DNA of 64,000 nucleotides, taken from assembly GCA_964636275.1 (NCBI GenBank), contig CAZWRN010000001.1:107724-171723 (forward strand). The letters run 5' to 3'. Positions 1 to 64,000 of this stretch are shown here, one piece after another. Source of the DNA: an uncultured Gammaproteobacteria bacterium. GTDB taxonomy: Bacteria > Patescibacteriota > Microgenomatia > Daviesbacterales > UBA10151. The notes under the pieces were generated by a model that searched no databases, had not been told where the DNA came from, and saw only the letters and a list, made by a program, of their open reading frames with translations. Numbering within the stretch: position 1 is the stretch's first letter; the number at the start of each line of letters is the position of its first letter. The translations under genes were made by a program, and so were the position numbers.

Positions 1-45
1 AATACACCTTTTTTTAAGAAAGTAGAAAAGCCCTGGGGGTATGAA

Positions 46-405
46 ATGATTTTTACTCCAGAGGATTTACCTTACACTGGGAAGCTAATGCATATTAATG
101 CTGGGAAAAGATTGTCACTTCAGGTGCATGACGTAAAACAAGAGACGCAGATTTTAGTGAGTGGGCAATGCAATTCGATCGTTGAAAATCCACAAGGGGA
201 AATGATCACCTTTGAAATGGAGATGCATAAAGGTTACACCATGATGGTTGGGCAAAAACATCGGTTACAAGCAGTTACCGACTGTGATGTATTTGAAGTT
301 TCAACACCAGAACTTGGAAATACCTATCGTCTGGAAGATGATTATTCGAGAAAAACTGAAACAGAAGAGATGCGTAAAGATCCCAATCGGGGTTGGCAGA
401 GTTAA
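46..405 (+). CDS. cupin-domain protein
   Basis: 119 aa ORF; conserved-His beta-barrel pattern typical of small cupins (family resemblance, not confirmed). Confidence 0.45.
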   Translation: MIFTPEDLPYTGKLMHINAGKRLSLQVHDVKQETQILVSGQCNSIVENPQGEMITFEMEMHKGYTMMVGQKHRLQAVTDCDVFEVSTPELGNTYRLEDDYSRKTETEEMRKDPNRGWQS

Positions 406-969
406 TTAGGTAAAAAGTAGCTTCGGTGTCTGCTTTTTGTAATTTTGATAAGATTCCCCAAAATGTTTTTCTAATAGTGGTTCTTCCGCTTTGATGGATT
501 TATTGAAATACCAATAAATTAATCCAACTGTAATTATTAGATAACTATTTAGAGCGAGGAAAAAGCCAAAGGCTGCAAGTAGTAATCCGGCATATATCGG
601 ATTGCGAGAGTATTTAAAAGGACCTTCGGTATGAAGTTTGGTTTGATAATCTTTATGACCAGTATTGGCTGGTGCCCAGAATTTTCCCATGTAGATTCTT
701 GCCCAGCTAGCAAAGAGAGAGCCTATCATTGTGATTAAAATACCTACAATTGTGACAACATCTTCATACTCAGTAATCAAATAATAATCTTTAAAGTATA
801 AAATAATGGCTAAAATACCTGCTCCCATGGTGATTGTGCCGGTAATCAAGTGCAACGGGTCTTTAATCCAAGAGATCCTTTCTTTAAATGAGCGTGGATC
901 AGTCATACTCCAAATGATGCGTTGTGATGTAAATAAACTAAGAAGGATTAAGGTAACAAAGATCTTCAT
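406..969 (-). CDS. isoprenylcysteine carboxyl methyltransferase (ICMT/PEMT)-family membrane methyltransferase
   Basis: Polytopic membrane ORF; C-terminal 'RNPIYAGLLL..FG' motif characteristic of the ICMT/phospholipid methyltransferase family. Confidence 0.55.
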   Translation of the reverse strand: MKIFVTLILLSLFTSQRIIWSMTDPRSFKERISWIKDPLHLITGTITMGAGILAIILYFKDYYLITEYEDVVTIVGILITMIGSLFASWARIYMGKFWAPANTGHKDYQTKLHTEGPFKYSRNPIYAGLLLAAFGFFLALNSYLIITVGLIYWYFNKSIKAEEPLLEKHFGESYQNYKKQTPKLLFT

Positions 970-980
970 ACTTTTAAAAA

Positions 981-1511
981 TTATCTGCGGTAAAAATAGA
1001 ACTCACCTCCTATTTTATCATCTTTTGTTTTGCGTTCCAGTTTTTTAAATTCTTTCCAATTTGCAAAAGGGAAAGATTGTAAAATTACTACCGAGTTTTT
1101 TTTAAGTTCTTTTTGTAATTTTTCTTCCAATCGGTTTATTCCTTGAGGTAGGAGATAAATGAATACTATGTCTGCAGGGAAATATGCTCTGTCAAATAAA
1201 TTGCCATGGTAAAAATGTGCATTTGGTAATTTTTGCTTCCAGGCTTGGTATCTAGAATACCAAACACGTATCCACGATTGTTCTATTCCATAACTATCCG
1301 CCCCCAATTTCGCAGCTTCTAACACAACTCGGCCATCTCCCGATCCTAGTTCATAAAAGGTTTTGCCTTTTTTGACTCCTGCAGATTTTAAGACTTCATT
1401 AATTTTCCCACTCGCTGTACTTATAAATGGGGCATCTGATCCTGCAAACCAGGATAGTCCCAACAAAGACCCAAAAATTAAAAATAAGGCGATAAAGAGG
1501 GTGTTTTCCAT
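981..1511 (-). CDS. class I SAM-dependent methyltransferase, N-terminal TM anchor
   Basis: 'ELGSGDGRVVLEAAKLGADSYGIE' glycine-rich SAM-binding motif I; N-terminal hydrophobic helix. Confidence 0.6.
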   Translation of the reverse strand: MENTLFIALFLIFGSLLGLSWFAGSDAPFISTASGKINEVLKSAGVKKGKTFYELGSGDGRVVLEAAKLGADSYGIEQSWIRVWYSRYQAWKQKLPNAHFYHGNLFDRAYFPADIVFIYLLPQGINRLEEKLQKELKKNSVVILQSFPFANWKEFKKLERKTKDDKIGGEFYFYRR

Positions 1512-1516
1512 AAGTA

Positions 1517-2524
1517 TTATTTACCAAGAATTTTTAATAAGAAAAATTTTAATTTGGAAAATTTATCTATAGATGTAAAGGCCCAATATAAGGGATCGTT
1601 AATAACCAGATCATAAGTTCCTAAATATTCGACAAGTTTGCCGCCATAACCTGATTTAAAACGGTGGAATCCATACCAGGGATCTTTTGGATCTGGCTCA
1701 GGGCCTAAAGCTCCCCACATATCAAAGCTTTGTAGCCCTTTGGTTTTACCAAATTTAATCACTTCCCAGGCGAGCAGATTGTTGGCCATTACCTCTTTAT
1801 GCTCGATCGAAGACCCCCCGTATGGGTAATAGAGGGTATCCTTAAAGGTATAAAGCATCCAGGCTGACAATGGTTTCTTTTGATAATAAGCGATTGCCAC
1901 CTGAGCCATCCCGGCATCACGTAAAGTTTCCCAGGCCAGGGTATGATACTTTTCGTTGTGACTATGAAAACCTTGTCTTTGTGTGGTGTCAAAGTGAAGT
2001 TTCAAAAAAGCTTTAAAAGCCTTGTCAGTATCAGATATTTCGACCTTCACTCCGCGTTTTTCAGCCAGACGGATGTTATAGCGGGTTTTGGAATGCATAT
2101 TTTTAAGTAATTCTTCTTCTGTGGGGGTAATATCGAGGACAAAATTGTATTTTGTAAACAAAGGTTTAGGTGAGGGTTGGAATTTGGGATAAACTGAGTA
2201 AGGAGCCAGATCGGCTTCAATATTTGGTTCCAGTTTGATGAAAGCGCAGTCATATTCAGCACTTATCTGTTCGAGTGCTTTGGCTAAATCCTTGGTAGGG
2301 AGAGGTCCCTTGGGCATGTAACCTACCTTTTTGCCCAGAAAAGGAATGGAGTGGAGTGTCATCTGAAAAGCAGTTGTTAGCTGGTCATTGGTAAATAGGC
2401 CATAACGGAGTAAAGGTAATCCAAGTTTTTTGCGGAATTCACCCCATTCCCACGATTGAATGACATGAGTTACTGTTTGGTTGTACTGGATACGGTGGGA
2501 ATCATCGAGAAGACGCAGATCCAT
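1517..2524 (-). CDS. FemAB-family peptidoglycan interpeptide-bridge aminoacyltransferase
   Basis: 'HRFKSGYGG', 'MWGALGP' and overall FemX/FemAB-like pattern. Start probably at internal Met (MDLRLLDD); the ORF-track start at 2665 extends over an N-terminal stretch of uncertain reality. Confidence 0.6.
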   Translation of the reverse strand: MDLRLLDDSHRIQYNQTVTHVIQSWEWGEFRKKLGLPLLRYGLFTNDQLTTAFQMTLHSIPFLGKKVGYMPKGPLPTKDLAKALEQISAEYDCAFIKLEPNIEADLAPYSVYPKFQPSPKPLFTKYNFVLDITPTEEELLKNMHSKTRYNIRLAEKRGVKVEISDTDKAFKAFLKLHFDTTQRQGFHSHNEKYHTLAWETLRDAGMAQVAIAYYQKKPLSAWMLYTFKDTLYYPYGGSSIEHKEVMANNLLAWEVIKFGKTKGLQSFDMWGALGPEPDPKDPWYGFHRFKSGYGGKLVEYLGTYDLVINDPLYWAFTSIDKFSKLKFFLLKILGK

Positions 2525-2667
2525 TGCCTTATTGTAGAGCGTAAAGCGTTTAGCGTAAAGCGTGAAGAGGAAGGTAAAAGTTTGGATTTGTTTAGAATTT
2601 AGTATTTTTGACGAAATACAACTCATAGTAGTAATTCTAAGGATTTGATGATATAATAACGTCAATT

Positions 2668-3279
2668 ATGGACGCTGAAAGAAAAAGTTTAGTTGCTACC
2701 GCTTTAGTTGGTTTGGTGGTACTGGCAATTATTGTTGGTTCCATTTATTATTTAATCCAATTTATTCGCAATCGAAATACAACCAATGTAGCAAACAATC
2801 AAGTTGAAGTGAGTGCCTCACCTGTAGCTAGTGGAGGGGTAATAGTTTCACAGGGTGAAAATACCAACCAACCTACCGGTGATGATAAATCTTACAATGC
2901 TGGAGATTTCCAGATTGCTTATCCTAAAAATTGGGGAGTTTTGACTTGTTCAAACTCTTCTAATATTGAGCTAGATCCAACCAATGGTCAGGACAATCTA
3001 AAAGTGGCTTGTTCTACAGCTGTAAAGCCAGTTACTATCATCAAGGATGCTACCGGCTGTGCCAATGGTGAAATGATTGATGTGGGTTCATTTAAAGTTG
3101 TCCGAACTAAAGCTACTGAAGGTGGATACACTCGTTATGAATGGTGCACAAAAACAGTACCAGCTTTGTATATTACTCACCGAGTTTCCAATGACGGATC
3201 TCCTGCTACTTCAAAAGATGATTTTTCCAAACAGGTCGAAGATCTGATCATGAAGCTGACCTTCGCTCGTGGTTCCTAA
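2668..3279 (+). CDS. hypothetical N-terminally anchored exported protein (tandem paralog 1 of 3)
   Basis: N-terminal TM helix; shares 'D(D)KSY...YP.NW/YPEN' motif with the next two ORFs. Confidence 0.45.
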   Translation: MDAERKSLVATALVGLVVLAIIVGSIYYLIQFIRNRNTTNVANNQVEVSASPVASGGVIVSQGENTNQPTGDDKSYNAGDFQIAYPKNWGVLTCSNSSNIELDPTNGQDNLKVACSTAVKPVTIIKDATGCANGEMIDVGSFKVVRTKATEGGYTRYEWCTKTVPALYITHRVSNDGSPATSKDDFSKQVEDLIMKLTFARGS

Positions 3280-3325
3280 TTTCCCAACTCTATACTACCT
3301 ACTAAATACAATATATACTAATATC

Positions 3326-3901
3326 ATGCGTGGTTTTTCTAGTGTATTGTTAATTTTTATTGTCCTTCTGATGGGATTAGGAGTTGTCAGCTACTTTTTT
3401 TATAAACAACAACCAATTTCAGATATTCAGCAAATAAATCCCTCACCTATGATTTCTGAAAGCCCGTCCGTATCTCCTGTAAAGAATGAACAAATGGTCG
3501 ATGATGGTAAATCTTATACTTCAAAAGGTCATCTGTATACTTTTAATTACCCAGAAAACACTCAGAAGGATTTAAAAGTCGGGTGTGGAGGGCCTAAAAT
3601 TAGTCGCGGAAACAGTCAGATTATTGTTTGTGATTATGGTTATGGTGCATCTTCGGGTGCAGCAGAATTAGCAAAAATGTTTAGTCAGGGTAGAAAAGTT
3701 ATTAGCTCAAATGAGGCAACTGTATCAGGTGTTATTGGAACAAAGCTAGTTGTTGATGCTGATGGGAAAGAAGCGACATATTTGTTGTTTGATTATGATA
3801 AAGCCAAAAATGGACAACCTGTGACTGTGAGTATATATTTTTCTGGAGATGATAAAGAGTTGTTAGATGAAGTAATCAAAAGTTTTCAATTTATTCGTTA
3901 A
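3326..3901 (+). CDS. hypothetical exported protein (tandem paralog 2)
   Basis: ATG at 3326 (MRGFSSVLL..) followed by TM helix; 'DDGKSYTSKGHLYTFNYPENTQ' motif shared with neighbours. Confidence 0.45.
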   Translation: MRGFSSVLLIFIVLLMGLGVVSYFFYKQQPISDIQQINPSPMISESPSVSPVKNEQMVDDGKSYTSKGHLYTFNYPENTQKDLKVGCGGPKISRGNSQIIVCDYGYGASSGAAELAKMFSQGRKVISSNEATVSGVIGTKLVVDADGKEATYLLFDYDKAKNGQPVTVSIYFSGDDKELLDEVIKSFQFIR

Positions 3902-4522
3902 ATGCAAAAAGGATTTTCAGTATTGATGTTGGCTTTTCTTGTAGCAATACTGGCCTTGCTGGGCGGGGGGGGATATTATTTTCTTCATCAGCAAAAAATT
4001 GCTTCCATAAATTCATTTGCAGAGTGTAGCCAATATTTTACTGCTGTCGATAATGGGGATGAGCTTAATTGTGATACTCCCAGACAGCGCTTTTCTAAGC
4101 CTGATTTGGAGGAGGTGCCAACTTTACCAGAAGCTTCAATATCTGCCTCTGAGCGAAATCCTGGATGGGTAATGTTTTCAGGTCACACTGCTTATGGTGG
4201 TGAGAAAAAGTTTTCTATAGAATACCCCGGTGAGTGGTATCGGGAAGGTAGGGTTTTATATCCGGATGGTAAAGATGCAGAGTTTAGAGTTTGGCTTGGA
4301 AGTGGTGGGAGAGGAATGGCGGAGCATATAACATCACGGATGGTGAAAAAAAGTTTTAATGGAATTGAAGCGCGCTATTATTGGGATAAATCGCTAGGAT
4401 ACGCTTCCTTTAGCATTGAGAATATTGCCTATATTTTTGAATTTGTGGATATTCCTGAAGGGGAAAATGCTTATTATGAGAAAATTTTTATCAAAATGCT
4501 TAATACTTTTAAAAAAATCTAA
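3902..4522 (+). CDS. hypothetical exported protein (tandem paralog 3)
   Basis: N-terminal TM helix; 'KFSIEYPGEWY' motif; directly abuts paralog 2. Confidence 0.45.
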   Translation: MQKGFSVLMLAFLVAILALLGGGGYYFLHQQKIASINSFAECSQYFTAVDNGDELNCDTPRQRFSKPDLEEVPTLPEASISASERNPGWVMFSGHTAYGGEKKFSIEYPGEWYREGRVLYPDGKDAEFRVWLGSGGRGMAEHITSRMVKKSFNGIEARYYWDKSLGYASFSIENIAYIFEFVDIPEGENAYYEKIFIKMLNTFKKI

Positions 4523-4528
4523 TTAAAC

Positions 4529-5239
4529 TTAACTTCCTGGAGCTTTATCGATCAGATAAATATCAACGTATCTCGCACTCCAGCCGGCTGTTTTAGCATC
4601 GTCAAATCCTAGATCAATAATATTCCCTTTAATAGCCCCACCGGTGTCTCCGGCGACTGCTTTACCATAGCCAGGTACATAGACATTGGAGCGTAGTTTG
4701 ATGACACTGGGATCTACCGCTATCACGCCTTTGCCGGCACGCATGCCGATAGCAGTCCATTCGTTGCAGCCAGCACAGTGTTGGTCGTAGTGAGTGGCGT
4801 AGACACGCATTTTTTTCCAATAGCGGATTTCGCCTTCCGGTGTTTGGAGAGTTTTCCAGACTATTTTAGTGCCACGGCCGATGATTTCTGGGGTAGGTTT
4901 TTCAATTTCAGTTTTAACGGCCACTCGGTCAAATTCTTTACCGTCATAATAGGTAATTTTGATGGTTTTGATCTTTTTACCATCTTTACCTTCCTGAAGC
5001 GTCGTTTCGATGCCAGCTTCAGTTTCTGGATCATCTTTATACTCTTTTTCATATTCTATCTTGGCAGATTCCGTGGCATATTTCTCTTCAAATTTGGTTT
5101 CAGTCTTGACCGGTTGAGTGATCTCGAGTGTTTCTTTGGGATCTAAATTTGGGGGATCAAAAGTCCCGCTTTCAGCGGCAAAGGCGGTCATATTGAGTGT
5201 TAGTAGAGAACTAACAGCCATGTTGACAACTTTATCCAT
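4529..5239 (-). CDS. 3D-domain (MltA/RlpA-like) cell-wall-binding protein
   Basis: C-terminal 'YATHYDQHCAGCNEWTAIGMRAGKGVIAVDPSVIKL..VYVPGYGKAVAGDTGGAIKGNIIDLGFD' matches the 3D domain (three conserved Asp). Signal peptide at internal Met (MDKVVNMAVSSLLTL); the longer track ORF (to 5383) is probably an upstream overcall. Confidence 0.6.
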   Translation of the reverse strand: MDKVVNMAVSSLLTLNMTAFAAESGTFDPPNLDPKETLEITQPVKTETKFEEKYATESAKIEYEKEYKDDPETEAGIETTLQEGKDGKKIKTIKITYYDGKEFDRVAVKTEIEKPTPEIIGRGTKIVWKTLQTPEGEIRYWKKMRVYATHYDQHCAGCNEWTAIGMRAGKGVIAVDPSVIKLRSNVYVPGYGKAVAGDTGGAIKGNIIDLGFDDAKTAGWSARYVDIYLIDKAPGS

Positions 5240-5417
5240 TATTGGTTTAAAAGGTATTTTCTCGAGTATGCACTCGAAAAATAAATATTTTAACTGTAAA
5301 AACTCTACCGGATTGGATGAGAGAATGCAACTTGACAGGTTATGAGTGTGTGAAAATAGTGACACGCAATACGAGATACGCAAAATGAACGATAATTAAT
5401 TGCGTGTTGCCTATTCG

Positions 5418-7364
5418 CTAGCTATTAAGCCAGTCGTCGTCGTCTTTGAGTGCTCGCTTGTCGATATCATCATCAAAACTATCATTGTATTTATCAGACA
5501 GATAGGAATCTGAATCGCGGTAGCTCATATTTTGATCGATCAATCCAGTTGGAATTGATCCAAGAAATCGAGAGGGAATAGCACCGGATCGGGTACCAAA
5601 GTACAAACGGGAACGGGTGTAGGTCATGTAAAGTTTTTCTTTCGCTCGGGTGATCCCAACATAGGCGAGGCGACGTTCTTCTTCCATCTCGGTGGGATTG
5701 AGCATTGAGCGGGAGTGTGGGAAAAGTCCTTCTTCCATGCCAACTAAGAAAACGCTTGGAAACTCTAAACCTTTGGAGGCATGGATGGTCATGAGGGTGA
5801 CTGCTTGTTGCTGCTCTTTCAAAGCTAATCCAGGCATCTGGTTGTCTTGGATCAGGGCAACATTTTCCATAAACTCGACTAAGATAGGAAATTCCTCAGC
5901 TACAGAGCGAAGCTCTTTAACGTTTTCAATTCGCATCTTGCCTTGCTCAGAGCCATCATCCAGATAATTGAGATAGTCTGTCGCAGATAAGATGAGATCT
6001 AGAATGTCTCGGGTAGTCATTCGAGGTTCCTGCACATCATGTTCGGTTTTTTTAGTTTCGCCGAACTCGGATGTTTCGATCGTTTCAGGGATGATTCCAC
6101 TGGTAGCGGTGAGAAAGCGCTGCATCCGGCCTTTACCGATTTTTTCGATTCTTTTTTTAGCTACTGAATCACCAGGATTTTCAACCAGTCGGAGATAGGC
6201 CAAGATATCTTTAATCTCTTTTCTCTGATAAAATTGGACACCACCTACTAAACGATACGGTAATCCTGCTTTAAGGAAAATTTCCTCAATCGAACGAGAC
6301 TGAGCATTGGTTCGATAAAGTACAGCAAAGTCTGACAAAGGTTTGCCAGAATTTTTGACTTCATCTAAGACAAAAATTGCTTCCTCCACTTCATTGCCGG
6401 CTTGGTAAAGAGTGATTTTTGGACCAGATTTTTGTTCAGTCCAAAGTTTTAAAATAGGATGAGATTTATTTTCGGCAATCACAGCATGAGCGGCATCTAA
6501 AATAGTTTGAGTTGATCGATAATTTTGTTCAAGGTTAAAAACTTTGGCTTCGGGGTAATCTTTTTTGAAATTGACGATATTGCGAAAATCAGCTCCTCGG
6601 AAGCCATAAATAGCCTGTGAAGCATCTCCAACAACACAGAGGTTGCGGTATCTTTTGGCCAGTTGCTTGATCAAATTGTATTGAGCAGCATTGGTGTCTT
6701 GGTATTCATCAACCAAGATGTATTTAAACTGTTGTTGGTACTGGGCTAGTTTTTCTGGTTGAGTGTGGAAAAGCTGATTGGTCATCATCAGGAGATCATC
6801 AAAATCCAGAGCCTGGTTGCGACGTAAAATCTTTTGGTACTCGATGTAGACTTTAGCAACTGTTTCCTGGAAATAGCCTCGGGCGTACTGTGGATATTCC
6901 ATTTCAGAGATGAGTTCATTTTTAGCCGAGGAGATGGTATAGCGGATTGAGTTTGGATTAAACTTTTTCTGGTCAATTGCTAACACACTCATAGCCTCTT
7001 TGACGGCATCCTGGGCATCGCCTTCATCATAAATAGAGAAGCCTGGTTTGAGTCCGAGCAAATATCCTTCGCGGCGCAAGATTTTGGCACAGATTGAGTG
7101 GAAAGTTCCCATCAGAGGCTGAACAGAGGTTTTACCAATCAGGTGCAAAATACGCTCTTTCATTTCACCGGCAGCTTTGTTGGTAAAGGTAACTACCATA
7201 ATTTGATCTGCTGGTATTTTTTTTTCAGAGATCAAGTAGGCGACCCGGAAGGTTAAGACACGTGTTTTTCCGGAACCAGCACCAGCTAGAATAAGTTCAG
7301 GACCTTCAGTAGTTTTAGCAGCTTGTTGTTGGATCGGGTTTAGACCATCGAGTAAGTCGGGCAT
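5418..7364 (-). CDS. pcrA: UvrD/PcrA-type ATP-dependent DNA helicase
   Basis: Walker A 'AGAGSGKTRVLT', 'VDEYQDTN', 'GDASQAIYGFRGA', 'TIHASKGLEF' superfamily-1 helicase motifs. Likely start at MPDLLDGLNP. Confidence 0.85.
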   Translation of the reverse strand: MPDLLDGLNPIQQQAAKTTEGPELILAGAGSGKTRVLTFRVAYLISEKKIPADQIMVVTFTNKAAGEMKERILHLIGKTSVQPLMGTFHSICAKILRREGYLLGLKPGFSIYDEGDAQDAVKEAMSVLAIDQKKFNPNSIRYTISSAKNELISEMEYPQYARGYFQETVAKVYIEYQKILRRNQALDFDDLLMMTNQLFHTQPEKLAQYQQQFKYILVDEYQDTNAAQYNLIKQLAKRYRNLCVVGDASQAIYGFRGADFRNIVNFKKDYPEAKVFNLEQNYRSTQTILDAAHAVIAENKSHPILKLWTEQKSGPKITLYQAGNEVEEAIFVLDEVKNSGKPLSDFAVLYRTNAQSRSIEEIFLKAGLPYRLVGGVQFYQRKEIKDILAYLRLVENPGDSVAKKRIEKIGKGRMQRFLTATSGIIPETIETSEFGETKKTEHDVQEPRMTTRDILDLILSATDYLNYLDDGSEQGKMRIENVKELRSVAEEFPILVEFMENVALIQDNQMPGLALKEQQQAVTLMTIHASKGLEFPSVFLVGMEEGLFPHSRSMLNPTEMEEERRLAYVGITRAKEKLYMTYTRSRLYFGTRSGAIPSRFLGSIPTGLIDQNMSYRDSDSYLSDKYNDSFDDDIDKRALKDDDDWLNS

Positions 7365-7468
7365 TAGGAGCTTAGTGTAGCATAAAAAAAAGTCCTTGGG
7401 CGACCAGGTAATGATACTATATATAGTAGCTTGACCATTTAGATTCACAATATGTTAGACTTGCAGCA

Positions 7469-7840
7469 ATGAAAACAAAATACTTACTATTATCTGTAGT
7501 AATTCTCATGGTTATTTTAGCGGGATGGTATATAGTGAAAGAGAAAAGTACAGAAGAGATAAGCAATAAAGATGTTGTTCCTAGCGCAGTAACTGTTGTA
7601 CCAGAGGGTAATTTTAGTTATGAATGCCAAGCTGGGAAAAGTCCTTTTGATGTTTTAGATGAAAAAGCTGAGGTTGAGTATGACGAAAGTTCGTTTGGTA
7701 AATTGGTTACTTCCATAGGTGGAAAGTCACAGGGAGATGGGAAGTATTGGTTGTATTCAATTGATGATAAAGAAGCGACCATGGGAGCATCTGCTTATAT
7801 ATGTAATGGAAGTGAAGAGATTAAATGGGAATTGAAGTAA
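7469..7840 (+). CDS. hypothetical exported protein
   Basis: N-terminal TM/signal segment; no recognisable catalytic motif. Confidence 0.4.
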   Translation: MKTKYLLLSVVILMVILAGWYIVKEKSTEEISNKDVVPSAVTVVPEGNFSYECQAGKSPFDVLDEKAEVEYDESSFGKLVTSIGGKSQGDGKYWLYSIDDKEATMGASAYICNGSEEIKWELK

Positions 7841-7880
7841 TTAGTAAGTAGTCGGTAGGTTGTAGTAAGTAGGTATAGGT

Positions 7881-8411
7881 ATGAATAATTTAAAGATGCT
7901 GCCAGTTTTATTGGTTTTTCTTGGGGTTGCTATGCGACTACTTCCTCATCCTGCCAATTTTGCGCCGATCACTGCAATTGCTTTATTTGGAGGGATGTAT
8001 TTACCTAGAAAGTACGCTTTCATTTTGCCAATTGCTGCCGTTTTTCTGAGTGATCTGTGGTTGGGGTTTGATTTTGGTTCGATGTGGGCAGTGTATGGGA
8101 GCTTTTTGTTGAGTGGATTGATTGGTTTATATATCCGAAAACACAAATGTGTATCTACCGTGGTTTTAGGTTCAGTGACTGCTTCAGTGGCTTTTTTTCT
8201 GATTACCAACTTTGCTGTTTGGATTGGTACTTCGATGTACTCCAAAGATCTCGCTGGATTTATTAATTGCTATGTTGCAGCGATTCCTTTTTATCGGAAT
8301 ACTCTGATGGGAGATTTGTTTTTTACGGGGCTATTTGTCGGGGGATATGAGTTGGTACAGTATTTTCTGAAAGACTTCTACCCAAAGATGTTATCGGGGC
8401 AAGATAAATAA
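7881..8411 (+). CDS. polytopic membrane protein, possibly an ECF-transporter S-component-like protein
   Basis: 5-6 predicted TM helices, 'HPANFAPITAIALFGGMYL' N-terminal helix. Assignment by resemblance only. Confidence 0.35.
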   Translation: MNNLKMLPVLLVFLGVAMRLLPHPANFAPITAIALFGGMYLPRKYAFILPIAAVFLSDLWLGFDFGSMWAVYGSFLLSGLIGLYIRKHKCVSTVVLGSVTASVAFFLITNFAVWIGTSMYSKDLAGFINCYVAAIPFYRNTLMGDLFFTGLFVGGYELVQYFLKDFYPKMLSGQDK

Positions 8412-8675
8412 TCAGAATAACAATACTATTAGTATTATAAAAAAAGCTATTATTTTTCCAAATCTATTGATGATAAAAGGTAGCTGCTTAAGCAGAAAGT
8501 AGATTGGTAAAGTGAAAATGATGCCTGAGCCAATCAATATTATTGGGATGTAATAGATCAATAAAACGAAACTAAATCCAGGAAACCAATCTTTTCCAAA
8601 AAGCACCAGGATAAAAAAACCAATAGCCATTGAGATAAAAAATGATAAGGTTGCTAGACCAATTGTTGCAATCAT
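8412..8675 (-). CDS. small hydrophobic membrane protein
   Basis: 87 aa, three hydrophobic helices; no homology recognised. Confidence 0.3.
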   Translation of the reverse strand: MIATIGLATLSFFISMAIGFFILVLFGKDWFPGFSFVLLIYYIPIILIGSGIIFTLPIYFLLKQLPFIINRFGKIIAFFIILIVLLF

Positions 8676-8765
8676 AAGTACATCTTAGCATAGAGAGATT
8701 GTTTCGTATGACATACAATATCTAGTAGAGATTTACTTAAAGATACTACTAGTCAAAACCAAAAA

Positions 8766-9041
8766 TTGGTGTTACGATATTTGTCCTGTATGGTTACTTT
8801 ACTTGATTTTTGGGCTCCTTGGTGTGGTCCCTGCAAAATAATGAATCCAGTCATAGATGAACTTGAAAAAGAGTTAAAACTTCAGGTTGATCGTATAAAT
8901 GTCGATGAAGCGCCAGATAAAGCCCAGCAGTATGGAGTGATGAGTATTCCCACCTATGTGATTTTAAAAGATGGTAAAGAAGTAGGTCGAAAAATTGGTG
9001 TTACCCCAAAAGCTGAACTCGCCAAACTTCTTCAAAGCTAA
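8766..9041 (+). CDS. trxA: thioredoxin (N-terminally minimal)
   Basis: 'DFWAPWCGPCK' active site, 'MSIPTYVILKDGKEVGRKIG'. About 83-91 aa, lacking the usual beta1/alpha1 segment. Confidence 0.8.
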   Translation: MVLRYLSCMVTLLDFWAPWCGPCKIMNPVIDELEKELKLQVDRINVDEAPDKAQQYGVMSIPTYVILKDGKEVGRKIGVTPKAELAKLLQS

Positions 9042-9065
9042 TTTTCATTTGTTAAAATATCCTTT

Positions 9066-9398
9066 ATGCAGCGGGATGAAGCTTTTTTTAAGCAGGGATT
9101 CAAAAATCGAGTTATTCAAATTAGCCTGCAAATACCACAGGGTAAAGTGACTACTTATGGCTCCATTGCTACTCTGGCTGGAGTTCCGCGTGGAGCTCGG
9201 ATGGTTGGAGGAATTTTACACTACAATTCAGATGAATTTAACTTGCCTTGGCAGAGAGTCGTAAATCGAGTTGGTTTTATTTCGACTAGGTGTGAAGATC
9301 ATCGAAGACAGGAACAAAAAACTATTTTAGAGATGGAGGGGATAGAGGTTGGTGATGACTTCGTGATAGACTTAGACAAGTACGGATGGTGGGGATAA
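9066..9398 (+). CDS. alkyltransferase-like (ATL) protein; MGMT DNA-binding domain with active-site Cys replaced
   Basis: 'TYGSIATLAGVPRGARMVGGIL' HTH and 'LPWQRVVN' in place of the MGMT 'PCHRV' motif (Cys to Trp, as in Atl1/YbaZ, and His to Gln). Confidence 0.65.
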   Translation: MQRDEAFFKQGFKNRVIQISLQIPQGKVTTYGSIATLAGVPRGARMVGGILHYNSDEFNLPWQRVVNRVGFISTRCEDHRRQEQKTILEMEGIEVGDDFVIDLDKYGWWG

Positions 9399-9541
9399 GG
9401 ATAAATTCGAAATCCTAAACCCTAAATTCGAAATAAATTCAAAATATTAAAATTTAAATTATTAAAAACCGTTTTGAATTTTTAAATTTGAATTTAATAT
9501 TTGTTTTTAGATTTCGATATTCGTGCTTTGTATTTAAATTT

Positions 9542-10207
9542 ATGAAGAAGCTTTGGATTATTGCTAATTTTAAATCTAACCTATCTTTGGCGCAGACTAT
9601 TGAATGGGTAGAAGCTGTAGGACCCAAACTTGAGCGTAGAGAAGATATTGTTGTGGGTTTTTGCCCGCGTTTTTCAGCTTTGAGTGAAGCTTCTAAAACA
9701 GTTAAAGTCAATAACTTTCCTTTGCTGGTTGGAGCACAAAATATTTCACCTTTTGCCGAAGGAGCATTTACTGGTGAAGAGGCGGCTGTGTTTTTAAAGG
9801 GAATGATTGATTTTTCTTTGATTGGTCATTCAGAAAGGCGTCAGCATTTTGCTGAAACAGATGAGATGGTTGCAGAGAAAGTTAAAAGGGTAAGGGAACA
9901 GGAAATCATGCCAATGGTATGTGTGCAAGATGCTGAAACACCTGTGCCAAGTGGTTGTGAAGTCATAGCCTACGAACCAGTTTTTGCTATAGGAACTGGT
10001 ACTCCAGATACACCTGAGAATGCCGAAAAAGTGGCTAAGCAATTGGTTGGTATGCATCAAGGAATTAATGTTTTGTATGGAGGAAGTGTCAATAAAGAAA
10101 ATTGTGCCGCTTTTGTAAAACAGGAACATATTAGTGGTTTGCTTATTGGAAAAGCCTCTTTAGAGGCCGATCAATTTGTGGCAATTGTCAACGCGTGTTC
10201 TGCGTAG
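9542..10207 (+). CDS. tpiA: triosephosphate isomerase
   Basis: 'IANFKSN', 'IGHSERR', 'YEPVFAIGTG', 'YGGSV' TIM signatures; start at MKKLWII. Confidence 0.85.
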   Translation: MKKLWIIANFKSNLSLAQTIEWVEAVGPKLERREDIVVGFCPRFSALSEASKTVKVNNFPLLVGAQNISPFAEGAFTGEEAAVFLKGMIDFSLIGHSERRQHFAETDEMVAEKVKRVREQEIMPMVCVQDAETPVPSGCEVIAYEPVFAIGTGTPDTPENAEKVAKQLVGMHQGINVLYGGSVNKENCAAFVKQEHISGLLIGKASLEADQFVAIVNACSA

Positions 10208-10247
10208 TACAGTTAATAGACCCGTTTTACTATTCGGCTAAATATTT

Positions 10248-11444
10248 ATGGATTTTGAACTTAAAAAACTCAACATGAAGTCTCCAGGGGAAGTTAAAAA
10301 ACGTTCCCAATCAAAAAAAAGTTGGTTATTTATTTGTATCAGTCTGGTCATAATAATAGGTTTGTTTGTGTGGTTTATGAATAATTCGACAGGGAAGCAG
10401 GTGTTTGAATTTGCTTTGTCGGCAGCTAGTGGTCCGTCAATTAAGTCTACTGATGATCGGGTAAATATTTTGCTGCTTGGATTGGCAGGCGGAAAACATG
10501 ATGGCGCGACGTTGACTGATTCAATAATTATAGCTTCATATTCTTTAAAAAGTCATAAAGTGACAATGATATCTGTCCCTCGAGATTTGTGGCTGGATGG
10601 TATTAGTGAGAAAGTAAATGCAGCTTATCAGGAAGGTGAAGAACGTCCTGAAGGAGGATTAGCTTTTGCTTCAGACAAGATTGATGACATTATTGGTATT
10701 CCGATCCATTATGCAGTCCGAATAGATTTTGCCGGCTTTGCTAAAGCGGTTGATCTTGTTGGTGGAATTGATGTTGAAGTCCCAAAAACATTTGATGATT
10801 TTAACTATCCAATTACCGGTAAAGAAGAGGATTTGTGTGGTTTAGTGGAGAAAGAGATGGATATTACTGAGGAACAGGCGAAAATACTGAAGCTAAAACC
10901 GGGTAAACAAAACCTGTTGGTAGATAGTACAGATAAAATAGCTAGTCAGGCGGCCGATTTTGCCTGTCGTTTTGAACATCTGCATTTTAATAAGGGAGTT
11001 ACTCATATGGATGGGGAAACTGCTTTAAAATTTGTTCGTTCTCGAATGGGCACCAATGGTGAAGGGTCAGATTTTGCCAGATCCCGAAGACAGCAATTGG
11101 TGATACAAGCTTTTCGAGAAAAAGCTTTGTCACTCGATACTTTGTTCAATCCGTCTAAAATAGGTGGTCTGTTGAATACCTTTGGAGAAAGTGTTGATAC
11201 AAATATTCCTAAAAGTGATTATTTGGATTTTTATGATATTGCTAAAAATGTTAAAGGTGTAGATACAATTGTTTTAGGAGATCTGGGTGATGGTAAAAGT
11301 GTCTTAGTAGTTGGAGATGTTTCAAAATATGGTCGTTTTGTAATGGTTCCACCTCAAAATGATTACGCCCCCTTACAACAATATGTCAAAGCCAAATTGG
11401 ACGAAGATAGTAAAGAATCTACAGCCTCCGCTCAACCTAAGTAA
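10248..11444 (+). CDS. LytR-CpsA-Psr (LCP) family cell-envelope phosphotransferase
   Basis: N-terminal TM; 'NILLLGLAGGKHDGATLTDSIIIASY...MISVPRDLW' LCP core. Confidence 0.75.
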   Translation: MDFELKKLNMKSPGEVKKRSQSKKSWLFICISLVIIIGLFVWFMNNSTGKQVFEFALSAASGPSIKSTDDRVNILLLGLAGGKHDGATLTDSIIIASYSLKSHKVTMISVPRDLWLDGISEKVNAAYQEGEERPEGGLAFASDKIDDIIGIPIHYAVRIDFAGFAKAVDLVGGIDVEVPKTFDDFNYPITGKEEDLCGLVEKEMDITEEQAKILKLKPGKQNLLVDSTDKIASQAADFACRFEHLHFNKGVTHMDGETALKFVRSRMGTNGEGSDFARSRRQQLVIQAFREKALSLDTLFNPSKIGGLLNTFGESVDTNIPKSDYLDFYDIAKNVKGVDTIVLGDLGDGKSVLVVGDVSKYGRFVMVPPQNDYAPLQQYVKAKLDEDSKESTASAQPK

Positions 11445-11539
11445 GTTCGTGTTAGAATGCAGAATATAGTATATAGAATGCAGTTGGTGATTAATGTTTT
11501 TGCTATATTCTAAACTCAATATTCTATATTCTTTTACGT

Positions 11540-12199
11540 ATGCCGATTATTTTATTTCATGGAAATGGTTTGACTGCAATATCAAGAGCTGTTTCAGCTT
11601 GGCGAGCAAAATTTGACCCGCTAGCTATAAGTGAATTTAATGGGAAAAATCAGTCGATAGAACAGGCAGCTATGGGCATAGGGACGATGGATTTATTTTC
11701 AGATGCTAGATTGGTAATTTTGGAAAATTTCAATGAAAAAACTGATCTGTCATTATTAAAGTCCGATGCTACTACGACGGTATTAATCAGGGCCCAAAAG
11801 CCACTTTCAGCAACCACCTTAATGTTAAAATCGGCCAAAGCTCTAAACGCTCAAATACAGGAGTTTTCTGAATCAGATGAAGTCTCAATATTTCCTTTTT
11901 TGGATCTTTTAGGAGAAAAAAAACAGTTTGCATATACACAGCTGGAAAAAGTATATGCCGAATACGGAGGGCAATATATATTAACTATGTTGTATTATTT
12001 CTATCGACGAATGTTAATAAATCCTGACAAAATGTCGCCCTATATGGTCAAAAAACTTCAAAAGCAGAAAGATAATTTCCCAATTGATAAAATTAAACAA
12101 CTTTATAAATTCACTTTAGAAACTGATTTCCAAATCAAGTCAGGTCTTATTGATGAACGTATAGGATTAACACTTATTGTAAATAAGATATTAGATTAG
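11540..12199 (+). CDS. holA: DNA polymerase III delta subunit (short form)
   Basis: N-terminal 'ILFHG.' and C-terminal 'TDFQIKSGLIDERIGLTLIV' resemble the HolA N and C domains. Only 219 aa. Confidence 0.5.
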   Translation: MPIILFHGNGLTAISRAVSAWRAKFDPLAISEFNGKNQSIEQAAMGIGTMDLFSDARLVILENFNEKTDLSLLKSDATTTVLIRAQKPLSATTLMLKSAKALNAQIQEFSESDEVSIFPFLDLLGEKKQFAYTQLEKVYAEYGGQYILTMLYYFYRRMLINPDKMSPYMVKKLQKQKDNFPIDKIKQLYKFTLETDFQIKSGLIDERIGLTLIVNKILD

Positions 12200-13152
12200 A
12201 GTGTTGTTAATAACAGGTCAGAATCTTTCTTATCTATAAAACCATCTTTGTTTAAATCAGATTTTTTCATTTCAGAGGTACTGTCATTTGCAACTTGTTT
12301 GCCATCATTTTGAGTGATGATAGCCAGATCTAGTGAATTTATTTTCCCATCACTATTGAGATCATAGGGGTTGGAAGAGTTAGAATTTTGTTGAGAATCC
12401 AATTCTGGTAATACTCCTTTAAGATTGATGTTTTGACCAATTGTTAATGGTGGTAGTAGGGTTGATTCCCCAATTGGTAAATTCAATTCAACTTGTGACT
12501 GCAAAGAACCCTTTTTAATTATGATTAATGCCGGAGTATTTTTTTCAATTAGAAAGGGAGCTGATAAATCGCTTGTTCGAAGTTCTTTAAGTGGGATAAT
12601 AAAATTTCCAGCGGTGCTAGTAAATGTCGTCATTTCAGATGCCCCATCTATATGAAGAGTGACCAGCGCTTCATCAATCGGATTGAGATTGGTATTTAAC
12701 ACACTACCACGAAGTGGTTTATTGGGTGTTGAATTTTCCAAAAAATTTGCCGTTTTAAAAGATAAGGCATTTTCGGGATATTTGACCCCATTTGCAAGAA
12801 CTTGATAATAATAATTTGTCTCTGGTTTTAGATTACGCAATGTTACGAAGTGAACCTGTCGATTTCGAGATTCTTTATTGTCTCGATTGTCGTTGGCAAT
12901 TTCAGTTAGCTGATTATTTGTTCCATATGCGACTTGTCCGAGCGTTGGTGTTTCAGTCCACCAAGTAATGGTTACCTGATCAGCTAATACATTTGTGATC
13001 AAGATCTCTGTTGGATTGTATAGAGTCCTATGTTTGTTTGATATATTTTGCTGATAAAAATACAGAAATATCCCTAAAATGAGGGCAGTTATAAGAAGTG
13101 AAAGCCCCAAAAGTGTGGGTATTTTGGTGGTTTTATGTCCAACAAACTCCAT
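12196..13152 (-). CDS. N-anchored surface protein with FN3/purple-acid-phosphatase-N-like domain and dockerin-type Ca-binding repeats
   Basis: 'VTITWWTETPTLGQVAYG...NYYYQV' FN3-like; C-terminal 'DLNSDGKINSLDL' and 'DLNKDGFIDKKD' dockerin/EF-hand-like repeats. Last gene of the pilN/pilO operon. Confidence 0.5.
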   Translation of the reverse strand: MEFVGHKTTKIPTLLGLSLLITALILGIFLYFYQQNISNKHRTLYNPTEILITNVLADQVTITWWTETPTLGQVAYGTNNQLTEIANDNRDNKESRNRQVHFVTLRNLKPETNYYYQVLANGVKYPENALSFKTANFLENSTPNKPLRGSVLNTNLNPIDEALVTLHIDGASEMTTFTSTAGNFIIPLKELRTSDLSAPFLIEKNTPALIIIKKGSLQSQVELNLPIGESTLLPPLTIGQNINLKGVLPELDSQQNSNSSNPYDLNSDGKINSLDLAIITQNDGKQVANDSTSEMKKSDLNKDGFIDKKDSDLLLTTL

Positions 13153-13502
13153 TATTGGCTTCCTCCTGGCACGGCAGATGCTGATGCATTGACCGGAATT
13201 AATCCTGAAGGGAAAGGTAGTGGTGTAGCAACCGGACTGACTGTCGGTTGAGCTGAACGGGTTGAATTATTGCTAAACCTATTTTTTCCGGTGGATGAGA
13301 TGGTCAATTCTTCTACTGGAGTGACCTCTTTAATCTGGTCTATTACCTTAGAATCAAAATTGGGATTTAATGGAGATAAAAGTGTAGAGAGTTTTGGATT
13401 TACTTCGATACTTGGTCTGGTATGGATAATATCTGCAATAATCCAAATTATTATGACCACAAAGGTGACGATGATAACTATTAAAAATTGTCGGTTATTC
13501 AT
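13152..13502 (-). CDS. small N-anchored Pro-rich protein (pilus-operon member, PilP-like position)
   Basis: TM helix then Pro/Ser-rich tail; translationally coupled (ATGA overlaps) to flanking genes. Confidence 0.35.
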   Translation of the reverse strand: MNNRQFLIVIIVTFVVIIIWIIADIIHTRPSIEVNPKLSTLLSPLNPNFDSKVIDQIKEVTPVEELTISSTGKNRFSNNSTRSAQPTVSPVATPLPFPSGLIPVNASASAVPGGSQ

Positions 13503-13503
13503 A

Positions 13504-14106
13504 TTAATTTTTTAAATAATAGGCCTTTGCATTTACCACCATTAAAATCATACCTCCATCGAGACGGTTCATACTGATTGATTTAATACTAATTAAACGC
13601 TCAATCTTCTTTAAACTCTCAAGAATTCCACCCAGCTGGTTGTAAGTGCCTTGGATACTAAAAGAAAGTTCGGCTTCTTGAATAGCTGCGGTTTTATTAG
13701 GATTTGTATTTAATGGTTCCAAAGTGACCGGTTGAAATTGTATTCCTGCCACTGTGGCTTCATACCGAGTTATAAGAGAGCCAAGTACAGCTGATATTAC
13801 GGGTAAGTCTGGTTGATTGGGGATTAGATTGGTCAGCTTGGTTTTTACACTGGGGTCAAGTGATTCATAATTAGCTCTCCCTTTAGCTAAACTTTCCCGT
13901 TTTTCCACTACACTTGTCAGGATATTTTTCTGCTCATCAACACTTTTTTGTAGTGCAAGTATTGTTATTACTGTTGGTCTGATGGCATATAATGCAAAAA
14001 TAGAGATAGCTATTAAATTGAAAATTGTAGTTGCATAAGAACGAACAAATTTATTTCTTGCTATTGGCTTAACATAAGTATAGTAGCGTGAGTATTTTGA
14101 CTGCAT
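13504..14106 (-). CDS. PilO-like type IV pilus assembly protein
   Basis: Single N-terminal TM, coiled-coil, C-terminal alpha/beta domain; size and architecture typical of PilO; adjacent to the PilN-like gene. Confidence 0.45.
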   Translation of the reverse strand: MQSKYSRYYTYVKPIARNKFVRSYATTIFNLIAISIFALYAIRPTVITILALQKSVDEQKNILTSVVEKRESLAKGRANYESLDPSVKTKLTNLIPNQPDLPVISAVLGSLITRYEATVAGIQFQPVTLEPLNTNPNKTAAIQEAELSFSIQGTYNQLGGILESLKKIERLISIKSISMNRLDGGMILMVVNAKAYYLKN

Positions 14107-14705
14107 TATTTTCGGCGTGCTCCTCCAGATAAACTAAATAAGATTTCTTGTTTATCGTAGTTTAAAGAGTCCAGTGCAATATCTTTAAATAGTTTATTAC
14201 CTTGTGCATCCTGTAGGTTACGCAGTTTTTTTATAAATAGGCCTAAATCGTTTACAGAAGTTGTCTGACCAGAAAGTTTGATGCCTAGATATTCATTTTG
14301 ACCGTCGTTTGAATCTAGATTCAGACTGTTTATCCTGACACTGGGAGGTATTTCAGTAGATAAATTATTAAAGATTCGAGTCCAGTCTGGGGTATTAGCA
14401 TAGACTGTCCCGATAGTTTGTAACTTACTTTGAGTTTGATTTATTAAAGCCTCATCGGCGATCATTCCTTCGATGAAAGGCAGATCTTTGTTGATACTCG
14501 TTTTGATATTGTCCAAATCATAATCGAGTTTAAAGCGGAAAAGGAACGCCGATACGACAATAATTTCGGTAAAGATTACGATATAACGCCCATAAGATAC
14601 AATCCAGCGTAAAAAACGGGTTGGGAGAGATGGTGGGATCTCATTTGGATGAAGTAGATTGAGTTTCAGCCGAAGCTGATTTTTTGGGGCAGCGCTTTTT
14701 GACAT
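14106..14705 (-). CDS. PilN-like type IV pilus assembly protein
   Basis: Cytoplasmic N-terminus with 'KLNLLHP' (PilN 'INLLP' PilM-binding motif), TM, periplasmic domain. Confidence 0.5.
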   Translation of the reverse strand: MSKSAAPKNQLRLKLNLLHPNEIPPSLPTRFLRWIVSYGRYIVIFTEIIVVSAFLFRFKLDYDLDNIKTSINKDLPFIEGMIADEALINQTQSKLQTIGTVYANTPDWTRIFNNLSTEIPPSVRINSLNLDSNDGQNEYLGIKLSGQTTSVNDLGLFIKKLRNLQDAQGNKLFKDIALDSLNYDKQEILFSLSGGARRK

Positions 14706-14822
14706 ACACGAAAACCTCCTTTGGAAAGAAGGCTATATTCATTGTAGATCTTTAAGGATAAAAAGGTAAGATGTTAAGCAGGCATTTAGTAAGTAGTAAG
14801 TAGGGTATGTGTATGGTATATA

Positions 14823-15230
14823 GTGGGGATGCAGATGATAAAAAAAGTGGCTTTGGCTGTATTTAAAGATAAGAAATTGTTGTGTGTCCGTAGTCACAAA
14901 AATGCTGAGGTGTTTTATTGCTTAGGGGGAACGGTGAAAGAGGGGGAGACTGATGAAGATGCATTGCGTAGAGAAGTTAGAGAAGAAGTGGGGTGTGAAG
15001 TTGGCGAACGAATTGAGTTGTTGGAAACGTTTGAAGATTGGGCTCATGGAAAAGAAGACACCATAGTGCAGATTAAATTGTATCGAGCGGATTTGATGGG
15101 CACTCCTCAGCCAAGCTCGGAGATAGCAGAGATCGATTATTTAAATTCACAAACCGATCCTAAAAAATTATCAGCCATTGCGATAAATCAGATGTTCCCC
15201 TGGTTAGAAGGTAAAGGATTCATCGAATAA
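14823..15230 (+). CDS. NUDIX hydrolase
   Basis: Nudix box 'GGTVKEGETDEDALRREVREEVGCEV' (GX5EX7REUXEEXGU). Confidence 0.75.
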   Translation: MGMQMIKKVALAVFKDKKLLCVRSHKNAEVFYCLGGTVKEGETDEDALRREVREEVGCEVGERIELLETFEDWAHGKEDTIVQIKLYRADLMGTPQPSSEIAEIDYLNSQTDPKKLSAIAINQMFPWLEGKGFIE

Positions 15231-15347
15231 CAGGGGTAAAGATATACTTTTTGGACGAATTAATCCTGAATTAACATGAGAAGTTACAAATAAATTATTC
15301 TATATTTAAGGTTGTTTCTCACTCGCTCGAAAAATATTAAGGGATGA

Positions 15348-15593
15348 TTATTTAGCTGGAGTAGCAAGGAGTTTTGAAAGTCGAGATTTAAGTCGTGCCG
15401 CCTTGTTTGGGTGGATCAATTTAGTTTTAGCAGCTTTATCCAGGTTGGATGAAACTTGTTTTAGATTGTCGGCATCAGGCATTCGGCGCATGGTTTTGAC
15501 CAGGGATTTCATAACCTGTTTTTTAAGATCGTTTTGTGAAGTGCGCCTCTTGTCGCGACGCATTTTCTTTTTAGATGACTTTAGTAACGGCAT
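15348..15593 (-). CDS. rpsT: 30S ribosomal protein S20
   Basis: 'KSSKKKMRRDKRR...LIHPNKAARLKSRLSKLL' matches S20; start at MPLLKSS. Confidence 0.75.
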   Translation of the reverse strand: MPLLKSSKKKMRRDKRRTSQNDLKKQVMKSLVKTMRRMPDADNLKQVSSNLDKAAKTKLIHPNKAARLKSRLSKLLATPAK

Positions 15594-15643
15594 AACTTGT
15601 GAAGTGTACCATATAGCTAGGCTCAAGTGCAAGCTAAAGGATT

Positions 15644-15813
15644 AATAATCAAGTAACAAGATCCAAGTCTTCCAGAGAAAGTCAAAACTCAAAAGGCAAA
15701 AAGCAAAAATACAATTAAAAAGTGAGAAATTTTGACTTACGATTTGTATTTTTGACTTCTAACTTTTACTCTTTAATTTTTTTGTATCTTGGTGATTGTT
15801 TCTTGTATCTTTG
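15644..15813. repeat. palindromic intergenic element (CAAGATACAA/TTGTATCTTG family), copy between divergent rpsT and murJ
   Basis: Left arm TAATAATCAAGTAACAAGATCCAAG; right arm TTTGTATCTTGGTGATTGTTTCTTGTATCTTTG ends 28 nt before the murJ ATG. Confidence 0.55.
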
Positions 15814-15841
15814 CCTGGATTGCTTGATAATTTAGACACTT

Positions 15842-17473
15842 ATGGTGAAATCACTTTTTAATCTTTTAAATGCCAGACAGACTACTATTTTATCTGGGGC
15901 GACTATTTTGATGGTAGCCGTCTTTTTATCTAGGTTTTTGGGATTGATTCGTGACCGGTTGCTGGTGCACAACTTTTCTACTTCAGAAGCCAGTGTCTTT
16001 TTTGCAGCTTTTAAACTGCCTGACTTGATGTTTCAATTGCTCATTTTAGGGACACTCTCAGTAGCATTCATTCCTGTTTTTACTGAATATCTAAATAAAG
16101 ATGGAGAGAAAGAGGCCTTTTCCTTTGCATCCAATATTCTCAATCTCTCATTGGTGGTGTTTGGTGTTTTGGCACTAGTATGTTTGTTTTTTGTGAGCCA
16201 TATCAATAGTATATTTGTTCCAGGATTTGTTGGTGAACAAAAAATATTAACGGATCAGCTGACGAGGATTATTTTGGTTGCACAGTTGATTTTAGTTGTT
16301 GGTTCGTTTTTTATCGGTTTGTCTCAGTCTTATCAACGATTTTTGGTGCCTGCATTGGCACCGCTTTTCTACAATGTGGGTATCATTTTCGGAATTGCAG
16401 TCTTATCGCAGTATTTTGGAATTATGGGTCCGGCTATTGGTGTGGTTTTAGGATCTTTGATGCATGTATTGGTTCAGATACCTTTAATTCGTTCACTTGG
16501 ATATAAATATACTTTTAGTCTGGATTTTCTAAATAAAGGAGTGAGAGAGGTATTCAAGCTGATGAGTGTGCGAAATATCGGTTTGGCCGCTGAACAAATC
16601 TCTGATGCAATTGGTTTTGCTCTGGCTACCCTGATCTCTTTTTCAGCTCCGACATTGTTGACATTTGCCCAGCATTTATCAGCGGTCCCGGTAGGTCTTT
16701 TTGGAGCGACTATTGCTCAGGCGGCTTTACCAGTGTTGTCTCGCGAACATGCCAAAGGAGAAACTGAATCTTTTAAAATTACGCTTTTGACAACCATGCA
16801 TCAGATTTTATTTTTGACTCTGCCGGCGACAGCAATGTTAATTGTGCTGCGTATACCAATCGTTCGATTGACCTTTGGTGCATCACAGTTTAATTGGGAT
16901 GACACTGTCTTAACAGGGCGGACGGTGGCTTTTTTGGCATTAGGTTTGGCGGCTTATTCGGTAACACTGCTTTTGGTCAGAGGTTTTTATGCACTGAAAG
17001 ACACAAAGACTCCGGTGATTGTTTCTTTAGTTACAGTGGTTACCAATATTGTTCTTAGTGTCTTTTTTGTACAGGTATTTCATTTAGATGTCTGGAGTTT
17101 AGGGTTGGCTTACTCTTTTTCAACCACAGTGTCGGTAGTATTATTGCTGGGCTTTTTATCAAAAAAGCTGCACGGATTTGATCGTAGGATGCTGGTACTT
17201 CCAGCGGTGAAAATGGCTTTAGCGGCTGTGGCCGCGGCTTTGGCTCTTTATATCCCGATTAAATTATTGGACCAGTTGGTATTTGATACGACCAGAACTG
17301 TCAATTTGATCGTGCTTACTTCGATTGCTTCTACCGCAGGTTTGAGTATTTACCTATTTTTAGTTTGGATGATGGATGTTAAAGAGTTGAATACCTATGT
17401 GGATTTGTTGAAAAAGTTGGGAAAGCTGCGTTTTAAAAGCCAAGAGATTGTGAATGATACAGGAAACCCCTAA
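15842..17473 (+). CDS. murJ: lipid II flippase MurJ/MviN
   Basis: 14-TM protein, 'RDRLLVHNFS...AFKLPDLMFQLLILGTLSVAFIPVF' MurJ N-terminal signature. Confidence 0.85.
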   Translation: MVKSLFNLLNARQTTILSGATILMVAVFLSRFLGLIRDRLLVHNFSTSEASVFFAAFKLPDLMFQLLILGTLSVAFIPVFTEYLNKDGEKEAFSFASNILNLSLVVFGVLALVCLFFVSHINSIFVPGFVGEQKILTDQLTRIILVAQLILVVGSFFIGLSQSYQRFLVPALAPLFYNVGIIFGIAVLSQYFGIMGPAIGVVLGSLMHVLVQIPLIRSLGYKYTFSLDFLNKGVREVFKLMSVRNIGLAAEQISDAIGFALATLISFSAPTLLTFAQHLSAVPVGLFGATIAQAALPVLSREHAKGETESFKITLLTTMHQILFLTLPATAMLIVLRIPIVRLTFGASQFNWDDTVLTGRTVAFLALGLAAYSVTLLLVRGFYALKDTKTPVIVSLVTVVTNIVLSVFFVQVFHLDVWSLGLAYSFSTTVSVVLLLGFLSKKLHGFDRRMLVLPAVKMALAAVAAALALYIPIKLLDQLVFDTTRTVNLIVLTSIASTAGLSIYLFLVWMMDVKELNTYVDLLKKLGKLRFKSQEIVNDTGNP

Positions 17474-17569
17474 GTTAGTAAGTAGGCTTTAGTAAGTAGT
17501 TTGTAGGTAAGGATAAACCGAATTCTAAACTAGATACAAAATACCAGATACTATATACTTTTTTATACT

Positions 17570-18064
17570 ATGAAACTTCTTTATGTTACTGGTAATCCTG
17601 CGAAGCTTCGAACTGCACAAAATTTTTTGCAGGGGATGGGGGTTGAAGTGGAGCAGGGAATTGTTGATGTGAGTGAGATCCAGTCGGAATCCATTGAAGA
17701 AATTGCTTTGGATAAAGCTAGGAAATCTTTTAAAATCCTGCAGCAGCCTTTGATAGTGAATGATTCTGGTTGGTTTTTTTTGGGACTGAATGGTTTTCCT
17801 GGTCCTTTCATGAAGTATGTGAATGATTGGTTTACCGCGGAAAATTATTTAGATTTAACCCGCAATCTGACCGATCGTCGGGTAATTTTAAAACAAGTTA
17901 TTGTCTGGACAGATGGGAAAGAGTACAAAGTGTTTGAACACGATACGCATTGTTTTTTGCATCGAGAAATTAAAGGGAATAGCCCAAGGATGTCCGACAA
18001 TTTAGTTGGACCCAAAGAAGATGGAACGACTTTTGGCGAGATGACGGAGAAACAAGATTTTTAA
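17570..18064 (+). CDS. non-canonical purine NTP pyrophosphatase (Ham1/RdgB family)
   Basis: 'LLYVTGNPAKL', 'NDSGWFFLGLNGFPGPFMKYV' Ham1 motifs. Confidence 0.7.
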   Translation: MKLLYVTGNPAKLRTAQNFLQGMGVEVEQGIVDVSEIQSESIEEIALDKARKSFKILQQPLIVNDSGWFFLGLNGFPGPFMKYVNDWFTAENYLDLTRNLTDRRVILKQVIVWTDGKEYKVFEHDTHCFLHREIKGNSPRMSDNLVGPKEDGTTFGEMTEKQDF

Positions 18065-18258
18065 CTTGATGGTGAGGATGCTGTGTGGAAAGAATTGGTG
18101 GCCTTTTTAAAAAAATCTTCAGTTTGATATAAATCTGAGCCTAAAGTACAATACAGCTTGGATGTGGGAAGTTGGAGATGGGAAATGGGATTTGTTTTGA
18201 ATCGCACTTCTCACTTCAAAAGTCTAGTTACGCACCTCTCACATCGCATTTCTCGAAC

Positions 18259-20028
18259 ATGAATATCAGAAATTTCTCAATTATTGCTCATGTGGATCAT
18301 GGTAAATCGACTTTGGCCGATCGTCTTTTAGAGATGACTGGTACTGTGTCTAAAGATAAATTGCAGGAGCAGATGCTGGATTCTTTGGAGCTGGAAAGAC
18401 AGCGGGGAATTACTATTAAATTGGCTCCAGTGCGTTTGAAGTACCAGTATGAAGGTGAAGAGTATTTGCTCAATTTAATCGATACCCCAGGCCATGTGGA
18501 TTTTTCTTATGAAGTTTCCAGAGCCTTGGCTGCTGTAGAAGGCGCTATTATTTTGGTGGATGCGACACAGGGAATTCAGGCTCAAACATTGTCGCATGGA
18601 TTGTCAGCGATGGAACAAAACCTGACCTTGATCCCGGTAATCAATAAAATTGATTTACCAAATGCGGATGTAGAGAAATACACCAAACAACTGGTAGAAA
18701 CTTTTGGTTTTCGGGAGGATGAGATTATTTTAGCTTCTGGGAAAAGTGGGATTGGAGTCGAAGAGATCTTAAAAGCTGTAGTAGAAAGAATTCCGGCTCC
18801 TAAACAGGAAGTGGACAAGCCGCTGAAAGCGCTGATCTTTGATTCGTATTTTGATTCTTATAAAGGTGTAGTGGCTCAAGTACGTGTTATGGAAGGAAAG
18901 GTTCCTGGTAACCAAGCGCCAATCAACTTTTTGGGAACTCATTCAACTGCCAATATTGTCGAGTTTGGTTTTTTTGGTCCAGCATTGACCCCGGTAAATT
19001 CTTTACAAGCCGGCGAAATTGGATACATTGCTACAGGAATTAAAGAGTCAGACCGGGTTCGGGTGGGCGATACTATTGCCACCTCTTTTGATGAAGGACA
19101 GCTACCCGGATATAAAGAGGTAAAGCCAATGGTCTATGTTGGACTGTATCCGATTGAAACTGGGGATTATTTTGAACTGAAAGAGGCGTTGGCGAAATTT
19201 AAACTTAATGATCCGGCATTTTCCTATGAACCAGAGCAGTCAGCGGCTTTGGGATCTGGGTTTAGATGTGGATTTTTAGGCCTATTGCATGCTGAAGTAG
19301 TCCAGGAAAGACTGGCTGAGGAGTTTAATGTAAATCTGCTGGCGACCGCACCTTCGGTGGAATACTTAGTAAACGATTTGCCGGTGAATAATCCAGCGGA
19401 GCTTGATTTGTCCAATATGAAAGATATTAAGGAGCCTTGGGTGAAACTGATTGTCTTTACGCCACAAAGCTATATTGGACCGATTATGGAACTGGTACAG
19501 GAGAAAAGGGGTAAATTTATCAATATGCAGCATTATGGTGTCCAGGTGGAGCTGACTTATGAAATGCCTTTGGCCGAGATGATTACTGATTTTTACGATA
19601 AACTGAAATCTGTTTCATCGGGCTATGCGTCTTTAGATTGGGATTTTATCGAGTTTCGCGCGGTAGATGGGGTGCGTCTGGATATTTTGGTCGGTGGAGA
19701 AAAAGTAGATGCTTTGTCTATTATTACGGTTCGTCAGCGAGCTGAAAGTCTTGGTCGCAAACTGGTAGAAAAGTTGAAGGAAGTATTACCACAGCAAAAT
19801 TTTGCCATCGCCCTGCAGGCGGCTATTGGAGGCAATATTATTGCCAGGGAAACAATATCTCCATTTCGAAAAGATGTCTTGATGCATGGAAGTAAGATGG
19901 TGGGTGGAGGAGACTATAGTCGAAAGAGGAAACTTTTGGAAAAACAGAAAAAGGGAAAAAAGAAGATGAAGATGATCGGTCGAGTCGAAATTCCGCAGGA
20001 GGCTTTTCTAACGATTTTGAAAAGTTAA
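18259..20028 (+). CDS. lepA: elongation factor 4 (LepA)
   Basis: 'IRNFSIIAHVDHGKSTLADRLL', 'DTPGHVDF', 'NKIDL' and LepA C-terminal domain. Start at MNIRNF (ATG 18259). Confidence 0.9.
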   Translation: MNIRNFSIIAHVDHGKSTLADRLLEMTGTVSKDKLQEQMLDSLELERQRGITIKLAPVRLKYQYEGEEYLLNLIDTPGHVDFSYEVSRALAAVEGAIILVDATQGIQAQTLSHGLSAMEQNLTLIPVINKIDLPNADVEKYTKQLVETFGFREDEIILASGKSGIGVEEILKAVVERIPAPKQEVDKPLKALIFDSYFDSYKGVVAQVRVMEGKVPGNQAPINFLGTHSTANIVEFGFFGPALTPVNSLQAGEIGYIATGIKESDRVRVGDTIATSFDEGQLPGYKEVKPMVYVGLYPIETGDYFELKEALAKFKLNDPAFSYEPEQSAALGSGFRCGFLGLLHAEVVQERLAEEFNVNLLATAPSVEYLVNDLPVNNPAELDLSNMKDIKEPWVKLIVFTPQSYIGPIMELVQEKRGKFINMQHYGVQVELTYEMPLAEMITDFYDKLKSVSSGYASLDWDFIEFRAVDGVRLDILVGGEKVDALSIITVRQRAESLGRKLVEKLKEVLPQQNFAIALQAAIGGNIIARETISPFRKDVLMHGSKMVGGGDYSRKRKLLEKQKKGKKKMKMIGRVEIPQEAFLTILKS

Positions 20029-20068
20029 TTGCCTTGATATTTCAGCCTCAAGTATAGATAATAGCCTC

Positions 20069-20932
20069 ATGCAATTTTTACGAATTATTCCTGTTCGTTT
20101 GTGGTTGATAGGGATTGTGGTAATTCTACTGATATTAGCAGCGTATCAGACATTTATTGGAGATCGTAGAGGAGTCAATATTGAGACAAATTCTCCTGAA
20201 CCAATGCCAAGCTATGAATATTCACCACCTCCATCATCTGTTCCGGCTGTTTCTGCCTCACCAGCAGCATCAGCTAAAGCGAGTATAAAACCATCGACCA
20301 AAACATCTGCGAGCTCTGTTGTTACCGTTTCACCTAGTCCTTCAGCTGCTGCGACTACATCTACATCAAGTTCTAATGGACAAAATAATATTTCAGTGCA
20401 GTTAACAAGTATTGATCCTGCAAATCCGGCCTTTGGAACTCAGATGACTATACGAGGTTCTGGTTTTGGTTCAAGCCAGGGTGTTTACAACGTTTACTAC
20501 AATGGGCAGGCTCAGCCTTATGGAGGGATTCAAAGCTGGTCAGATACCGAAATTAAAACCAATAGCCCTTTTTTTGCCAGTGGAGCTGAATATCAGCTGG
20601 AAGTTCAAACAGCTGATGGTCGCAAAAGTAACAGGATAAAGGTGAAATCCGGCGATGGACAGCCGTATGTAGATAGCTTTTCGCCGGGAAGTGGAGCCAA
20701 AGCAGGACAGGAGTTAGTATTAAAAGGTGGTCGTTTCGGATCACAGGGTCAGGTGAATTTTTTCCAAAATTATCCCAATGTTTCTGGTAGTGGGCAGATC
20801 ACTTTTTGGAGTGATACTGAGATTCGTCTGACGATACCAAACAATTTAGAGTCGGGTAAGGAGTATGGGATTGAAGTTGTCAGCGGTGGTGGTGGACATA
20901 GCTCTTTTAAGTATTATACGTTGGGTAGTTGA
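20069..20932 (+). CDS. surface protein with S/T/A/P-rich linker and two IPT/TIG-like domains
   Basis: N-terminal TM; Ser/Ala/Pro/Thr-rich tract; two repeats of 'P..G..G..(l/i)..G..FG..G' beta-sandwich pattern. Confidence 0.45.
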   Translation: MQFLRIIPVRLWLIGIVVILLILAAYQTFIGDRRGVNIETNSPEPMPSYEYSPPPSSVPAVSASPAASAKASIKPSTKTSASSVVTVSPSPSAAATTSTSSSNGQNNISVQLTSIDPANPAFGTQMTIRGSGFGSSQGVYNVYYNGQAQPYGGIQSWSDTEIKTNSPFFASGAEYQLEVQTADGRKSNRIKVKSGDGQPYVDSFSPGSGAKAGQELVLKGGRFGSQGQVNFFQNYPNVSGSGQITFWSDTEIRLTIPNNLESGKEYGIEVVSGGGGHSSFKYYTLGS

Positions 20933-22182
20933 ACCAGATATTTTTCTGTCTCTTTTTTGTGAAGTGAATAATATAAATACCCTAAGTTAAATATCATTAC
21001 AATTCCGCCTAATGCAACCGCAATTTGGGGTCCAAAATATTCAGTGACCAATCCAATTTGAAAAGAGCCGATTGGTTGCATGCCTAAAAGACATAAAGTG
21101 AATATACTCATCACCCGGCCTCGTAGATGATGTTCTGTTTTATGTTGAATTGCTGAATTTACAAGTGAGTTTTGCAAAGCGAGTCCCATTCCACAAAAAA
21201 ATAGGGCAGGTAGGGCAAAATTAAAAGTATTGGTAAAAGAAAAAGCGATGATGGCAATAGAAAAAACCACACTTCCGGCTAAGATCAGAGTTTCAACTTT
21301 AAATCTTTGGTAAAATCCTACAATAATCAAAGTAGAAATAATTGCCCCGGCACCTGCTACTGAATACAATATACCCAATCCCGCGGCATTAGAATGAAAA
21401 ACTTGTTCGGAAATAATCGGCAGCATGGTGGTGTAGGGCCAGCCAAAGATGCTGGAAATAGCCACAAAGATGAGTAGTGCACGGATATAACTATGTTTTC
21501 GAGCGTAATTTACGCCGATTTTTATGGATCGCAACGGGTGATGATGAACTTTGGGAATATCGGATTTGACCTTCATGAAATAAACGGCGACTAATGGTCC
21601 CAGAAAACTCAATCCGTTGAGCATAAATGCCCAACCCGTGCCAATCGTTGCAATTAGTAATCCGGCTATGGCTGGGCCTAATACTCTAGCAGCATTAAAT
21701 GAGCCCATATTTAAAGCGATTGCTGAAGGAAGATGTTCACTTCCAACCATTTCGACTGTAAAAGCTTGTCTGGCTGGGGTGTCTATGGCATTTACAATAC
21801 CGCTGAGAAATGTGAGTAGGCCAACCGACCAGACACTAGCATGGCCGCTTAAAGCTAAAAGACCAAGAGCAACTCCAAAAAAAAGTTGCCCAGCTTGTGT
21901 CCAAATCAAAACTTGTCTTTTTTGGAAACGATCAACAATCACTCCGCCAATCAGGGCAAATAACAAAATAGGTAAAAAGCCTAATGCGGTCACAAAACCC
22001 ACCATGAAAGCTGAACCTGTTAGTTCATAAATCAACCATCCTTGAGCTACTGTTTGCAACCAGTTTCCAATTAGTGAGATCAGTTGTCCCAAAAAATAAG
22101 CTCGATAATGTTTATGTCCCAGAGCAGGAAAGAATTGTTTGATGTAGGATTTTATACTATTTTTACCCCAGATTTTTCCCAT
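20914..22182 (-). CDS. MFS transporter
   Basis: 12 TM helices, MFS loop 2-3 motif 'GGVIVDRFQKRQVL'. Confidence 0.75.
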   Translation of the reverse strand: MGKIWGKNSIKSYIKQFFPALGHKHYRAYFLGQLISLIGNWLQTVAQGWLIYELTGSAFMVGFVTALGFLPILLFALIGGVIVDRFQKRQVLIWTQAGQLFFGVALGLLALSGHASVWSVGLLTFLSGIVNAIDTPARQAFTVEMVGSEHLPSAIALNMGSFNAARVLGPAIAGLLIATIGTGWAFMLNGLSFLGPLVAVYFMKVKSDIPKVHHHPLRSIKIGVNYARKHSYIRALLIFVAISSIFGWPYTTMLPIISEQVFHSNAAGLGILYSVAGAGAIISTLIIVGFYQRFKVETLILAGSVVFSIAIIAFSFTNTFNFALPALFFCGMGLALQNSLVNSAIQHKTEHHLRGRVMSIFTLCLLGMQPIGSFQIGLVTEYFGPQIAVALGGIVMIFNLGYLYYSLHKKETEKYLVQLPNV

Positions 22183-22325
22183 AATAAATTAAGTTTCCAA
22201 GAAACAATGTATCAAGTACAAAATTAAAGGTGGCCGAATTGATGAATCCTGAAACGAAAGAGGATACCAGACCGTCTATATTTACTATACACCTCTGACA
22301 CTTTTAAGTGTCAAGGAATTATTGA

Positions 22326-22429
22326 TTAATAATCAAGATACAATTTACCAAGATACAAATAAAATTTAGGTTATCAAATGATCAATTTTAAATTGTTTGT
22401 TTTTTGTATCTTGTTTCTTGATTATTATT
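22326..22429. repeat. palindromic intergenic element, copy upstream of the small ORF/hrcA region
   Basis: Left arm TTAATAATCAAGATACAATTTACCAAGATACAAA; core TCAAATGATCAATTTTAAATTG; right arm TTTTGTATCTTGTTTCTTGATTATTATT. Confidence 0.6.
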
Positions 22430-22552
22430 TTTGGGGTTGACAGATATTTTTCAAAAAAGGTATTGTAAGAACTCGGGCTTTTTGACAAAATTCTTACATA
22501 GAATCTAGGAAAAATGTTGTTATAACAATCTAAAAGGAGTATATTATAGTTA

Positions 22553-22822
22553 ATGCCGCTTGAAATAAAACAGTCAGTTGAAAAAAATAAAAAAGAAGAT
22601 GAGAAAAGTCTGGTAGAGCATTTAGTGGAACTTCGAAATATTGTCGGACGAGTGATGTCAGGGGATATTGAAAGTGGTAGTGGGGTGAGCAATACCGTGG
22701 GACATCGTCGGTTTGATCCGCAAAATCAAACAGCTCGGCAGACTGTGGTCACGAGTGGCACGTCAACTTCCGATGACTCCAGTTCATCCACAAATGATTC
22801 CTCTCAAAGCAACTCTAAGTAA
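22553..22822 (+). CDS. small hypothetical protein with Ser-rich tail
   Basis: Strong RBS 'AAAGGAG' 9 nt upstream of the ATG; possible promoter TTGACA..TATTGT about 100 nt upstream. No homology recognised. Confidence 0.35.
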   Translation: MPLEIKQSVEKNKKEDEKSLVEHLVELRNIVGRVMSGDIESGSGVSNTVGHRRFDPQNQTARQTVVTSGTSTSDDSSSSTNDSSQSNSK

Positions 22823-22901
22823 TTTTCTTCACGTGTTTTACTTCAATGCAACAGATATGAAAATTTGCTTTTAGACATGGTTTTTTGGATCAAGAGGTCT
22901 C

Positions 22902-22938
22902 TTGACAGGTATTAGCACTCGCGGTATTATATTGCTAA
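22902..22938 (+). promoter_or_regulatory. sigma-70-like promoter overlapping a CIRCE-like HrcA operator upstream of hrcA
   Basis: TTGACA (22902-22907), 17 nt, TATTAT (22925-22930). 'TTAGCACTC-N9-TATTGCTAA' (22912-22938) matches CIRCE TTAGCACTC-N9-GAGTGCTAA, with the left half perfect and the right half 6/9. Confidence 0.6.
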
Positions 22939-22977
22939 TCCTTCGACTTCGCTCAGGATAAATCTTAAAGAAAATGC

Positions 22978-23709
22978 ATGGATTTAACTGACAGACAAAG
23001 AGAGCTTTTAAAGGCGATAGTCGAATTGCACGTTAAAACAGGCGAATCAGTTGGGTCAGAAGCGGTTGAGAGAGAAGCCAATTTAGGTGTTTCCCCAGCC
23101 ACTATTCGTAATGAAATGGTACGACTGACAGAGATGGGTTATCTGAGACAGCCACATACTAGTGCTGGTCGTGTGCCGACCTCCATGGGATACAAAATAT
23201 ATATCCAGGAGTTGATGAAGGAGCGCCAAGTTCCGGTGATGGCAGAAGTTCAGATGAAACAGCAGATGTGGCAGCGTCGCCACAAAGAGCAGCAGATGTT
23301 TCGGGAAGCTGCTAAAGCTTTGGCCAATCGGTGTCAGATGCTAGCAATGGCGATCACAGAAGATGGCGATCTTTATTACGCAGGGACATCCTATATTTTG
23401 GATTTTCCGGAGTTTGAAGATATCGATGTCACCAGATTTGTTCTGAGCCTTTTTGATGAATATCCGACTTTGCAAAATATTATTGGTAAAGCAGTCGGAC
23501 CAGATCCGATGCATATTTTATTTGGCGAAGATCTGGGAATAGAAAATCTACTGCCAACTGGATTTGTTTTCTGCCGATTTAAAGGTAGAAATGAAGAAAA
23601 AAGTGGTGTGGTTGGGGTAATCGGACCAGCTCGGATGAACTTTCCGGTGGTTTTACCCTATGTTCGTTACACCGCAAATGTGTTAGAAGATGCATTGAAG
23701 AGCTATTAG
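22978..23709 (+). CDS. hrcA: heat-inducible transcription repressor HrcA (short)
   Basis: N-terminal wHTH 'LTDRQRELLKAIVELHVKTGESVGSEAV...SPATIRNEMVRLTEMGYLRQPHTSAGRVPT'; CIRCE-like operator immediately upstream; followed by grpE-dnaK-dnaJ. Confidence 0.75.
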   Translation: MDLTDRQRELLKAIVELHVKTGESVGSEAVEREANLGVSPATIRNEMVRLTEMGYLRQPHTSAGRVPTSMGYKIYIQELMKERQVPVMAEVQMKQQMWQRRHKEQQMFREAAKALANRCQMLAMAITEDGDLYYAGTSYILDFPEFEDIDVTRFVLSLFDEYPTLQNIIGKAVGPDPMHILFGEDLGIENLLPTGFVFCRFKGRNEEKSGVVGVIGPARMNFPVVLPYVRYTANVLEDALKSY

Positions 23710-23718
23710 GAGAAAATG

Positions 23719-23826
23719 GATCAAGTAACAAGATACAAGTACCAAGATATAAGTACCAAACAATATTTAATTGGTAAATTGATCAGATTTCAAATTGTTT
23801 GGAATATTTGATTAATTGTTTCTTGG
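23719..23826. repeat. palindromic intergenic element, copy upstream of grpE
   Basis: Left arm GATCAAGTAACAAGATACAAGTACCAAGATATAAG; core AAATTGATCAGATTTCAAATTG; right arm TTTGGAATATTTGATTAATTGTTTCTTGG. Confidence 0.6.
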
Positions 23827-23840
23827 AAAGCTTAAAACTT

Positions 23841-24449
23841 ATGGCTAAGAATGACCAACAGCAAACTGAAGAAGAACTAACTGATGATGTAGCTCCTCAT
23901 GCGGAAAATGTTGAAAGCAAACAGTTGGCAGAAGACAGTAAAAAGACTAAGGGACAGGATTGTGAATGTGAAGATTGCAGCTGTGGTACTTGTGATTGTG
24001 AAGATTGTGATAAGTGTCAGAAAATTAAAGCTGAACTTGAGGAGATGACAACCAAATACAAACGGGCTTTGGCTGATTATCAAAATCTGGAAAAACGGGT
24101 AGCAGAGGGAAGAAGTGAACTGGCTGCCTGGGCTGGATCAGAAGTGATTAAAAAGATTTTACCAGTCATGGATCATTTTGATAAAGCTTTGAGTGGAGTG
24201 AGTGAGGATGAGGCGAAGTCAGGGTGGTTTAAAGGGGTGAAAATGAGTGTATTACAGCTTCAGCAGGTAATGCAAAGTGAAGGGTTGGAACAGATTGAAA
24301 CAGACGGACAATTTGATCCCACCCTTCACGAAGCGGTAGACACGAAAGAAGGTAAGGATGGTCAGATTTTAGAAGTAGTTGAAAAAGGCTGGAAGCTTAA
24401 TGGTAAAATAGTGAAGCCAGCCAGGGTGGTAGTTGGGAAAAAGGGATAA
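23841..24449 (+). CDS. grpE: nucleotide exchange factor GrpE with N-terminal Cys-rich insert
   Basis: 'VMDHFDKAL' and GrpE coiled-coil/beta-domain; 'DCECEDCSCGTCDCEDCDKC' cluster near the N-terminus. ATG at 23841 preferred over the TTG at 23799 that lies inside an intergenic repeat. Confidence 0.8.
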   Translation: MAKNDQQQTEEELTDDVAPHAENVESKQLAEDSKKTKGQDCECEDCSCGTCDCEDCDKCQKIKAELEEMTTKYKRALADYQNLEKRVAEGRSELAAWAGSEVIKKILPVMDHFDKALSGVSEDEAKSGWFKGVKMSVLQLQQVMQSEGLEQIETDGQFDPTLHEAVDTKEGKDGQILEVVEKGWKLNGKIVKPARVVVGKKG

Positions 24450-24487
24450 TAAGGAAATCCTTCGACTCGCTAACGCTCGCTCAGGAT

Positions 24488-24520
24488 GACAAATCAATTT
24501 GAAATTATATTTGATTTGTC
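24488..24520 (+). promoter_or_regulatory. perfect 10-bp inverted repeat between grpE and dnaK
   Basis: GACAAATCAA-N13-TTGATTTGTC. No U-tract follows, so it is not a classical terminator; candidate processing/stability hairpin or operator. Confidence 0.4.
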
Positions 24521-24541
24521 AAAAAACGAAAGGAATTATAT

Positions 24542-26461
24542 ATGGCTAAGATTATAGGAATAGATTTAGGTACAACAAATAGTGCGATGGCGGTGATGGA
24601 GGGTGGTAAACCCAAAGTTATCCATTCTGCAGAAGGCGCAAATACGATTCCTTCTGTGGTAAACCCGGTTAAAAGTGTGGTGGGTACTCCAGCCAAAAGA
24701 CAAGCGATTGTCAATCCAAAAGAGACAATCTTCTCCGTTAAGCGTCTGATGGGTCGAAAGCTGGATGATCCAGAAGTTCAGCGAGATCTGAAATGGCTGC
24801 CTTATGAAGTCAAAGCCGGTAAAAACGGTATGGCTGTAGTGTCTGTAGATGGTAAAGAATATACTCCACAAGAGATTTCAGCGATGGTGCTAAGTAAGAT
24901 CAAAGCTGATGCTGAGGCTTATTTGGGAGACAAAGTTACGGAAGCTGTCATTACCGTTCCTGCATACTTTGATGACTCCCAAAGACAGGCTACCAAGCAG
25001 GCAGGTGAGATTGCGGGGCTTAATGTTCAAAGGATCATCAATGAACCAACTGCTGCTGCATTGGCTTATGGTTTGGATAAACAAAACGCTCATACTATTG
25101 CTGTGTATGATCTTGGGGGCGGTACTTTTGATGTATCTATCCTTGAGCTGGGCGATGGTGTATTTGAAGTAAAGTCAACCAATGGTGACACTCACTTGGG
25201 TGGTGACGATTTCGATCAAGTGATTATTGACTATATTGCTGAAGAATTTAAGAAAGAGAGTGGTGTAGATCTCAAAAATGATAAACAAGCTTTGCAAAGA
25301 CTCAAAGATGCAGCTGAAAAAGCGAAAATCGAGCTGTCTTCTTCTCAGGAAACAGATATTTCTATCCCATTTGTGACAGCTGATGCTACCGGTCCTAAAC
25401 ATATCGATATGAAGCTGTCTCGAGCCAAGCTGGAAGCTTTGGTTCAGGGACTGATTGATAAATCATTTGATGCGGTTAAAGCGGCTTTAGCTGATGCCAA
25501 AATTGATGCCTCCAAAGTCGATGAAGTGGTGTTGGTTGGGGGTATGACCAGAATGCCAGCCGTACAAGCAGCAGTGGAGAAATTCTTTGGTAAAGAGCCA
25601 CATAAAGGTATTAATCCTGATGAAGTGGTAGCTATCGGTGCTGCAATTCAGGGAGGTGTCTTGGGGGGTGAAGTCAAAGATGTATTGCTGCTCGATGTGA
25701 CCCCTCTGACTTTGGGGATTGAAACACTGGGGGCTGTAAGTACACCGTTGATCCCTCGCAACAGTACTATTCCAACTTCAAAATCTGAAACTTTCTCGAC
25801 CGCGGCTGACAATCAGACCTCAGTGGAGATCAATGTGCTCCAAGGTGAAAGACAGATGGCAGCTGACAACAAATCTTTGGGTCGCTTTATGCTGGATGGT
25901 ATTCCACCAGCCCCTCGAGGAACTCCTCAGGTTGAAGTGACTTTTGATATCGATGCTTCCGGAATTTTGCATGTATCAGCCAAAGAGAAAACTACTGGTA
26001 AAGAGCAAAAAATCACTATTACCGGATCAACTGGTCTTGATAAAGATGAAGTTGAGCGAATGACCAAAGAAGCGGAAGCTCATGCTGAAGAAGATAAAAA
26101 GAAAAAAGAGGAGATTGAGACCCGAAATACGGCTGAACAGATCGTCTATACAGCTGAAAAAAGCCTGAAAGATGCTGAAGGTAAGATCGGTGATGATCTG
26201 AAAAAAGAAGTTGAAGAGAAGATTCAAGCAGTTAAAGATGCCAAAGAAGGTCCAATTGATGAATTAAAAGCCAAAGCAGATGCACTAGGTGAAAGTATGC
26301 AAAAAATCGGTGCTGAGATGTATAAAAACCAGCAACCAGCTGACAGTCAACAGTCTACAGCTGAAACAGGATCCGAAGAGCCAAAAACTGAATCCAATGA
26401 TGTTAAAGACGAAGCAGTTGAAGGCGAAGTAGTGGAAGAAGAGAAGAAAAAGGAAGAATAA
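24542..26461 (+). CDS. dnaK: chaperone DnaK (Hsp70)
   Basis: '[10 protein letters not shown]', 'DLGGGTFD', '[10 protein letters not shown]' Hsp70 signatures; acidic EEKKKEE C-terminus. Confidence 0.95.
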
Positions 26462-26471
26462 AGATTTAAGA

Positions 26472-26690
26472 TTGATGATTAAAAATGGGGAAATTGTGGT
26501 TAATAATTTTGTAAGAAGAGCTGGGCGTTGGCAGAAAGTTAATTGGCCGCCACAATTGCCTGAGTATGTTCTTGATAACTACCGTCAAGTAGGTTTTGGA
26601 ATGCAATATGTTAGCACGTTAAGGGTGTTGGATGGAGCATTACGAATTTATGTAGGCGTTCCAATAGAAAAAAGCTCGAAATTAACTTAA
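26472..26690 (+). CDS. hypothetical small protein
   Basis: 72-aa ORF between dnaK and an intrinsic terminator; no motif recognised. Confidence 0.25.
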   Translation: MMIKNGEIVVNNFVRRAGRWQKVNWPPQLPEYVLDNYRQVGFGMQYVSTLRVLDGALRIYVGVPIEKSSKLT

Positions 26691-26737
26691 GAAAAATTGA
26701 GTCAAAAAAGGAACTATAATTATTGTATCATATAAAC

Positions 26738-26759
26738 CTCGGGAGACCGGGGTTTTTTT
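26738..26759 (+). terminator. intrinsic terminator downstream of dnaK/small ORF
   Basis: CCTCGG-GAGA-CCGGGG stem with GNRA loop followed by TTTTTTT. Confidence 0.5.
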
Positions 26760-26840
26760 AAAGTTACAAGTCGCAAGAATCAAGTTGCAAGGAAAATATC
26801 CTTGACTCTAGACTCTTGTCACTGAGACACTACTAGATGT

Positions 26841-27761
26841 ATGGCTAAAAGAGATTTTTATGAAGTATTAGGAATAAAAAAAGGGGCTTCTGAACAGGAG
26901 ATCAAGTCAGCGTACCGTAAATTGGCACGTCAGCACCATCCGGATGTTGATAAATCACCAGGTGCAGCTGATAAATTTAAAGAGATCTCTGAAGCGTATC
27001 AGGTACTTTCGGATCCTCAGAAAAAACAAACCTACGATCAGTTTGGTCATGCTGCTTTTGACCGAGGAGCTGGTGGTTTTGGGGGTGGGGGAAATCCCTT
27101 TGGTGAAGGTTTTAATCCTTTCGGACAGGGCGGATTTTCCTATCAGTGGTCGCAAAATGGTGGTGGGGAGGACTTTGGTTTTTCAGATCCATTTGATCTT
27201 TTCAATCAAATTTTTGGTATGTCAGGTGGAGGCTTTGGACCTAGACGACCCACCTATCAGCTGCAAATCAGTTTTGATGATGCGATAAAGGGGGCTGAGA
27301 AAGAAATTGAAGTTCAGTCACAATCTAGAGATGGCAAAATCGATCGTAAAAGGATGAAGGTGAAGATTCCAGCCGGGGTTGATGATGGTACCAGAATGCG
27401 TTTTGGCGAGATGGATATCGTTTTTAGGGTCCAAAAAAGCACTAAATTTATCCGAGAAGGAGCTGATATTTTCACTGAAGCCAAACTGGGTATTCCTCAG
27501 GTGGTGTTGGGAGATACTATTTCAGTCGAAACTGTGCAGGGTAAAGTGAGTATTAAAGTTCCCTCTGGTACCCAACCAGGATCCTTGATTCGGATTAAAG
27601 GTAAAGGAGTTGCTAATTTGTCCCGAGGAGGTATGGGAGATCATTATGTCAGAGTCCGTCTTGAAGTGCCTGCAGATGTCAGTGGTGAAGAGAAAAAACT
27701 GTATGAACAGCTGGCTGCACTAAAATCTGCTAAAGGTAAGAAAAAAGCTGGCTGGTTTTAA
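26841..27761 (+). CDS. dnaJ: DnaJ-family co-chaperone lacking the zinc-finger domain (CbpA/type-II-like)
   Basis: J domain 'DFYEVLGI...[11 protein letters not shown]', G/F-rich region, C-terminal beta-sandwich domains; no CxxCxGxG repeats. Confidence 0.8.
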
Positions 27762-27790
27762 ATCATAAATAAATCAAACGAAGGTGTAAA

Positions 27791-28270
27791 ATGGCAATAG
27801 ACAGACTTCATCAGATAATCCGACAAAGATCAGGTGAGGGTGATGCTAAGTTATATATAACTGATCCACCAACGCTTTTAGAACAAATCCCTGGCGCTTA
27901 TTATCGGTTGATTTCCGCCAACAGTTCACCAGGCAGAGGTATCGATCCAGGAATTTTTATCCATCTAAATAAGTCTGTTTTGTTACAGCGTACTCCATTG
28001 GATTTAGATCTCCAAGATTTTTTAATCGCTCAAGTTTTATGGGATTTAAAAGTTGATATGCCCGAATTGTCAGGTTTGACATCAACTACTGTAGGAGAAA
28101 TAGAAGCGGGAGGTACTATTTTTAGGATTAATCCCTGGGTAGATGTTAGTCGGCCCGGTAGTAATGGTCGTTTAATTCAAGAATACAGAGCCTTATCTCA
28201 AACAAAGAATAAAATTGGTGTCTTAGCCACAGTTAGACGAATGGTATCCTTTTTAAATTATAGTTGTTGA
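27791..28270 (+). CDS. hypothetical protein
   Basis: 159-aa ORF with good coding look; no recognisable motif. Confidence 0.35.
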   Translation: MAIDRLHQIIRQRSGEGDAKLYITDPPTLLEQIPGAYYRLISANSSPGRGIDPGIFIHLNKSVLLQRTPLDLDLQDFLIAQVLWDLKVDMPELSGLTSTTVGEIEAGGTIFRINPWVDVSRPGSNGRLIQEYRALSQTKNKIGVLATVRRMVSFLNYSC

Positions 28271-29629
28271 TCAGCGTGAAAAGACGAGGTCTAACAGTTG
28301 GTTGTATTCTTCGGTCATTTGAGCGTATTTTCGGGCTTCATTGGCTTCTGATTCTGAGAAAGTTTCATCTTTTTGGCTTTTAGCCAGGGCTTTAGTAGCA
28401 AAAGCCTTTTGTTCATTTACGATTGTTATCATCCGCTGGATTTTAGTTTGGTCTTTTTCAGATCCTACCCATTGGGGTAAGTTGGAACTTTCCTGATTGA
28501 GATAGGTGAGTTCATCTTGCCAATATTTGATAGCTTCGGCTTTTTCTTCCGGAGTTGTTTTAGCAGGGAGTGGGGTAGCTTTTGTTTTAGGTTGAATGTT
28601 AAGATTTGCTTTTCCTAGCTCCATATATAATTGAGTTTGGTAGCCATCTTTGATAGTTATTGTAATCATTCGGCCGATACTGCCATTTTTTTCTAAAATG
28701 ATTTCATGATCACCGGTGGTTAGATCTTCACTGATAAATGGGGTTTTCCCCACAGGTTTACCATCAATAGTTATTTGTACCTCAGACGGATTGGAAGTGA
28801 TTTTTACCCCTTTTCCTTCAGTTAAACTGATCATTTCGCCGGCATTGACCTCTTTATGGAGATCGCGAGATATGGTCATCATATAGCCCCGAACGAGGGT
28901 TACTGTGCCTTCCCATTCCACCGCATTTGGATCAGTGGTTTTGAGGTTGATTTTATATTCTCCTGGAGCAATTTTTTCATCAAAGTAAGGGGTTTCGCCC
29001 TTTTGTTCACCGTTTATAAAGACGGTAGCTTTTGGTTCAGATCGAATATCCAATCCTGAGGGACGTCTTGATTCCTGGTAATCATCTATAAGCTGGGTAA
29101 AAGATTGTTTTAATGACTCATTGGCCAGAGCCGTTTTGACCGTCTGTTGGCCAAAAAAGACGAGTGAGCCGATGAGACCCAGCAATACAACGAGTCCTAT
29201 GAACCAGTAATTACCAGTTTTTATAACGAGTGATCCGACTGCCTGATCATGCCAGGCTTGTCTTTTATCATTCTTCAAAATTGCCAGATATCCAAATCCA
29301 AAAAGGAGCGAAGAAAACATATACCCAATGGTTTGACGAAACATAATTCGTTTCCAAGCGAGTGTGGTGCCATCCAGGCCAGTAATTTTAATTCCGGTTA
29401 ATAGTTTGCCTAGCGTACCCCCAAACCATCGAGTCATAAAGATCTGATAGAGCAAGCCCACAGGAGAAAGAAGCACCAGAAGTAAAAGAAACAGATTGGT
29501 AACTAATTCTGGAATATCTGCACTTTTAACTGTTAAATTTATAAAATAAAAAGCTATTGCCATCGCAATGAGAGTATCTATAAAAGATGCCTGCAGTCGA
29601 TGGAAAAAGTGAGCTTCTTTATGATTCAT
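28271..29629 (-). CDS. RDD-family membrane protein fused to two PEGA domains and a coiled-coil tail
   Basis: N-terminal RDD domain ('RQAWHD'), TM helices, then 'VFINGEQKGETPYFDEKIAPGEYKI' and 'VQITIDGKPVGKTPF..GDHEIILEKNG' PEGA repeats. Start likely MNHKEAHFF. Confidence 0.55.
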   Translation of the reverse strand: MNHKEAHFFHRLQASFIDTLIAMAIAFYFINLTVKSADIPELVTNLFLLLLVLLSPVGLLYQIFMTRWFGGTLGKLLTGIKITGLDGTTLAWKRIMFRQTIGYMFSSLLFGFGYLAILKNDKRQAWHDQAVGSLVIKTGNYWFIGLVVLLGLIGSLVFFGQQTVKTALANESLKQSFTQLIDDYQESRRPSGLDIRSEPKATVFINGEQKGETPYFDEKIAPGEYKINLKTTDPNAVEWEGTVTLVRGYMMTISRDLHKEVNAGEMISLTEGKGVKITSNPSEVQITIDGKPVGKTPFISEDLTTGDHEIILEKNGSIGRMITITIKDGYQTQLYMELGKANLNIQPKTKATPLPAKTTPEEKAEAIKYWQDELTYLNQESSNLPQWVGSEKDQTKIQRMITIVNEQKAFATKALAKSQKDETFSESEANEARKYAQMTEEYNQLLDLVFSR

Positions 29630-30674
29630 TGGTGTATTTTCCTTTGATTTTGTCGTAGGCGATAGTCCAAACAGAGGCTTTAAAAGCCTGAACAACAGCT
29701 CCAAGTATGACCATGATTGGAATTAAAATAGCTGTAGCAGCCACTGCTAGACCGATCAGCACGGGAGAGATCTCTTTGGTCATAAAGTACCCAATAAAGC
29801 TAGGAGCAATGGCGGCTATTAAAAGGAATACTGGTACCATGGTTACTATGATTGCAGCAAAGGTATTAACAATTCCTAATATCAAAGAGGCGCCCTTTTT
29901 CTTTTTAGCGATCTTAAATCCATTCCAAAAAGCTTGTTTGGCACTTAGATCAGAGATAGCAACTTCGCGATACCCCCAAATAATGCCTACTGAGATCAAT
30001 AAAGCGTAGTAAAGTAGTGGAATGAGTCCAAGAATCCCCAGAACCAATACAATCCCTTTAACTGTGAAATTACCTAAAATCATACCTAATGTAAATAAAA
30101 ATCCATAGATAAAAGCTATGGTAAAAACAATTAACCAAGGAATAATATCTAACCAGATAAAAGACTTAATATGTTTAAAACCAGATTCTGAAGCTTCTGC
30201 GATGGTGGTTTTACTGTGTTTGTAGGCGCTATAAACGCTTTCAATCAAGGAAGCGTGAGCCCAGGCTCGGTAAATGACACTAATCAGAATGCCCACTACA
30301 ATCAGAAATAAAATTTCTCCAGCTAGGATCATGTAATAATGTTTGGGGATTCGATTGAGTATTTCTATCCCCAGTAGCTGAAAAGGACCAATCGAATCTC
30401 CTAGTACCTGAGCCATTTCAGCACTTGAAGAAGCTTCTGGTATTCCTTGGTTGAATAGTTTTTGCAGGCTTTCTGAGTCTCCGCTGGATGATGAGTTGAA
30501 ATTGGAAGAACCAGCAGCGGTGGCTGCGACTGCTGCGCCAAAAATCCAGGTTACTTTATGATTTTTAATGATTTGCCAGGATTTTGAGTAGAGGTCAGAG
30601 ATTTCCCAGTCTTTTTGCGATGGTTTTTCGTCTACTAAGTGAAAATCAGTTTTTTCTTCTTTATCGTCAGACAT
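29619..30674 (-). CDS. polytopic membrane protein (unknown family)
   Basis: About 7 TM helices; acidic cytoplasmic N-terminus; no family motif recognised. Confidence 0.45.
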   Translation of the reverse strand: MSDDKEEKTDFHLVDEKPSQKDWEISDLYSKSWQIIKNHKVTWIFGAAVAATAAGSSNFNSSSSGDSESLQKLFNQGIPEASSSAEMAQVLGDSIGPFQLLGIEILNRIPKHYYMILAGEILFLIVVGILISVIYRAWAHASLIESVYSAYKHSKTTIAEASESGFKHIKSFIWLDIIPWLIVFTIAFIYGFLFTLGMILGNFTVKGIVLVLGILGLIPLLYYALLISVGIIWGYREVAISDLSAKQAFWNGFKIAKKKKGASLILGIVNTFAAIIVTMVPVFLLIAAIAPSFIGYFMTKEISPVLIGLAVAATAILIPIMVILGAVVQAFKASVWTIAYDKIKGKYTNES

Positions 30675-30676
30675 TT

Positions 30677-30776
30677 AATAATAATTTACCAAGAAACAAA
30701 TTCTAAGATACAAACAAAAAAAATTAATTAATTTTCAAATTTTTGGATGACTTGTTGCTTGTATCTTGATCATTAA
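30677..30776. repeat. palindromic intergenic element, copy between divergent membrane-protein and RDD genes
   Basis: Left arm TAATAATAATTTACCAAGAAACAAATTCTAAGATACAAACAA; right arm CTTGTTGCTTGTATCTTGATCATTAA. Confidence 0.55.
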
Positions 30777-30839
30777 CTTAAATGTAGCTGATGATTTGAT
30801 CTGTTGACAAGTAAGCAGTTTTTTGGTCAACTTAGATTA

Positions 30840-31766
30840 ATGCCTAATACTTCTGGGGGTTGGTACAAAGCCACAATCTTACGACGTTTCTTCGCTGTTT
30901 TTATTGATGGTGTCATTATTTCTATTGCTGCTGGTTTATTGACTAGTATCGTTCCACAGGATGCAACGTATCAATCTGGATTCCAATCAGTTATTTCGTT
31001 GCTGGGGTGGTTGTATGCGGTACTTTTTATCTGGCTTAAAGGGGCTACTTTAGGAAAGATGGCGATGGGTATTCAGGTAGTTAAAACCGACGGACGAAAG
31101 CTCAATTTATGGGAGGCTTTTTTACGGGAGGTAATTGGTAAATTTATTTCAGCTATAGTTTTTATGCTGGGATATTTGTGGGTACTTTGGGATAAAAATC
31201 GTCAGGCCTGGCATGATCATATTGCGGGTACCTATGTGGTTACTAAAATCCCGAATGATGGGAAAAATCCTGGTTGTTTGGTGATGCTGATCATTGGAGC
31301 CGTTGCTTTTGTTCCTATTGTAGCTATTTTAGCTGCAGTAGCAGTGCTTGCTATTAATCCCCTAGAACTCACCAGACAGTCTCGTGATGCAGCTCGATTG
31401 AGTGATGGGGCTATCTTGGCTAAAGTAATTAATGAAGAACACATGCAAAATCAAACTGATTTTTGTTCTGGTGCTGCTTCATGCACGGGTAAGTCTAATC
31501 AGGATTCAGCGGTTTTGGACGGAACCGGCTGGGTGAAGATGGTGATACCTGTTTCAGCTATTCCAGATCCTATGAATAAAGGACCAATGCTCCCTATAGA
31601 TCCGATAAATGATGCCACCTATTTTTATACTTATTGTTCAGATGGACAAAATTGGGAGATCGATTTTCAGCTCGAATCAGAGAAATATAAATCCAAAATG
31701 CTTGAGGATGGTGGAGATAGTGATATTTATTATGAAGTCGGTTCGGATATGACCTTGTGTAAATAA
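30840..31766 (+). CDS. RDD-family membrane protein with Cys-containing extracellular C-terminal domain
   Basis: 'RRFFAVFIDGVIISIAAGLL...NRQAWHDHIAGTYVV' RDD domain; ATG 30840 preferred over upstream TTG. Confidence 0.6.
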   Translation: MPNTSGGWYKATILRRFFAVFIDGVIISIAAGLLTSIVPQDATYQSGFQSVISLLGWLYAVLFIWLKGATLGKMAMGIQVVKTDGRKLNLWEAFLREVIGKFISAIVFMLGYLWVLWDKNRQAWHDHIAGTYVVTKIPNDGKNPGCLVMLIIGAVAFVPIVAILAAVAVLAINPLELTRQSRDAARLSDGAILAKVINEEHMQNQTDFCSGAASCTGKSNQDSAVLDGTGWVKMVIPVSAIPDPMNKGPMLPIDPINDATYFYTYCSDGQNWEIDFQLESEKYKSKMLEDGGDSDIYYEVGSDMTLCK

Positions 31767-31846
31767 TCCTAGTTTCTTCGTTCTTCACAACTTGACTTTT
31801 TGAGGCTGACGGGCTAGAATGATCTTAACTTAACCTCTTAGAGATT

Positions 31847-31875
31847 GGGTGGACCTGAGGTCCGCCCCTTTTTTT
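31847..31875 (+). terminator. intrinsic terminator downstream of the RDD gene
   Basis: GGGTGGACC-TGAG-GTCCGCCC (one G-U wobble) followed by CTTTTTTT. Confidence 0.6.
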
Positions 31876-31964
31876 AAGAAAGGAAAAAGAAAGTATAAAG
31901 TACAAATTATAAAGGATAAAACCAGTTTTATAATTTATCGTTTATACTTCATAATTTAAATACT

Positions 31965-33368
31965 ATGGCTACACAAGCACGAACTGAATTTGCAGCTGCA
32001 ATCAATCAAATAGCTTCCGAAAAGGGAGTTGAGCCTTCTGTGATCATTGATGCGATCAAACAAGCTGCTTTAGCTGCTTACCGCAAAGATCTGTCTTTCC
32101 GCAATGAACCGGTACCCGAAGATTTAGAGGAGCTGGAAGTTCGTTTAGACGGCGCAACTGGTGAGATCTCTATCTATCGTGGTGAAGAAAATATTACTCC
32201 TCCGGGTTTTGCCCGAATTGCGGCTCAAACAGCTAAGCAGGTTATTACCCAAAAACTGCATGAAGCTGAAAAAGGGGCAATTGTAGATGAATATGAGCAA
32301 AAAGTTGGCACCGTGATCTCGGGAAATGTTCAAAGACAAGAAGGAAATACTTATTTTGTTGATTTGGGCCGGGCTGAAGGTGTTTTGCCTCCATCTGAAC
32401 AGGTTCGAGGTGAATACTACGGCCAGAATCAGCGGATGAAATTTTTCATCAAAGAGATCCGTGAGACCAACCGAGGCCCTGAAGTGGTAGTTTCCCGAGC
32501 TGATGCTGGTTTGGTTAAAGGGCTGTTTGCTTTGGAAGTTCCCGAGATCCAGTCTAATGCCGTTGAGATCAGGGAAATTGCTCGTGAAGCTGGGGGACGT
32601 TGCAAAGTAGCAGTAGCTTCTAGTCAGGATGGGATTGATCCAGTCGGTTCATTGGTTGGTCAAAAAGGTGTCCGGGTACAGGCTGTTATCAATGAATTGG
32701 GTGAGGAAAAAATTGATATTATTTTACACTCTGGTGATCCAGCCAGGTTTATAGCTGCTGCTTTATCTCCAGCTAAAGATGTTGAAGTTGAGCTCAATGA
32801 AGAAGAAAAAACTGCTAAAGTCAAAGTTTCTGACAATCAGCTGTCTTTGGCGATCGGTAAAGGTGGTCAAAATGTCCGATTGGCTGCTAAACTGACTGGT
32901 TGGAAGATTGATATTGAAGGTACCGGTATGAATTCAGATGGTACAACTCCAGAACCTCGAGAAAATGCAGAAGAGAAAAAGTCCGAAGAGGTAAAAGCTG
33001 ATGAGGAAGTGAAAGGTGAAACTCCTTCTGAGGCTGTTGAGCATGTAGAAGAGGCTATTGATGGAGCAACTAAAGAAGAAAGTGTTGATGGAGCTACCCA
33101 GGAAGAGCCGACTTCTGAAGAAGCAGGCGAAGCTGTAGCTGATGCTGAAGCAGATATGGCTGCAGATCCGGAAATGAATGACAAATCTGAAGGTGATTTG
33201 ATGGCTTCAGGTGAACAGTCAGATACCGGTGTTTCTGAGTCCGCTGGAGATGGTTCGACAAGCTCACCACAAGATGTTGCTGTCACTGATGAAAGTGAAT
33301 TTGATAAAATAGAAGAAGAGAGAAATGCAAAAGAAGCAGAAGCCAAGGCTGATACTGAAGAGAAATAG
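31965..33368 (+). CDS. nusA: transcription termination/antitermination factor NusA with about 150-aa acidic C-terminal tail
   Basis: NusA NTD, S1 ('GNVQRQEGNTYFVDLG'), two KH domains ('GQNVRLAAKLTGWKIDI'); long D/E-rich tail. Confidence 0.9.
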   Translation: MATQARTEFAAAINQIASEKGVEPSVIIDAIKQAALAAYRKDLSFRNEPVPEDLEELEVRLDGATGEISIYRGEENITPPGFARIAAQTAKQVITQKLHEAEKGAIVDEYEQKVGTVISGNVQRQEGNTYFVDLGRAEGVLPPSEQVRGEYYGQNQRMKFFIKEIRETNRGPEVVVSRADAGLVKGLFALEVPEIQSNAVEIREIAREAGGRCKVAVASSQDGIDPVGSLVGQKGVRVQAVINELGEEKIDIILHSGDPARFIAAALSPAKDVEVELNEEEKTAKVKVSDNQLSLAIGKGGQNVRLAAKLTGWKIDIEGTGMNSDGTTPEPRENAEEKKSEEVKADEEVKGETPSEAVEHVEEAIDGATKEESVDGATQEEPTSEEAGEAVADAEADMAADPEMNDKSEGDLMASGEQSDTGVSESAGDGSTSSPQDVAVTDESEFDKIEEERNAKEAEAKADTEEK

Positions 33369-33419
33369 TTTTATGTTTAAAAAGTAATCAAACATTTTTA
33401 AAATAAACCTCTCCAGTAC

Positions 33420-33441
33420 CCGCCGTTCAGGCGGTTTTTTA
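33420..33441 (+). terminator. intrinsic terminator between nusA and the four-helix-bundle gene
   Basis: CCGCC-GTTCA-GGCGG followed by TTTTTTATT. Confidence 0.6.
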
Positions 33442-33480
33442 TTATTAGGGAATAGAGATTAGTAATTAGGGATTAGTTAG

Positions 33481-33894
33481 ATGGAAGAGCAGAGATTTGA
33501 GAGTTATAAAAAATTAATAGTTTGGCAGAAATCAATCTATTTAGTTGAGCTTATTTATGGTTTAACTAGTGATTTTCCTAAAAACGAATTGTTTGGTTTA
33601 ATTTCTCAAATAAAAAGGTGTTCAATTTCGATACCATCAAATATTGCTGAAGGTTTTGGAAGAAGATCACAAAAAGAATATTTGCAGTTTTATTCTATTG
33701 CTTATGGTTCAGCTTTGGAATTGGAAACACAAATTTTAATTGCTAAGAAGCTTGGCTTTGGAAGTTTAAATAGTTACCAAAAGATTGAAAATTTACTAAC
33801 TGAAATAATAAAAATTTTATACGTTATGATTTATAAGAATAACAGTGGTTTTAAAGTGACAAGTATCAAAACTAATTACTATGGAAATATCTAG
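33481..33894 (+). CDS. four-helix-bundle protein (TIGR02436-like; '23S rRNA intervening sequence protein' family)
   Basis: 'LIVWQKSIYLVELIYGLTSDFPKNELFGLISQIKRCSISIPSNIAEGFGRRSQKEYLQFYSIAYGSALELETQ' matches this family. Confidence 0.7.
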   Translation: MEEQRFESYKKLIVWQKSIYLVELIYGLTSDFPKNELFGLISQIKRCSISIPSNIAEGFGRRSQKEYLQFYSIAYGSALELETQILIAKKLGFGSLNSYQKIENLLTEIIKILYVMIYKNNSGFKVTSIKTNYYGNI

Positions 33895-35332
33895 ACCACC
33901 AATTGTTACTATTTTAGGCCATGTTGATCATGGAAAGACCACTTTACTGGATTATATCCGGAAAGCTTCAGTTGCTGCCAAAGAGCATGGAGGTATTACC
34001 CAGGCTATCGGTGCTTACCAGGTGACTCACGATGGCAAATTAATCACTTTTATTGATACTCCCGGGCATGCTGCCTTTGAAAAAATGCGGTCTCGGGGTG
34101 CTCAGGTAGCAGATATAGCTGTTTTGGTCGTGGCTATTGATGATGGAATTATGCCTCAGACAGTGGAGGCTATCAAACATATCAAAAAAGCCGGTGTAGC
34201 GATGGTTGTAGCTGTGAATAAGATCGATATTCCGGGAATCAATAAAGTTGCCCAAATGGAAAAGCTGAAAAAGCAGCTGTCAGATCATGAGGTTTTGATC
34301 GAAGAATACGGCGGAGATGTGCCGATCGTCCAACTTTCAGCTAAAAGTGGCGAAGGAGTAGACAAACTATTAGAGATTATTCAGCTGGTATCTGAAGTAA
34401 ATGAGTTTAAAGGTGATCCTACTTTGCCTGCAACTGGGGTAGTGATTGAATCCAATATTGATAAGTTTAAAGGGCCTATCGCTACAGTAATCATTCGCAA
34501 TGGTACTTTAAAGAAAAATCAGACCGTTAAAATTGCTGGAGCAAGCAGTAAGATTCGGACTTTAGTAAATTATCTGGGTAAGCAGCTGGACGAAGCTGGG
34601 CCGTCAACTCCGGTTGAGATTTTAGGTTTGGAGGTTGTTCCTCCAGTTGGAGGAGTGATGGGTGATGAATCAGCTGCTATGGAGGCTAAACAAGGTCAAA
34701 TTCAGTCACTATTGGAGAAATTAAAATCCAAAGATAAGGCAGTTCTGAATGTTGTGGTCAAAGCTGATAAACAGGGCTCTTTGGAAGCTATTGAAGGGGC
34801 TCTGGAGGCTTTTAATGATGAACGGGAAGTGGTGAAAGTGATTGATAAAGCGACTGGTGATATTACTGACAAGGATATCAGTCTGGCTGCTTCTACCGGT
34901 GCTATTGTGATTGGTTTTGGAGTTAAAGTGGTGCCAAGTGCCAATAAAATTGCTGAAGTAGAGGGGGTTTTGGTCAGGACTTATACAATTATTTATGAAT
35001 TGATTGAAGAGCTAGAAGATGTTGTCGAAGGAATGCTCAAAGTGGGGGCTTTGGAAGAGATCTTTGGTACAGCACAAATTATTGCTGAATTCCCATTTGG
35101 AAAGACGGAGAAAATTGCTGGATGTAAGGTATTGGACGGTCAGATCACAAAAGGGCCTAAAGTTAAAGTAGTACGTGGTGAGGAGGTCATCGGTGAAGGC
35201 AAAATCAAATCTTTGAAAAAAGTTCGTGACGAGGTCACCAGAGTCGAAAAAGGCGATGAATGCGGCATAATGTTTGATTCACCCATTGAGTTTCTCCCAG
35301 GAGATCTGATTCAATCATTTAGAACACTTTAA
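33881..35332 (+). CDS. infB: translation initiation factor IF-2 (minimal, G-domain onward)
   Basis: Starts directly at G1 motif 'RPPIVTILGHVDHGKTTLLD', 'DTPGHAAF', 'NKID'; IF-2 domains II-IV follow. Only 483 aa. Confidence 0.9.
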   Translation: MEISRPPIVTILGHVDHGKTTLLDYIRKASVAAKEHGGITQAIGAYQVTHDGKLITFIDTPGHAAFEKMRSRGAQVADIAVLVVAIDDGIMPQTVEAIKHIKKAGVAMVVAVNKIDIPGINKVAQMEKLKKQLSDHEVLIEEYGGDVPIVQLSAKSGEGVDKLLEIIQLVSEVNEFKGDPTLPATGVVIESNIDKFKGPIATVIIRNGTLKKNQTVKIAGASSKIRTLVNYLGKQLDEAGPSTPVEILGLEVVPPVGGVMGDESAAMEAKQGQIQSLLEKLKSKDKAVLNVVVKADKQGSLEAIEGALEAFNDEREVVKVIDKATGDITDKDISLAASTGAIVIGFGVKVVPSANKIAEVEGVLVRTYTIIYELIEELEDVVEGMLKVGALEEIFGTAQIIAEFPFGKTEKIAGCKVLDGQITKGPKVKVVRGEEVIGEGKIKSLKKVRDEVTRVEKGDECGIMFDSPIEFLPGDLIQSFRTL

Positions 35333-35366
35333 TATTATCCTATAATTTGTTTTTTAGCCTCAGAGA

Positions 35367-35375
35367 TGGTATAAT
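35367..35375 (+). promoter_or_regulatory. extended -10 promoter (TGgTATAAT) upstream of the DHH-like gene
   Basis: TGnTATAAT match 85 nt upstream of ATG 35460, immediately before a palindromic intergenic element. Confidence 0.35.
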
Positions 35376-35382
35376 AGTAAGT

Positions 35383-35454
35383 AATTGATCAAGTATCCAA
35401 GACACAAGTATCCAAAAAGGTTTGTATCTTGGAATTTGTTTCTTGATTATTAAT
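35383..35454. repeat. palindromic intergenic element (short-spacer copy) immediately 5' of the DHH-like gene
   Basis: TAATTGATCAAGTATCCAAGACACAAGTATCCAAAAAGG / TTTGTATCTTGGAATTTGTTTCTTGATTATTAAT; ATG 6 nt after the right arm. Confidence 0.6.
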
Positions 35455-35459
35455 ATAAA

Positions 35460-37142
35460 ATGGCTGATTATTCAAACCTTTTAGGTGATTTTCCCTCTAA
35501 ACTTGCTTCAAGTAAGCGTATTTTGCTGGCTCTTTCCAAAGATTTGAGCGTAGATTCGTTGGGTTCAGCATTAGCAATGGCTTTAGCTTTGCAAAAGGCT
35601 GGTAAGACGGTATCAGTGGTGAGTGAAGGGACTCCATTGGTCTCACATTCTAATTTATTTGGAATTGGTGAGGTGAAAAATAGTGTCCCTACTTCTGGTG
35701 AAGGTAACTTTGTAATAAAACTGGATGGGGTAGTAGACCCCTCAGGTCAGATGAATACTGTGCCAGCTTTGGAAAAACTTGATTGGAACCCAGAGGGATC
35801 AGCTTTAAACTTAGTTTTCCATGTTGTACCAGGCCAGAGATTTGAGCCGACAAATGTGTCTTATGGCCATGAAACAAGTGGTTTTGACCTGATTATTACA
35901 ATCGATGCTGATTCTTTGGACGAATTAGGCCAGATTTATCTGAAAAATGCTGCACTTTTTAGTAAATCGACGATTGTAAATATTGACAATGAAGCTTCAA
36001 ATAGCCAGTTTGGCAATATCAATATCGTTGATCCGCAGGCTTCCTCTTTGTCTGAAATGACTGTTCATATCCTCAAGCAACTCAATCTTGAGATGGATCA
36101 AGATATCGCTTCCAACCTAGTTGCTGGTATCTATGCTGCAACCCACAATTTGACTCAGCGAGTGAGTCCGGATACTTTCGCGGCCGTTGCTACTGCAATG
36201 CAGTCGGGTGGTAAATTGCCAGAAGGGGGAGTTGTTAGTCAGCAACCAGCTGTCAGCAATCAGCCTTCAGCAAACTCAGCTCCGCAGGAACCTGCAGTAG
36301 AAGCCCAACCAATTGTTCAGGCCCCGATTGCTCAGGAAATCAATCAGATTCAGTTTAATAACCTGCCTTCAGCTGTCAGCGATCAGCCTTCAGCAACTCC
36401 AGCTCCGCAGGTTGTAGAGCCACCAGTAGCTGTTGCTCCTCAGCCAGCTATAAATCCAGAGCCAGTTCAAACACCTGTTCAGCCAGCTGTAGAAGCTCCG
36501 GCAAATGATCTGTATAGTAATCCTTTCCTAAACCCAGGTGGTCAGTCTTTTGGTGCTCCATTAAATCAGCCTCCAGCTGTCAGCGATCAGCCATCAGCAA
36601 CTCCAGCTCCGCAGGTACCAGCTGCTGCATCAGCGAGTGATCCGTTTGGGGCTCCAGCTAGTGGACCAACTTTCAATTTTGGTTCATTTGGAGATAGTCA
36701 GCTATCAGCTGTCAGCAATCAGCCTTCAGCAAACTCAGCTCCGCAGGTGCCAGTAGCTGCTCAACCAGTTCCTGTTCAGGAAGAAAAAGTCGATGTTAGT
36801 GGTCTTTTAAATACTATTCAGCAGGCCAATAAACCAGATAGTGCCTATGATTTAAAACAGATATTTAATGTTGAACAGATGCCAGAAACTCCAGTGGTAG
36901 GAAATACGACGCATGATTCAGCAGTGGTTCAGCCATCAGCTGTCAGCGATCAGCCATCAGCCATCCCAACTCCGCAGACTCCAGTAGATCAAACACAACC
37001 TGTTCAGGATAGTAAACCAGAGTCTTCACCGGAAGAAAAACCAGCTGGTGAAGCAGTTGATTCAGTAAATACAGAAGCGGAAGCCAATCCAACCCCAGAT
37101 TGGTTAGTCCCCAAAATATTCAAAGGCGGATCTTTAGGATAA
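35460..37142 (+). CDS. DHH-family (NrnA-like) phosphoesterase homolog with degenerate catalytic motifs fused to a Q/P/S-rich repeat tail
   Basis: N-terminal about 240 aa resembles the DHH domain, but motif I is 'DLSVDSLGS' (for H.nPDGD.lGS) and motif III is 'DAD' (for DHH). The C-terminal 300 aa has 5-6 copies of '(Q)PSAVSDQPSA(T/N)(P/S)APQ'. Confidence 0.5.
   Translation: MADYSNLLGDFPSKLASSKRILLALSKDLSVDSLGSALAMALALQKAGKTVSVVSEGTPLVSHSNLFGIGEVKNSVPTSGEGNFVIKLDGVVDPSGQMNTVPALEKLDWNPEGSALNLVFHVVPGQRFEPTNVSYGHETSGFDLIITIDADSLDELGQIYLKNAALFSKSTIVNIDNEASNSQFGNINIVDPQASSLSEMTVHILKQLNLEMDQDIASNLVAGIYAATHNLTQRVSPDTFAAVATAMQSGGKLPEGGVVSQQPAVSNQPSANSAPQEPAVEAQPIVQAPIAQEINQIQFNNLPSAVSDQPSATPAPQVVEPPVAVAPQPAINPEPVQTPVQPAVEAPANDLYSNPFLNPGGQSFGAPLNQPPAVSDQPSATPAPQVPAAASASDPFGAPASGPTFNFGSFGDSQLSAVSNQPSANSAPQVPVAAQPVPVQEEKVDVSGLLNTIQQANKPDSAYDLKQIFNVEQMPETPVVGNTTHDSAVVQPSAVSDQPSAIPTPQTPVDQTQPVQDSKPESSPEEKPAGEAVDSVNTEAEANPTPDWLVPKIFKGGSLG
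36238..36990 (+). repeat. intragenic dispersed 45-nt repeat CAGCTGTCAGCGATCAGCC(A/T)TCAGCAACTCCAGCTCCGCAGG (5 copies), encoding 'AVSDQPSATPAPQ'
   Basis: Copies at about 36250, 36366, 36576, 36708 and 36940 inside the DHH-like gene; related copies at 41935 (Lon-like gene) and 43275 (rnj). Confidence 0.7.
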
Positions 37143-37254
37143 TCTCCGCTTAATCTATAAGCTTGCAACTTTTTTCAAGATCTGTTAGAATTTGAAAGTT
37201 CGATTGGAATTACTTCTTGGTATCGAAGTTTTTCCGTAACTAAACATAAAACTG

Positions 37255-37320
37255 AATTAACAGAAAAGAAAGGAGATACCACCTAGTCACTAGACTCTAG
37301 CGACTAGTCACTAATTAGAA
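37255..37320 (+). promoter_or_regulatory. rpsO 5' leader with nested CTAG-containing palindromes (candidate S15 autoregulatory structure)
   Basis: 'CCTAGTCACTAGACTCTAGCGACTAGTCACTAATTAG' directly before the rpsO ATG, with direct and inverted TAGTCACTA repeats. Confidence 0.35.
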
Positions 37321-37590
37321 ATGCCATTAGATCCAAAAGTAAAACAACAAATAATTGATAAATTCGCTACTCACAAAGGCGATACTGGTTCTCCTGAAGT
37401 GCAGGCTGCACTTTTGACAGAGCAGATCAAAAACCTCACTGACCATTTAAAACAGCACACTCATGACGTTCACTCACGCCGAGGGTTGCTTTCTATGGTT
37501 AACAAACGACGACGACTGTTACAGTATCTTTTGAAGAAAGATCAGGACAGATATCAAGCTGTTATTTCAAAACTAGGCCTCTCTAAATAG
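37321..37590 (+). CDS. rpsO: 30S ribosomal protein S15
   Basis: '[51 protein letters not shown]' S15 signature. Confidence 0.9.
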
Positions 37591-37825
37591 TTTTCATGTC
37601 TCCTGATATACACAATTCACCAAAAGACAGAATTAGACCCCCAGTGGCTGGCCATCTTTTAGAAATCTACTCAAGGCGGAGTTTTATGGATAAAATCAAT
37701 AGATTGATGTTTCGTTTGGCATTAGCAGCAGCTGTTTATGATACTACAGCGCGAGTGATTGATCCCCGATATTCCCTTAAAACTATGAGTACTCCATTTA
37801 GGAGAAGGTTTTTTCCAAATTCAAG

Positions 37826-38434
37826 ATGAGTTTTCCTATTAAAACTTTTGATAATACAGATTTTATTGCCCCTTCTTGGGAGGAAATGGGGGATGTCAAT
37901 TTTGAACTGATTAAAAAAGTTCGAGAATCAGGTAAAAAATATGACCGGGTCATCGCCCTATCTAAAGGAGGGTTAACCTGGGCACGGGCTTTTGTTGATG
38001 GTTTAGCGATGGATGAACTGAGTAGTTTGCGAATAAAGCTGTATAAAGGTATTGGTGAGAAAGCAGTGGAACCGGAAATCGTCGAGCCTTTGACGTTAGA
38101 TATCTCCGGTCAAACAGTTTTGCTCTTTGATGATGTGGTTGATACCGGGGAAACCTATGAATTTGCTAAAAAGTTGTTGGCTGAAAAGTATGGAGCCAAG
38201 CAGGTCGATACTGCAGCTTTATTTTACAAACCTCATTCAGTGATTACTCCCGACTTTTTTGTCGGAGAAACGACTGCCTGGATTGTCTTCCCTCATGAAA
38301 TACATGAATTTGTGGTTGAAACAGGGAAGAAATGGTTAAAACAAGGACTGACTGAGGGAAATATTTTAAATAGGTACAAAGAATTAGATTTGCCTTATGA
38401 ACAAGTCCACTATTATTTAAGTGAACTCAGTTAG
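37826..38434 (+). CDS. type I phosphoribosyltransferase-family protein
   Basis: PRPP-binding motif 'VLLFDDVVDTGETYEFA'. Confidence 0.65.
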   Translation: MSFPIKTFDNTDFIAPSWEEMGDVNFELIKKVRESGKKYDRVIALSKGGLTWARAFVDGLAMDELSSLRIKLYKGIGEKAVEPEIVEPLTLDISGQTVLLFDDVVDTGETYEFAKKLLAEKYGAKQVDTAALFYKPHSVITPDFFVGETTAWIVFPHEIHEFVVETGKKWLKQGLTEGNILNRYKELDLPYEQVHYYLSELS

Positions 38435-38539
38435 ATTCTGGACCACATATTCTTAGAATAATTCTTTGGAATTTTTGTAGCCAGAATGACAAATTTTTTG
38501 AAAATTTGAGCTTGAAAATTGAAAATTACTATCCTGTAG

Positions 38540-38568
38540 TTGCAAAAAGAGGATAGGTGGAGTATAAT
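38540..38568 (+). promoter_or_regulatory. near-consensus sigma-70 promoter for pnp, followed by about 210-nt structured leader
   Basis: TTGCAA, 17 nt, TATAAT. Leader 38575-38783 contains hairpins, e.g. GTTAATCTTTGGTATTAAC. Confidence 0.5.
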
Positions 38569-38783
38569 CGTTTTGTGAGAGTGAGATGGGAGATTGGAAA
38601 TTGCAGTTAATCTTTGGTATTAACTCCAGTTACACAGTTTCTTCATCCCTCTTTGAAAAGACGAGTCTCAATTGGTGGGTAGTATTTAGCAGCTAGTTGC
38701 TCTACAATACTCATACTTAATTATTATCGAGAAGATGCTTAAATAAAGATACTGTACTTCTTGTCACTCGTAGAATTTTAGAA

Positions 38784-41132
38784 ATGCAAAAAGTTATTAC
38801 AAAACAAATTGAAATAAACGGAAAGACTTTGAAACTGGAAACAGGGAAACTTGCTCTGCAAGCAGATGCAGCAGTTTTAGCAACTCAGGGAGAGACAGTT
38901 GTTTTGGCGACCGTTGCAACAAAGCCATTAAAAGAATCAATTGGTTATTTCCCCCTCAGTGTTGAATATGTTGAAAAACATTATGCTTCCGGAAGAATTA
39001 CTCCCCAGAAATTTATCAAAAGAGAAGGTCGTCCATCTGAAAAATCTATCTTGTCTGGTCGAGCAATTGATCGTTCTATCAGACCACTTTTTCCAAAAGA
39101 TTTTGAAAATGAAGTCCAAGTGATCATTACTGTTTTGTCTTATGACTCTATCAATGATCCGGTGATGTTGGCTATGACTGCTGCTTCAGCTGCTTTGTCG
39201 ATCTCGTCAGTACCATGGGCAGGTCCTTTGGCTGGTGTTCGAGTTGGTGAATACGAAGGTGAATTGGTGGTTGATCCAGAGATGTCTCATCTTCCAGACT
39301 TAACTTTGGAAGTTGTAGTAGCTTCATCCAAAGAATTAGTTCCAATGATTGAGGCCAAAGCTAAACAGGCCAAAGATGAGCGAGTATTTGAAGCTTTACA
39401 GCTGGCTCACAGTGCAGCTCAGCCAATCATTGATCTGATCAATGACTTTACTAAAGAAGCTGGTAAAGAGAAACAATCTTATAAATCCAACTTAGATGGT
39501 GTTGATGAAGAGCTTTTGAATACGGTGAAAAAAGATGTTGAAGAGCGCATCACCAAAGCGTTGTTTGATACCGAGCACACCTGGCATGATTCGACCGCTT
39601 CTCAGATCAAAGAAGAGGTTACTACCGAATACGCTGAACAGCTGACATCCAACCAGATCTCAACTGTTTTTGACAAGGTCGCTAAACAGATCATGAGTGA
39701 CACTATTTTGCACAAAGGCAAACGTGTTGATGGCAGAAAGATGGAAGAGATCCGCGAGATCACAATGGAAGTTGGTTTGCTTCCACGGGCTCATGGATCA
39801 GCTTTGTTCCAAAGAGGTGCTTCACAGTCTCTGTCTATTGCCACAGTTGGTCCACTTTCAGTGTCACAAACTTTGGAAGGTATGGAAGGCGAAGGCAAAA
39901 AGAGATTTATGCATTATTACAATATGAGTATCAATCCTTTTGCTTCAGGTGAAGTAAAAAGATTGGGTTCTCCAAACAGACGTGATATTGGTCATGGCAA
40001 TTTAGGTGAGATCTCTTTAGTTGGTGTACTTCCTTCAGAACAAGAGTTTCCTTATGCTATCCGAGTAGTTTCTGAGATTTTGGGAGCCAATGCTTCCACT
40101 TCACAGGCAGCTATTAGCGGTTCTACTTTGGCTATGTTAAATGCTGGTATTCCTATTGAACCAGTTGCAGGTATTGCTTTGGGTCTGATCACTGATCACA
40201 GCGATGATAAAAAATTCCAGGTGATCACCGACATGCAGGCAACTGAAGATTTTTATGGTGAGATGGATTTTAAAGTAGCTGGTACTGTCAATGGTATTAC
40301 AGGTATTCAGATGGATACCAAGCTGCATGGTCTGACCTTTGACATTATAAAAGAAGCTTTGCGACAGGGTAAACAGGCTCGTGAAGCAATATTGGCTAAA
40401 ATGCGGGAAGTGATGCCTCAGGCCAATGAACTGTCTAAATACGCTCCCAAGATTGAAATTACTCATATTCAGCCAGATCAGATCGGTATGTTGATTGGGC
40501 CAGGTGGTAAAAATATCAACGGTATTATTGCTGAGACCGGTGCTCAGATCGATATTGAAGATGATGGTACTGTGATGGTTTCTTCGATGGATAGTGTTGC
40601 AATCCAGGCTGCTTTGGACAAGATTACAGGTATGTTTAAAAAAGTGATGCCTGATGAAGAGTATGAAGGTAAAGTAGTTCGAATTGAACCATTTGGTGCA
40701 TTTGTCGAGATTTTGCCTGGTAAAGATGGATTGGTACATGTGTCTCAGATGGCTCCTGAACGAGTTGAAAGACCAGAAGATGTAGTTGAACTAGGTCAGG
40801 TTGTAAAGGTGAGAGTGGTCGATGTAGATAATATGGGTAAGATCTCTCTTTCAATGCTTTTTGGAGCTGATCGAAAGCCAGAATCTGAAAGACGCCCAAG
40901 TGGTGGAGACCGAGGTGGACGGGGAGGTTTTGGAGGCGATCGTGGAGGCAGTCGAGGTGGTTTTGGTGGTGGAAGTGACAGAGGCGGACGCGGCGGAGAT
41001 CGCGGTGGCTTTGGAGGTGGATCCAGATCTGGTGGCGGTATGAGACGTGGTTTTGGTGGTGGAAGTGACAGAGGCGGACGCGGCGGAGATCGCGGTAGCC
41101 GAGGTGGCAATCGAGGCGGATTTAGTAGATAA
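38784..41132 (+). CDS. pnp: polyribonucleotide nucleotidyltransferase (PNPase) with C-terminal RGG/GGDRGG repeat tail
   Basis: Two RNase PH domains, KH, S1 ('GKVVRIEPFGAFVEIL'); about 85-aa 'GGDRGGRGGFGG' tail encoded by a 44-nt tandem duplication (40962-41005 and 41047-41090). Confidence 0.95.
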   Translation: MQKVITKQIEINGKTLKLETGKLALQADAAVLATQGETVVLATVATKPLKESIGYFPLSVEYVEKHYASGRITPQKFIKREGRPSEKSILSGRAIDRSIRPLFPKDFENEVQVIITVLSYDSINDPVMLAMTAASAALSISSVPWAGPLAGVRVGEYEGELVVDPEMSHLPDLTLEVVVASSKELVPMIEAKAKQAKDERVFEALQLAHSAAQPIIDLINDFTKEAGKEKQSYKSNLDGVDEELLNTVKKDVEERITKALFDTEHTWHDSTASQIKEEVTTEYAEQLTSNQISTVFDKVAKQIMSDTILHKGKRVDGRKMEEIREITMEVGLLPRAHGSALFQRGASQSLSIATVGPLSVSQTLEGMEGEGKKRFMHYYNMSINPFASGEVKRLGSPNRRDIGHGNLGEISLVGVLPSEQEFPYAIRVVSEILGANASTSQAAISGSTLAMLNAGIPIEPVAGIALGLITDHSDDKKFQVITDMQATEDFYGEMDFKVAGTVNGITGIQMDTKLHGLTFDIIKEALRQGKQAREAILAKMREVMPQANELSKYAPKIEITHIQPDQIGMLIGPGGKNINGIIAETGAQIDIEDDGTVMVSSMDSVAIQAALDKITGMFKKVMPDEEYEGKVVRIEPFGAFVEILPGKDGLVHVSQMAPERVERPEDVVELGQVVKVRVVDVDNMGKISLSMLFGADRKPESERRPSGGDRGGRGGFGGDRGGSRGGFGGGSDRGGRGGDRGGFGGGSRSGGGMRRGFGGGSDRGGRGGDRGSRGGNRGGFSR

Positions 41133-41139
41133 TTGAGAC

Positions 41140-41817
41140 GTGCAAAAATTCAGACAGCTTTTTTTCCATAAAACTTTTCAACTTTTAATTATATTGGTGG
41201 TTCTGACTAGTATTTTAGTACTGACTACTATTTTGAGACCCGATGTTTTTCAAGAGATGTTTAGTAAAATAAATGTTTTTGCTTCAGATATTGCTTCTGG
41301 TAAATTGTGGAAAGAAAAAAGCCAAGCCAGGGTATATTTAGCGGATGGATCTTTGAAAGTAAACTTTCAGATTAGTACAGTCGATCAGTCAGCGGTAAAA
41401 GCCTTCAATCAAAAATTGGGAGTTTCAGATGAATATTTACAGGGAGTAGCGATTAAAATCGATAGTGAATCGCAGCAAAAACTGCAATCATTTTTACCTG
41501 TCAATTTAACCTTGGAAATTGAAGATGATCGGATTATCTTCCAAAATGGCATAATTGCTGGGTTTGCTTCATCACTAGTGACAAAAACAATGGAGTATGC
41601 AACTGGTTCGTCAAAGCTGAAAATTTCCCATTACTCACCGACCGAGTTCTTGCTTGATATCACAGATCCAGAGCCATTATTGCAGGAAGCAACAGCCTCG
41701 GGAAAGTTTGTTTTATCGGATAAACTATTACCGCTCTATCCAATATTAGAGAGAGTGAGTACAATAGAAATGAGTGTAAATGGTAAAAGTGTTAGTGGAG
41801 AAGTGAAGTTGAAATAA
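41140..41817 (+). CDS. hypothetical N-anchored protein
   Basis: N-terminal TM; 4-nt gap after pnp suggests co-transcription. Confidence 0.4.
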   Translation: MQKFRQLFFHKTFQLLIILVVLTSILVLTTILRPDVFQEMFSKINVFASDIASGKLWKEKSQARVYLADGSLKVNFQISTVDQSAVKAFNQKLGVSDEYLQGVAIKIDSESQQKLQSFLPVNLTLEIEDDRIIFQNGIIAGFASSLVTKTMEYATGSSKLKISHYSPTEFLLDITDPEPLLQEATASGKFVLSDKLLPLYPILERVSTIEMSVNGKSVSGEVKLK

Positions 41818-41858
41818 TGTCAAATACTACCAATGTCAAATGACAAATGCCCAATCAT

Positions 41859-41886
41859 TAGACATTAGACATTAGACATTAGACAT
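41859..41886. repeat. (TAGACAT)x4 heptanucleotide tandem repeat upstream of the Lon-like ATPase gene
   Basis: Four perfect units, 10 nt before ATG 41897; a candidate slipped-strand (phase-variable) promoter/leader spacer. Confidence 0.7.
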
Positions 41887-41896
41887 TTAATACATT

Positions 41897-43054
41897 ATGG
41901 ATAATTCTGCCCAAAATAATCAGCAACAACAGCCATCAGCCGTCAGCGATCAGCTATCAGCCAACCAAGCTCAGCAAGGTCCGATTTCTACAGCAGTGGT
42001 CGATAAACTAGTTACCTCACAAAATCCCAGTCAGATTGTGGATAAACTGAAGGCTAAAGTGGCGGCAGCGCAGTTGCCTGCTGATGTTTTGGAAAAAATC
42101 CAAGATGAGGTGAGTCGGATTGAGCTGGTATTTGCCAGAAAAGAGTTTAATCCCGAGCTGGACCGGCAGATCAAATATATTGATTTTATTTGTGAATTAC
42201 CATGGAATAAAGTCGGCCAAGACAATCTGGATTTAAATCATGCCAAACAGATTTTGGAAAAAAATCATCACGGTCTAGAACCCTTAAAAGCTCGGATTTT
42301 GGAATATCTGTCGATTTTGATCTTAAATAAGCAGAAAGGTTTGACACCAAAGCAGCCGGTATTGGCTTTTGTGGGGTTAGCGGGGTCCGGAAAAACGACG
42401 ATCGCTTTTTCGATAGCCGAAGCTTTGGGAAGACCGATCATTCGTATTCCATTTGGTGGTCTTGGTTCAGCACTTCAGTTGCGTGGTGAATCCCGGGTGA
42501 AGTCTGAAGCTGAGCCGGGGATGATCGCGAAAGCGATGAAAAAAGCTCAGGTGAAAAATCCGGTTATCTTGATCGATGAGATCGATCGTGTGACCGATTC
42601 AGCCAGGACGGATATAATGGGGGTTTTAATTGAGCTTTTGGATCCAGAGCAGAATATGGCTTTTACCGATCATTATGTCGGTTTCCCTTTCGATCTGTCA
42701 CAAGTATTATTTGTCGCTACCGCCAATAACACTGGCAATGTGGCTACAGCGGTACTAGATCGTCTGGAACTCATAGAGATGCCTTTTTATACTGATGAAC
42801 AAAAAGTGGTGATTGGTAGAGATTATCTGCTGCCGCAGGCCTTAAAAAATGCCGGTTTGGATCCACAAACGGTCCAGATCAGCAATGAGATGTGGAGCCA
42901 GATTGTGCGTCCACTGGGGTTTGATGGCGGAATTCGTTCTTTAAAGCGCAATATTACCAATATGACTGGGAAAATTGCCCGGATGGTAGTCGAAGGAAAC
43001 AAGGGACCGTTTGTAATAAATGAACAGAACTTAGCCCAGTATTTGAATATATAG
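41897..43054 (+). CDS. Lon-like AAA+ ATPase module without LON N-domain or protease domain; Q-rich N-terminal extension
   Basis: Aligns with the Lon ATPase segment: 'YIDFICELPWN', 'HHGLEPLKARILEYL', Walker A 'GLAGSGKTT', Walker B 'VILIDEIDRV', sensor-2 'GIRSLKR'. Ends 'NLAQYLNI*' where Lon continues into the protease domain. Confidence 0.75.
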   Translation: MDNSAQNNQQQQPSAVSDQLSANQAQQGPISTAVVDKLVTSQNPSQIVDKLKAKVAAAQLPADVLEKIQDEVSRIELVFARKEFNPELDRQIKYIDFICELPWNKVGQDNLDLNHAKQILEKNHHGLEPLKARILEYLSILILNKQKGLTPKQPVLAFVGLAGSGKTTIAFSIAEALGRPIIRIPFGGLGSALQLRGESRVKSEAEPGMIAKAMKKAQVKNPVILIDEIDRVTDSARTDIMGVLIELLDPEQNMAFTDHYVGFPFDLSQVLFVATANNTGNVATAVLDRLELIEMPFYTDEQKVVIGRDYLLPQALKNAGLDPQTVQISNEMWSQIVRPLGFDGGIRSLKRNITNMTGKIARMVVEGNKGPFVINEQNLAQYLNI

Positions 43055-43055
43055 A

Positions 43056-43146
43056 GATTAGGAAGTAAGATACAATAACCAAGAAACAAGTTATCCAATT
43101 AAGGAATATAGTTTAACTATTTGCATCTTGATTATTGTTTTCTTGG
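43056..43146. repeat. palindromic intergenic element, copy 5' of rnj
   Basis: Left arm GATTAGGAAGTAAGATACAATAACCAAGAAACAAG; right arm TTTGCATCTTGATTATTGTTTTCTTGG. Confidence 0.6.
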
Positions 43147-43157
43147 AAGACTTATTT

Positions 43158-44996
43158 ATGAAATCATTTAAACCACAACAACAGACTAATACGCAAAACG
43201 TAACACGCAATACGAGTACTCAAAAACCAACCATATACCATAATCCGCAGCCAGCGGGGGGAAATACTGTGCAGCAATCAGCTATCGGCTCTCAGCCATC
43301 AGCAAAAAACAGTAATCAGAATCAGCAGAAGAATCAACCAATGGGTGATACAGTGCGACTGATTCCATTGGGTGGTGTAGGCGATGTGACTAAAAACATG
43401 TATGTATATGAGTATAAAAATGACATCGTCATCGTCGACTGTGGTGTATCTTTTCCGGAAGAGAGTATGCCGGGGGTCGATTTGGTAATTCCGGATATTA
43501 GTTATTTGCGAGATAAAAAATCTAAAATCCGTGGTATTGTGATCACTCACGGGCACGATGATCATTATGGAGCGTTGCCATATATCTGGCCAGAGCTGGA
43601 TGTGCCCATTTACTCTCAAAAACTGACCTGTGGACTGATTCGTTCTAAATTCAGTGAGCACAAATTGCCAAAAGACAAGATCAAGGAGATGAAAATTACT
43701 GATACTGTTCAGTTGGGCGCCTTTAAAATTTCGGTATATCAGGTTTCTCATTCGGTCCCAGATTCAACAGGAGTGGTTTTGGAGACGCCAGTAGGCACTA
43801 TTATCCATCAGGCTGACTTTAAAATAGATTGGACACCGGTAAATGGACAGGTCCCCGATGTGGGTCGGGTAGCTGAGTTGGGACGAAAAGGGGTACTGAT
43901 GATGACTATTGATTGTCTTCGCAGTGAAAAGCCTGGTTATACTATTTCCGAAAAAACCATTCAGCCAACATTTGAAAAAATTGAAGCTGAGACCAGGGGG
44001 CAGTTGATCATTACCCTGATTACCTCCAATATCACCCGGATTCAGCAGGCTATAAATGTGGCTGTTCAGTCGGGTAGAAAAGTGGCATTTGTCGGTAGAA
44101 GCATGGAAAACAATGTTCAGGTGGCCAGAGATTTGGGCTATCTGCATGTTCCACCTGGAGTAGTGATCAATCAGGAAGAGGTTAGGCGATTTGCCCCAGA
44201 AAAACTAATGATTATTATTGCGGGTTCTTTGGGTCAGCCAGGTTCAGCCTTATCGCGGGCTGCTCATGGTGATCACAAAAATATTCGAATTAGTCCCACT
44301 GATACAGTTGTTTTTAGTGCCGATCCGATGCCGTCAGCTGAAATGTCTCAGGGGATGATAATTGATGCTTTAGCCAGAATTGGTTGTAAAGTGTATTATT
44401 CACGATTAACCGAAGATTTGCATGTTTCAGGTCACGCAGCCCAGGAAGAGTTGAAGCTGATGATCAATCTGGCTAAACCAAAAAACCTGATGCCTATGGG
44501 TGGTAATTTCCGTCACATGAGGGCATTTTCCGATATGGTCAAAGAGATGGGGTATAAAGACAACCAGATCTTTGCGTTAAAAGAGGTACAGGCAATTGAG
44601 ATCGGTCGTGATAAAGCCCGAATCGGTGAAAGAATCCGGGAAGAAAATGTCTATGTGGATGGGTTAGGGGTTGGAGATGTAGGGCAAATTATTTTGCGAG
44701 ACAGGCAGTTGATGAGTGAAGAGGGCGTGGTGGTGGTGATCGCTCGGGTTGATATGAAAACTGGCAAGTTGGAAGGTGAGCCGGATGTGATGTCCCGAGG
44801 ATTTGTCTTTGGTGAAAGTGGTCAGGATATTACTGGTGCTGCTAAAGAGATAGTTAAAAGTATCTTCTCAGGTCTTCATAGCGGACCGACAGATTTTAAA
44901 TATATTCGCCATGAAGTGGAAGACAATTTAGGCAAGTTTTTCTACGAAGAAACCAAACGCAAACCGTTGATTTTGACAACGGTTGTAGAGATTTAA
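43158..44996 (+). CDS. rnj: ribonuclease J with Q/N-rich N-terminal extension
   Basis: Metallo-beta-lactamase 'ITHGHDDHYGALPY', beta-CASP and C-terminal domain. ATG 43158 (MKSFKPQQ) preferred; the upstream TTG lies in an intergenic repeat. Confidence 0.9.
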   Translation: MKSFKPQQQTNTQNVTRNTSTQKPTIYHNPQPAGGNTVQQSAIGSQPSAKNSNQNQQKNQPMGDTVRLIPLGGVGDVTKNMYVYEYKNDIVIVDCGVSFPEESMPGVDLVIPDISYLRDKKSKIRGIVITHGHDDHYGALPYIWPELDVPIYSQKLTCGLIRSKFSEHKLPKDKIKEMKITDTVQLGAFKISVYQVSHSVPDSTGVVLETPVGTIIHQADFKIDWTPVNGQVPDVGRVAELGRKGVLMMTIDCLRSEKPGYTISEKTIQPTFEKIEAETRGQLIITLITSNITRIQQAINVAVQSGRKVAFVGRSMENNVQVARDLGYLHVPPGVVINQEEVRRFAPEKLMIIIAGSLGQPGSALSRAAHGDHKNIRISPTDTVVFSADPMPSAEMSQGMIIDALARIGCKVYYSRLTEDLHVSGHAAQEELKLMINLAKPKNLMPMGGNFRHMRAFSDMVKEMGYKDNQIFALKEVQAIEIGRDKARIGERIREENVYVDGLGVGDVGQIILRDRQLMSEEGVVVVIARVDMKTGKLEGEPDVMSRGFVFGESGQDITGAAKEIVKSIFSGLHSGPTDFKYIRHEVEDNLGKFFYEETKRKPLILTTVVEI

Positions 44997-45075
44997 GCCC
45001 CCATGGCATTAATGCATAGCTGGGATTTATTGAAAATTGTATTTTGTACTTTTTTATAAAAGTACAAAAAATCGT

Positions 45076-45205
45076 CACGCAGGAAAGTCGGCCTAAATAT
45101 GTTCAGTCGCTTAACGGGGGAATGTCTGCCCCCTCCGGCAAAGCCGGACCTCCCCCTGTTGCGCTCCCTCTCAAATTTTTAACGGCCTTTGTTTCAATGC
45201 GTGAC
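45076..45205. ncRNA. candidate structured RNA: about 130-nt GC-rich (about 58% GC) element closed by an 8-bp terminal helix; identity unknown
   Basis: GTCACGCA (45076-45083) pairs with TGCGTGAC (45198-45205). Internal hairpins GGGGG-AATGTCTG-CCCCC and TCCGGC-AAA-GCCGGA plus a competing GGGGG/CCCCC pairing. Sits between rnj and the peptidase gene. Strand not determined. Confidence 0.3.
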
Positions 45206-45258
45206 TTTCTTTAATGTTTATTGTTGAATTGTGTATTTGTTAAAGGTAAAGTAAAAAA

Positions 45259-46290
45259 ATGGAAAATAATTCACTAACCGCTATAAGAGGTGTTAAAGTT
45301 GGTCATTCTACGCATCCGGATAAACTTACTGGGTGCACTTTTATTTCTTTTGATGAAGAATATCCTGTGGCGTACAAATCATATGGGGGTGCGCCCGGCA
45401 CATATGCTACTGAAAATCTGAATAATGGAATGTCGTTTGCTTTGAGAAATGGATTGTTCATAGCGGGTGGAAGTTTGAATGGTCTTACTTCCGCTGCTTC
45501 AATTATTGATAGATTAGTTCAAAAAAAATCTGGATTAAAAGTGGGAAATACTTGGTTACCCGCAATTAGCGGAGCTATTGTTTGGGACTTAGGCGTTGAA
45601 ATTTCTCAATATGATTTCAATTATGGAAAAGAAGCAGTTGATAATTTATCTAATGAACCTGTTAAAAATGGCAATGTGGGAGCAGGTACCGGTACTACTG
45701 TGGGTAAGTTTCAATATTTAGAAAAAGGCATCAGTAGTGGAGCGATGAAATCTGGTGTCGGTTCAGCCAGGGTTGACCTAGGAAATGGGATTATGATTTG
45801 CGCCTTATCCGTCGTTAATGCATTGGGCAACATTGTAAATAGGGATGGTACTGTTCTGGCGGGTAATAGAAATGAAGAAGGTGGATTTACTGATTTTGAT
45901 GAAGTCGGTAATTTTGTTACAACAAAAAAATCAAATACTACTATATCTGTCGTAGGAATAAATGTTGATTTAAAAAATAGAGAAGCATATGAAAGAATCG
46001 CTCACTTTGGTGCGCAAGGTCAGATTAGAGCTATAAATCCCGTCCAAACTTCAATTGATGGAGATACGGTTTTTGTTTTTTCTTCAAAAGAGATTAGTAA
46101 CCCGCTTAATTCTTTTGGTAAATACTGGCAAACTCCTGCTTGGCCAGAATTTACCATTGACATGATTGGTTACGTAGCATCTAAAGCAGTACAACTAAGT
46201 ATTTACGATGCCTGTACTTCTGCAGAAACAATTGATTTTAAAGGAGCATACAAAGGAATTATTCCCTCGGCTGCAGATTATAGAAAATGA
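45259..46290 (+). CDS. P1/S58 (DmpA/ArgJ-fold) family peptidase
   Basis: 'GVKVGHSTHPDKLTGCTFISF' N-terminal pattern and Gly-rich core typical of the DmpA L-aminopeptidase family. Confidence 0.6.
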   Translation: MENNSLTAIRGVKVGHSTHPDKLTGCTFISFDEEYPVAYKSYGGAPGTYATENLNNGMSFALRNGLFIAGGSLNGLTSAASIIDRLVQKKSGLKVGNTWLPAISGAIVWDLGVEISQYDFNYGKEAVDNLSNEPVKNGNVGAGTGTTVGKFQYLEKGISSGAMKSGVGSARVDLGNGIMICALSVVNALGNIVNRDGTVLAGNRNEEGGFTDFDEVGNFVTTKKSNTTISVVGINVDLKNREAYERIAHFGAQGQIRAINPVQTSIDGDTVFVFSSKEISNPLNSFGKYWQTPAWPEFTIDMIGYVASKAVQLSIYDACTSAETIDFKGAYKGIIPSAADYRK

Positions 46291-46306
46291 GTGTATAATC
46301 ACAGCT

Positions 46307-46780
46307 ATGGTTAAAGCACTTCTGTTCGATTTCTCCCGCGTTTTGTTATTTCCCAAAGGTTCAGATCCGGTTGAGTCTCTCAACGGGAAATATCGTGAGC
46401 TGCTGGAGCAGGGGGAGTTTGATTTTTTTGAGCATTACCGGCTCAATGAAGAGTTGATGGACTTTATTTATAAGCTCCAAGATGACTACGAACTGTTTCT
46501 TTTTACCAGCGAAACTATCCAGGAAGCACCGGAGTTGAAAGAAGAACTAAGTGTATTCAAGCGAATTTTTTCTGGAACCAGGATGAATCTGGATAAAAAA
46601 GAGCCGGTAGCTTATGAAACAATCGCTCGTGAGATTGGGGCTGATATCGAAGAGATTGTTTTCATTGATGATTCGATGCTCAATCTGACAGCGGCTGCTC
46701 AGGCTGGGATGCAGGTGATCCACTATCAAAACAATGAACAGCTGTTTGATACTTTTAAAATCCTGGCTATCGTCCCCTAA
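46307..46780 (+). CDS. HAD-superfamily hydrolase
   Basis: Motif I 'LLFDFSRVL' (DxD variant) and C-terminal 'FIDDS' motif IV; start at MVKALLFDF. Confidence 0.55.
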   Translation: MVKALLFDFSRVLLFPKGSDPVESLNGKYRELLEQGEFDFFEHYRLNEELMDFIYKLQDDYELFLFTSETIQEAPELKEELSVFKRIFSGTRMNLDKKEPVAYETIAREIGADIEEIVFIDDSMLNLTAAAQAGMQVIHYQNNEQLFDTFKILAIVP

Positions 46781-46824
46781 ATCATTTTAAACATAAAATA
46801 CTCACATAAAACCCATAGTCAATG

Positions 46825-46833
46825 TGGTATACT
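46825..46833 (+). promoter_or_regulatory. extended -10 promoter (TGgTATACT) at the start of an about 200-nt structured leader upstream of ftsK
   Basis: TGnTATACT match; downstream leader has several perfect hairpins (GAGATTCTT...AAGAATCTC; CTCGC-ATAC-GCGAG). Confidence 0.35.
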
Positions 46834-47041
46834 AAGTATATCCTATGTTAGCTGCCCGCTACCGTATTTATCCATCTTTTCAAAGCGAGATTCTTTTTCT
46901 GAGTGGAGCGAAGAATCTCTGAACTTGTTTCAGGACTTGTCCTCGCATACGCGAGAGATCCTTCATTTCATTCAGGATAAGCTCCTGGCATGATTGATAT
47001 TCTGATGACAGGAGAAGAAAATTGCAGTAAGATTAATTACT

Positions 47042-49207
47042 ATGGCGAGACGAAAATCTATTTATTCATTGCCCAAGCTCAAACTAAAGCCTAAAACGGC
47101 TTTAGCCATCTCTACTTTTGGATCATTTTTCCTGGCTCTTGTCACATTAGCTTCCTTTGCGGCTCCGACATCTTTTCTGTCTTTTTGGCGAGATTACCTG
47201 TTTACCAATCTGGGAACTACGGCGGTGTTAACTCCGGTGGTGTTGGCTTTATCTGGCTTGGTTTTGCATAAAGTTAAATGGAAGATTGGCCAGATGAATG
47301 TTTTGGTGGGGTTGATTACGATAATGGTCGCTTTAATGGGTTTATTAGGCGCTGCGAGCGAACGAGTAGGGGGAGCTTTAGGTACTTTTATCTGGAGTCA
47401 GTTGGTAGAGATACTCAGTGCGCCATTTAGTGCAGTAGTTTTAATTGGGGTGCTAGGTATCGGATTAGTGGTCATGCTTCAAGCTTCGTTTGATCAGATA
47501 GTCGGATTTTTTGGAGCGCTATTTGGTATTACTAAAACGGTTGGAAGTGTGGCCGGTAAAGGGGTGGGGGCTTTGGGCAAGGCCAATCAGTTTATTCCAA
47601 AAGTCGGAGAGATGAAATTAAGAGGTATAGATGAGCCGGTTGCTCCAAAGGTTGTGGCTAAACAGCCGGTTAAAGAAGCGATAATGGCCGAGACTTTAGT
47701 TCAAAATGTCGCTGGTCAAAGTAAAGTTTGGCGTTATCCACCATTGTCACTCTTGTCTGATAAAGGTGGAGCTCCAGCCGATAGAGGAGATGTCAAAAAG
47801 AATGCTAGTGTGATCGAAAGAATGTTGGAATCTTTTGGTATTCAGGCCAGGGTAGCTGAAGTAAATGGTGGACCAGCTGTGACACAGTATGCTCTGGATA
47901 TTGCGGCTGGAACTAAGATTACAAAAATAGCCAATTTACAGCATGATATCGCCTTGTCACTGGCTACTCGTACTGGAACAGTTCGTATTGAAGCCCCTAT
48001 TCCAGGTAAATCTTTAGTTGGTATTGAAGTACCAAATGCTTCTTTGGAAGTAGTGATGTTAAAGACCGTCGTAGCTTCAGATGAGATGAAAAAACACAAA
48101 TCCAAGCTGGCTGTAACTTTAGGTAAAGATACAGGGTCCAATCCAATCATTGTTGATATCGACAAAATGCCGCATATGTTGATTGCGGGTACCACTGGTT
48201 CTGGTAAATCTGTTTTGATGCATGCTTTGCTGACGTCACTTTTATTTAGAAATTCTCCAGATGAGTTGAAGTTGATTTTGATCGATCCAAAGCGAGTGGA
48301 AATGGCCAATTATAACGATATTCCGCATCTTTTGACCCCTGTTATAGTCGAACCAGAGAAAATTCTGTCGGCTCTAAAATGGGCTACAGCCGAGATGGAT
48401 AGGCGTTATAAACTTTTTCAACAAGTTGGTGTTAGAAATATTCAGTCATACAATGAGATGTCTGGTTTTCAAGCGTTGCCATATATTGTGATTTTTATTG
48501 ATGAGCTGGCAGATTTGATGATGTTTGCGCCAGTTGAAGTAGAGGATGCCATTACCCGTTTAGCTCAGTTGGCTCGAGCGGTTGGCATTCATTTGGTGAT
48601 TGCGACTCAGCGACCTTCGGTGGATGTTATTACCGGTTTGATGAAAGCCAATATCCCTTGTAGGATCGCTTTTAATGTCTCTTCGATGATTGATTCCCGG
48701 GTGATTATTGATGGGCCTGGAGCTGAGAAATTACTTGGGCGGGGAGATATGCTTTATATGCCCCCAGATGCATCAAAGCCGATGCGTATTCAGGGTGTCT
48801 ATGTGACAGATCAGGAGATTAGGGATCTGGTTAGTTATTTGAAGAGTCAGGGAGTTGATCCGGCTTACGCTGATGAGATCGTCAATCAAAAAGTCACTGT
48901 CAAAGGAAAAGCGATTGGAGGAGGAGCAGATGATGATGGGGATAAAGATCCGTTGTTTGATGAAGCTGTGAAAACAGTTTGCCAATATGACCGCGCTTCG
49001 GCTTCTTTGCTGCAACGTCGTTTGAAAGTAGGATATGCTCGGGCCGCTCGTATTATTGATGAATTGGAAATGGCTGGGGTGATTGGAGCTGGTGAGGGAA
49101 GTAAACCTCGTGAAGTACTGGTGCGTAATGCCAATGAATTTTTAAATGGTGGATCTAGTGGTGGAGAGGATGACCCAATGGGCAACCCCCAACCCCAGCA
49201 GTATTAA
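47042..49207 (+). CDS. ftsK: DNA translocase FtsK/SpoIIIE
   Basis: N-terminal TM domain, 'LIAGTTGSGKSV' Walker A, 'IVIFIDELADLM', C-terminal gamma winged-helix 'LLQRRLKVGYARAARIIDELE'. Confidence 0.9.
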   Translation: MARRKSIYSLPKLKLKPKTALAISTFGSFFLALVTLASFAAPTSFLSFWRDYLFTNLGTTAVLTPVVLALSGLVLHKVKWKIGQMNVLVGLITIMVALMGLLGAASERVGGALGTFIWSQLVEILSAPFSAVVLIGVLGIGLVVMLQASFDQIVGFFGALFGITKTVGSVAGKGVGALGKANQFIPKVGEMKLRGIDEPVAPKVVAKQPVKEAIMAETLVQNVAGQSKVWRYPPLSLLSDKGGAPADRGDVKKNASVIERMLESFGIQARVAEVNGGPAVTQYALDIAAGTKITKIANLQHDIALSLATRTGTVRIEAPIPGKSLVGIEVPNASLEVVMLKTVVASDEMKKHKSKLAVTLGKDTGSNPIIVDIDKMPHMLIAGTTGSGKSVLMHALLTSLLFRNSPDELKLILIDPKRVEMANYNDIPHLLTPVIVEPEKILSALKWATAEMDRRYKLFQQVGVRNIQSYNEMSGFQALPYIVIFIDELADLMMFAPVEVEDAITRLAQLARAVGIHLVIATQRPSVDVITGLMKANIPCRIAFNVSSMIDSRVIIDGPGAEKLLGRGDMLYMPPDASKPMRIQGVYVTDQEIRDLVSYLKSQGVDPAYADEIVNQKVTVKGKAIGGGADDDGDKDPLFDEAVKTVCQYDRASASLLQRRLKVGYARAARIIDELEMAGVIGAGEGSKPREVLVRNANEFLNGGSSGGEDDPMGNPQPQQY

Positions 49208-49232
49208 TTTAGATTTGTGATATTCTATATAT

Positions 49233-50468
49233 ATGTCAAGTTCTCCAGAACAAACTCGTGATATTCAAAGAGAGATTGTGTATGGAAGTATAAGGAATCA
49301 AGTAAGCAGGGAACTATTAAGAAAAGAAGTGCCTGATGATATTACCTTTAATAAGCGAGAGTATGGTAATCGGCAGAAGCAAATGAATTTTAGCCTGTTG
49401 CTTCAGAATGAAGGTGGCAATATTTATTCCTATCTGCTTGGGATTGCTGCAACAGCAAAAAATCCTAATCAATTATCAAACGCAATAAGTTCTTTTGGTG
49501 TTTTATCTTCGTTGAGGCGTTACTCTCAGCAAGGCAGAGATCAAGTCGACCAAGCAGAAAATGAATTTCTTGGAAAAACATATCCTCCGGTCGAAGCTAC
49601 TGCTGTTGCACGGTCTATGGAGGGTACATTGCTATCAATTTGGAACAAAACAAAACATCATGAAGGTATTTTGGTTGATTACATTAATCAGGAACTCACG
49701 CCGTTTAATAATAAAGAGCAGATAAATAAATATATGATTGAAAGTTTTATTCTGACTCTAATTGATAAAAATATTCCGGTTGAGTTTAAAAAGTTTTTAC
49801 TTAGACGATTTGAATCTTTGAGTTTTGGAAATTCATCTTATACAGGGGTTGATGGTCAATTTGGTGCTTCGGCTAGTATTTGGAAAAATGTTGATGCTTC
49901 ATGGGTACTGCCAGAACTTTTTGGTGCAAAGGGGTTTAATGGAGATCCAAGAGATAGAGAGATTGCTGAGCTTAGATATAAATTGCGCCAGTTTCAAAAT
50001 AAAGAAGATGGTGTCGATACAATAGATGCTCAGAAAGCTGAGAGTCAGAGATTAGAAGATGAAATAAGTCAATTGCGGAATCAATTGGAAGAAAAACAAA
50101 GGAGAGTAGATCAGCTCACTTCAGATAATTACCGTTTACAACAAAGTAATGCCGGGCTTAAAGAAGAAAATGCTCGTCTACGCCATGAAAGCACTGCAAC
50201 TGTTCGTGAACCTGCTCGAAGATCTCCTTGGGATGTCTTGGGTATAGATCGTCAAATGTGGGAAAAAGCCAATCAGAATAAAGATACTTCAGCGATGAGG
50301 CAGATGCTTAATACTGCTCGCAGGCCACTATTGATGAAATATCACCCAGACCAACATCCTAGTGTTAGAACTGATCCAGTGGTTAAAGAATTGATGGATG
50401 AGAGAGCAAAGGAGATCAATAAAGCTGTTGATGATTTGGTTGTGATTTATAAATTGCCTCGAGTTTAG
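49233..50468 (+). CDS. J-domain protein: unknown 300-aa N-terminal domain, coiled coil, C-terminal J domain
   Basis: C-terminal 'WDVLGI....LLMKYHPDQH' with HPD tripeptide; heptad-rich 'ISQLRNQLEEKQRRVDQLTSDNYRLQQSNAGLKEENARLRHE'. Confidence 0.55.
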   Translation: MSSSPEQTRDIQREIVYGSIRNQVSRELLRKEVPDDITFNKREYGNRQKQMNFSLLLQNEGGNIYSYLLGIAATAKNPNQLSNAISSFGVLSSLRRYSQQGRDQVDQAENEFLGKTYPPVEATAVARSMEGTLLSIWNKTKHHEGILVDYINQELTPFNNKEQINKYMIESFILTLIDKNIPVEFKKFLLRRFESLSFGNSSYTGVDGQFGASASIWKNVDASWVLPELFGAKGFNGDPRDREIAELRYKLRQFQNKEDGVDTIDAQKAESQRLEDEISQLRNQLEEKQRRVDQLTSDNYRLQQSNAGLKEENARLRHESTATVREPARRSPWDVLGIDRQMWEKANQNKDTSAMRQMLNTARRPLLMKYHPDQHPSVRTDPVVKELMDERAKEINKAVDDLVVIYKLPRV

Positions 50469-51757
50469 CTGTTAATAAGTTTATAACCCCTGGTGCGGAT
50501 GGTGAGGATTTCAAAATCTGATTTTTGTTTTTTTAATTTGGCTCGGACTCTGGCAACCAGACGATCCATCGCCCAGTCAGATACTTCCAGCGCTTCTTCT
50601 TCATCAGTCCAAACTGCTTCAATGATCTGATCCCTCTCACAGACTTGATTGAGATTTTTTTGTAAAAAAGTAAACAGAGCTAATTCTTTTTTGGTAAATT
50701 CAATACCGTTGTCTGCAGTTTGTGGCAGAGTGTGTGTTTTGATATAACTCCCCAAAAATGTGGTAAAAATCTGGTAGCCATGAGAGGTCTTTGTAACAAA
50801 ACCCGTTTCTTCCAGGTATCTTTGATGTTTTATTTCGGTTGAAATTGCTGATCCTTCGATCATTTTTTTGAGAAGTTGCTGTTCGTCTGCCGTCAAACTT
50901 TCCCACAGTTCTTCGGCTTGCAGCATGATCCTTTCATCTTCAGTGATTTTTTGTATCACTTTTTCAAAAGGCAGCTGGTGATTTTCATTCAAGATAATTA
51001 GAGCAAGCTGCAAGAAACGGGTATGTCCACCTACCAGTTCAAATAGCTGTTTTTTTTGGTTGGTAGTTAGTTTGAGACCGTAGCGTACTTGATAAGTATC
51101 CAAAAGGACTTCCTGATCTGATTGAGACGCTGGTTTTAAAAATATTGGTTTAGTAAAAGATGATAGAAAGGTTTTTTTGAGTTTGGGAATTAGATCTTCT
51201 AGAGGCCTAAAACAGGTGATCACAAATGATAGATGAGGATTCATTGAATCCTGTAACCCTTTTAAATTCGCAAAAAAGTTTTCAGTTGCTACCTGCTGCA
51301 TTCTGTCGAAACGAATGAGGAAGATAGTTGGCAAAAAGCCCAACTCAATGATCTTACTGAGAGTTTTGCGAATATTTTCAATCAACATAAACTGGTCATT
51401 AATCTGGATACTGTTTAAGAAAAGATCCTGAATGTCTTTTTTGGTTTCTAGGGGAATGGTGGAACTATCCACCGCATCAACAATTCTTTTAAAAGTCAGA
51501 ATCCAAAAAGGGAAGATTTCTCTTTCTACCATGTCATTTAAATCGACTGGTATGAATAAATGTTTTTTCTTATCTTGAATAAAGGTTTCCTGGATTTTTT
51601 GTTGGTATATGAAAAAACGCAGAAAATTGGAGATGCCGACTCGCTTCATTCCAATCAAAATGACTGAATGGCGGTTTTTTATTTCATGACCGAGCTCGGC
51701 TGCATCAGTTTGTCTAAAATAAAGCGGATAAAGAGTTTCTAATATATACTCTTCCAT
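50465..51757 (-). CDS. P-loop NTPase-like (degenerate Walker A) regulator with C-terminal OmpR/PhoB-type winged-helix domain
   Basis: C-terminal 'IIEAVWTDEEEALEVSDWAMDRLVARVRAKLKKQKSDFEILTIRTRGYKLI' matches trans_reg_C. N-terminal 'ILIGMKRVGISNF' (GxxxxG-I-S, Lys missing) and 'LFIPVDLNDM' resemble Walker A/B of AAA_16/STAND ATPases. Confidence 0.5.
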   Translation of the reverse strand: MEEYILETLYPLYFRQTDAAELGHEIKNRHSVILIGMKRVGISNFLRFFIYQQKIQETFIQDKKKHLFIPVDLNDMVEREIFPFWILTFKRIVDAVDSSTIPLETKKDIQDLFLNSIQINDQFMLIENIRKTLSKIIELGFLPTIFLIRFDRMQQVATENFFANLKGLQDSMNPHLSFVITCFRPLEDLIPKLKKTFLSSFTKPIFLKPASQSDQEVLLDTYQVRYGLKLTTNQKKQLFELVGGHTRFLQLALIILNENHQLPFEKVIQKITEDERIMLQAEELWESLTADEQQLLKKMIEGSAISTEIKHQRYLEETGFVTKTSHGYQIFTTFLGSYIKTHTLPQTADNGIEFTKKELALFTFLQKNLNQVCERDQIIEAVWTDEEEALEVSDWAMDRLVARVRAKLKKQKSDFEILTIRTRGYKLINS

Positions 51758-51801
51758 GGGCGAAATTGTACTGCAAAGCTAGGTGTAAAGCAAACCAGAT
51801 A

Positions 51802-51895
51802 AGAATTTCTAAGTACTCTAATTGCTAATTACTAAACAAATCCCAAAAATCAAATTTCTAATATTCATTATTTAGATATTAGAAATTAGTAATTC
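51802..51895. repeat. second dispersed intergenic repeat family (AGAATTTCTAAGTACTCTAATTGCTAAT ... TTAGAAATTAG), copy 1
   Basis: 27-nt near-identical match to 60034-60060 plus a degenerate TTAGAAA tail; lies in the 5' region of the minus-strand ATPase-wHTH gene. Confidence 0.55.
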
Positions 51896-51901
51896 GAACT
51901 T

Positions 51902-52222
51902 TTAATTCTTTTCACCCCAGTCTGCGAGGTCTTGAAAGATCTTTTTTAAGGTGAGACCTTTAGGGGTCAGGGTGTATTCGACATGTAAAGGGATTTCGGT
52001 AAAAACTTTTCTTGAGACAATTCCATCATTTTCCAATTCTTGTAGCCTTTGGGATAAAGTTTTTGGACTGATTGTATCCAGGGCTCGTTGTAGCTCACCA
52101 AATCTTTTTTTGCCTTCAAACAAATTGTGTAATATTAGCATGGTCCATTTACTGCCAATTATTTTAAGTGTTTTGGCTACAGCACAGTCATTATCTGTAA
52201 ATCCAGTATTATTTTTCTGCAT
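51902..52222 (-). CDS. HxlR-family (MarR-like) transcriptional regulator
   Basis: 'CAVAKTLKIIGSKWTMLILHNLFEGKKRFGELQRAL..ISPKTLSQRLQELENDGIV' HxlR signature. Confidence 0.7.
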   Translation of the reverse strand: MQKNNTGFTDNDCAVAKTLKIIGSKWTMLILHNLFEGKKRFGELQRALDTISPKTLSQRLQELENDGIVSRKVFTEIPLHVEYTLTPKGLTLKKIFQDLADWGEKN

Positions 52223-52321
52223 ATAAAGATTATAGCACAATACTACAAAAAATGAAGTAACTTTATATAAATCTATGACTTTACACTTTTTGTGTGATCT
52301 GTTAAATTGATCTAACTTCTT

Positions 52322-52807
52322 ATGGATACCACCAAAATTGTCGTTGCAGTCGTATTACTCTTTCTTCTAGGAGGCGGGGCTTATTTCTATTTTCAAAATC
52401 AGAACATGAATACAGGTATGACTAATGACTCCATGATGCAGTCAATGGCTCCTCAAGCTTCAGTTATGCCATCTATGAATCCATCTGATCATACTATGAT
52501 GGCTTCCGACTCTGGATCGACTGATTCTCAGGTTAAGGAGTTTGTTGTTGAAGGCAGCAACTTTAAATTTCTCCCGGCAACTATTACCGTAAATAAAGGT
52601 GATACTGTAAAAGTCATTTTTAAAAATACCGGTGGATTTCATGATTTTGTTGTAGATGAGTTTGCAGGTGCTAAGACTAAACAAATAGGTGCCAATGCTG
52701 AGGAAACTATTGAGTTTGTCGCCGATAAAGCTGGTACTTTTGAATATTACTGTTCTGTAGGAAACCATCGAGGGATGGGAATGGTTGGCAAATTGATTGT
52801 TAAATAA
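52322..52807 (+). CDS. cupredoxin (plastocyanin/amicyanin-like blue copper protein), N-anchored
   Basis: Type-1 Cu ligands 'GGFHDF' (His) and 'YYCSVGNHRGMGM' (Cys-x4-His-x2-Met); N-terminal TM. Confidence 0.65.
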   Translation: MDTTKIVVAVVLLFLLGGGAYFYFQNQNMNTGMTNDSMMQSMAPQASVMPSMNPSDHTMMASDSGSTDSQVKEFVVEGSNFKFLPATITVNKGDTVKVIFKNTGGFHDFVVDEFAGAKTKQIGANAEETIEFVADKAGTFEYYCSVGNHRGMGMVGKLIVK

Positions 52808-52861
52808 ATAACTTCTTCTTTTAATAAAATTCCGGAAAAATTGTTTTCAAAATAAATTAAT

Positions 52862-53491
52862 TTAGAAGTAAGGGTCAGTGCTTGGTTTGGGGAGGCCTTC
52901 TGATTTGGGTTCTTGGGTAGCTTCTGCTATGACTGAGCTGTAAGAAGGTAGTGGGGCATTATTATCTTCGGCCATTTCAACAGCGCTTTCTTCTTTGACT
53001 ATTTCTGGATCTTTATCCTCAACGATCTGAGAAGTTGGAGATGAGTATAGAGATTCTTTATTGGCTACTTCTTCAAGGAGAGAATCGATTGGGCCTAAGG
53101 CCGTGTTAAATCTTTTTTCCTCTTCAATTCGGCGTTTTTCTTCAATTTGAGTTTCAGCAGCTGTTTTAAATGTATTAAACTGGGTATTTGAAAGCTGGGT
53201 ATAGGCTAGAATTGCTTTTTCAGCTGTGCCTTCACCCACATGTTTAAGATTGGTGAAAAGCATCACATAGGAGTCGCTGCCGGATGCAGGTAGTTTGCTA
53301 TGACTGATTTCGATCTGATAATTATCTAAATCCATTCGATAATGATCCTGAATCGAGCTGGGGTCAAATTTATTAAGATCTGTATGTACTACTTCCAACT
53401 TACCGCTCTCTATGAGAGTGACTAGTTTTTTAATGTAATTTTCAGCTTTTTGGTAATCACCTCGAGGAGGATTGGGAGCGGCAGTATCCAT
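52862..53491 (-). CDS. hypothetical protein
   Basis: 209-aa ORF, charged coiled-coil centre; no motif recognised. Confidence 0.35.
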   Translation of the reverse strand: MDTAAPNPPRGDYQKAENYIKKLVTLIESGKLEVVHTDLNKFDPSSIQDHYRMDLDNYQIEISHSKLPASGSDSYVMLFTNLKHVGEGTAEKAILAYTQLSNTQFNTFKTAAETQIEEKRRIEEEKRFNTALGPIDSLLEEVANKESLYSSPTSQIVEDKDPEIVKEESAVEMAEDNNAPLPSYSSVIAEATQEPKSEGLPKPSTDPYF

Positions 53492-53586
53492 GTCACAACT
53501 GTAATATGTGAAAATTTTGGTGTCAACTAGGTCGGATAAGATCTGATGAGATCGGATTAGATCGGAGATGTCCAGCGTTTCACAAA

Positions 53587-54252
53587 TTGAGGATGCTGGG
53601 TTATACTATGCCTATGCGGACTGTTGGTCAGATACTGAAAGAAGCGCGTGAGAACAAGCTATACACCCTTGATGATGTGGAAAAGCATACTAAAATCCGT
53701 AAAGAGATGCTTCAGGCATTGGAGCGAGATGATTTCGAGAAACTCCCTCCGCTGACTTTTATTCAGGGATTTATTAAAAATTACGGCAAGTTTTTAGGCT
53801 TGGATGCCAATAAATTGCTGGCTGTTTTTCGCAGAGACTATGAAGCGCAAAAACATCCACCGATGGTCATGGAGAGTTTGAAAAAGCCGGTAGGAAATAA
53901 AAAGTTTTTTATTCAGCCAAGTCATCTGATCGGCCTGACTGTGGTGTTGATTGTGCTGGGTTTTTTTGCATATTTGTGGGTAGAGTACCGGCAGTTTGCT
54001 GGTGCGCCTGAACTGCTTTTAAATAGTCCTGTTGAGGGCCAGACAGTGGATATACCATCAGTTGTGGTGGAAGGGCAGACAGATCCGGATGCTAAAGTGA
54101 AGATCAATGATCAGGATATTGGAGTCGATCAGGATGGAAAGTTTCGGGAGGAGATCAAGCTGGCGGGGTCTTCCAACGAGATTACAGTGACATCTACTTC
54201 AAAATTTTCTCAGACTTCCACCGAGAAACGAACCGTTTTTGTGAAAAAGTAG
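53587..54252 (+). CDS. RodZ-like HTH-TM cytoskeleton-associated protein
   Basis: N-terminal XRE-type HTH ('TVGQILKEARENKLYTLDDVEKHTKIRKEMLQALE'), central TM, C-terminal beta domain. Confidence 0.55.
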   Translation: MRMLGYTMPMRTVGQILKEARENKLYTLDDVEKHTKIRKEMLQALERDDFEKLPPLTFIQGFIKNYGKFLGLDANKLLAVFRRDYEAQKHPPMVMESLKKPVGNKKFFIQPSHLIGLTVVLIVLGFFAYLWVEYRQFAGAPELLLNSPVEGQTVDIPSVVVEGQTDPDAKVKINDQDIGVDQDGKFREEIKLAGSSNEITVTSTSKFSQTSTEKRTVFVKK

Positions 54253-54293
54253 TAGTTTATTAAGTAGACTATAGTAAGTAGGCGGTAGGTAAA

Positions 54294-54629
54294 ATGGAAT
54301 TTATTTTCTTACTATATTCTCTTTGCTATATACTATATACTATATACCAATCTATGACACCAGTTGAAATTGCTTTAATTATTTTAATAACCATCTGGTC
54401 AATTATTTTTATCGTGATTGGCATTGCAGTGCTGATCGTATTTTTGTCAGTTCGTCGGGCGATGAAAAAAGTGGATACTATTTTAGATCGGACAGAGGAG
54501 CTCGCCAATAAAGCTGACTTGCCATCCAAGCTGATCACTGCATCTATTGTCGGATTTATGGCCAAAAATGGTTATGGCACGATTAAAAAAATTATTGCTA
54601 CCTTGGCTGCTCTTAAAAATAGTAAATAG
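54294..54629 (+). CDS. small membrane protein (possibly DUF948-like)
   Basis: One or two TM helices followed by an amphipathic helix. Confidence 0.35.
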   Translation: MEFIFLLYSLCYILYTIYQSMTPVEIALIILITIWSIIFIVIGIAVLIVFLSVRRAMKKVDTILDRTEELANKADLPSKLITASIVGFMAKNGYGTIKKIIATLAALKNSK

Positions 54630-54859
54630 GAGGTTTTATGTCTATCCCCGAAGCAAAAAGGAGATATCGAGAGGCTGTTGAGGCGATGTCTCAGCCAGAT
54701 CCTGAATTGTTAATTCAATTAAGTCGAAAAGGAGTCGGATTGCCTTGGTATCTAGAAATCGGTAATCTTGTATCTTCTATTCACCGGGGAAATATCCGAA
54801 AAACTCGGCTTTGGTAATTCAAACTTCTCTTAGCAGTATTATTTTGGTATCATTCACGC

Positions 54860-56716
54860 ATGACTTCGCAGGAATTACGTCAAAAATATCTGGATTTTTT
54901 TAAAGCTCGAGATCATCAGGAGATCACACCAGCAAAGCTGGTATTGCAAGATGATCCGACTACTTTGTTTACTTCTTCTGGTATGCAGCCTTTAGTGCCT
55001 TTTTTACTGGGAGAGAAACATTCTCAAGGAGATAAATTGGTTGACTCACAGCCATCTTTCCGGGCTGAAGATATGGATGAAGTTGGTGACAATAGACATA
55101 CCACTTTTTTTGAGATGTTGGGAAATTGGGGTCTGGGAAGTTATTTCAAAAAAGAGCAATTACCTTGGATTTGGGAATTTCTGACTAAAGAAGTTGGGTT
55201 ACAGGAAGATAAACTACATGTTTCCGTCTTTGAGGGAAACGATTTTGTGCCAAAGGATACTGAAAGTCGGGATATCTGGCGGTCTTTGGGAGTTTCAGAA
55301 GAACATATTCATGAATATGGAGTAAATAAAAATTGGTGGTCTCGCTCGGGGACACCCGACAAGATGCCGGTGGGGGAGATTGGTGGACCAGACAGTGAGA
55401 TTTTTTATGACTTTGGGGTGGAGAGGAAGTTTCATGAGAATTCGCAGTGGAAAGATGAAGAGTGTCATCCCAATTGTGATTGTGGTCGTTTTATGGAGAT
55501 AGGGAACTCGGTGTTTATCCAGTATAAAAAAGTTGGGGATGGACAATTTGAGGAACTAGCTCAGCGTAATGTAGATTTTGGGGGTGGATTAGAGCGAATG
55601 GTTGCGGCTTCAGAAAATGAGCCAGATATATATATGACTTCATTCTTTAAACCCATTTTTGACAGAATGGAAAATGAGATAACCGGGCCAGTGAATAATT
55701 CTAGTGAAAGATTAAAAAGCACGAGAGTTGTTATTGATCATGTAAGAGCTGCTAGTTTTTTAATTGTAAATGGTGTTGTCCCTGCGAATAAGTTACAAGG
55801 TTATGTATTAAGAAGGTTATTGAGGAGAGCAGCTGTAAAATTGATTCAACTTGGTGGTGGTTCTGGGCAGCATCTGAATTGGATGGCCGAAGTTGCATGG
55901 TCAGTTATGGAACAATACAACGAGACTAATTATTTTACAAAAGATAGTAGGAAATTGGTTGAAAATATTATTTCAGAAGAGATGTCAAAGTTTTCAAAGA
56001 CAATGGATAAAGGATTGAAAGAGGTAGAAAAGATTGAACAAATTGATGCTAAAAAAGCGTTTGATCTTTATCAGACTTTTGGTTTTCCGATTGAAATTAC
56101 TGCTGAGCTTTTTCAACAAAAAGGTCAGCAAATAGATATGTCAGCTTTTCAAGCCGAGTTTGATTCCCACAAAGAGTTGTCGCGAACTGCTTCAGCTGGA
56201 ATGTTTGCCGGGGGGCTGGCGGGGCATTCGGATGTGGAGGTGAAGTATCATACAGCGACTCATTTGTTGCATCAGGCGCTACGAGATGTATTGGGTCAGA
56301 CTGTTTTTCAAAAAGGCTCTAATATTACGCCAGAAAGACTGCGGTTTGATTTCTCTTTTGATCGGAAAGTAACACCTGAAGAGCTTCAGAAAGTAGAGGA
56401 AATCATTAATAACAAAATCAAAGCTGATCTGAAAGTAGAGCGCAGTTACATGACTTATGATGAAGCGATGGGGATGAATGCCATTGGTCTGTTTGGAGAT
56501 AAATACGACAAGACAAAAGTCAGTATTTACGCCATGGGTCCCAATGATCCAATGGCTCCGGAGTCAAAAGATCAAAGGGCTCGGGGAGGATATTATTCAC
56601 TCGAATTTTGTGGTGGACCACATGTAGAGCACACCAATCAAGTTGGAGGTATTAAACTGGTTAAAGAAGAAGCGGTGTCGGCTGGAGTGAGGCGAATCAG
56701 AGCTGAGCTTATTTAA
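54860..56716 (+). CDS. alaS: alanine--tRNA ligase (catalytic + editing domains, no C-Ala domain)
   Basis: 'HTTFFEMLGNWGLGSYFK' class-II AlaRS core; editing-domain 'HTATHLLHQALR' and 'CGGPHV'. 618 aa with no C-terminal DHHA1/C-Ala domain. Confidence 0.9.
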   Translation: MTSQELRQKYLDFFKARDHQEITPAKLVLQDDPTTLFTSSGMQPLVPFLLGEKHSQGDKLVDSQPSFRAEDMDEVGDNRHTTFFEMLGNWGLGSYFKKEQLPWIWEFLTKEVGLQEDKLHVSVFEGNDFVPKDTESRDIWRSLGVSEEHIHEYGVNKNWWSRSGTPDKMPVGEIGGPDSEIFYDFGVERKFHENSQWKDEECHPNCDCGRFMEIGNSVFIQYKKVGDGQFEELAQRNVDFGGGLERMVAASENEPDIYMTSFFKPIFDRMENEITGPVNNSSERLKSTRVVIDHVRAASFLIVNGVVPANKLQGYVLRRLLRRAAVKLIQLGGGSGQHLNWMAEVAWSVMEQYNETNYFTKDSRKLVENIISEEMSKFSKTMDKGLKEVEKIEQIDAKKAFDLYQTFGFPIEITAELFQQKGQQIDMSAFQAEFDSHKELSRTASAGMFAGGLAGHSDVEVKYHTATHLLHQALRDVLGQTVFQKGSNITPERLRFDFSFDRKVTPEELQKVEEIINNKIKADLKVERSYMTYDEAMGMNAIGLFGDKYDKTKVSIYAMGPNDPMAPESKDQRARGGYYSLEFCGGPHVEHTNQVGGIKLVKEEAVSAGVRRIRAELI

Positions 56717-56958
56717 GCAATTGAATCTGGTTCGACAGGTGTTATTTTAACTCGTTGAGGTTTATTAGAAAAATTTTCCCGTAATCGTTCAAGAGCTCTT
56801 AAATGGCTGGTTTGCATACTCAGAGGAGCGATTTTTGGTTCAATTCCTTCTAGAACTTGAAATTTAGGTTTATCTGGAGATGTCACAGAGCTATTTTATC
56901 AGTTGTAGCTTCAATTTTCAAAAAGAGAGTACATTTGCTTTTCACTTTTTCACACCTG

Positions 56959-56967
56959 TGGTATGAT
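56959..56967 (+). promoter_or_regulatory. extended -10 promoter (TGgTATGAT) upstream of the 57021 gene
   Basis: TGnTATGAT match about 55 nt upstream of the ATG; followed by hairpin CTGCC-TGCCCAA-GGCAG. Confidence 0.35.
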
Positions 56968-57020
56968 AATTTAGTTACAGTTTCAGACTGCCTGCCCAAG
57001 GCAGATCGTATTTTGCCATC

Positions 57021-59234
57021 ATGAAATTTCTTGATTCAATTTTAAACTCATTACCAATTCCAAAAAAGAATGAACCTGTAGAGTACTACTTTGGTTTGAA
57101 TATCAGTCCGAGTATGGTGTATGGCTGTGTCTGGGGGATCCGAAGCGGTAAGCTGCATGTACTAAGCTCTTCAAAAACAGTCTATGAATCGGAAAAAGAC
57201 CTGATTGAAGCTGCCAATTATGTTTTGGATGAAGCATTGGCCGATTTTCAGCCTGAACCAGCTAAGATTTTATTTGGTGTGCCGGATGACTGGTTGGCAG
57301 ATGATGATCTGAAGCCGGAATACCTTAAAACATTGAAACAGCTGGTTAAAGAGCTAGATGTAGTCCCGTTGGCTTATGTGGCATCAACCAATGCAATTGC
57401 CCATCTGATAGCGAGGCAGACCGGTGTGCCTTTGACGGCAATATTAGTTCATATTTCTGATCCGGTGACAGTGTCGGTGGTGAAAACAGGCAAAGTTCAG
57501 GGTACTAAGCAGGTTAAAAAGAGTGATCATCTGGCCAAAGATATTGAAAAAGCTTTGATGAATTTTACCGAAGTTGAGGTGATGCCATCTAAGATTATTA
57601 TTTATGGTGATGATAAAGTTGGCAAATACAAAGAAGATCTGACATCTTATGCTTGGATGACACAGTTGCCTTTTTTGCATTTGCCAAAAATTGAGGATTT
57701 GGACCCAGGTATTGTAGTTCAGGCAGTTGCTTACGCCGGAGCTTCCGAGATAGATCCAGAAGTGCATGTCTTATCCCAAAATATTGTTGAGGATGTTAAA
57801 TCAGCTGGTAAAACCAAACCATTACATCTAGATATGGAATCGCATCATGGGCGACATCAAACAAAAGATAAACATGGTCTGGATAATGTGGGTTTTGTGA
57901 CAGGAGATATTGCTGATAAAAATCAGGAGATGCTAATGGAAGATGAAGAGTTGGGCGGAGGAGAAGATGTTGATGTTTATGGTCGGGCTGTCCCAATGCG
58001 TCACAACTCACATTCAGTTAAAGAGTCACATCTATCAGAAGTCCCAGCGTTGTCTGCAGGCTCTAAAATGGGTATGCCGGTCGGTATTTTAGGGCTTTTG
58101 GGTGGAAGTACCAAGCTTTTGATTATCCCGCTTATTTTACTGGTACTGGTTGGGGTTTATCTATATTTCCAAAAGGCAAAAGTGACGGTATTTGTGGACC
58201 TTAAAACAGTGGAGAATACTACCACTGTCACAGCCGACCCTAAAGTGAGTACGGTTGATGAACCAAATAAGATTATTCCTGGTGAAATGGTGTCTGCTGA
58301 GGTTTCAGGAAATGATAAAGGTCAGGCAACAGGTAAAAAACAGGTTGGTGATGCTGCTAAAGGAAAGGTGATTATTTACAATGCGACGGATAAATCATTG
58401 GTAATTGATAAAGGAACGACTCTCACCAATGATAAAGGTCTCAAGTTTACATTGGATGGAAGCGTTCAAGTTGCATCAAAATCGGCTAGTGCGGCTGATC
58501 CCCCGACCAAATCGAGTTTAGTGGACGCAACAGCTGCGGTAATTGGCCCGGATAGTAATATTCCGGCTGGGGGAGATCTGAGTGTGGGTGGGTTTAATAA
58601 GTCTGATGTTGTAGCCAAAGTCGATACTGCATTTAGTGGCGGTGTCTCCAAAGATGTGACTGTGGTCACGGCAGATGATCAAAATAGGCTGTTGGCCAAA
58701 GTATTGGCTGATCTGAAAAAACAGGCAAAAGATGAACTTCAATCAAAAATGACTGGAGATGTCAAAGTATTGGAAGAAGCGTTGAGCGACACTGTTATTA
58801 AAAAGACCTTTTCAAAGAATGTCGGGGATCAAGCTAGTGATTTTACCTTGAACCTGACTGTGAAATTGCTGGGTACATCATATAAAGATAGTGATCTGAA
58901 ATCAATTGTATCCAAATTGGTTCAGGTAGATGTGCCAGCTGGGTATGATCTTGATCTGAGTCAAACTGAAACTCAAGCCGATGTGTCTAAAGTTGAAAAA
59001 GATGGTAGATTGGTTTTTTCGGCTAAATTTAAAGCCAAGCTGATGCCCAAGTTTGATTTAGAACAACTTAAAAAAGATATTGTGTTTAAAAGTGCTTCTC
59101 AGGCAGCGGATAGGTTGAAGCAAATTGAAAATGTTATTGGTTCAGATATTGAATTTAAACCTGATTTACCAGGACCGTTGGAGAGATTACCAATACTGAC
59201 AAAAAATATAGATTTAGAAGTTACAGCTAAATAA
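57021..59234 (+). CDS. bitopic membrane protein: FtsA/PilM-like actin-fold N-terminal cytoplasmic domain, TM, about 360-aa beta-rich extracellular domain
   Basis: N-terminal 'YYFGLNISPSMVYGCVWGIRSGKLHVL' resembles the PilM/FtsA 'GIDIGsssik' phosphate-1 region; TM at about aa 352-384. Confidence 0.45.
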   Translation: MKFLDSILNSLPIPKKNEPVEYYFGLNISPSMVYGCVWGIRSGKLHVLSSSKTVYESEKDLIEAANYVLDEALADFQPEPAKILFGVPDDWLADDDLKPEYLKTLKQLVKELDVVPLAYVASTNAIAHLIARQTGVPLTAILVHISDPVTVSVVKTGKVQGTKQVKKSDHLAKDIEKALMNFTEVEVMPSKIIIYGDDKVGKYKEDLTSYAWMTQLPFLHLPKIEDLDPGIVVQAVAYAGASEIDPEVHVLSQNIVEDVKSAGKTKPLHLDMESHHGRHQTKDKHGLDNVGFVTGDIADKNQEMLMEDEELGGGEDVDVYGRAVPMRHNSHSVKESHLSEVPALSAGSKMGMPVGILGLLGGSTKLLIIPLILLVLVGVYLYFQKAKVTVFVDLKTVENTTTVTADPKVSTVDEPNKIIPGEMVSAEVSGNDKGQATGKKQVGDAAKGKVIIYNATDKSLVIDKGTTLTNDKGLKFTLDGSVQVASKSASAADPPTKSSLVDATAAVIGPDSNIPAGGDLSVGGFNKSDVVAKVDTAFSGGVSKDVTVVTADDQNRLLAKVLADLKKQAKDELQSKMTGDVKVLEEALSDTVIKKTFSKNVGDQASDFTLNLTVKLLGTSYKDSDLKSIVSKLVQVDVPAGYDLDLSQTETQADVSKVEKDGRLVFSAKFKAKLMPKFDLEQLKKDIVFKSASQAADRLKQIENVIGSDIEFKPDLPGPLERLPILTKNIDLEVTAK

Positions 59235-59339
59235 TAATAATCAAGATACAAGTAACAAGTATCCAAATAATTAGAAAATTGATCAATTTTTAAATTGGTT
59301 TTTGTTTGTTTCTTGGGATTTGTTTCTTGGATATTAATT
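59233..59339. repeat. palindromic intergenic element, copy 5' of the sortase gene
   Basis: Left arm TAATAATAATCAAGATACAAGTAACAAGTATCCAAA; core AAAATTGATCAATTTTTAAATTGG; right arm TTTGTTTGTTTCTTGGGATTTGTTTCTTGGATATTAATT. Confidence 0.6.
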
Positions 59340-59383
59340 TGTATTTCCTCTAACGGTAGACGGAGCCCACGAGGGGGATTCTT

Positions 59384-60028
59384 ATGATTATTAAAGGTCT
59401 ATCGTTACTATTTTTAGGAATAGGTGTTTTCATATTGATGCAAGTTGTGTTGCCTTTTTTGGAGTTTAAATCCTGGGAGCTGTTTGCTTTTGAAGAAGAG
59501 AGTGTATTGGCCAATCCTCTAAGTGGTGATGGGACAGGATTGGTCTCTGGCGTGAGTATTGAGGAGCATGATGCTTTTCCAGCGTTTATTTCCAATACAG
59601 TGAGTCCGGCCAACCTGCCATATAAAGAGTTTAAAGTCAGTATCCCTAAGATAAAGTTGGACAATATTGTTGCCAAAGTATGGAGTAATGATTTTGAAAA
59701 AACATTGGCTCAACTTCCGGGAAGTGCATTACCAGGAGAAAAAGGCAATGTATTTATCACCGGACATTCTTCGTTACCGCAGCCGATGGGAGATCGACAT
59801 GCTTGGTTTGTAAATCTGCCCAATCTTAAGAAAGGGGATAACGTCTATTTGAATGCTGCCGGACAGCAGTTTACATATATAGTAGAGGGGTTGAAGATTG
59901 TCGATCCCAAAGATACCAGTGTTTTAAATCCACCTGATAGTCGGGGAAGATATCTGACTTTGATGACTTGTGTCCCCCCAGGATTTAATACGAAAAGATT
60001 GATTGTATTGGCAAAGCTGAAAAGCTAG
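59384..60028 (+). CDS. sortase
   Basis: N-terminal TM; catalytic His 'FITGHSS', Cys 'TLMTCVPPG' (TLxTC), Arg 'TKRLIVLA'. Confidence 0.75.
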   Translation: MIIKGLSLLFLGIGVFILMQVVLPFLEFKSWELFAFEEESVLANPLSGDGTGLVSGVSIEEHDAFPAFISNTVSPANLPYKEFKVSIPKIKLDNIVAKVWSNDFEKTLAQLPGSALPGEKGNVFITGHSSLPQPMGDRHAWFVNLPNLKKGDNVYLNAAGQQFTYIVEGLKIVDPKDTSVLNPPDSRGRYLTLMTCVPPGFNTKRLIVLAKLKS

Positions 60029-60030
60029 TG

Positions 60031-60162
60031 TTAGAATTTCTAAGTACTCTAATTCCTAATATCTAAATAAGATCCAAATCTCAAGACGCTAAATACTTTT
60101 AGGATAATTTAGTTAGAAATTAGAAATTAGAAATTAGAAATTAGAAATTAGAAATTAGAAAT
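60031..60162. repeat. second dispersed intergenic repeat family, copy 2, ending in (TTAGAAA)x7 heptanucleotide tandem repeat (60113-60161)
   Basis: TTAGAATTTCTAAGTACTCTAATTCCTAAT, then seven perfect TTAGAAA units ending 4 nt before the ruvX ATG. Confidence 0.7.
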
Positions 60163-60165
60163 TTT

Positions 60166-60558
60166 ATGAAATATCTTGGTGTTGATTATGGATTAAAAAA
60201 GATTGGTCTAGCGGTATCTGAAGGACAAATTGCTTCACCATTGCGAGTGATTGCTATCTCTAGTCTAAAAGATGGTTTAGAAAAGCTAGCTCATGAGATA
60301 AAAAAAGAAGATATACAAAGAGTTGTCATCGGAATATCTGATGGTAAGATGGGTAAGATAACCCACCAGTTTGCAAATGAGCTAAAAAAAAGATATCAGA
60401 CGACACCAGTAGAGGTGATTGAAACTGATGAAACATTGAGTTCATTCGATGCTCAAGAGTTGATGATTACTCTCGGAACTTCCCAAAAAGATCGACAGGA
60501 AGAGGATGCATATTCGGCGATGTTGATTTTACAGCGGTTTCTTGATAGTTTGAGTTAG
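60166..60558 (+). CDS. ruvX: Holliday-junction resolvase-like RuvX/YqgF
   Basis: 'YLGVDYGLKKIGLAVSEG' YqgF N-terminal signature; RNase H-like fold, 130 aa. Confidence 0.85.
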   Translation: MKYLGVDYGLKKIGLAVSEGQIASPLRVIAISSLKDGLEKLAHEIKKEDIQRVVIGISDGKMGKITHQFANELKKRYQTTPVEVIETDETLSSFDAQELMITLGTSQKDRQEEDAYSAMLILQRFLDSLS

Positions 60559-60684
60559 ACGATAGATGATAGAAAATTGAAGATAGGGGTAGATGATGGA
60601 TTATAGAAAATAAAATTTGATCTATCTGCTATTCTCAATCTTCCACAACTATTTTCTACTATCTATTTACTATTTTCTAGAGTT

Positions 60685-61683
60685 ATGGCTATTAAAAAGA
60701 AAAATCCGATATTTTTTCTATTATTTTTGGCGGTTTTGATCCTAGTATTAACCATTGGAGGATACAAGTGGTACCAGACTTATCAATTTTCCCCAGTTGA
60801 CCCCGATGCTCAGGCTAAAAACTTTGTAGTTGAAGAAGGCGAGACTCCGACTGATGTGGCGGTGCGACTACAAGAAGATCAAATAGTCCGCTCTTCAAAA
60901 GTGTTTTTACAAACTTACATGCAACAAACCGATGAAATTGTACTGCAACCGGGTGTTTATAAAGTATCAGCTGCAATGACCCCGCAGCAGTTGGTAGATG
61001 CTTTTAGGCAAAGTTCAGCCGACATGAAAGTCACCTTACTTGAAGGTTGGCGGGTGGAGCAGATGGCTCAAAAATTGGAGTCTGTGATGGGTATTCCTCA
61101 GGCTGAATTTTTGAAATTAGCCAAAGAGGGTTATATGTTTCCAGATACTTATTTTTTCAACGATGATACGACCGTACAAGGGGTGGTTTCGGTACTGCAA
61201 AATACTTTTGATAAAAGGGTCACCGACGATCTTCTACAAAAAATTAAAGCTCAAGGTTTAACCGAGGAACAAGGAGTGATCCTTGCTTCATTGGTAGAGA
61301 GGGAAGGTCGAAGTGATAAAGTTCGCCAGGAAGTGGCTAGTATTATGCTAAAACGGCTTAAGATGGGCATGAAGTTGGATATAGATGCCACTGTCAGATA
61401 TGCGATGGATACTGCAGCTTATAAAACCAATCCTAAAATGACCAATTGGTGGGGAGCTATTACCCAGGAAGATTATTCTGGAGTGAAATCGCCGTATAAT
61501 ACCTATTTAAATACTGGGTTACCTCCTGGACCGATTTGTAACCCCTCTTTAGCATCTTTAAAAGCGGTAGCCAATGCAGACCCTACAACTCCGTATGTGT
61601 ATTATTATCACGATTCTCAGGGCAATTCATATTATGCTAAGACTTTGGAAGAACACGTTCAAAATCATCAGAGTCATCCATAA
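60685..61683 (+). CDS. mltG: endolytic murein transglycosylase MltG (YceG-like)
   Basis: N-terminal TM, 'PGVYKV', 'YNTYLNTGLPPGPICNPSLASLKAV' YceG signature. Confidence 0.85.
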   Translation: MAIKKKNPIFFLLFLAVLILVLTIGGYKWYQTYQFSPVDPDAQAKNFVVEEGETPTDVAVRLQEDQIVRSSKVFLQTYMQQTDEIVLQPGVYKVSAAMTPQQLVDAFRQSSADMKVTLLEGWRVEQMAQKLESVMGIPQAEFLKLAKEGYMFPDTYFFNDDTTVQGVVSVLQNTFDKRVTDDLLQKIKAQGLTEEQGVILASLVEREGRSDKVRQEVASIMLKRLKMGMKLDIDATVRYAMDTAAYKTNPKMTNWWGAITQEDYSGVKSPYNTYLNTGLPPGPICNPSLASLKAVANADPTTPYVYYYHDSQGNSYYAKTLEEHVQNHQSHP

Positions 61684-61726
61684 TGAGATAAATTATTTGG
61701 TTTTTGTGGGTATTGGTTTTTTTAAA

Positions 61727-62458
61727 TTAGTCGTGCAGACGTTGTTCTCGTTTAACCTCACAGTTGTTACAACGGAGAGTTTGAGGTGAATAAATTTGAG
61801 CTGTTTGATCCGAAACCCGGATTATTACCTGATTGTTTTCCATGAGTTCGATTGTTTCTGGATTATTGTCAGCAGTCATTTCACCTGGACCACGAACGAT
61901 ATCTAGAATAATTTTATCATCAGCCGTAAATTCTAAAGGAGATATTGTGGTGACTGTGTTATTAAATACTATCCGAAAATTTTCTTTAAATGTAGTCTTA
62001 GTAATACTTTGGTAATAGCCCGTCGATCCAAAGGGAGTGGAGGCAACAATGCCATCTCCTATAATGAGGTAGTCTGTAACTTTTTCACCATTTTTCATCA
62101 GGTTAAAACGTACTGCATGATAGGCTGATTTATTGCGGATGACGATGTCATTGAGCGCAATTAAAGTATTACCATCAAAGTTAGTTTCCAATTTCGGTTG
62201 GGTGGTGATTTCAATTTGATCGTTTTTCAAAAGTTGTAATAAATGATTGGTTTCATGTTCTGAGCATTTTTTACAAACCTTTGAATCTCGGATCGGAAGT
62301 TTGGGGATATTAGGATACTGCCTTTCGGCTGCCAGGAGTGTACCATCCCCACCATAGGTGATTAATACATCCGGATGTTCATTTACGATCTCAAAACCAA
62401 GTTTTTGAGCTATATCTGAAATATCCTGAGCATTTTTGCCGTATAGTTGAATTTTCAT
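61727..62458 (-). CDS. nadK: NAD+ kinase
   Basis: 'ITYGGDGTLLAA' GGDGT motif, 'ASTPFGSTGYYQSI'. Confidence 0.85.
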   Translation of the reverse strand: MKIQLYGKNAQDISDIAQKLGFEIVNEHPDVLITYGGDGTLLAAERQYPNIPKLPIRDSKVCKKCSEHETNHLLQLLKNDQIEITTQPKLETNFDGNTLIALNDIVIRNKSAYHAVRFNLMKNGEKVTDYLIIGDGIVASTPFGSTGYYQSITKTTFKENFRIVFNNTVTTISPLEFTADDKIILDIVRGPGEMTADNNPETIELMENNQVIIRVSDQTAQIYSPQTLRCNNCEVKREQRLHD

Positions 62459-62523
62459 GGTTTCTTAACTACCCTCACCCCAACCCTCTCCCTTAAAGGT
62501 AGAGGGAGATAATGTAAGGGTTA

Positions 62524-62817
62524 TCAAAAGTTTTGGTTGACTTCTTCTTTGAGTTTTTTGTAATCATCTGAAAAATCTGGTGAGACTTGTTTTTTGATTT
62601 CAGCTGGTAGATCGGTATTTTTATCTATGGGTGGTTCGGATGGAAGGGGTGATGGGCTTGGCTCAACATTGGTTGTTAAAGGAACTTCTCTAGGAGCTGA
62701 GGCATTTTTAAGATTGTTGGCCTTAGGAGTAGAAAGATAATAAATACCGACTCCAGTGGCTATAGAGATGATGACCACGATAATGATTGATTTGAGATTC
62801 ATATTATTTTGATACAA
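62524..62817 (-). CDS. small N-anchored Pro-rich protein
   Basis: TM helix then P/S-rich segment; overlaps next gene by 14 nt. Confidence 0.3.
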   Translation of the reverse strand: MYQNNMNLKSIIIVVIISIATGVGIYYLSTPKANNLKNASAPREVPLTTNVEPSPSPLPSEPPIDKNTDLPAEIKKQVSPDFSDDYKKLKEEVNQNF

Positions 62818-63334
62818 GTGCTTCTACCAATTTCTGAGATTTGTCGACTTTACCGGCTAAAATATCGATGTCATTGGCTAGCTGATTGATCTTACTGGTG
62901 ACATTGGCTTTAATATTGGCTTCGCCTGAGAGATCGAAAATATAATGTTTGGCTGCCTGAAAGGCAACTGCTTCATGAGCATAGGTAATCCAGTAACGGG
63001 CATTTTCAACCGGATCTGATAAGTCGCGTGTGATCCCGTCAGCCTGTCTCTCCTGAATGCCTTCTCGAAAAACATATTCGTTGAGGATCTCACCTTGTCT
63101 GGTCATTTTAGCCTCAAGCACATCGGTTTGATATTTGTTTAGGGCTGCAACTTTTTGTTCAAATTCAGCCAGTTTTTTCTGATTCTCAGGAGAATAGTTT
63201 TTAACTCGCATGTTGTAGACTTCGCGTTGTTCTCTCAAGATGTCATCGGGGGTGGTGCGGGCGGAAACAGTCGGTAGGTTGTAGGTGGTAGTGAGTAGAG
63301 TGAGAAAGCCAAGGATCAGGAGCATTTTTTTCAT
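62804..63334 (-). CDS. hypothetical secreted protein
   Basis: Signal-peptide-like N-terminus 'MKKMLLILGFLTLLTTTYN'; helical. Confidence 0.35.
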   Translation of the reverse strand: MKKMLLILGFLTLLTTTYNLPTVSARTTPDDILREQREVYNMRVKNYSPENQKKLAEFEQKVAALNKYQTDVLEAKMTRQGEILNEYVFREGIQERQADGITRDLSDPVENARYWITYAHEAVAFQAAKHYIFDLSGEANIKANVTSKINQLANDIDILAGKVDKSQKLVEALVSK

Positions 63335-63387
63335 AGAAGATTATTATAGTTCATAATGACCGATTTGGAAAATATTTTCTTTTAAAA

Positions 63388-64000
63388 ATGAGCTGCTGTG
63401 TTAAAATAGCTGCACTCGATGGGCTATATACCTAAAATTAATGGTTATTCATTAACAGATTTTCATGATTTTGAGGAGTGTAAATTCCGGTTTTTTGTCC
63501 GACATCATTTGGACCATAAATATGAAATAGCCAAAGGAAGTGATCAGTTGGCCCTTGGAGTATTACTCGACCGGGCGATTAAAGAGGTTCATCGCAATAA
63601 AGATAAAGGTTCTTATAAAGCACCAATAGATCGGTTGGTGAAATCCGTCAGATATGCGGAAAAACTGATCAGGGAAGAAGAAAAAAATAGTCCGAAATGC
63701 CCGAATTTTTCGACTGCGGTGGTGGAATATTTTACTGAAGACGTTATTAAAACTGCTGAATTTTTATTTCATAATTTCTGTACCCAGTTGCAAGGTAACT
63801 TTAAAGAAGCAATCTTTGATGTGGGGTTTTGTAAATGGAATCTCAAAGTGGGAAATGAGGAGTTTGTCTTGTGGGGAGGTCCAGATACTGTAGAGATGGG
63901 AAAGGACGGGGTACCTGAAGTGATTGACTATAAATCCCGCCAAAATATTTCGAGAGGCAAAGATGGGATGGATATGGATCTGATGCCAAAGCTTTATATG
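63388..64000 (+). CDS. PD-(D/E)XK-family nuclease (partial; runs off window end)
   Basis: Open frame from ATG 63388 to the window end (not in the supplied track); contains 'GGPDTVEMGKDGVPEVIDYKS', the classic D...E-x-K RecB/Cas4-like motif. Confidence 0.4.

Follow-up and report, generated by a model that had tools for sequence, protein, structure and literature searches.

The window analysed here is a 64,000-nucleotide stretch of a Patescibacteria genome, and approximately 14–22 kb of each relative was searched together with these 64 kb. It contains a DHH-like gene, rpsO, pnp, a Lon-like gene and rnj in an order that is kept across Microgenomates (Patescibacteria). Gene annotation confirmed the RNA-decay neighbourhood described in a first-pass annotation of this DNA, and placed within it a phosphoribosyltransferase gene that had been absent from that description. 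The genes and repeat arrays considered below are as follows.

26328–26361, + strand: variant array in the DnaK C-terminal tail (CCAGCAA CCAGCTG ACAGTCA ACAGTCT ACAGCTG)
35460–37142, + strand: DHH-like pseudo-nanoRNase, folded N-domain and disordered tail (Pfam DHH, alignment, AF2, Foldseek)
36239–36273, + strand: array 1 (TCAGCAA CCAGCTG TCAGCAA TCAGCCT TCAGCAA), read as QQPAVSNQPSA
36362–36396, + strand: array 2, DHH tail, read as LPSAVSDQPSA
36566–36600, + strand: array 3, DHH tail, read as QPPAVSDQPSA
36698–36732, + strand: array 4, DHH tail, read as QLSAVSNQPSA
36929–36963, + strand: array 5, DHH tail, read as QPSAVSDQPSA
37283–37313: heptamer array CTAGTCA, 5' of rpsO
37321–37590, + strand: rpsO (S15; Ribosomal_S15 Pfam family on orthologues)
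37826–38434, + strand: phosphoribosyltransferase
38784–41132, + strand: pnp (PNPase), R/G-rich C-terminal tail at about 40857–41129
40942–41099, + strand: duplicated 68-nt segment of the RGG tail (copies 40942–41009 and 41032–41099)
41140–41817, + strand: conserved hypothetical membrane protein without a family match
41856–41887, + strand: CATTAGA array (4.6 units), ending 10 nt 5' of the Lon-like start codon
41897–43054, + strand: LonA-type AAA+ module
41929–41963, + strand: array in the Lon N-terminus, read as QQPSAVSDQLSA
43158–44996, + strand: rnj (RNase J) with a 65-aa Q/N-rich N-terminal extension
43187–43214, + strand: second period-7/14 array of the RNase J extension (ACGCAAN type)
43271–43305, + strand: degenerate TCAGCNN array of RNase J, read as QQSAIGSQPSA

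The DHH-like protein is composed of an N-domain (aa. 1–255) and a 305-aa disordered tail. Pfam identified the DHH N-domain only, the DHHA1 domain being absent, and an alignment to NrnA and Rv2837c demonstrated that IDHH is replaced by IDNE. The best Foldseek matches were NrnA-type phosphodiesterases. In the AF2 model, much of the N-domain scored well (pLDDT = 80–93) with lower values at residues 61–140 (approximately 58–64), and almost the entire tail scored poorly (pLDDT = 31–46). The gene is situated downstream of infB, as is nrnA/cnpB in Actinobacteria. The Lon-like protein has a substituted pore-loop Tyr, and domain annotation found neither a LAN domain nor a protease domain in it. The hypothetical protein has a constant position between pnp and the Lon-like gene in relatives. 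The core of RNase J begins at aa. 66, and the MKSFKP start of the protein is conserved in relatives.

PNPase models stop at aa. 691 and are followed by an R/G-rich tail of approximately 90 aa that is kept in relatives. While the tail itself had been recognized before, the 44-nt tandem duplication that was thought to build it is instead a 68-nt segment present twice at 90-nt spacing, the copies being 90% identical with 50 nt exact. Both this tail and the conserved gene cluster are under protein-level selection, which the repeat peptide described next would probably escape.

The motif PSAVSDQPSA is encoded by a 35-nt element made of five heptanucleotide units, TCAGCNN or more generally TCAG(C/T)NN. 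The DHH tail accounts for five of its seven sites; of the other two, one is at the N-terminus of the Lon-like protein and the other, degenerate, in the N-terminal extension of RNase J. Each has five in-phase units; the TCAGC core is conserved at 165 of 175 bases (94%) and positions 6–7 of the unit are variable. The second Ser of the motif is always AGC, a codon used for 6% of Ser in the genes of the window. When a 20-nt motif pattern was searched with up to two mismatches, nine matches were found as compared to 0.00 in 100 shuffles. From a direct reading of the array sequences, one reading frame is common to all seven copies and all three frames are open. The first-pass annotation had counted five to six copies in the DHH tail, where there are five, and had placed the motif at the start of the Lon-like ATPase, which the N-terminal array bears out. 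It had also described a related motif as opening RNase J; the motif is present in degenerate form, but at residues ~39–50 of the extension. The heptanucleotide nature of the motif and the variant copy in DnaK had both been overlooked. Nearly the same 30 nt as in the DnaK tail are found in the DHH tail of two relatives, L127 and L121. The motif or its variant is carried by four genes of the window, and three of these belong to the RNA-decay cluster.

Tandem arrays of period 7 are unusually frequent in this Microgenomates lineage. In the window, 15 were detected at a strict threshold and 32 at a relaxed one, as compared to 0–3 for other periods and approximately 0.2–1.5 in shuffled sequences. 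Non-coding DNA, which is 12.5% of the window, holds 19 of the 32, and seven arrays terminate within 15 nt of a start codon. An SD-like motif precedes only 8 of 59 genes. The CATTAGA (4.6 units) and TTAGAAA (7.3 units) arrays are both perfect; the former, upstream of the Lon-like gene, is reduced to 1–2 units in L121 and absent in L126 and L127.

Array richness and the motif co-occur in the close relatives L121, L123, L124, L126 and L127, and both are nearly absent from L122, L128 and L129. Among six complete Lon N-termini, the Lon array is found in the window only, being absent in L124, L126, L127, L121 and L122. The degenerate array of RNase J has an orthologous counterpart in L126, L127 and L121, and this array and those at DHH sites 1–4 persist at orthologous positions beyond synonymous saturation. 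Between genomes at saturation (35–49% identical 4-fold sites), array identity was 88% for the TCAG core, 40% for position 5 and 48% for the spacer. Core bases on third codon positions were conserved in 37 of 42 cases, and the peptide itself varied (SAVSDQPSA, SSVVSHQSSA, SSDVSLQSST). In the DHH tail, the motif columns are a gap-rich spacer and the least conserved part, whereas other islands are invariant in an alignment of 19 homologues. The conserved parts consist of aromatic islands and an invariant C-terminal peptide, PTPDWLVPKIFKGGSLG, and these are under protein-level selection.

Arrays 1 and 4 share 90% identity across 62 nt, yet site 1 in L123, a 90%-identical relative, is occupied by unrelated sequence. 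The units are of the flavour TCAGC(TG)(GA) in the window, L123 and L124 and of the flavour TCAGTCG in L126, L127 and L121. Since this genome-specific flavour is seen in both the DHH gene and rnj, the arrays evolve in concert. Together, these observations support the first-pass suggestion of a dispersed DNA repeat that was spread by recombination.

The repeat pattern was also identified at 120 loci or more from many phyla. Of 198 arrays there, 123 fall outside any ORF of at least 100 aa. The 50 nt that precede ORF starts are enriched in arrays of forward orientation (45 versus 12), and long non-coding arrays have a GCTGA core with a variable dinucleotide. Unrelated proteins of these phyla carry the same coded peptide.

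The shared motif is the in-frame read-out of the 35-nt heptamer element. As a translated 7-base repeat that is abundant in this genome and lies in disordered protein ends, the peptide is likely a spacer-like by-product and not a docking signal. We infer slippage and gene conversion as the mechanisms and an absence of peptide function. Arrays would arise and lengthen through slippage of 7-nt units, and gene conversion or unequal recombination would copy and homogenise them between nearby sites. In genes, only the stop-free orientation would survive because the reverse complement, GCTGANN, carries TGA. Arrays would then persist only where the protein tolerates them, in disordered tails (DHH-like protein, DnaK) and terminal extensions (RNase J, Lon N-terminus). 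Pure neutral slippage and conversion leave unaccounted for the fixed TCAG core with its changing spacer, and likewise the GCTGA core and variable dinucleotide of non-coding arrays in other phyla. A fixed core with a variable spacer implies that some constraint or sequence-specific mechanism acts on the TCAG core. Persistence at orthologous sites, the single reading frame and the bias of carriers towards the RNA-decay cluster also run counter to a by-product.

The latter points are those expected if SAVSDQPSA were a short linear motif which, with the PNPase RGG tail, would assemble a multivalent degradosome-like complex or condensate with the DHH-like protein as its scaffold, as first proposed. 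Three proteins encoded in one conserved RNA-processing cluster carry the motif, always in one frame, and a genus-level clade keeps its arrays at orthologous positions in the DHH tail and the RNase J extension. Its flavour shifts jointly in both proteins per genome, which is readable as co-evolution, and the predicted 300-aa disordered tail is attached to a domain that is predicted to be catalytically dead. However, the Lon copy is missing from five relatives, conservation follows the DNA core, third codon positions included, and not the peptide, and the islands conserved in the DHH tail are other than the motif columns. DnaK bears a variant copy, the repeat is mostly non-coding elsewhere, and other phyla have the same coded peptide in proteins that are unrelated. 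If condensates are viewed in terms of stickers and spacers, the motif would also be wanting in aromatic or charged sticker residues. The docking reading is therefore weakly supported and unlikely, while spread by recombination is supported. A scaffold role for the DHH-like protein is possible, and would rest on features other than the repeat.

If the peptide were incidental for another reason, TCAGYNN arrays may be cis-acting mRNA or ssDNA elements, kept in RNA-decay genes for regulation, in which a factor such as an S1, KH or cold-shock-domain protein reads a 4–5-nt core every 7 nt. This would suit a core that is conserved regardless of codon position beside a free spacer, the similar design of long non-coding arrays elsewhere, the forward enrichment upstream of ORF starts and the arrays that abut start codons in the SD-poor window. 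A translational or RNA-binding role has in addition been proposed for TAACTGA arrays (PMC4679880). Yet the binding factor is hypothetical, and the intergenic arrays of the window use quite different units (TTAGAAA, CATTAGA, CTAGTCA) and therefore offer no single common binding site. Upstream arrays also turn over fast between close relatives, the arrays have no consistent RNA structure (z-scores of -0.2 to -2.4), and the coding arrays are oriented opposite to the upstream arrays of other phyla; such a role is improbable. Far less credible still is that the arrays are contingency switches in which one 7-nt unit gained or lost shifts the frame and turns a tail or gene on or off. Seven is not a multiple of three, the array is open in all three frames, and heptamer repeats are phase-variation loci in some pathogens. 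Every copy, however, has exactly five imperfect units, L123 has an unchanged unit number at sites 2, 3 and 5, and the carriers are housekeeping genes with conserved cores or a C-terminal peptide downstream of the arrays.

Compared to the stand-alone DHH-DHHA1 phosphodiesterases NrnA and Rv2837c (CnpB), the DHH-like protein matches in the fold and sequence of its N-domain, but its DHH motif is DNE with one motif I Asp lost, and a 300-aa disordered tail takes the place of DHHA1. RNase E-type degradosome scaffolds and BR-bodies have a disordered C-terminal region with docking microdomains for PNPase, a helicase and enolase. In both systems, a long disordered region contains short conserved islands, RNA-decay enzymes adjoin it, and one partner has an Arg-rich segment. 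In contrast, the putative scaffold here is a DHH pseudo-enzyme, and its repeated motif lies outside of the conserved islands; neither RNase E nor RNase Y was seen in the annotated part of the window.

Rickettsia palindromic elements (RPEs) are 100–150-bp palindromic elements that, reportedly according to Ogata et al. in 2000, are inserted in frame in protein-coding genes. In both cases, unrelated proteins come to share a peptide, at sites where the fold allows it, through translation of a DNA repeat that is selfish or neutral. The present repeat is a heptamer array of 35 nt that has neither a palindrome nor a consistent predicted fold. The heptanucleotides of Calothrix are said to be named STRR, an attribution made to Mazel 1990. 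Heptamers are reported to be in excess among the simple repeats of bacteria, which has been ascribed to polymerase slippage (Mrazek 2007; PMC4692102, PMC4679880), and tandem heptanucleotides are present in Calothrix PCC 7601 (PMC4692102, PMC4679880). These repeats and the GGGAATC repeats of Xanthomonas share with the present arrays a genome-wide, mostly intergenic excess over other periods and a fast turnover of length and sequence between close relatives; those repeats are non-coding, whereas a subset here is in frame inside conserved proteins.

Also close are the TAACTGA direct repeats known from Beggiatoaceae, Cyanobacteria and Bacteroidetes (MacGregor 2015, PMC4679880). In forward orientation, these have a stop codon in every frame and are found a few nt 5' of start codons where SD motifs are scarce. 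When borne by ORFs, they are in reverse orientation, mostly near protein ends, and encode LSVISYQ (PMC4679880). Both are built of tandem 7-nt units with a common TCAG core, which TAACTGA shows in its reverse complement, TCAGTTA, and both give a 7-aa periodic peptide, SAVSDQP in the present case. In contrast to TAACTGA, the last 2–3 bases of the unit vary here and the intergenic arrays use other units (TTAGAAA and similar). The copies are short, of five units, dispersed within and between conserved housekeeping genes of a Patescibacteria genome, and evolve in concert.

The peptide PSAVSDQPSA, repeated in proteins of the RNA-decay gene neighbourhood, is the translation of a DNA repeat with the unit TCAGCNN. 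The DNA beneath it consists of four TCAGC pentamers preceded by the dinucleotides CA, TG, GA and CA. Seven sites carry exactly five in-phase units each: sites 1–5 in the tail of the DHH-like protein (36239, 36362, 36566, 36698 and 36929), one in the Lon-like ATPase (41929) and one in RNase J (43271). The genes concerned are as follows.

Genes of the neighbourhood, from ORFs and family searches
35460–37142, plus strand: DHH-like protein, 560 aa, with an N-terminal DHH as its sole domain
37321–37590: rpsO
37826–38434: phosphoribosyltransferase
38784–41132: PNPase
41140–41817: conserved hypothetical protein
41897–43054, plus strand: Lon-like protein, 385 aa, LonA AAA+ module only
43158–44996, plus strand: RNase J, catalytic core from residue 66

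TRF gives a period of 7 at the motif coordinates, and the TCAGC core is kept at 165 of 175 bases over the seven sites, with variation at positions 6 and 7. Since 7 = 2 × 3 + 1, three units run through all three frames and encode a peptide with a period of seven residues, S-A-x-S-x-Q-x. The residues that differ between copies (P/L/Q, V/I and D/N/S) are exactly those set by the NN bases, and the second serine of the motif is always encoded by AGC, a codon used for 6% of the serines in the window's genes. A 20-nt pattern of the element, with up to two mismatches, matched nine times in the window, always on the plus strand, and never in 100 shuffles, which rules out chance or compositional low complexity. 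As the reverse complement, GCTGANN, contains TGA, only the TCAGCNN orientation can be coding. The coding copies are stop-free, lie on the sense strand only and occupy the periphery of proteins, namely the disordered tail of the DHH-like protein, N-terminal extensions and the tail of DnaK. The shared motif and the gene neighbourhood reported in the first-pass annotation were thus confirmed, with corrections, by the ORF and family searches and the array analysis.

Other accounts of the arrays were considered. The arrays turn up again in independent assemblies from NCBI, JGI and Logan, which rules out an assembly artefact. An untranslated 5' leader is also rejected for the copies in Lon and RNase J: the start sequences MDN(S/T)AQ and MKSFKP are kept, and relatives that have no internal ATG still show an open frame. 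A diversity-generating retroelement was considered because of a nearby bAvd-like PF05635 gene and was rejected: no reverse transcriptase occurs among the annotated surrounding genes, and variation is not confined to adenines, core position 3 being an adenine that never changes. The RNA secondary structure of the arrays gave no consistent signal, and neither known RNA families nor tRNAs were found within the window.

The TCAGCNN arrays are part of a wider excess of period-7 repeats. A periodicity scan of the window identified 15 such arrays at a strict threshold and 32 at a relaxed one; other periods from 3 to 13 gave 0–3 arrays each, period 14 (two units) gave 12, and shuffles gave 0.2–1.5. 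Approximately 30 of the 63 TRF rows in the window have a period of 7 or 14. Non-coding DNA, which makes up 12.5% of the window, holds 19 of the 32 arrays, and seven of the 32 terminate no more than 15 nt from a start codon. The period-7 arrays of the window therefore prefer intergenic, start-proximal positions, and the TCAGC subtype itself is coding here. Seven of the 13 coding arrays are accounted for by six detected TCAGC-type arrays, the array at 36239 having fallen below the scan threshold, and by a second array in the RNase J extension (43187–43214). A perfect CATTAGA repeat of 4.6 units precedes the Lon-like gene and a perfect TTAGAAA repeat of 7.3 units precedes an ORF at 60166. Only eight of 59 window genes have an SD-like 4-mer upstream. 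Arrays with gene-specific units end 0–17 nt before start codons at nine sites, and many of these units include TAG, placing a stop in all three frames.

Arrays that precede start codons in the window
7836–7872: AGTAAGT
11503–11533: CTATATT
17529–17562: ACTAGAT
31926–31955: TTTATAA
33446–33476: ATTAGGG
37283–37313: CTAGTCA
41856–41887: CATTAGA
60113–60163: TTAGAAA
60648–60679: CTATTTT

The period-7 excess extends to the loci of five close relatives (L121, L123, L124, L126 and L127; 3–7 arrays per 14–22 kb) and is essentially absent from three more distant ones (L122, L128 and L129). The peptide motif has identical phylogenetic limits. When orthologous sites were compared at the DNA level, an array that is fresh in one genome was often decayed, replaced or deleted in another. 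Site 1 of the DHH-like gene is missing from the 90%-identical L123 and present in L124 and L126, and site 5 is found in the window, L123 and L124 only. Within the window, sites 1 and 4 share 90% identity over 62 nt, a likeness that points to a probable recent conversion. The flavour of the unit is also specific to the genome: the window, L123 and L124 have TCAGC(TG)(GA).., L126, L127 and L121 have TCAGTCG, and the RNase J array matches the DHH arrays in flavour within each genome. The proposal that the motif spread by recombination is supported by these near-identical copies, site turnover and genome-specific flavours.

A docking element would be expected in the same partner proteins across relatives, and the motif does not show this pattern. 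The Lon copy occurs in the window only; L124, L126, L127, L121 and L122 have other Q/P/S-rich inserts, shorter or longer, between a conserved MD(N/P/S)AQ start and a QIVDKLKAKV helix, and Daviesbacteria have no insert. The window alone also has the CATTAGA array upstream of the Lon-like gene, and L122, L128 and L129 lack the RNase J copy.

The level at which the arrays are conserved was assessed by codon position. In the conserved RNase J and DHH domains, 4-fold degenerate sites are only 35–49% identical between the window and L126, L127, L121 or L122, and are therefore about saturated. In six pairs of orthologous arrays, identity is 88% for the TCAG core, 40% for position 5 and 48% for the spacer. 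Where a core base occupies a third codon position, it is kept in 37 of 42 cases (88%), equal to the rate at first and second positions, with P about 3e-9 against a 44% expectation for pairs that are not independent of one another. The encoded peptide differs among relatives (SAVSDQPSA, SSVVSHQSSA and SSDVSLQSST). With the core held even at third positions and the peptide changing, it is therefore the periodicity of the DNA (or RNA) that has been kept, not an amino acid motif.

The DHH-like protein retains the fold of the DHH N-terminal domain (Pfam DHH, 31.7 bits). Foldseek matches of its AlphaFold model include TM1595, Rv2837c and NrnA, with E values to 1e-13, and NrnA-type phosphodiesterases are the best structural matches of the N-domain. 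In the alignment with NrnA and Rv2837c, the catalytic IDHH is replaced by IDNE, and family searches returned no match to a DHHA1 domain. AlphaFold predicts that residues 1–255 are folded, much of this at a pLDDT of 80–93 with residues 61–140 at about 58–64, and models residues 257–560 as disordered, almost all at a pLDDT of 31–46. Given the IDNE substitution, the missing DHHA1 and the disordered tail, "pseudo-nanoRNase with a disordered tail" is a fair description. No NCBIfam family covers the protein. In an alignment of 19 homologues, the tail residues that are invariant or nearly so make up five islands, namely NDLYSNPFLNP, DPFGAPASGPTFNFG, YDLKQIFNVEQMPE, SSPEExPxGE and, at the C-terminus, the invariant PTPDWLVPKIFKGGSLG. 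The islands (window 36480–37139) are kept down to 43% overall identity, and the heptamer-coded segments lie in the gap-rich spacer columns between them. We take PTPDWLVPKIFKGGSLG to resemble an amphipathic membrane-targeting sequence of the MinD type.

PNPase is a regular member of its family, with two RNase PH domains, KH and S1. The family models stop at residue 691, and an R/G-rich tail of approximately 90 residues lies beyond. The tail is real and conserved, being kept in L121, L122, L124, L126, L127 and L128 and in a weaker form in Daviesbacteria; its internal duplication is not the 44-nt tandem described earlier, but 68 nt at a 90-nt spacing. An RG-rich tail is not unusual among PNPases: among the best 150 representatives of clusters at 50% identity (P0121–P0270), 16 C-termini are RGG-type and 83 are basic. 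A literature search on PNPase RGG tails and RG-rich or basic C-terminal extensions found nothing specific.

The Lon-like protein matches the AAA+ module of Bacillus and Meiothermus Lon (E = 1e-68) and spans only positions 248–568 of the 795 in TIGR00763. It retains Walker A (GLAGSGKT) and Walker B (ILIDEID), and lacks both the C-terminal Ser-Lys protease domain and the N-terminal LAN domain of LonA. The LonA pore loop RRTYVGAMPG reads SRVKSEAEPG here, with Lys-Ser in place of Tyr-Val. L128 and L129 have Lys-Thr or Lys-Pro there, and none of the K[S/T/P]EAEPG variants in the seven orthologues contains an aromatic residue. Since the protein is conserved in seven genomes at a length of 344–385 aa, it is not a pseudogene. 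A conserved hypothetical protein of 209–237 aa always precedes it (window, L121, L122 and L126–L129). RNase J has metallo-beta-lactamase, beta-CASP and C-terminal domains and scores 547 bits against TIGR00649 (cutoff 400).

The motif is not restricted to functionally related proteins, since a variant occurs in DnaK and the coded peptide in unrelated proteins of other phyla.

Variant array outside the RNA-decay genes
26328–26361: variant five-unit heptamer array in the C-terminal tail of DnaK (dnaK, 24542–26461)

The DnaK array is found in the window and L124 and is absent from the DnaK of L127, L122, L128 and L129. Nearly the same 30 nt occur at site 2 of the DHH tail in L127 and L121. Outside the lineage, the 20-nt pattern matched at least 120 loci from Acidobacteriota, Planctomycetota, Chloroflexota, Bacteroidota, Nitrospirota, Omnitrophota and others, where by our own estimate random sequence would give approximately 17 matches; a narrower pattern, TCAGCYGTCAGCRATCAGCYNTCAGC, still matched 31 foreign loci. 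Arrays of up to 23 units were found by exact-match scan, and of nearly 40 by eye in L032, a locus from a Terriglobia MAG. Of 198 arrays among the foreign matches listed, 123 are not within an ORF of at least 100 aa, and an ORF starts within 50 nt downstream of 45 GCTGANN arrays as against 12 in the opposite orientation. Inverted pairs of GCTGANN arrays flank 60–90 bp of unique sequence at L032 4140–4540, just upstream of a gene, and at 2748–2895 of an Agriterribacter MAG locus (L077).

Where foreign arrays are translated, they form linkers or ends of unrelated proteins. In a 1468-aa Poribacteria ORF (L010 6383–6788), six tandem 36-nt units encode QQDSNQPSA(V/I)SRQ, each centred on a four-unit TCAGCNN array. 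The first-pass annotation had itself named such use, as a generic linker in unrelated proteins, as the outcome that would speak against a docking motif, and this outcome is the one observed. A peptide search with a concatenated motif yielded 136 word-sharing candidates, none of which reached a score; composition filters probably interfered.

The most likely reading, and a moderately probable one when its three parts are taken jointly, is that the arrays originated by slippage, spread by gene conversion and survive in tolerant disordered segments. Slippage would give rise to the heptamer arrays and, to judge from the perfect ones, is still going on. Nearby copies would be spread and homogenised through gene conversion, and within genes the arrays would survive only where the stop-free orientation meets a disordered segment that tolerates Q, S and P. 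However, plain slippage does not account for a conserved core of 4–5 nt with free spacer bases: TCAG is retained as the spacer changes, in this lineage as well as in non-coding arrays from other phyla. Nor does it account for arrays that stay at the same sites. These two features leave room for a function at the level of the nucleic acid with a putative periodic binder, which we consider quite improbable. A factor would read the short core at a 7-nt spacing in 5' leaders and in RNA-decay coding regions. Candidates would be proteins of the S1, KH or cold-shock type and, conceivably, PNPase or RNase J themselves. If true, such a function would explain how the core was kept through synonymous saturation in several phyla.

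The docking motif proposed earlier, by which the Q/P/S-rich peptide and RGG tails would assemble a degradosome or condensate, has less room and also appears quite improbable. While neighbouring RNA-decay genes do share the motif, the peptide is not kept above its flanks and falls in gap-rich columns, and it is other islands that are invariant. Across relatives, the motif columns vary; the five DHH-tail islands and the PNPase RG tail are conserved. That one of two stronger claims should hold, either that the arrays are functional nucleic-acid elements or that the peptide acts as a multivalent sticker, specific to this lineage, in a patescibacterial degradosome of RNase J and PNPase with the DHH-like protein as scaffold, is improbable. 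A phase-variation switch is a further reading, though an unlikely one, since all copies consist of five imperfect units and L123 has the same unit number.

Apart from the motif, the neighbourhood itself is conserved. Homologues place the window organism in Patescibacteria/Microgenomates, near Daviesbacteria, and the order hrcA-grpE-dnaK-dnaJ ... nusA-infB-DHH-rpsO-(PRT)-pnp-hyp-LonAAA-rnj-ftsK is largely kept from the closest relatives to a Daviesbacteria genome. It is reasonable to regard the DHH pseudo-enzyme, RG-tailed PNPase, Lon AAA+ and RNase J cluster as a candidate RNA-decay module conserved across Microgenomates. To our knowledge, no RNA-decay complex has been described in this phylum. 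The synteny suggests the idea of a degradosome-like assembly around the DHH-like protein; if this is real, the aromatic islands and C-terminal peptide of its tail would be the candidates, not the repeated motif.

Several local differences were observed in the same region. The slot after the DHH-like gene holds a 137-aa ORF without a family match in L123 (10045–10458), L124 (10697–11110) and L126 (11723–12136), a 56–140-aa ORF in other relatives and only 178 bp in the window (37143–37320). Between nusA and infB, a gene for a PF05635 protein (23S rRNA intervening-sequence protein, bAvd-like) is inserted only in the window (33481–33894) and L123 (6374–6775), with heptamer arrays on both sides. 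A PF05635-like ORF also occurs in four of the 120 foreign TCAGCNN-array loci that were compared (L018, L073 and L111 among them), in three of the four within 100 nt of the array, and the family may be associated with heptamer arrays. IF-2 (33881–35332) is 483 aa, from the G domain through the C-terminus without the N-terminal region, and its start overlaps the 3' end of the inserted gene.

A peptide motif common to neighbouring proteins can thus be the footprint of a DNA repeat, which calls for caution in proteome scans; the codon-position test tells the two apart. The element belongs to a known class of bacterial heptanucleotide repeats. According to Mrazek (2007), as cited in later work, heptamers are the class that stands out in frequency among the long simple repeats of many bacteria, and the proposed cause is slippage related to the polymerase footprint. 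Arrays of TAACTGA (reverse complement TCAGTTA) have been described in Beggiatoaceae, Cyanobacteria and Bacteroidetes. Most of them precede a start codon by a few nucleotides, in settings poor in SD motifs, and in the forward orientation they place stop codons in all frames (MacGregor 2015, PMC4679880). In reverse orientation, they lie mostly near ORF ends and are read as LSVISYQ repeats, and the author's inference was that proteins accept insertions "primarily at the periphery" (PMC4679880). The present arrays extend these long-known repeats to Patescibacteria, in frame within conserved housekeeping genes and with concerted evolution. Like the TAACTGA type, they have 7-nt units, a genome-wide excess and a stop-free orientation in ORFs at the periphery of proteins.

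Follow-up and report, generated by a model that had tools for sequence, protein, structure and literature searches.

The window analysed here is the whole 64-kb stretch of DNA, and all coordinates are counted from its first letter. Within it, a gene derived from LonA but devoid of a protease domain was found on the forward strand between pnp, which encodes PNPase, and rnj, which encodes RNase J (Table 1). In the gene product of 385 aa, a disordered tail precedes a 3-helix bundle, which is followed by an AAA+ alpha/beta domain and then by a lid, and the stop codon coincides with the AAA+/protease boundary, where the Lon protease domain would begin. The next gene downstream, as the earlier note on this DNA had stated, is rnj (43128 or 43158 to 44996, depending on the start codon).

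Table 1. Coordinates of the short Lon gene, the parts of its product and the flanking features
Feature	Position	Strand	Residues	Remarks
pnp (PNPase)	38784..41132	+		RGG-rich C-terminal tail; conserved upstream neighbour with 0-1 genes between
Hypothetical 225-aa protein	41140..41817	+		N-terminal hydrophobic segment; no Pfam match; between pnp and the Lon-AAA gene in Daviesbacteria-type loci only
Perfect heptanucleotide array (CATTAGA)x4.6	41856..41887	+		Ends 9 bp before the ATG; also readable as TAGACAT
Protease-less LonA-derived CDS	41897..43054	+	385 aa	ATG start; C-terminus ...NLAQYLNI*
Q-rich N-terminal tail	41897..42019	+	1-41	Predicted disordered, pLDDT <50; fast-evolving
N-terminal 3-helix bundle	42026..42196	+	44-100	Corresponds to LonA NTD-3H / C-terminal part of the HI(CC) domain, EcLon ~251-305 (PMC7239648, PMC6722904)
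Walker A GLAGSGKT	42374..42397	+	160-167	K in 94/94 and T in 93/94 family members
Remodelled pore loop 1 RGESRVKSEAEPG	42482..42520	+	196-208	LonA here: RGHRRTY[VI]GAMPG
Walker B VILIDEID	42563..42586	+	223-230	D and E in 94/94
Pore-loop-2 region DSARTDIMGV	42596..42625	+	234-243	LonA: D[FYM]RGDPASA; Gly to A/S/T, Pro to Ile
Sensor-1 ATANN	42716..42730	+	274-278	N in 94/94
Arginine finger LDRLE	42755..42769	+	287-291	R in 94/94
Sensor-2 GGIRSL	42926..42943	+	344-349	Within Lon_lid domain (Pfam); R in 94/94
Weak imperfect inverted repeat, spacer before rnj	43072..43146	+		Kept only among very close strains
rnj (RNase J)	43158..44996	+		Conserved downstream neighbour; ATG 43158 aligns with relatives; in-frame TTG at 43128 also possible

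Domain content of the short Lon protein

Pfam analysis of the 385-aa protein returned AAA (residues 157-292; PF00004, E=8e-17) and Lon_lid (317-369) only; PF05362 (Lon_C, S16) and PF02190 (LON N) were unmatched. Among the NCBIfam models, TIGR00763 ('endopeptidase La') was matched over positions 248-568 of 795 with 319 bits (cutoff 608), and NF008053 was matched with 223 bits (cutoff 891). The protein falls below both curated equivalog cutoffs for a whole LonA protein. Residues 252-584 of E. coli Lon (EcLon) aligned with it, the '...NLHDYLG' of EcLon sitting opposite its C-terminus, and the top matches among solved structures were all LonA (3m6a, E=1e-68). Alignment, Pfam and NCBIfam therefore agree with the earlier description of the protein as Lon from the helical segment to the exact start of the protease. 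The N-terminal tail stands where the Lon N-domain would be, and both its length and its composition differ widely between relatives; the 3-helix bundle that follows retains conserved Y..W/F and 'LPW' positions.

When all frames of the 64-kb window were searched by tblastn, neither the EcLon N-domain (residues 1-250; best E 0.2) nor the EcLon protease domain (residues 586-784; best E 2.0) gave a match. Patescibacteria LonA genes are picked up by the same probes, at 1e-34 for the N domain and 1e-74 for the P domain, so the blank result is meaningful, and the claim that no protease-like coding sequence lies downstream held in every frame. An assembly error with a frameshifted protease downstream was rejected, given that the window contains no protease remnant and the ORF ends at the same point across loci.

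The AF2 model of the window protein (pLDDT 80.9) was superimposed on 6n2i, the structure of EcLon(235-584), with a TM score of 0.91 normalised to the target and an rmsd of 2.2 Å over 341 columns, and Foldseek matches to LonA reached E values down to 5e-30. The ranking of NCBIfam and related models also placed the protein with Lon (NCBIfam lon, E=6.5e-95; PRK10787, E=5e-66; next only E=2.5e-06), and the top folds were all LonA. Membership of another AAA+ clade was rejected on these grounds, and the original grouping with Lon stands by model ranking, structure matches and fold matches alike.

Repeats flanking the gene

The repeat reported ahead of the gene, (TAGACAT)x4, is real and comprises 4.6 perfect copies (41856-41887). 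It is preceded by two copies of AATGTCAAAT, which are partly complementary to the array. The array recurs in one further strain group (L115, L116), whereas another group (L027-29) has one copy and others (L113, L020-25) have none, indicating that the tract expanded recently; it is lineage-specific, close relatives having one copy at most. The earlier note had raised the possibility that such an array makes expression of the gene phase-variable, which would occur through slipped-strand changes in copy number. The perfection of the 4.6-copy array, its position 9 bp before the ATG and its uneven distribution over these strain groups are consistent with that proposal. However, contigs break inside the array and the spacers of six contigs of one strain group are identical; moreover, the array is not part of the CDS, and a promoter scan found sites no more frequently than in shuffled sequence. 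A similar perfect array at 60113-60163 lies upstream of an unrelated gene, and the array is hence not specific to the Lon-AAA gene, which belongs to a family that is otherwise strongly conserved and housekeeping-like. We consider phase variation highly doubtful.

On the other side of the gene, what had been called a palindromic intergenic element proved to be just a weak, imperfect inverted repeat. Its fold as RNA was not significant (z = -1.5; 20 of 200 shuffles folded equally well), and a structured RNA or terminator in the spacer between the Lon-AAA gene and rnj was rejected accordingly.

A short Lon family in Microgenomates

The short 'Lon-AAA-only' family of Microgenomates was delimited as proteins of 330-500 aa that end at the AAA+/protease boundary and cluster with the short clade; the window protein has this length, this boundary and this position. 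The truncated architecture, for which the earlier note had suggested looking in relatives, is common to more than 200 of them, each with a complete ORF and a stop at the same boundary in independent assemblies. More than 120 database matches were 343-391 aa long, and 80 of 80 metagenome loci contained a complete short ORF, Lon N and P domains being absent from the surrounding ±6 kb; further members were found as 50%-identity clusters. The lineages named for these proteins include Daviesbacteria, Levyibacteriota, Roizmanbacteria, Shapirobacteria and the Microgenomates group. In neighbour-joining (NJ) analysis the short forms made up one clade apart from LonA in 100 of 100 bootstraps. Literature searches on Lon without a protease in CPR and on a link between Lon and RNase J found nothing relevant, and the protease-less Lon ATPase family is apparently undescribed so far.

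Analysis of substitution rates gave dN/dS values of 0.012-0.027 for the core, indicating very strong purifying selection there, and 0.13-0.36 for the N-terminal tail. In the family alignment, K362, D423, E424, N473, R484 and R542 were each present in 94 of 94 members and T363 in 93 of 94. With the low dN/dS of the core, the invariant catalytic residues and the monophyly of the family, the view that the gene is unlikely to be a dead fragment is well borne out, and a pseudogene was ruled out by dN/dS and motif invariance. The truncated architecture itself, and nothing more, would speak for an assembly artefact or a decaying lon remnant; against this stand the same complete ORF and stop boundary in so many independent assemblies, the selection on the core, the invariance of the catalytic residues and the blank protease search of the 64-kb window. 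The probability that we assign to an artefact or remnant is negligible.

Two pairs of proteins bear on whether short and full-length forms occur together. The short protein P0448 and the LonA protein P0293 bear the same genome name, and the short protein P0498 and the LonA protein P0338 come from the same sequencing run, with a longest contig of 350,513 bp for both. In Roizmanbacteria the short form is therefore, in at least one genome, a paralogue that coexists with full-length LonA; this evidence covers only the groESL-linked Roizmanbacteria subclade, and not the Daviesbacteria-type genome of the window. Catalytically inactive subunits occur in other AAA+ protease rings, and the short paralogue could by analogy be a modulatory subunit that co-assembles with LonA rings, or caps them, and so adjusts how active or how specific they are. 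The presence of full-length LonA in the same (Roizmanbacteria) genome fits this idea, as does the retention of the NTD-3H bundle and of the AAA+ surfaces through which LonA subunits touch each other in the ring. On the other hand, the short form is only ~38% identical to LonA AAA+ modules, compared with 75-97% among Microgenomates LonA proteins themselves, and the short gene never adjoins lon in the loci examined. An invariant ATPase site and a conserved pore-loop signature peculiar to the short form also argue for autonomous activity. A modulatory subunit thus appears quite unlikely.

Motor, substrate-contacting loops and proposed role

The protein contains a Walker A of the form GxxGxGK[ST], a Walker B of the form hhhhDE, sensor-1 and an arginine finger, all of which are hallmarks of the AAA+ superfamily; with Lon_lid behind these motifs and the NTD 3-helix bundle ahead, it is a Lon-type AAA+ module. 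The statement that its ATPase motifs are intact was upheld for the residues that bind and hydrolyse nucleotide; the pore loops that engage substrate are, however, altered. In Lon, substrate is gripped by a pair of pore-loop-1 residues, Tyr plus Val or Ile (Y398-I/V399) (PMC7239648). As judged from the alignments, the core of this loop reads RRTY[VI]GAMPG in LonA, SRVKSEAEPG in the window protein and S-[RK]-x-x-P-[DE]-[AS]-E-P-G in the short family; the window protein fits the family signature except that Ser replaces Pro, as it does in 9 of 94 members. At the aromatic-hydrophobic pair, LonA has Tyr (22 of 22) followed by V/I/L, the window protein has K-S, and the short family has H/F/S/Y/R/K followed by Pro in 69 of 94 members. 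Behind this x-Pro, pore loop 1 of the family carries two acidic residues. The pI of the module is 9.2 in EcLon and about 6 in the short form.

Given that both pore loop 1 and the pore-loop-2 region are rebuilt throughout the family, canonical threading of substrate by the window protein is doubtful. The generic unfoldase role that had been suggested for it is doubtful as well, the gripping Tyr plus Val/Ile being replaced by K-S in the window protein and by x-Pro with two acidic residues in the family. A Tyr or Phe is nevertheless kept at the aromatic position in 26 of 94 members (~28%), and some threading ability may therefore persist in parts of the family.

The gene neighbourhood was also compared between members. 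Most of them lie between pnp and rnj; pnp was found upstream within 3 kb in 30 of 44 loci, and rnj downstream within 4 kb in 35 of 43. The order pnp, 0-1 gene, the Lon-AAA gene, 0-2 genes, rnj persists from 98% down to ~40% identity, and in some genomes the stop-to-start gap ahead of rnj is 4-6 bp. One subclade (Roizmanbacteria-type) is instead divergently oriented from groES-groEL, with no pnp or rnj near. These contexts are compatible with a role in proteostasis or RNP remodelling. A CIRCE/HrcA operator was absent both from the divergent spacers between groES and the Lon-AAA gene and from the region upstream of the window gene. The sole CIRCE-like site of the window lies at 22912, upstream of hrcA.

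The earlier note had also proposed an RNA-decay cofactor, and the conserved order and frequencies described above, together with the short gap to rnj, are what recommends a dedicated factor acting on PNPase and/or RNase J as a CPR-specific degradosome component. Moreover, the PNPases encoded upstream have Arg/Gly-rich tails, and the short form has gained two conserved acidic residues in pore loop 1 along with its lower module pI; acidic pore loops might, for example, engage the Arg-rich disordered C-terminal tail of PNPase, or complexes of RNase and RNA might be remodelled. However, the support amounts to gene order, which is loose, with unrelated genes for UDG, Metallophos_2 and a TM protein intervening in many loci, and which is missing in the subclade relocated to groESL. 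The strings nusA-infB-rpsO-pnp and rnj-ftsK are ancient and conserved in Terrabacteria, so the position of the Lon-AAA gene may be historical. The proposal is weakened by these observations, and we regard such a cofactor as unlikely. A more specific version, in which an acidic, proline-containing ring of LonA origin recognises Arg-rich tails such as the RGG tail of PNPase and remodels or regulates PNPase and RNase J, serving as an ATP-dependent degradosome component where the usual scaffolds are lacking, is speculative and decidedly improbable. If a link to PNPase and RNase J proved functional, it would add an unknown ATP-dependent layer to RNA turnover in ultra-small bacteria.

Split architectures exist among AAA+ proteases, as in ClpXP and HslUV, and the short module could in principle act in trans, passing substrates to a protease encoded by another gene, either Lon_C-like or another peptidase. 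In the window, an S58 peptidase gene (45259-46290) is located two genes downstream. However, it is not syntenic, relatives having ftsK, HAD or CN_hydrolase at that place, and no peptidase family recurred among 124 immediate neighbours; an adjacent protease partner was rejected. Lon_C-like sequence was absent within ±6 to 10 kb of about 100 loci, and a pore loop without its aromatic-hydrophobic pair speaks against substrate being threaded into a proteolytic chamber. A split Lon is accordingly a very remote prospect.

We favour the reading that the short family is a LonA-derived, non-proteolytic, ATP-driven remodeller in Microgenomates (CPR/Patescibacteria), with a probability of roughly 0.55. 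In this scenario, a LonA ancestor would have lost its substrate-binding domain at the N-terminus as well as its S16 protease domain at the C-terminus, leaving the 3-helix bundle and an AAA+ module that, by its motifs, appears catalytically competent. The module would form a Lon-like ring or spiral, for which the crystal packing of P-less EcLon(235-584) offers the only precedent, and would hydrolyse ATP. Because the axial loops are acidic, contain Pro and are often non-aromatic, general hand-over-hand unfolding into a protease would not be expected, and the protein may instead act as a remodeller or chaperone for restricted, possibly basic clients. The disordered, fast-evolving N-terminal tail would stand in for the Lon N-domain, serving for tethering or recognition.

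The known system closest to the window protein is LonA itself (MEROPS S16, TIGR00763; E. coli Lon, B. subtilis LonA, human LONP1), in which the AAA+ module and 3-helix bundle are homologous at 35-45% identity. In contrast to LonA, the window protein has neither a LON N-domain nor the Lon_C Ser-Lys protease domain. The short form lacks the Tyr-Val/Ile pincer of pore loop 1, having Pro and two acidic residues instead; the 'RGDP' of pore loop 2 is changed, and the module, from a separate clade, is mildly acidic rather than basic. The LonA protease domain contributes to hexamer stability, and a P-less module may therefore assemble poorly alone or need a partner. Engineered EcLon 235-584 (PDB 6N2I), which is almost exactly co-extensive with the window protein, binds ADP and, even with no P domain, crystallises as an open helical hexamer (PMC6722904). 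That construct is, however, a proteolytic fragment of a protease with canonical pore loops, whereas the window protein is encoded by a natural, independently evolving gene and has rebuilt loops and a disordered tail.

LonC, a Lon-like protease without ATP-powered unfolding, has kept its protease, and its AAA-like module is degenerate and ATPase-dead (PMC3391209). Like the short family, it is a natural Lon derivative that gave up one of two activities; it is nonetheless the mirror image, since the short family retains a putatively competent ATPase site and no protease. The FtsHi proteins of chloroplasts still carry a protease domain, though an inactive one, and ClpX, which retains canonical aromatic pore loops, can act without ClpP; in both, an AAA+ motor of a protease lineage is reused non-proteolytically, although they belong to other AAA+ clades.

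By definition, Lon fuses an AAA+ motor to a protease in one chain (PMC9569914). A large, conserved, motor-only family with a rebuilt substrate-contacting loop suggests that the Lon motor lends itself to work other than proteolysis, and it provides a natural experiment on pore-loop chemistry in the HCLR clade of AAA+ proteins. Several databases label proteins of the short family 'ATP-dependent Lon protease' or 'Lon protease', and the proteolytic capacity of CPR genomes is overstated as a result.

A Lon-type AAA+ module without N-terminal and protease domains

The lonAAA gene (coordinates are listed in the table below) encodes a protein whose C-terminus reads ...NLAQYLNI. Pfam matches were confined to AAA (residues 157-292) and Lon_lid (residues 317-369), and the curated endopeptidase-La model TIGR00763 was covered only at positions 248-568 of 795, scoring 319 bits where the cutoff is 608. 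All strong matches to solved structures were LonA (full-length Lon) proteases (B. subtilis 3m6a, E=1e-68), and these alignments ended at the final residues of the AAA+ module. E. coli Lon (EcLon) aligned over residues 252-584, its ...NLHDYLG matching the C-terminus of the short protein. When the whole 64-kb window was searched in six frames with the EcLon N-domain and protease domain, no match was found (best E values of 0.2 and 2.0, respectively); in genuine LonA genes from Patescibacteria, the same probes detected both domains (N at 1e-34, P at 1e-74). Given these partial matches and the negative search with validated probes, the earlier note was correct in describing a Lon AAA+ part devoid of N-domain and protease.

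Features of the window discussed in the text
Feature	Position	Strand	Remark
CIRCE-like inverted repeat	22912		2 mismatches; region with following operon, 22912-26461
hrcA, grpE, dnaK	22978-23709, 23799-24449, 24542-26461		operon
Period-7/14 repeat run	36238-36965		TCAGCAA / TCAGCCA and variants
pnp	38784-41132		upstream of lonAAA in window order
RGG/RGGFGG repeats	40830-41129		~90-aa tail at the pnp C-terminus
225-aa hypothetical protein	41140-41817		between pnp and lonAAA
(CATTAGA)x4.6	41856-41887		perfect; ends 9 bp 5' of the lonAAA ATG
lonAAA	41897-43054	+	ATG start; 385 aa
CAGCCAT x4.9	41930-41963		resembles the repeat at 36238-36965; codes for a portion of the Q-rich N-terminal Lon-AAA tail
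rnj	43128/43158-44996		after lonAAA
Peptidase S58 (DmpA-like) gene	45259-46290		downstream of rnj
(TTAGAAA)x7.3	60113-60163	+ (gene)	perfect; ends 2 bp 5' of the ATG of the unrelated 130-aa ORF
130-aa ORF	60166-60558		N-terminus looks RuvX/YqgF-like by sequence inspection

An AlphaFold2 model built from a 12-sequence family alignment (mean pLDDT 80.9) comprised a disordered tail (residues 1-41), a three-helix bundle (44-100), an alpha/beta AAA+ domain (~113-295), and a helical lid (300-385). All top Foldseek matches were LonA, which, with the solved-structure matches, supported the placement of this gene with Lon. The engineered EcLon fragment 235-584 (6n2i) has a near-identical extent (target-normalised TM 0.91, rmsd 2.2 A, 341 columns). 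Because this fragment binds ADP and, although it lacks the P domain, packs into an open helical hexamer (PMC6722904), the short protein may likewise assemble as a Lon-like ring or spiral. The residues for ATP binding and hydrolysis (E. coli numbering: K362/T363, D423/E424, sensor-1 N473, Arg finger R484, and sensor-2 R542) were invariant in 94/94 family members, save T363 (93/94), and the short protein would be expected to hydrolyse ATP. The NTD-3H aromatics Y294 and W297 were mostly retained across the family.

A conserved family with a rebuilt pore loop

Among 5.8 billion proteins searched, more than 120 relatives (343-391 aa, 64-100% identity) were found, and none of them had Lon_C. When 1.84 billion cluster representatives were searched exhaustively, additional clusters at 50% identity came to light, again of short proteins with the same end boundary (P0134, P0140, P0142, P0146, P0147, P0152, P0156, P0158, P0163, P0166, and P0184). 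Moreover, a metagenome scan yielded 80 further loci, all with complete ORFs (~326-420 aa) and none with a Lon N-domain or protease domain in the 6 kb on either side; the truncation is shared by these relatives. In a 332-column alignment, the 94 short proteins formed a single clade apart from 22 LonA proteins in 100/100 NJ bootstraps, with mean identities of 54% inside the clade and 38% to LonA. The core (residues 48-385) showed strong purifying selection (dN/dS 0.012-0.027 in four comparisons), and the N-terminal 47 residues evolved far faster (0.13-0.36). The many complete short ORFs, the single clade, and the low core dN/dS rule out an assembly artefact or a lon relic. Taken together, the short proteins are well supported as a family of constrained function. 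Named members come from Daviesbacteria (the nearest named relatives of the window), Levyibacteriota, Roizmanbacteria, Shapirobacteria, and the "Microgenomates group"; Daviesbacteria and Roizmanbacteria both belong to the Microgenomates group of Patescibacteria. Databases name these proteins "AAA family ATPase" or "ATP-dependent Lon protease", the latter label being misleading.

In Lon pore loop 1, Y398 and I399 act like a pincer that grips the polypeptide during translocation (PMC7239648). Y398, kept in 22/22 LonA proteins, gave way in most of the short family to other residues (H in 24 of 94, F in 16, S in 14, R in 9, Q in 4, L in 4, and K in 3), with Y retained in 10. R395 (R in LonA) became S in 82/94, I399 (V/I/L) became P in 69/94, G400 (G) became D/E in 87/94, and M402 (M/L) became E in 91/94. 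The loop of the window protein is RGESRVKSEAEPG, and its LonA counterpart is RGHRRTY[VI]GAMPG. In the pore-loop-2 region, G434 was changed to A/S and P436 to I (84/94), and position 432 no longer held a bulky residue. The isoelectric point of the module was 9.2 in E. coli Lon versus 6.5 in the window protein (family median 6.1). The substrate-contacting loops are therefore not Lon-like, a point absent from the earlier note; its statement that the ATPase motifs are intact holds for the catalytic residues but not for the pore loops. The conservation of the rebuilt acidic, Pro-containing loop shows that it has not decayed but is a functional loop of another kind. The protein is thus probably a non-proteolytic remodeller or chaperone with restricted clients, and not a processive unfoldase. 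Given that 26/94 members (roughly 28%) keep Tyr or Phe at position 398, some polypeptide grip may persist in the family as a whole.

Microgenomates widely carry a full-length LonA (~780 aa; LON N, AAA, Lon_lid, Lon_C) of highly conserved sequence. "Candidatus Roizmanbacteria bacterium GW2011_GWC2_37_13" is the source of both a short (P0448) and a full-length (P0293) protein, and short P0498 and full-length P0338 share a longest contig of 350,513 bp (DJWA01000002.1, GCA_002440905.1) and the same run (SRR5323225). In the Roizmanbacteria-containing subclade the short protein is therefore a paralogue beside LonA and not its replacement; modulation of LonA through mixed rings is a live alternative to action as an independent remodeller. 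Lon proteases are defined as single chains with ATPase and protease domains, in classes LonA, LonB, LonC, and LonBA (PMC9569914). LonC is the converse of the short family, retaining the protease with a dead ATPase (PMC3391209). Literature searches found no paper describing a Lon family that naturally lacks the protease, or a link of such a family to pnp and rnj. Three Lon proteases, P0126 (1113 aa), P0128 (1075 aa), and P0131 (997 aa), had a hydrophobic N-terminus, followed by Lon-type AAA+ modules repeated in tandem (two or three) and a single Lon_C domain. We know of no description of this duplicated-motor architecture.

Gene neighbourhood and candidate clients

Daviesbacteria-type loci read rpsO-pnp-(TM hypothetical)-lonAAA-rnj-ftsK, with a lonAAA-rnj gap of just 4-6 bp in some genomes. 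At 40-52% identity, a Levyibacteriota locus (L014) kept the pnp...lonAAA...rnj order, and P0140/L031 and P0184/L032 still paired lonAAA with rnj. Of the 80 metagenome loci, 43 had sufficient flank to look for rnj, and 35 of these carried it on the same strand no more than 4 kb downstream (directly adjoining in 17); pnp lay within 3 kb upstream in 30/44 (directly adjoining in 18). By Pfam typing, immediate upstream neighbours included PNPase (27/60) and GroES (15/60), and downstream neighbours (n=64) RNase J (17-18), UDG (9), RNaseH_like (7), and Metallophos_2 (4); no peptidase family was found on either side. The GroES-linked loci form a subclade, including Roizmanbacteria, with the pore loop QSKTSPE[AS]EPG, in which the short gene is divergent from groES-groEL and neither pnp nor rnj is nearby. 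Given this subclade and the incomplete counts, the RNA-decay neighbourhood is common and old, yet loose and non-universal. Because the gene strings nusA-infB-rpsO-pnp and rnj-ftsK are ancient and conserved, the position of lonAAA may be partly historical. Action of the short protein on PNPase or RNase J is an attractive but only contextual hypothesis, suggested by the gene order, the acidic pore loops, and the Arg-rich, low-complexity C-terminal tails of PNPases encoded upstream in other loci, as in the window.

Several further features of these loci were observed. A uracil-DNA glycosylase gene was the most frequent insertion between the short gene and rnj (~9/64 metagenome loci, and locus L030); it sometimes overlaps the Lon-AAA stop codon, as in L030. 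An RNaseH_like (PF04308) protein is encoded by the convergent gene that lies downstream in the groESL-linked subclade. The S58 gene is not syntenic, as relatives carry ftsK, HAD-hydrolase, CN_hydrolase, or 23S-rRNA-IVP genes there. Neither the divergent groES spacers nor the region upstream of the window lonAAA gene contained a CIRCE operator. A CIRCE-like repeat (TTAGCACTC-N9-ATTGCTAA) lies directly 5' of hrcA-grpE-dnaK, and the organism thus appears to use HrcA/CIRCE heat-shock control. Loci from TPA metagenome-assembled genomes titled "uncultured Gammaproteobacteria bacterium" (L004, L008, L009, L010-L013, and L018) carry Daviesbacteria-type pnp-hyp-lonAAA-rnj at 64-98% identity, except L018, which instead bears a Patescibacteria LonA; these titles look taxonomically wrong.

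Tandem repeats around lonAAA

The tandem heptamer repeat reported 5' of lonAAA was confirmed. It also occurs in a second strain group, where contigs break inside it, is a single copy in a third, and is absent from others, indicating a recent, lineage-specific expansion. Phase variation of lonAAA through this array is possible but unsupported. The proposed palindromic element before rnj is an inverted repeat that is weak and imperfect: the spacer folded with z = -1.5, 10% of shuffles folding equally well, and was kept among very close strains only. Almost all perfect arrays of at least three copies in the window had period 7, as did about half of all TRF rows.

Follow-up and report, generated by a model that had tools for sequence, protein, structure and literature searches.

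A plausible new lineage-restricted structured non-coding element downstream of the RNase J gene in a sub-clade of Candidatus Daviesbacteria

The element described in this report lies in the 3' flank of the RNase J gene, rnj, within a 64-kb stretch of DNA that was analyzed as a whole and is called the window here. A scan based on rnj places this DNA in a metagenome-assembled genome of Candidatus Daviesbacteria (CPR/Microgenomates). Pfam assigns the five genes around the element to an AAA ATPase, RNase J, a peptidase of family S58, a HAD hydrolase, and FtsK, in agreement with the first-pass annotation, which had placed a GC-rich island downstream of rnj. The order in the window is rnj, leader, palindrome, GC-rich element, S58 gene, GTGTATAAT, HAD gene, and ftsK. 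An alternative TTG start of rnj at 43128 gives the 622-aa product on record (P0254). The features are as follows.

43158 to 44996, + strand: rnj (RNase J), with Pfam domains RNase_J_b_CASP, RNase_J_C, Lactamase_B, and RMMBL; the GC-rich element lies in its 3' flank
44997 to 45041, + strand: leader of 45 nt that follows the rnj stop codon, with a small hairpin (CCCA..GCAUUAAUGC..UGGG) and then a U-rich stretch
45042 to 45069: perfect AT-rich 12-bp GTAC palindrome with a 4-nt loop, TTTTGTACTTTT-TTAT-AAAAGTACAAAA
45074 to 45205, + strand: GC-rich long hairpin element of 132 nt, a predicted fold, with copies in L090, P0256, P0258, and P0259
45206 to 45219, + strand: U-rich tail UUUCUUUAAUGUUU after the closing helix, where the window-specific flank starts; it differs in P0256 and L090
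45220 to 45232, + strand: ATTGTTGAATTGT anchor, orthologous to the sequence right after the rnj stop codon in the related loci L001, L091, and L092
45259 to 46290, + strand: gene of the peptidase S58/P1 family (Pfam), separate from the GC-rich element

The 132-nt element has a GC content of 54.5%, rising to 61% in its best 100-nt stretch, compared to 39.7% for the whole window, and it is the sole non-coding GC-rich island in the 64 kb; the value of about 58% claimed earlier for the island was too high. The complementary octamers reported in the first-pass annotation are present (GTCACGCA at 45074-45081 and TGCGTGAC at 45198-45205), as are the apical hairpin, CCGGC-AAA-GCCGG, and the G and C runs (G5 at 45116-45120 versus C5 at 45129-45133 and 45152-45156). 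An 8-nt inverted repeat at the spacing of the octamers is not significant alone, with tens expected in 64 kb by our estimate. The fold of the full 132 nt has an energy of -45.2 kcal/mol on the + strand (z = -3.1 against dinucleotide shuffles) and -50.2 kcal/mol on the - strand (z = -3.7); on either strand 0 of 200 dinucleotide shuffles matched it, and folding with DNA parameters likewise gave z = -3.1. The predicted structure is a long rod with the following parts, all on the + strand.

45074 to 45081: 5' strand of the closing helix H1, GUCACGCA, pairing with 45198-45205 (UGCGUGAC)
45083 to 45093: 5' strands of H2 (GAAA, pairing with 45192-45195) and H3 (GGCC at 45090-45093, pairing with 45184-45187)
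45095 to 45101: 5' strand of H4, AAAUAUG, pairing with CAAAUUU at 45172-45178
45102 to 45108: 5' half of a variable 7x7 internal loop, with the 3' half at 45165-45171
45109 to 45121: 5' strand of H5 (GC, UAAC, GGGGGA), pairing with 45151-45164 and including a U45112-G45161 wobble
45122 to 45133: asymmetric 12-nt bulge AUGUCUGCCCCC, which holds the first C5 run, an alternative partner of the G5 run
45134 to 45148: apical hairpin UCCGGC-AAA-GCCGGA, its stem compatible in all copies

A second copy came from the 90% cluster of rnj proteins, which includes P0250, a protein 96.4% identical to the product of the window's rnj and encoded on the JGI contig L090. On L090, rnj is followed by the 45-nt leader, the palindrome, and the element, which together differ from the window by 3 substitutions over 202 nt (98.5% identical). 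Homology ends after ...GTTTCAAT at 45197, leaving L090 with no 3' closing octamer; different DNA with a reversed NAGPA gene follows, and this version of the element folds no better than shuffles (z = -1.2). As gene callers at times place an ORF over the element, further copies were sought by a search of 1.8 billion proteins with the spurious 56-aa ORF of the window. This recovered P0255, which is the corresponding ORF on L090, together with P0256 (33 aa, E = 1e-7, on a JGI contig of 1,115 nt) and, from the representatives library, P0258 (65 aa, E = 1.6e-4, on a JGI contig of 17,407 nt) and P0259 (82 aa, E = 6.7e-4, on an ENA contig of 548 nt). The copies in P0256, P0258, and P0259 are known from spurious ORF translations only, and their nucleotides were obtained by back-translation. 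P0258 and P0259 each align to the window in two frames, and since the reading frame switches, we take them to be nucleotide homologues with 1-nt indels rather than proteins. P0256 diverges right after GAC at 45205, past the 3' closing octamer.

Wherever the 5' side of a copy is known, the copy is oriented like rnj and stands behind the same GTAC hairpin. On the other side, the window, L090, and P0256 have three different 3' flanks, which start at or within the 3' closing strand; the homology breakpoints are at 45197/45198 for L090 and at ~45205 for P0256.

The palindrome, described in the first-pass annotation as perfect over 12 bp at 45042-45069, is indeed present there, with a 12-bp stem and a 4-nt loop. 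The window contains the pattern GTACTTTT..AAAAGTAC once, none of 100 shuffles contains it, and among 105 loci scanned the palindrome was found only in L086 and L090, just 3' of rnj in both. Translations allow it to be inferred in P0258 (FVLFWKSTKN, corresponding to TTTGTACTTTTTTGGAAAAGTACAAAAAAT) and P0259 (KVPKI, the same as L090) as well. L086 carries the palindrome without the GC-rich element. The palindrome is a separate feature, older than the element and specific to the rnj 3' flank of the sub-clade. The 45-nt leader is identical in L090 and common to L090 only, being missing from L001, L086, and L091-L093.

The element was not found downstream of rnj in L001, L086, L087, and L091-L093, whose rnj genes are 93-95% identical to that of the window, or in ~40 other, more distant Daviesbacteria loci. 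It is therefore evidently dispensable, and its distribution is patchy even among close relatives. Comparison of the element with 80 related loci by blastn and nhmmer gave no match, and a covariance model built from the single sequence (R1) recovered, from the window, 75 loci, and a later set of 11 more, only the element itself and L090. The rest of the window (63.9 kb) contains no second copy, and neither do related loci totaling ~620 kb. Searches of phage and plasmid collections returned nothing or a chance 35-nt match. In the JGI metagenome_contigs collection, an exact 28-mer scan found nothing, the collection being one that does not contain L090, which holds the 28-mer, and an rnj-based scan found nothing closer than 53% identity. 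Exact 22-mer and P0258-based scans of a viral contig collection likewise gave nothing, and the covariance model did not match any of the four stretches of viral contigs that fit two degenerate patterns. In L006, L052, and L080, the GC-rich islands that follow rnj are coding or unrelated. The first-pass annotation had named a lack of conservation in related genomes as grounds for abandoning a structured RNA, and on this point the evidence is divided: the element recurs in the copies described above but is absent from six close relatives and from ~40 Daviesbacteria.

The DNA around the element varies in gene content. The ~40 Daviesbacteria loci share the order AAA ATPase, rnj, ftsK, and their rnj-ftsK spacer is mostly only ~35-250 nt. 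Among the closest relatives the spacer between rnj and the HAD gene is hypervariable: in the window it holds the S58 gene and in L090 a reversed NAGPA gene, and elsewhere rnj is followed by these arrangements.

L002 (rnj 85% identity): HAD hydrolase gene, then ftsK, with no insert
L086 and L087 (rnj 93%): in L086, which has no inserted gene, GTGTTATAAT and the HAD gene come after the GTAC hairpin; the L087 sequence stops within the hairpin
L088 (rnj 84%): reversed ORF, then the HAD gene
L001, L092, and L093 (rnj 93-95%): AATTGTTGAATTGT..., with reversed 23S_rRNA_IVP genes called in L092 and L093
L091 (rnj 93.5%): the same AATTGTTGAATTGT start, then tRNA-Asp and PolX

The flank sequence of L001 is the same as that of L092. 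The S58 gene, which separates the element from the HAD hydrolase gene, is a lineage-specific insertion and is found in none of the rnj relatives. In L001, L091, and L092 the 13-mer ATTGTTGAATTGT, a single occurrence in the window, comes right after the stop codon of rnj, and 44997-45219 is therefore an indel with respect to these loci. The ends of this block have no terminal inverted repeats and no clear target-site duplication, showing at most an ambiguous TTTAA at both junctions. The element thus sits in a hypervariable hot spot of accessory genes and recombination.

To read the structure in the diverged copies, back-translations of P0256, P0258, and P0259 in IUPAC code were placed on the minimum-free-energy structure of the window, a reference that derives from the window itself. 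The inner helices (28 pairs between 45090 and 45187) have no impossible pair in either P0258 or P0259; in a control, sliding the 3' partners by 1-3 nt produced 5-9 impossible inner pairs. Forced changes are numerous, at 19 of 75 readable positions in P0258 (at least 25%) and 12 of 71 in P0259 (at least 17%). Wherever a pair can be read on both sides, every forced change is double-sided, which concerns 4 pairs in P0258 and 3 in P0259 where 1.0 and 0.5 are expected at random (P = 0.0056 and 0.0050); these values come from two diverged copies whose back-translation is partly ambiguous, third codon positions not being fixed by the translations, and two of the double changes are shared by P0258 and P0259, with several falling in the A/U-rich helix H4.

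The clearest single case is the H3 pair 45091/45186, which changes from G-C to A-U in P0259 with both bases determined. In H4, double-sided changes occur at 45098/45175, 45100/45173, and 45101/45172 in P0258 and/or P0259, and for the last two of these pairs only standard pairs are possible in P0258. The H5 pair 45115/45158 goes from C-G to R-Y in P0258. A45099 is a mismatch within H4 in the window, and the L090 substitution A45099U turns it into a U-A pair. The closing helix behaves differently from copy to copy: the 3' strand of H1 is absent in L090 and kept in P0256 (MRD = ATG CGT GAC), and H1 of P0258 (AAYTTYGCNG/CNGCNAARYT) has another sequence that is still complementary, with 6 determined pairs. 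The closing helix of P0259 is not clearly readable. No copy has a forced change in the C run of the 12-nt bulge, and the predicted alternative pairing of G5 with C5 is compatible with the homologues, both C runs being kept. A 1-nt insertion in the apical loop accounts for the frame shift of P0259. Judging from the back-translations, the positions of the 7x7 loop of the window look largely pairable in P0258 and P0259, which hints at decay of the window's copy.

Taken as sequence evidence, the back-translated diverged copies lend moderate support to a conserved structure. The compensatory changes that the first-pass annotation had proposed to look for in relatives are thus seen, as double-sided changes and as the replacement of H1 in P0258, within the limits of back-translated copies. 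When P0258 and P0259 were back-translated at random, the sequences folded no better than controls made from shuffled peptides, a comparison that is uninformative because a third of the positions are randomized.

The window, L090, and P0259 all retain the U45112-G45161 wobble, and since its equivalent on the - strand would be an A-C mismatch, the + strand, which is also that of rnj, is favored. Folding energies do not discriminate between the strands, the - strand being slightly better. We do not count the apparent slow evolution of the element as evidence of constraint. Between the window and L090, 25 of 254 four-fold sites of rnj differ, compared to 3 of 202 positions in the intergenic block (P = 1.6e-6), but the divergence is a mosaic, with 0 differences over 500 nt in mid-rnj and 10 in the last 500 nt; over the final 500-1000 nt of rnj it is just 1-2%, and the local neutral rate may be 2-3%.

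The element, then, exists, recurs, is non-coding, and has stems kept by paired changes, and because it is recurrent and non-coding with maintained stems, a structured RNA fits it best. On evidence that is moderate and partly indirect, we regard it as a plausible new lineage-restricted structured non-coding element. Our preferred and still tentative reading, to which we give a little less than even weight, is that it represents a small, previously undescribed family of hairpin-forming non-coding elements, most likely acting as an RNA of the + strand, located, in one sub-clade of Candidatus Daviesbacteria, just past rnj and the conserved GTAC hairpin. Where it lies and which strand is favored point to a 3' UTR of rnj or to a small RNA next to it; that it is transcribed, from which strand, and to what effect we infer from sequence. 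Transcription could reach it from rnj, which would make it a structured 3' UTR, or could start at a weak promoter that overlaps with the palindrome (-35 TTGAAA and -10 TATAAA with a 19-nt spacer, the -10 not being kept in P0258). The RNA would fold as a long rod running from H1 through H2 to H5 and the asymmetric C-rich bulge to the apical CCGGC hairpin. As a stable 3' end module it may block 3' exonucleases, terminate or insulate transcription, or do both, and it may accumulate as a stable small RNA.

In its setting, the element resembles 3' UTR or REP-type stabilizers, being a stable GC-rich hairpin directly 3' of a gene on the same strand with, in the window, a U-rich tract behind it. Its five helices, apical hairpin, and conserved asymmetric C-rich bulge make it much longer and more elaborate than a terminator or a hairpin of the REP type, and it differs from 3' UTR stabilizers and 3'-UTR-derived small RNAs in being single-copy in the available DNA. 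In an intrinsic terminator, a U tract immediately follows a short GC-rich stem-loop (~5-14 bp). The window does have UUUCUUU behind the closing helix, but the "loop" would be a 116-nt structured domain, and neither P0256 nor P0258 has a clearly U-rich flank. Neither a canonical promoter nor a terminator was called at the element, and a terminator scan of 44800-45400 was empty. The element also resembles the Weinberg-type motifs, such as RT-13, that comparative genomics has drawn from metagenomes, being a GC-rich island in an AT-rich uncultured bacterium with compensatory changes.

To our knowledge, the non-coding RNAs of CPR bacteria (Patescibacteria) are almost unexplored, the organisms being uncultured and their RNAs escaping existing models; the window is an example, with no Rfam match in 64 kb. 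If correct, a structured element linked to RNase J would be an entry point to RNA-level regulation or mRNA-end protection in reduced genomes. The rnj-ftsK locus is in addition a clear hot spot for accessory genes, with boundaries at the hairpin element, and so bears on gene acquisition in the CPR. The stakes are modest, as the element is limited to a narrow clade and is evidently dispensable.

The main rival to the structured RNA is a DNA-level quasi-palindrome, because the distribution is patchy, one copy is truncated, an internal helix is degenerate, and there are three different 3' flanks. The element would then be a selfish or recombination-prone hairpin or cruciform, akin to a MITE, a REP, or an attachment site, with arms kept by template-switch or hairpin-directed repair, and it would mark or cause the insertion hot spot in the hypervariable rnj-HAD spacer. 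We consider this possible, though on the doubtful side. It would account for the patchiness among very close relatives, for flanks that begin at or within the 3' closing strand in three copies, for an indel that fills precisely the interval from the stop codon of rnj to the conserved ATTGTTGAATTGT, and for the fact that both strands fold about equally well, as does the DNA. It fits less well with an element that has no second copy elsewhere in the window or across ~620 kb of related loci, with an indel whose ends lack terminal inverted repeats and a clear target-site duplication, and with five neighboring genes that include no transposase or integrase. The same GTAC hairpin in front of every copy readable on the 5' side suggests one orthologous locus rather than transposition, and a conserved asymmetric 12-nt C-rich bulge and a G-U wobble would be unexpected in a DNA palindrome.

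Two specific DNA elements were compared. A MITE or dispersed palindromic repeat fails one defining test, since there are no terminal inverted repeats at the ends of 44997-45219; within the 64-kb window and 75 related loci the element is single-copy. An attC site has R'' (RYYYAAC) and R' (GTTRRRY) boxes at the ends of its palindrome, with crossover at G|TT, and is accompanied by a cassette array and/or an integron integrase. The likeness is that of an imperfect palindrome beside variable accessory genes, in which homology between copies ends at or inside the 3' arm, and the inner GCTTAAC...GTTGCGC of the element resembles the R'' and R' boxes; the comparison extends to other hairpin recombination sites and to tRNA or small-RNA genes that serve as integration hot spots. 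On inspection, GCTTAAC (45109) conforms, but in GTTGCGC (45158) a C takes the place of a purine, pairing reaches 35-45 nt beyond the boxes, and the breakpoints at 45197/45198 and ~45205 do not coincide with the GTT at 45158. No similar site that might form an array occurs elsewhere in the window, and none of the five neighboring genes is an integrase.

A more ambitious version of the RNA reading, which we judge unlikely, would make the element a new class of regulatory RNA, specific to a CPR lineage and genetically tied to RNase J, for instance as a stable decoy or substrate or as a 3'-UTR-derived small RNA, which would modulate RNase J or the element's own mRNA, with a 3' end that would also serve as an integration point. 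In other bacteria, tRNA and tmRNA genes are preferred integration points for accessory genes.

It seems to us improbable that the element is left over from foreign GC-rich DNA and has no function, or is a remnant in decay, its hairpin and apparent conservation reflecting recent shared ancestry only. The 98.5% identity between the window and L090 is no more than the local divergence of ~1-2% predicts, the L090 copy is truncated, and most relatives have no element, all of which would suit such a relic. Against it, P0258 and P0259 have changed at no fewer than 25% and 17% of readable positions, respectively, and keep every inner pair, changing pairs two-sidedly; the closing helix of P0258 is different yet complementary, and shuffles fold less well than the element.

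Membership of a known RNA family in diverged form (SRP RNA, 6S RNA, a riboswitch, or RT-13), or a role as 5' leader or riboswitch of the S58 gene, we consider very improbable. None of the 4227 models of Rfam 15 reached its gathering score in the 64-kb window, and a search of 451 nt (44900-45350, E up to 10) gave only sub-threshold matches, with no SRP, 6S, or riboswitch among them; ARAGORN found nothing, which rules out tRNA and tmRNA. The failure of the first-pass annotation to match SRP RNA, tRNA, tmRNA, or riboswitches, and the Rfam scan it had recommended, thus lead to the same result. What speaks for a known family is mostly shape: a rod-like GC-rich hairpin is superficially like 4.5S or 6S RNA, which are likewise hairpins of ~100-180 nt with paired ends and a high GC content relative to the genome, and the - strand AGGUCCGG matches the 4.5S sequence of E. 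coli. An essential RNA of this kind would be expected at the orthologous locus unless relocated, whereas the element is missing in close relatives. Small SRP RNA (RF00169) has a GNRA-capped helix 8 with GGAA loop and AGCA loop motifs; the apical loop of the element is AAA (4 nt, NCGN, in P0259) and not a GNRA tetraloop, and there is no GGAAGCA motif and no covariance match. 6S RNA is a rod of ~150-200 nt with a large conserved central bubble. With its 132 nt the element falls short of known 6S RNAs, and the one internal loop of appreciable size, the 7x7 loop, is variable and can close by pairing in P0258 and P0259.

The best local covariance match is to RT-13 (RF03017) on the - strand, and it is weak (19.6 bits, E = 0.28, compared to a gathering score of 69.1). 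RT-13 and the element both have a G5/C5 stem around a CCGG hairpin. The second hairpin of RT-13 is missing from the element and there is no nearby reverse transcriptase, and we do not consider the element a member. The reading as an S58 leader or riboswitch is ruled out by the nearest S58 homologues (78, 74, and 72% identity), which have unrelated spacers of ~55 nt, and by L090, which has the element without S58.

That the element encodes a small protein, in a 27-codon ORF (45099-45182) or a 56-codon ORF starting with TTG (45044-45214), is hardly credible and was rejected: the open frames exist, and ORFs are annotated in P0255, P0256, and P0258 (JGI "hypothetical protein"), but the copies use different frames with 1-nt indels between them, each of the 3 substitutions that separate the window from L090 alters an amino acid of the long frame (Q to P, Y to F, S to P), ATG 45099 is TTG in L090, and no ribosome-binding site is evident. 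The first-pass annotation had set the start of the 27-codon ORF at ATG 45103; the ATG is at 45099-45101, and the reading frame is not conserved among the copies.

Two minor ideas were also dropped: the C-rich motifs as anti-Shine-Dalgarno sequences, since few genes of the window have a recognizable Shine-Dalgarno sequence, and the element as the 5' edge of an inserted S58 cassette, again on account of the L090 copy. The closest homologue of the S58 gene is annotated as Levybacteria.

The spacer that runs from rnj to the HAD hydrolase and ftsK genes (window 44997-46306) is an accessory-gene hot spot when compared with the related loci L001, L002, L086, L088, and L090-L093. Next to rnj genes that are 84-96% identical, this spacer may hold an S58 peptidase gene, a NAGPA gene, 23S_rRNA_IVP genes, a tRNA-Asp together with PolX, an unknown reversed ORF, or none of these.

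The RNase J encoded in the window carries an N-terminal extension of ~70 residues (window 43158-43400) that is of low complexity, with Q, N, T, and S abundant, and it is mostly here that the differences from the rnj of L090, a JGI contig, are concentrated, indels included; 59 aligned differences fall within 43196-43395. At L053, another Daviesbacteria locus, the rnj match is in two pieces, 4001-5152 and 6446-7021, which lie ~1.3 kb apart. The split suggests either an insertion inside the gene (for example a mobile element, an intron, or an intein) or an assembly problem.

A GC-rich motif of ~27 nt, CCTGAGCG(A/T)AGTCGAAGG..., possibly a small dispersed repeat, has one intergenic occurrence in the window and two in L090:

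window 22936-22962, - strand, intergenic
L090 2172-2198 and about 2220-2237, both 3' of the truncated copy of the GC-rich hairpin element

The exact 28-mer used to look for further copies of that element gave zero matches in metagenome_contigs, yet it is present in L090 (JGI 3300046786); negative results from this collection therefore have a scope smaller than all JGI metagenomes.

Across the whole 64 kb (window 1-64000) there were no tRNA genes and no Rfam matches at gathering score, and a 794-nt stretch (30010-30803) has no ORF of at least 70 codons. Of all the GC islands in the window, the strongest, at 40852-41146 (66% GC), is coding: it sits at the 3' end of a 782-aa ORF (38784-41132). 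Within it, a direct repeat of 68 nt, with copies at 40942-41009 and 41032-41099, codes for a Gly/Arg-rich tail.

A recognizable Shine-Dalgarno sequence is present at few genes in the window. At several genes, a -10-like TATAAT lies near the start codon, for example:

window, 8 nt 5' of the HAD ATG at 46307, -10-like GTGTATAAT

Many of the intergenic regions in the window have short heptamer-like repeats, either in tandem or dispersed, and frequently just 5' of genes. These repeats have the look of an intergenic signal family that extends across the genome. Among them are runs of TTAGAAA/TTAGACA and of TAGTAAG/TAGGT, as well as CAAGATAC/CAAGAAAC motifs; these motifs are additionally present as inverted pairs. 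The repeats lie at the following window positions:

first group: 41858-41896, 51872-51910, 60113-60165
second group: 7841-7875, 14785-14804, 17475-17509, 54257-54291
third group: 15643-15668, 22327-22432, 30680-30775, 35415-35454, 59230-59340
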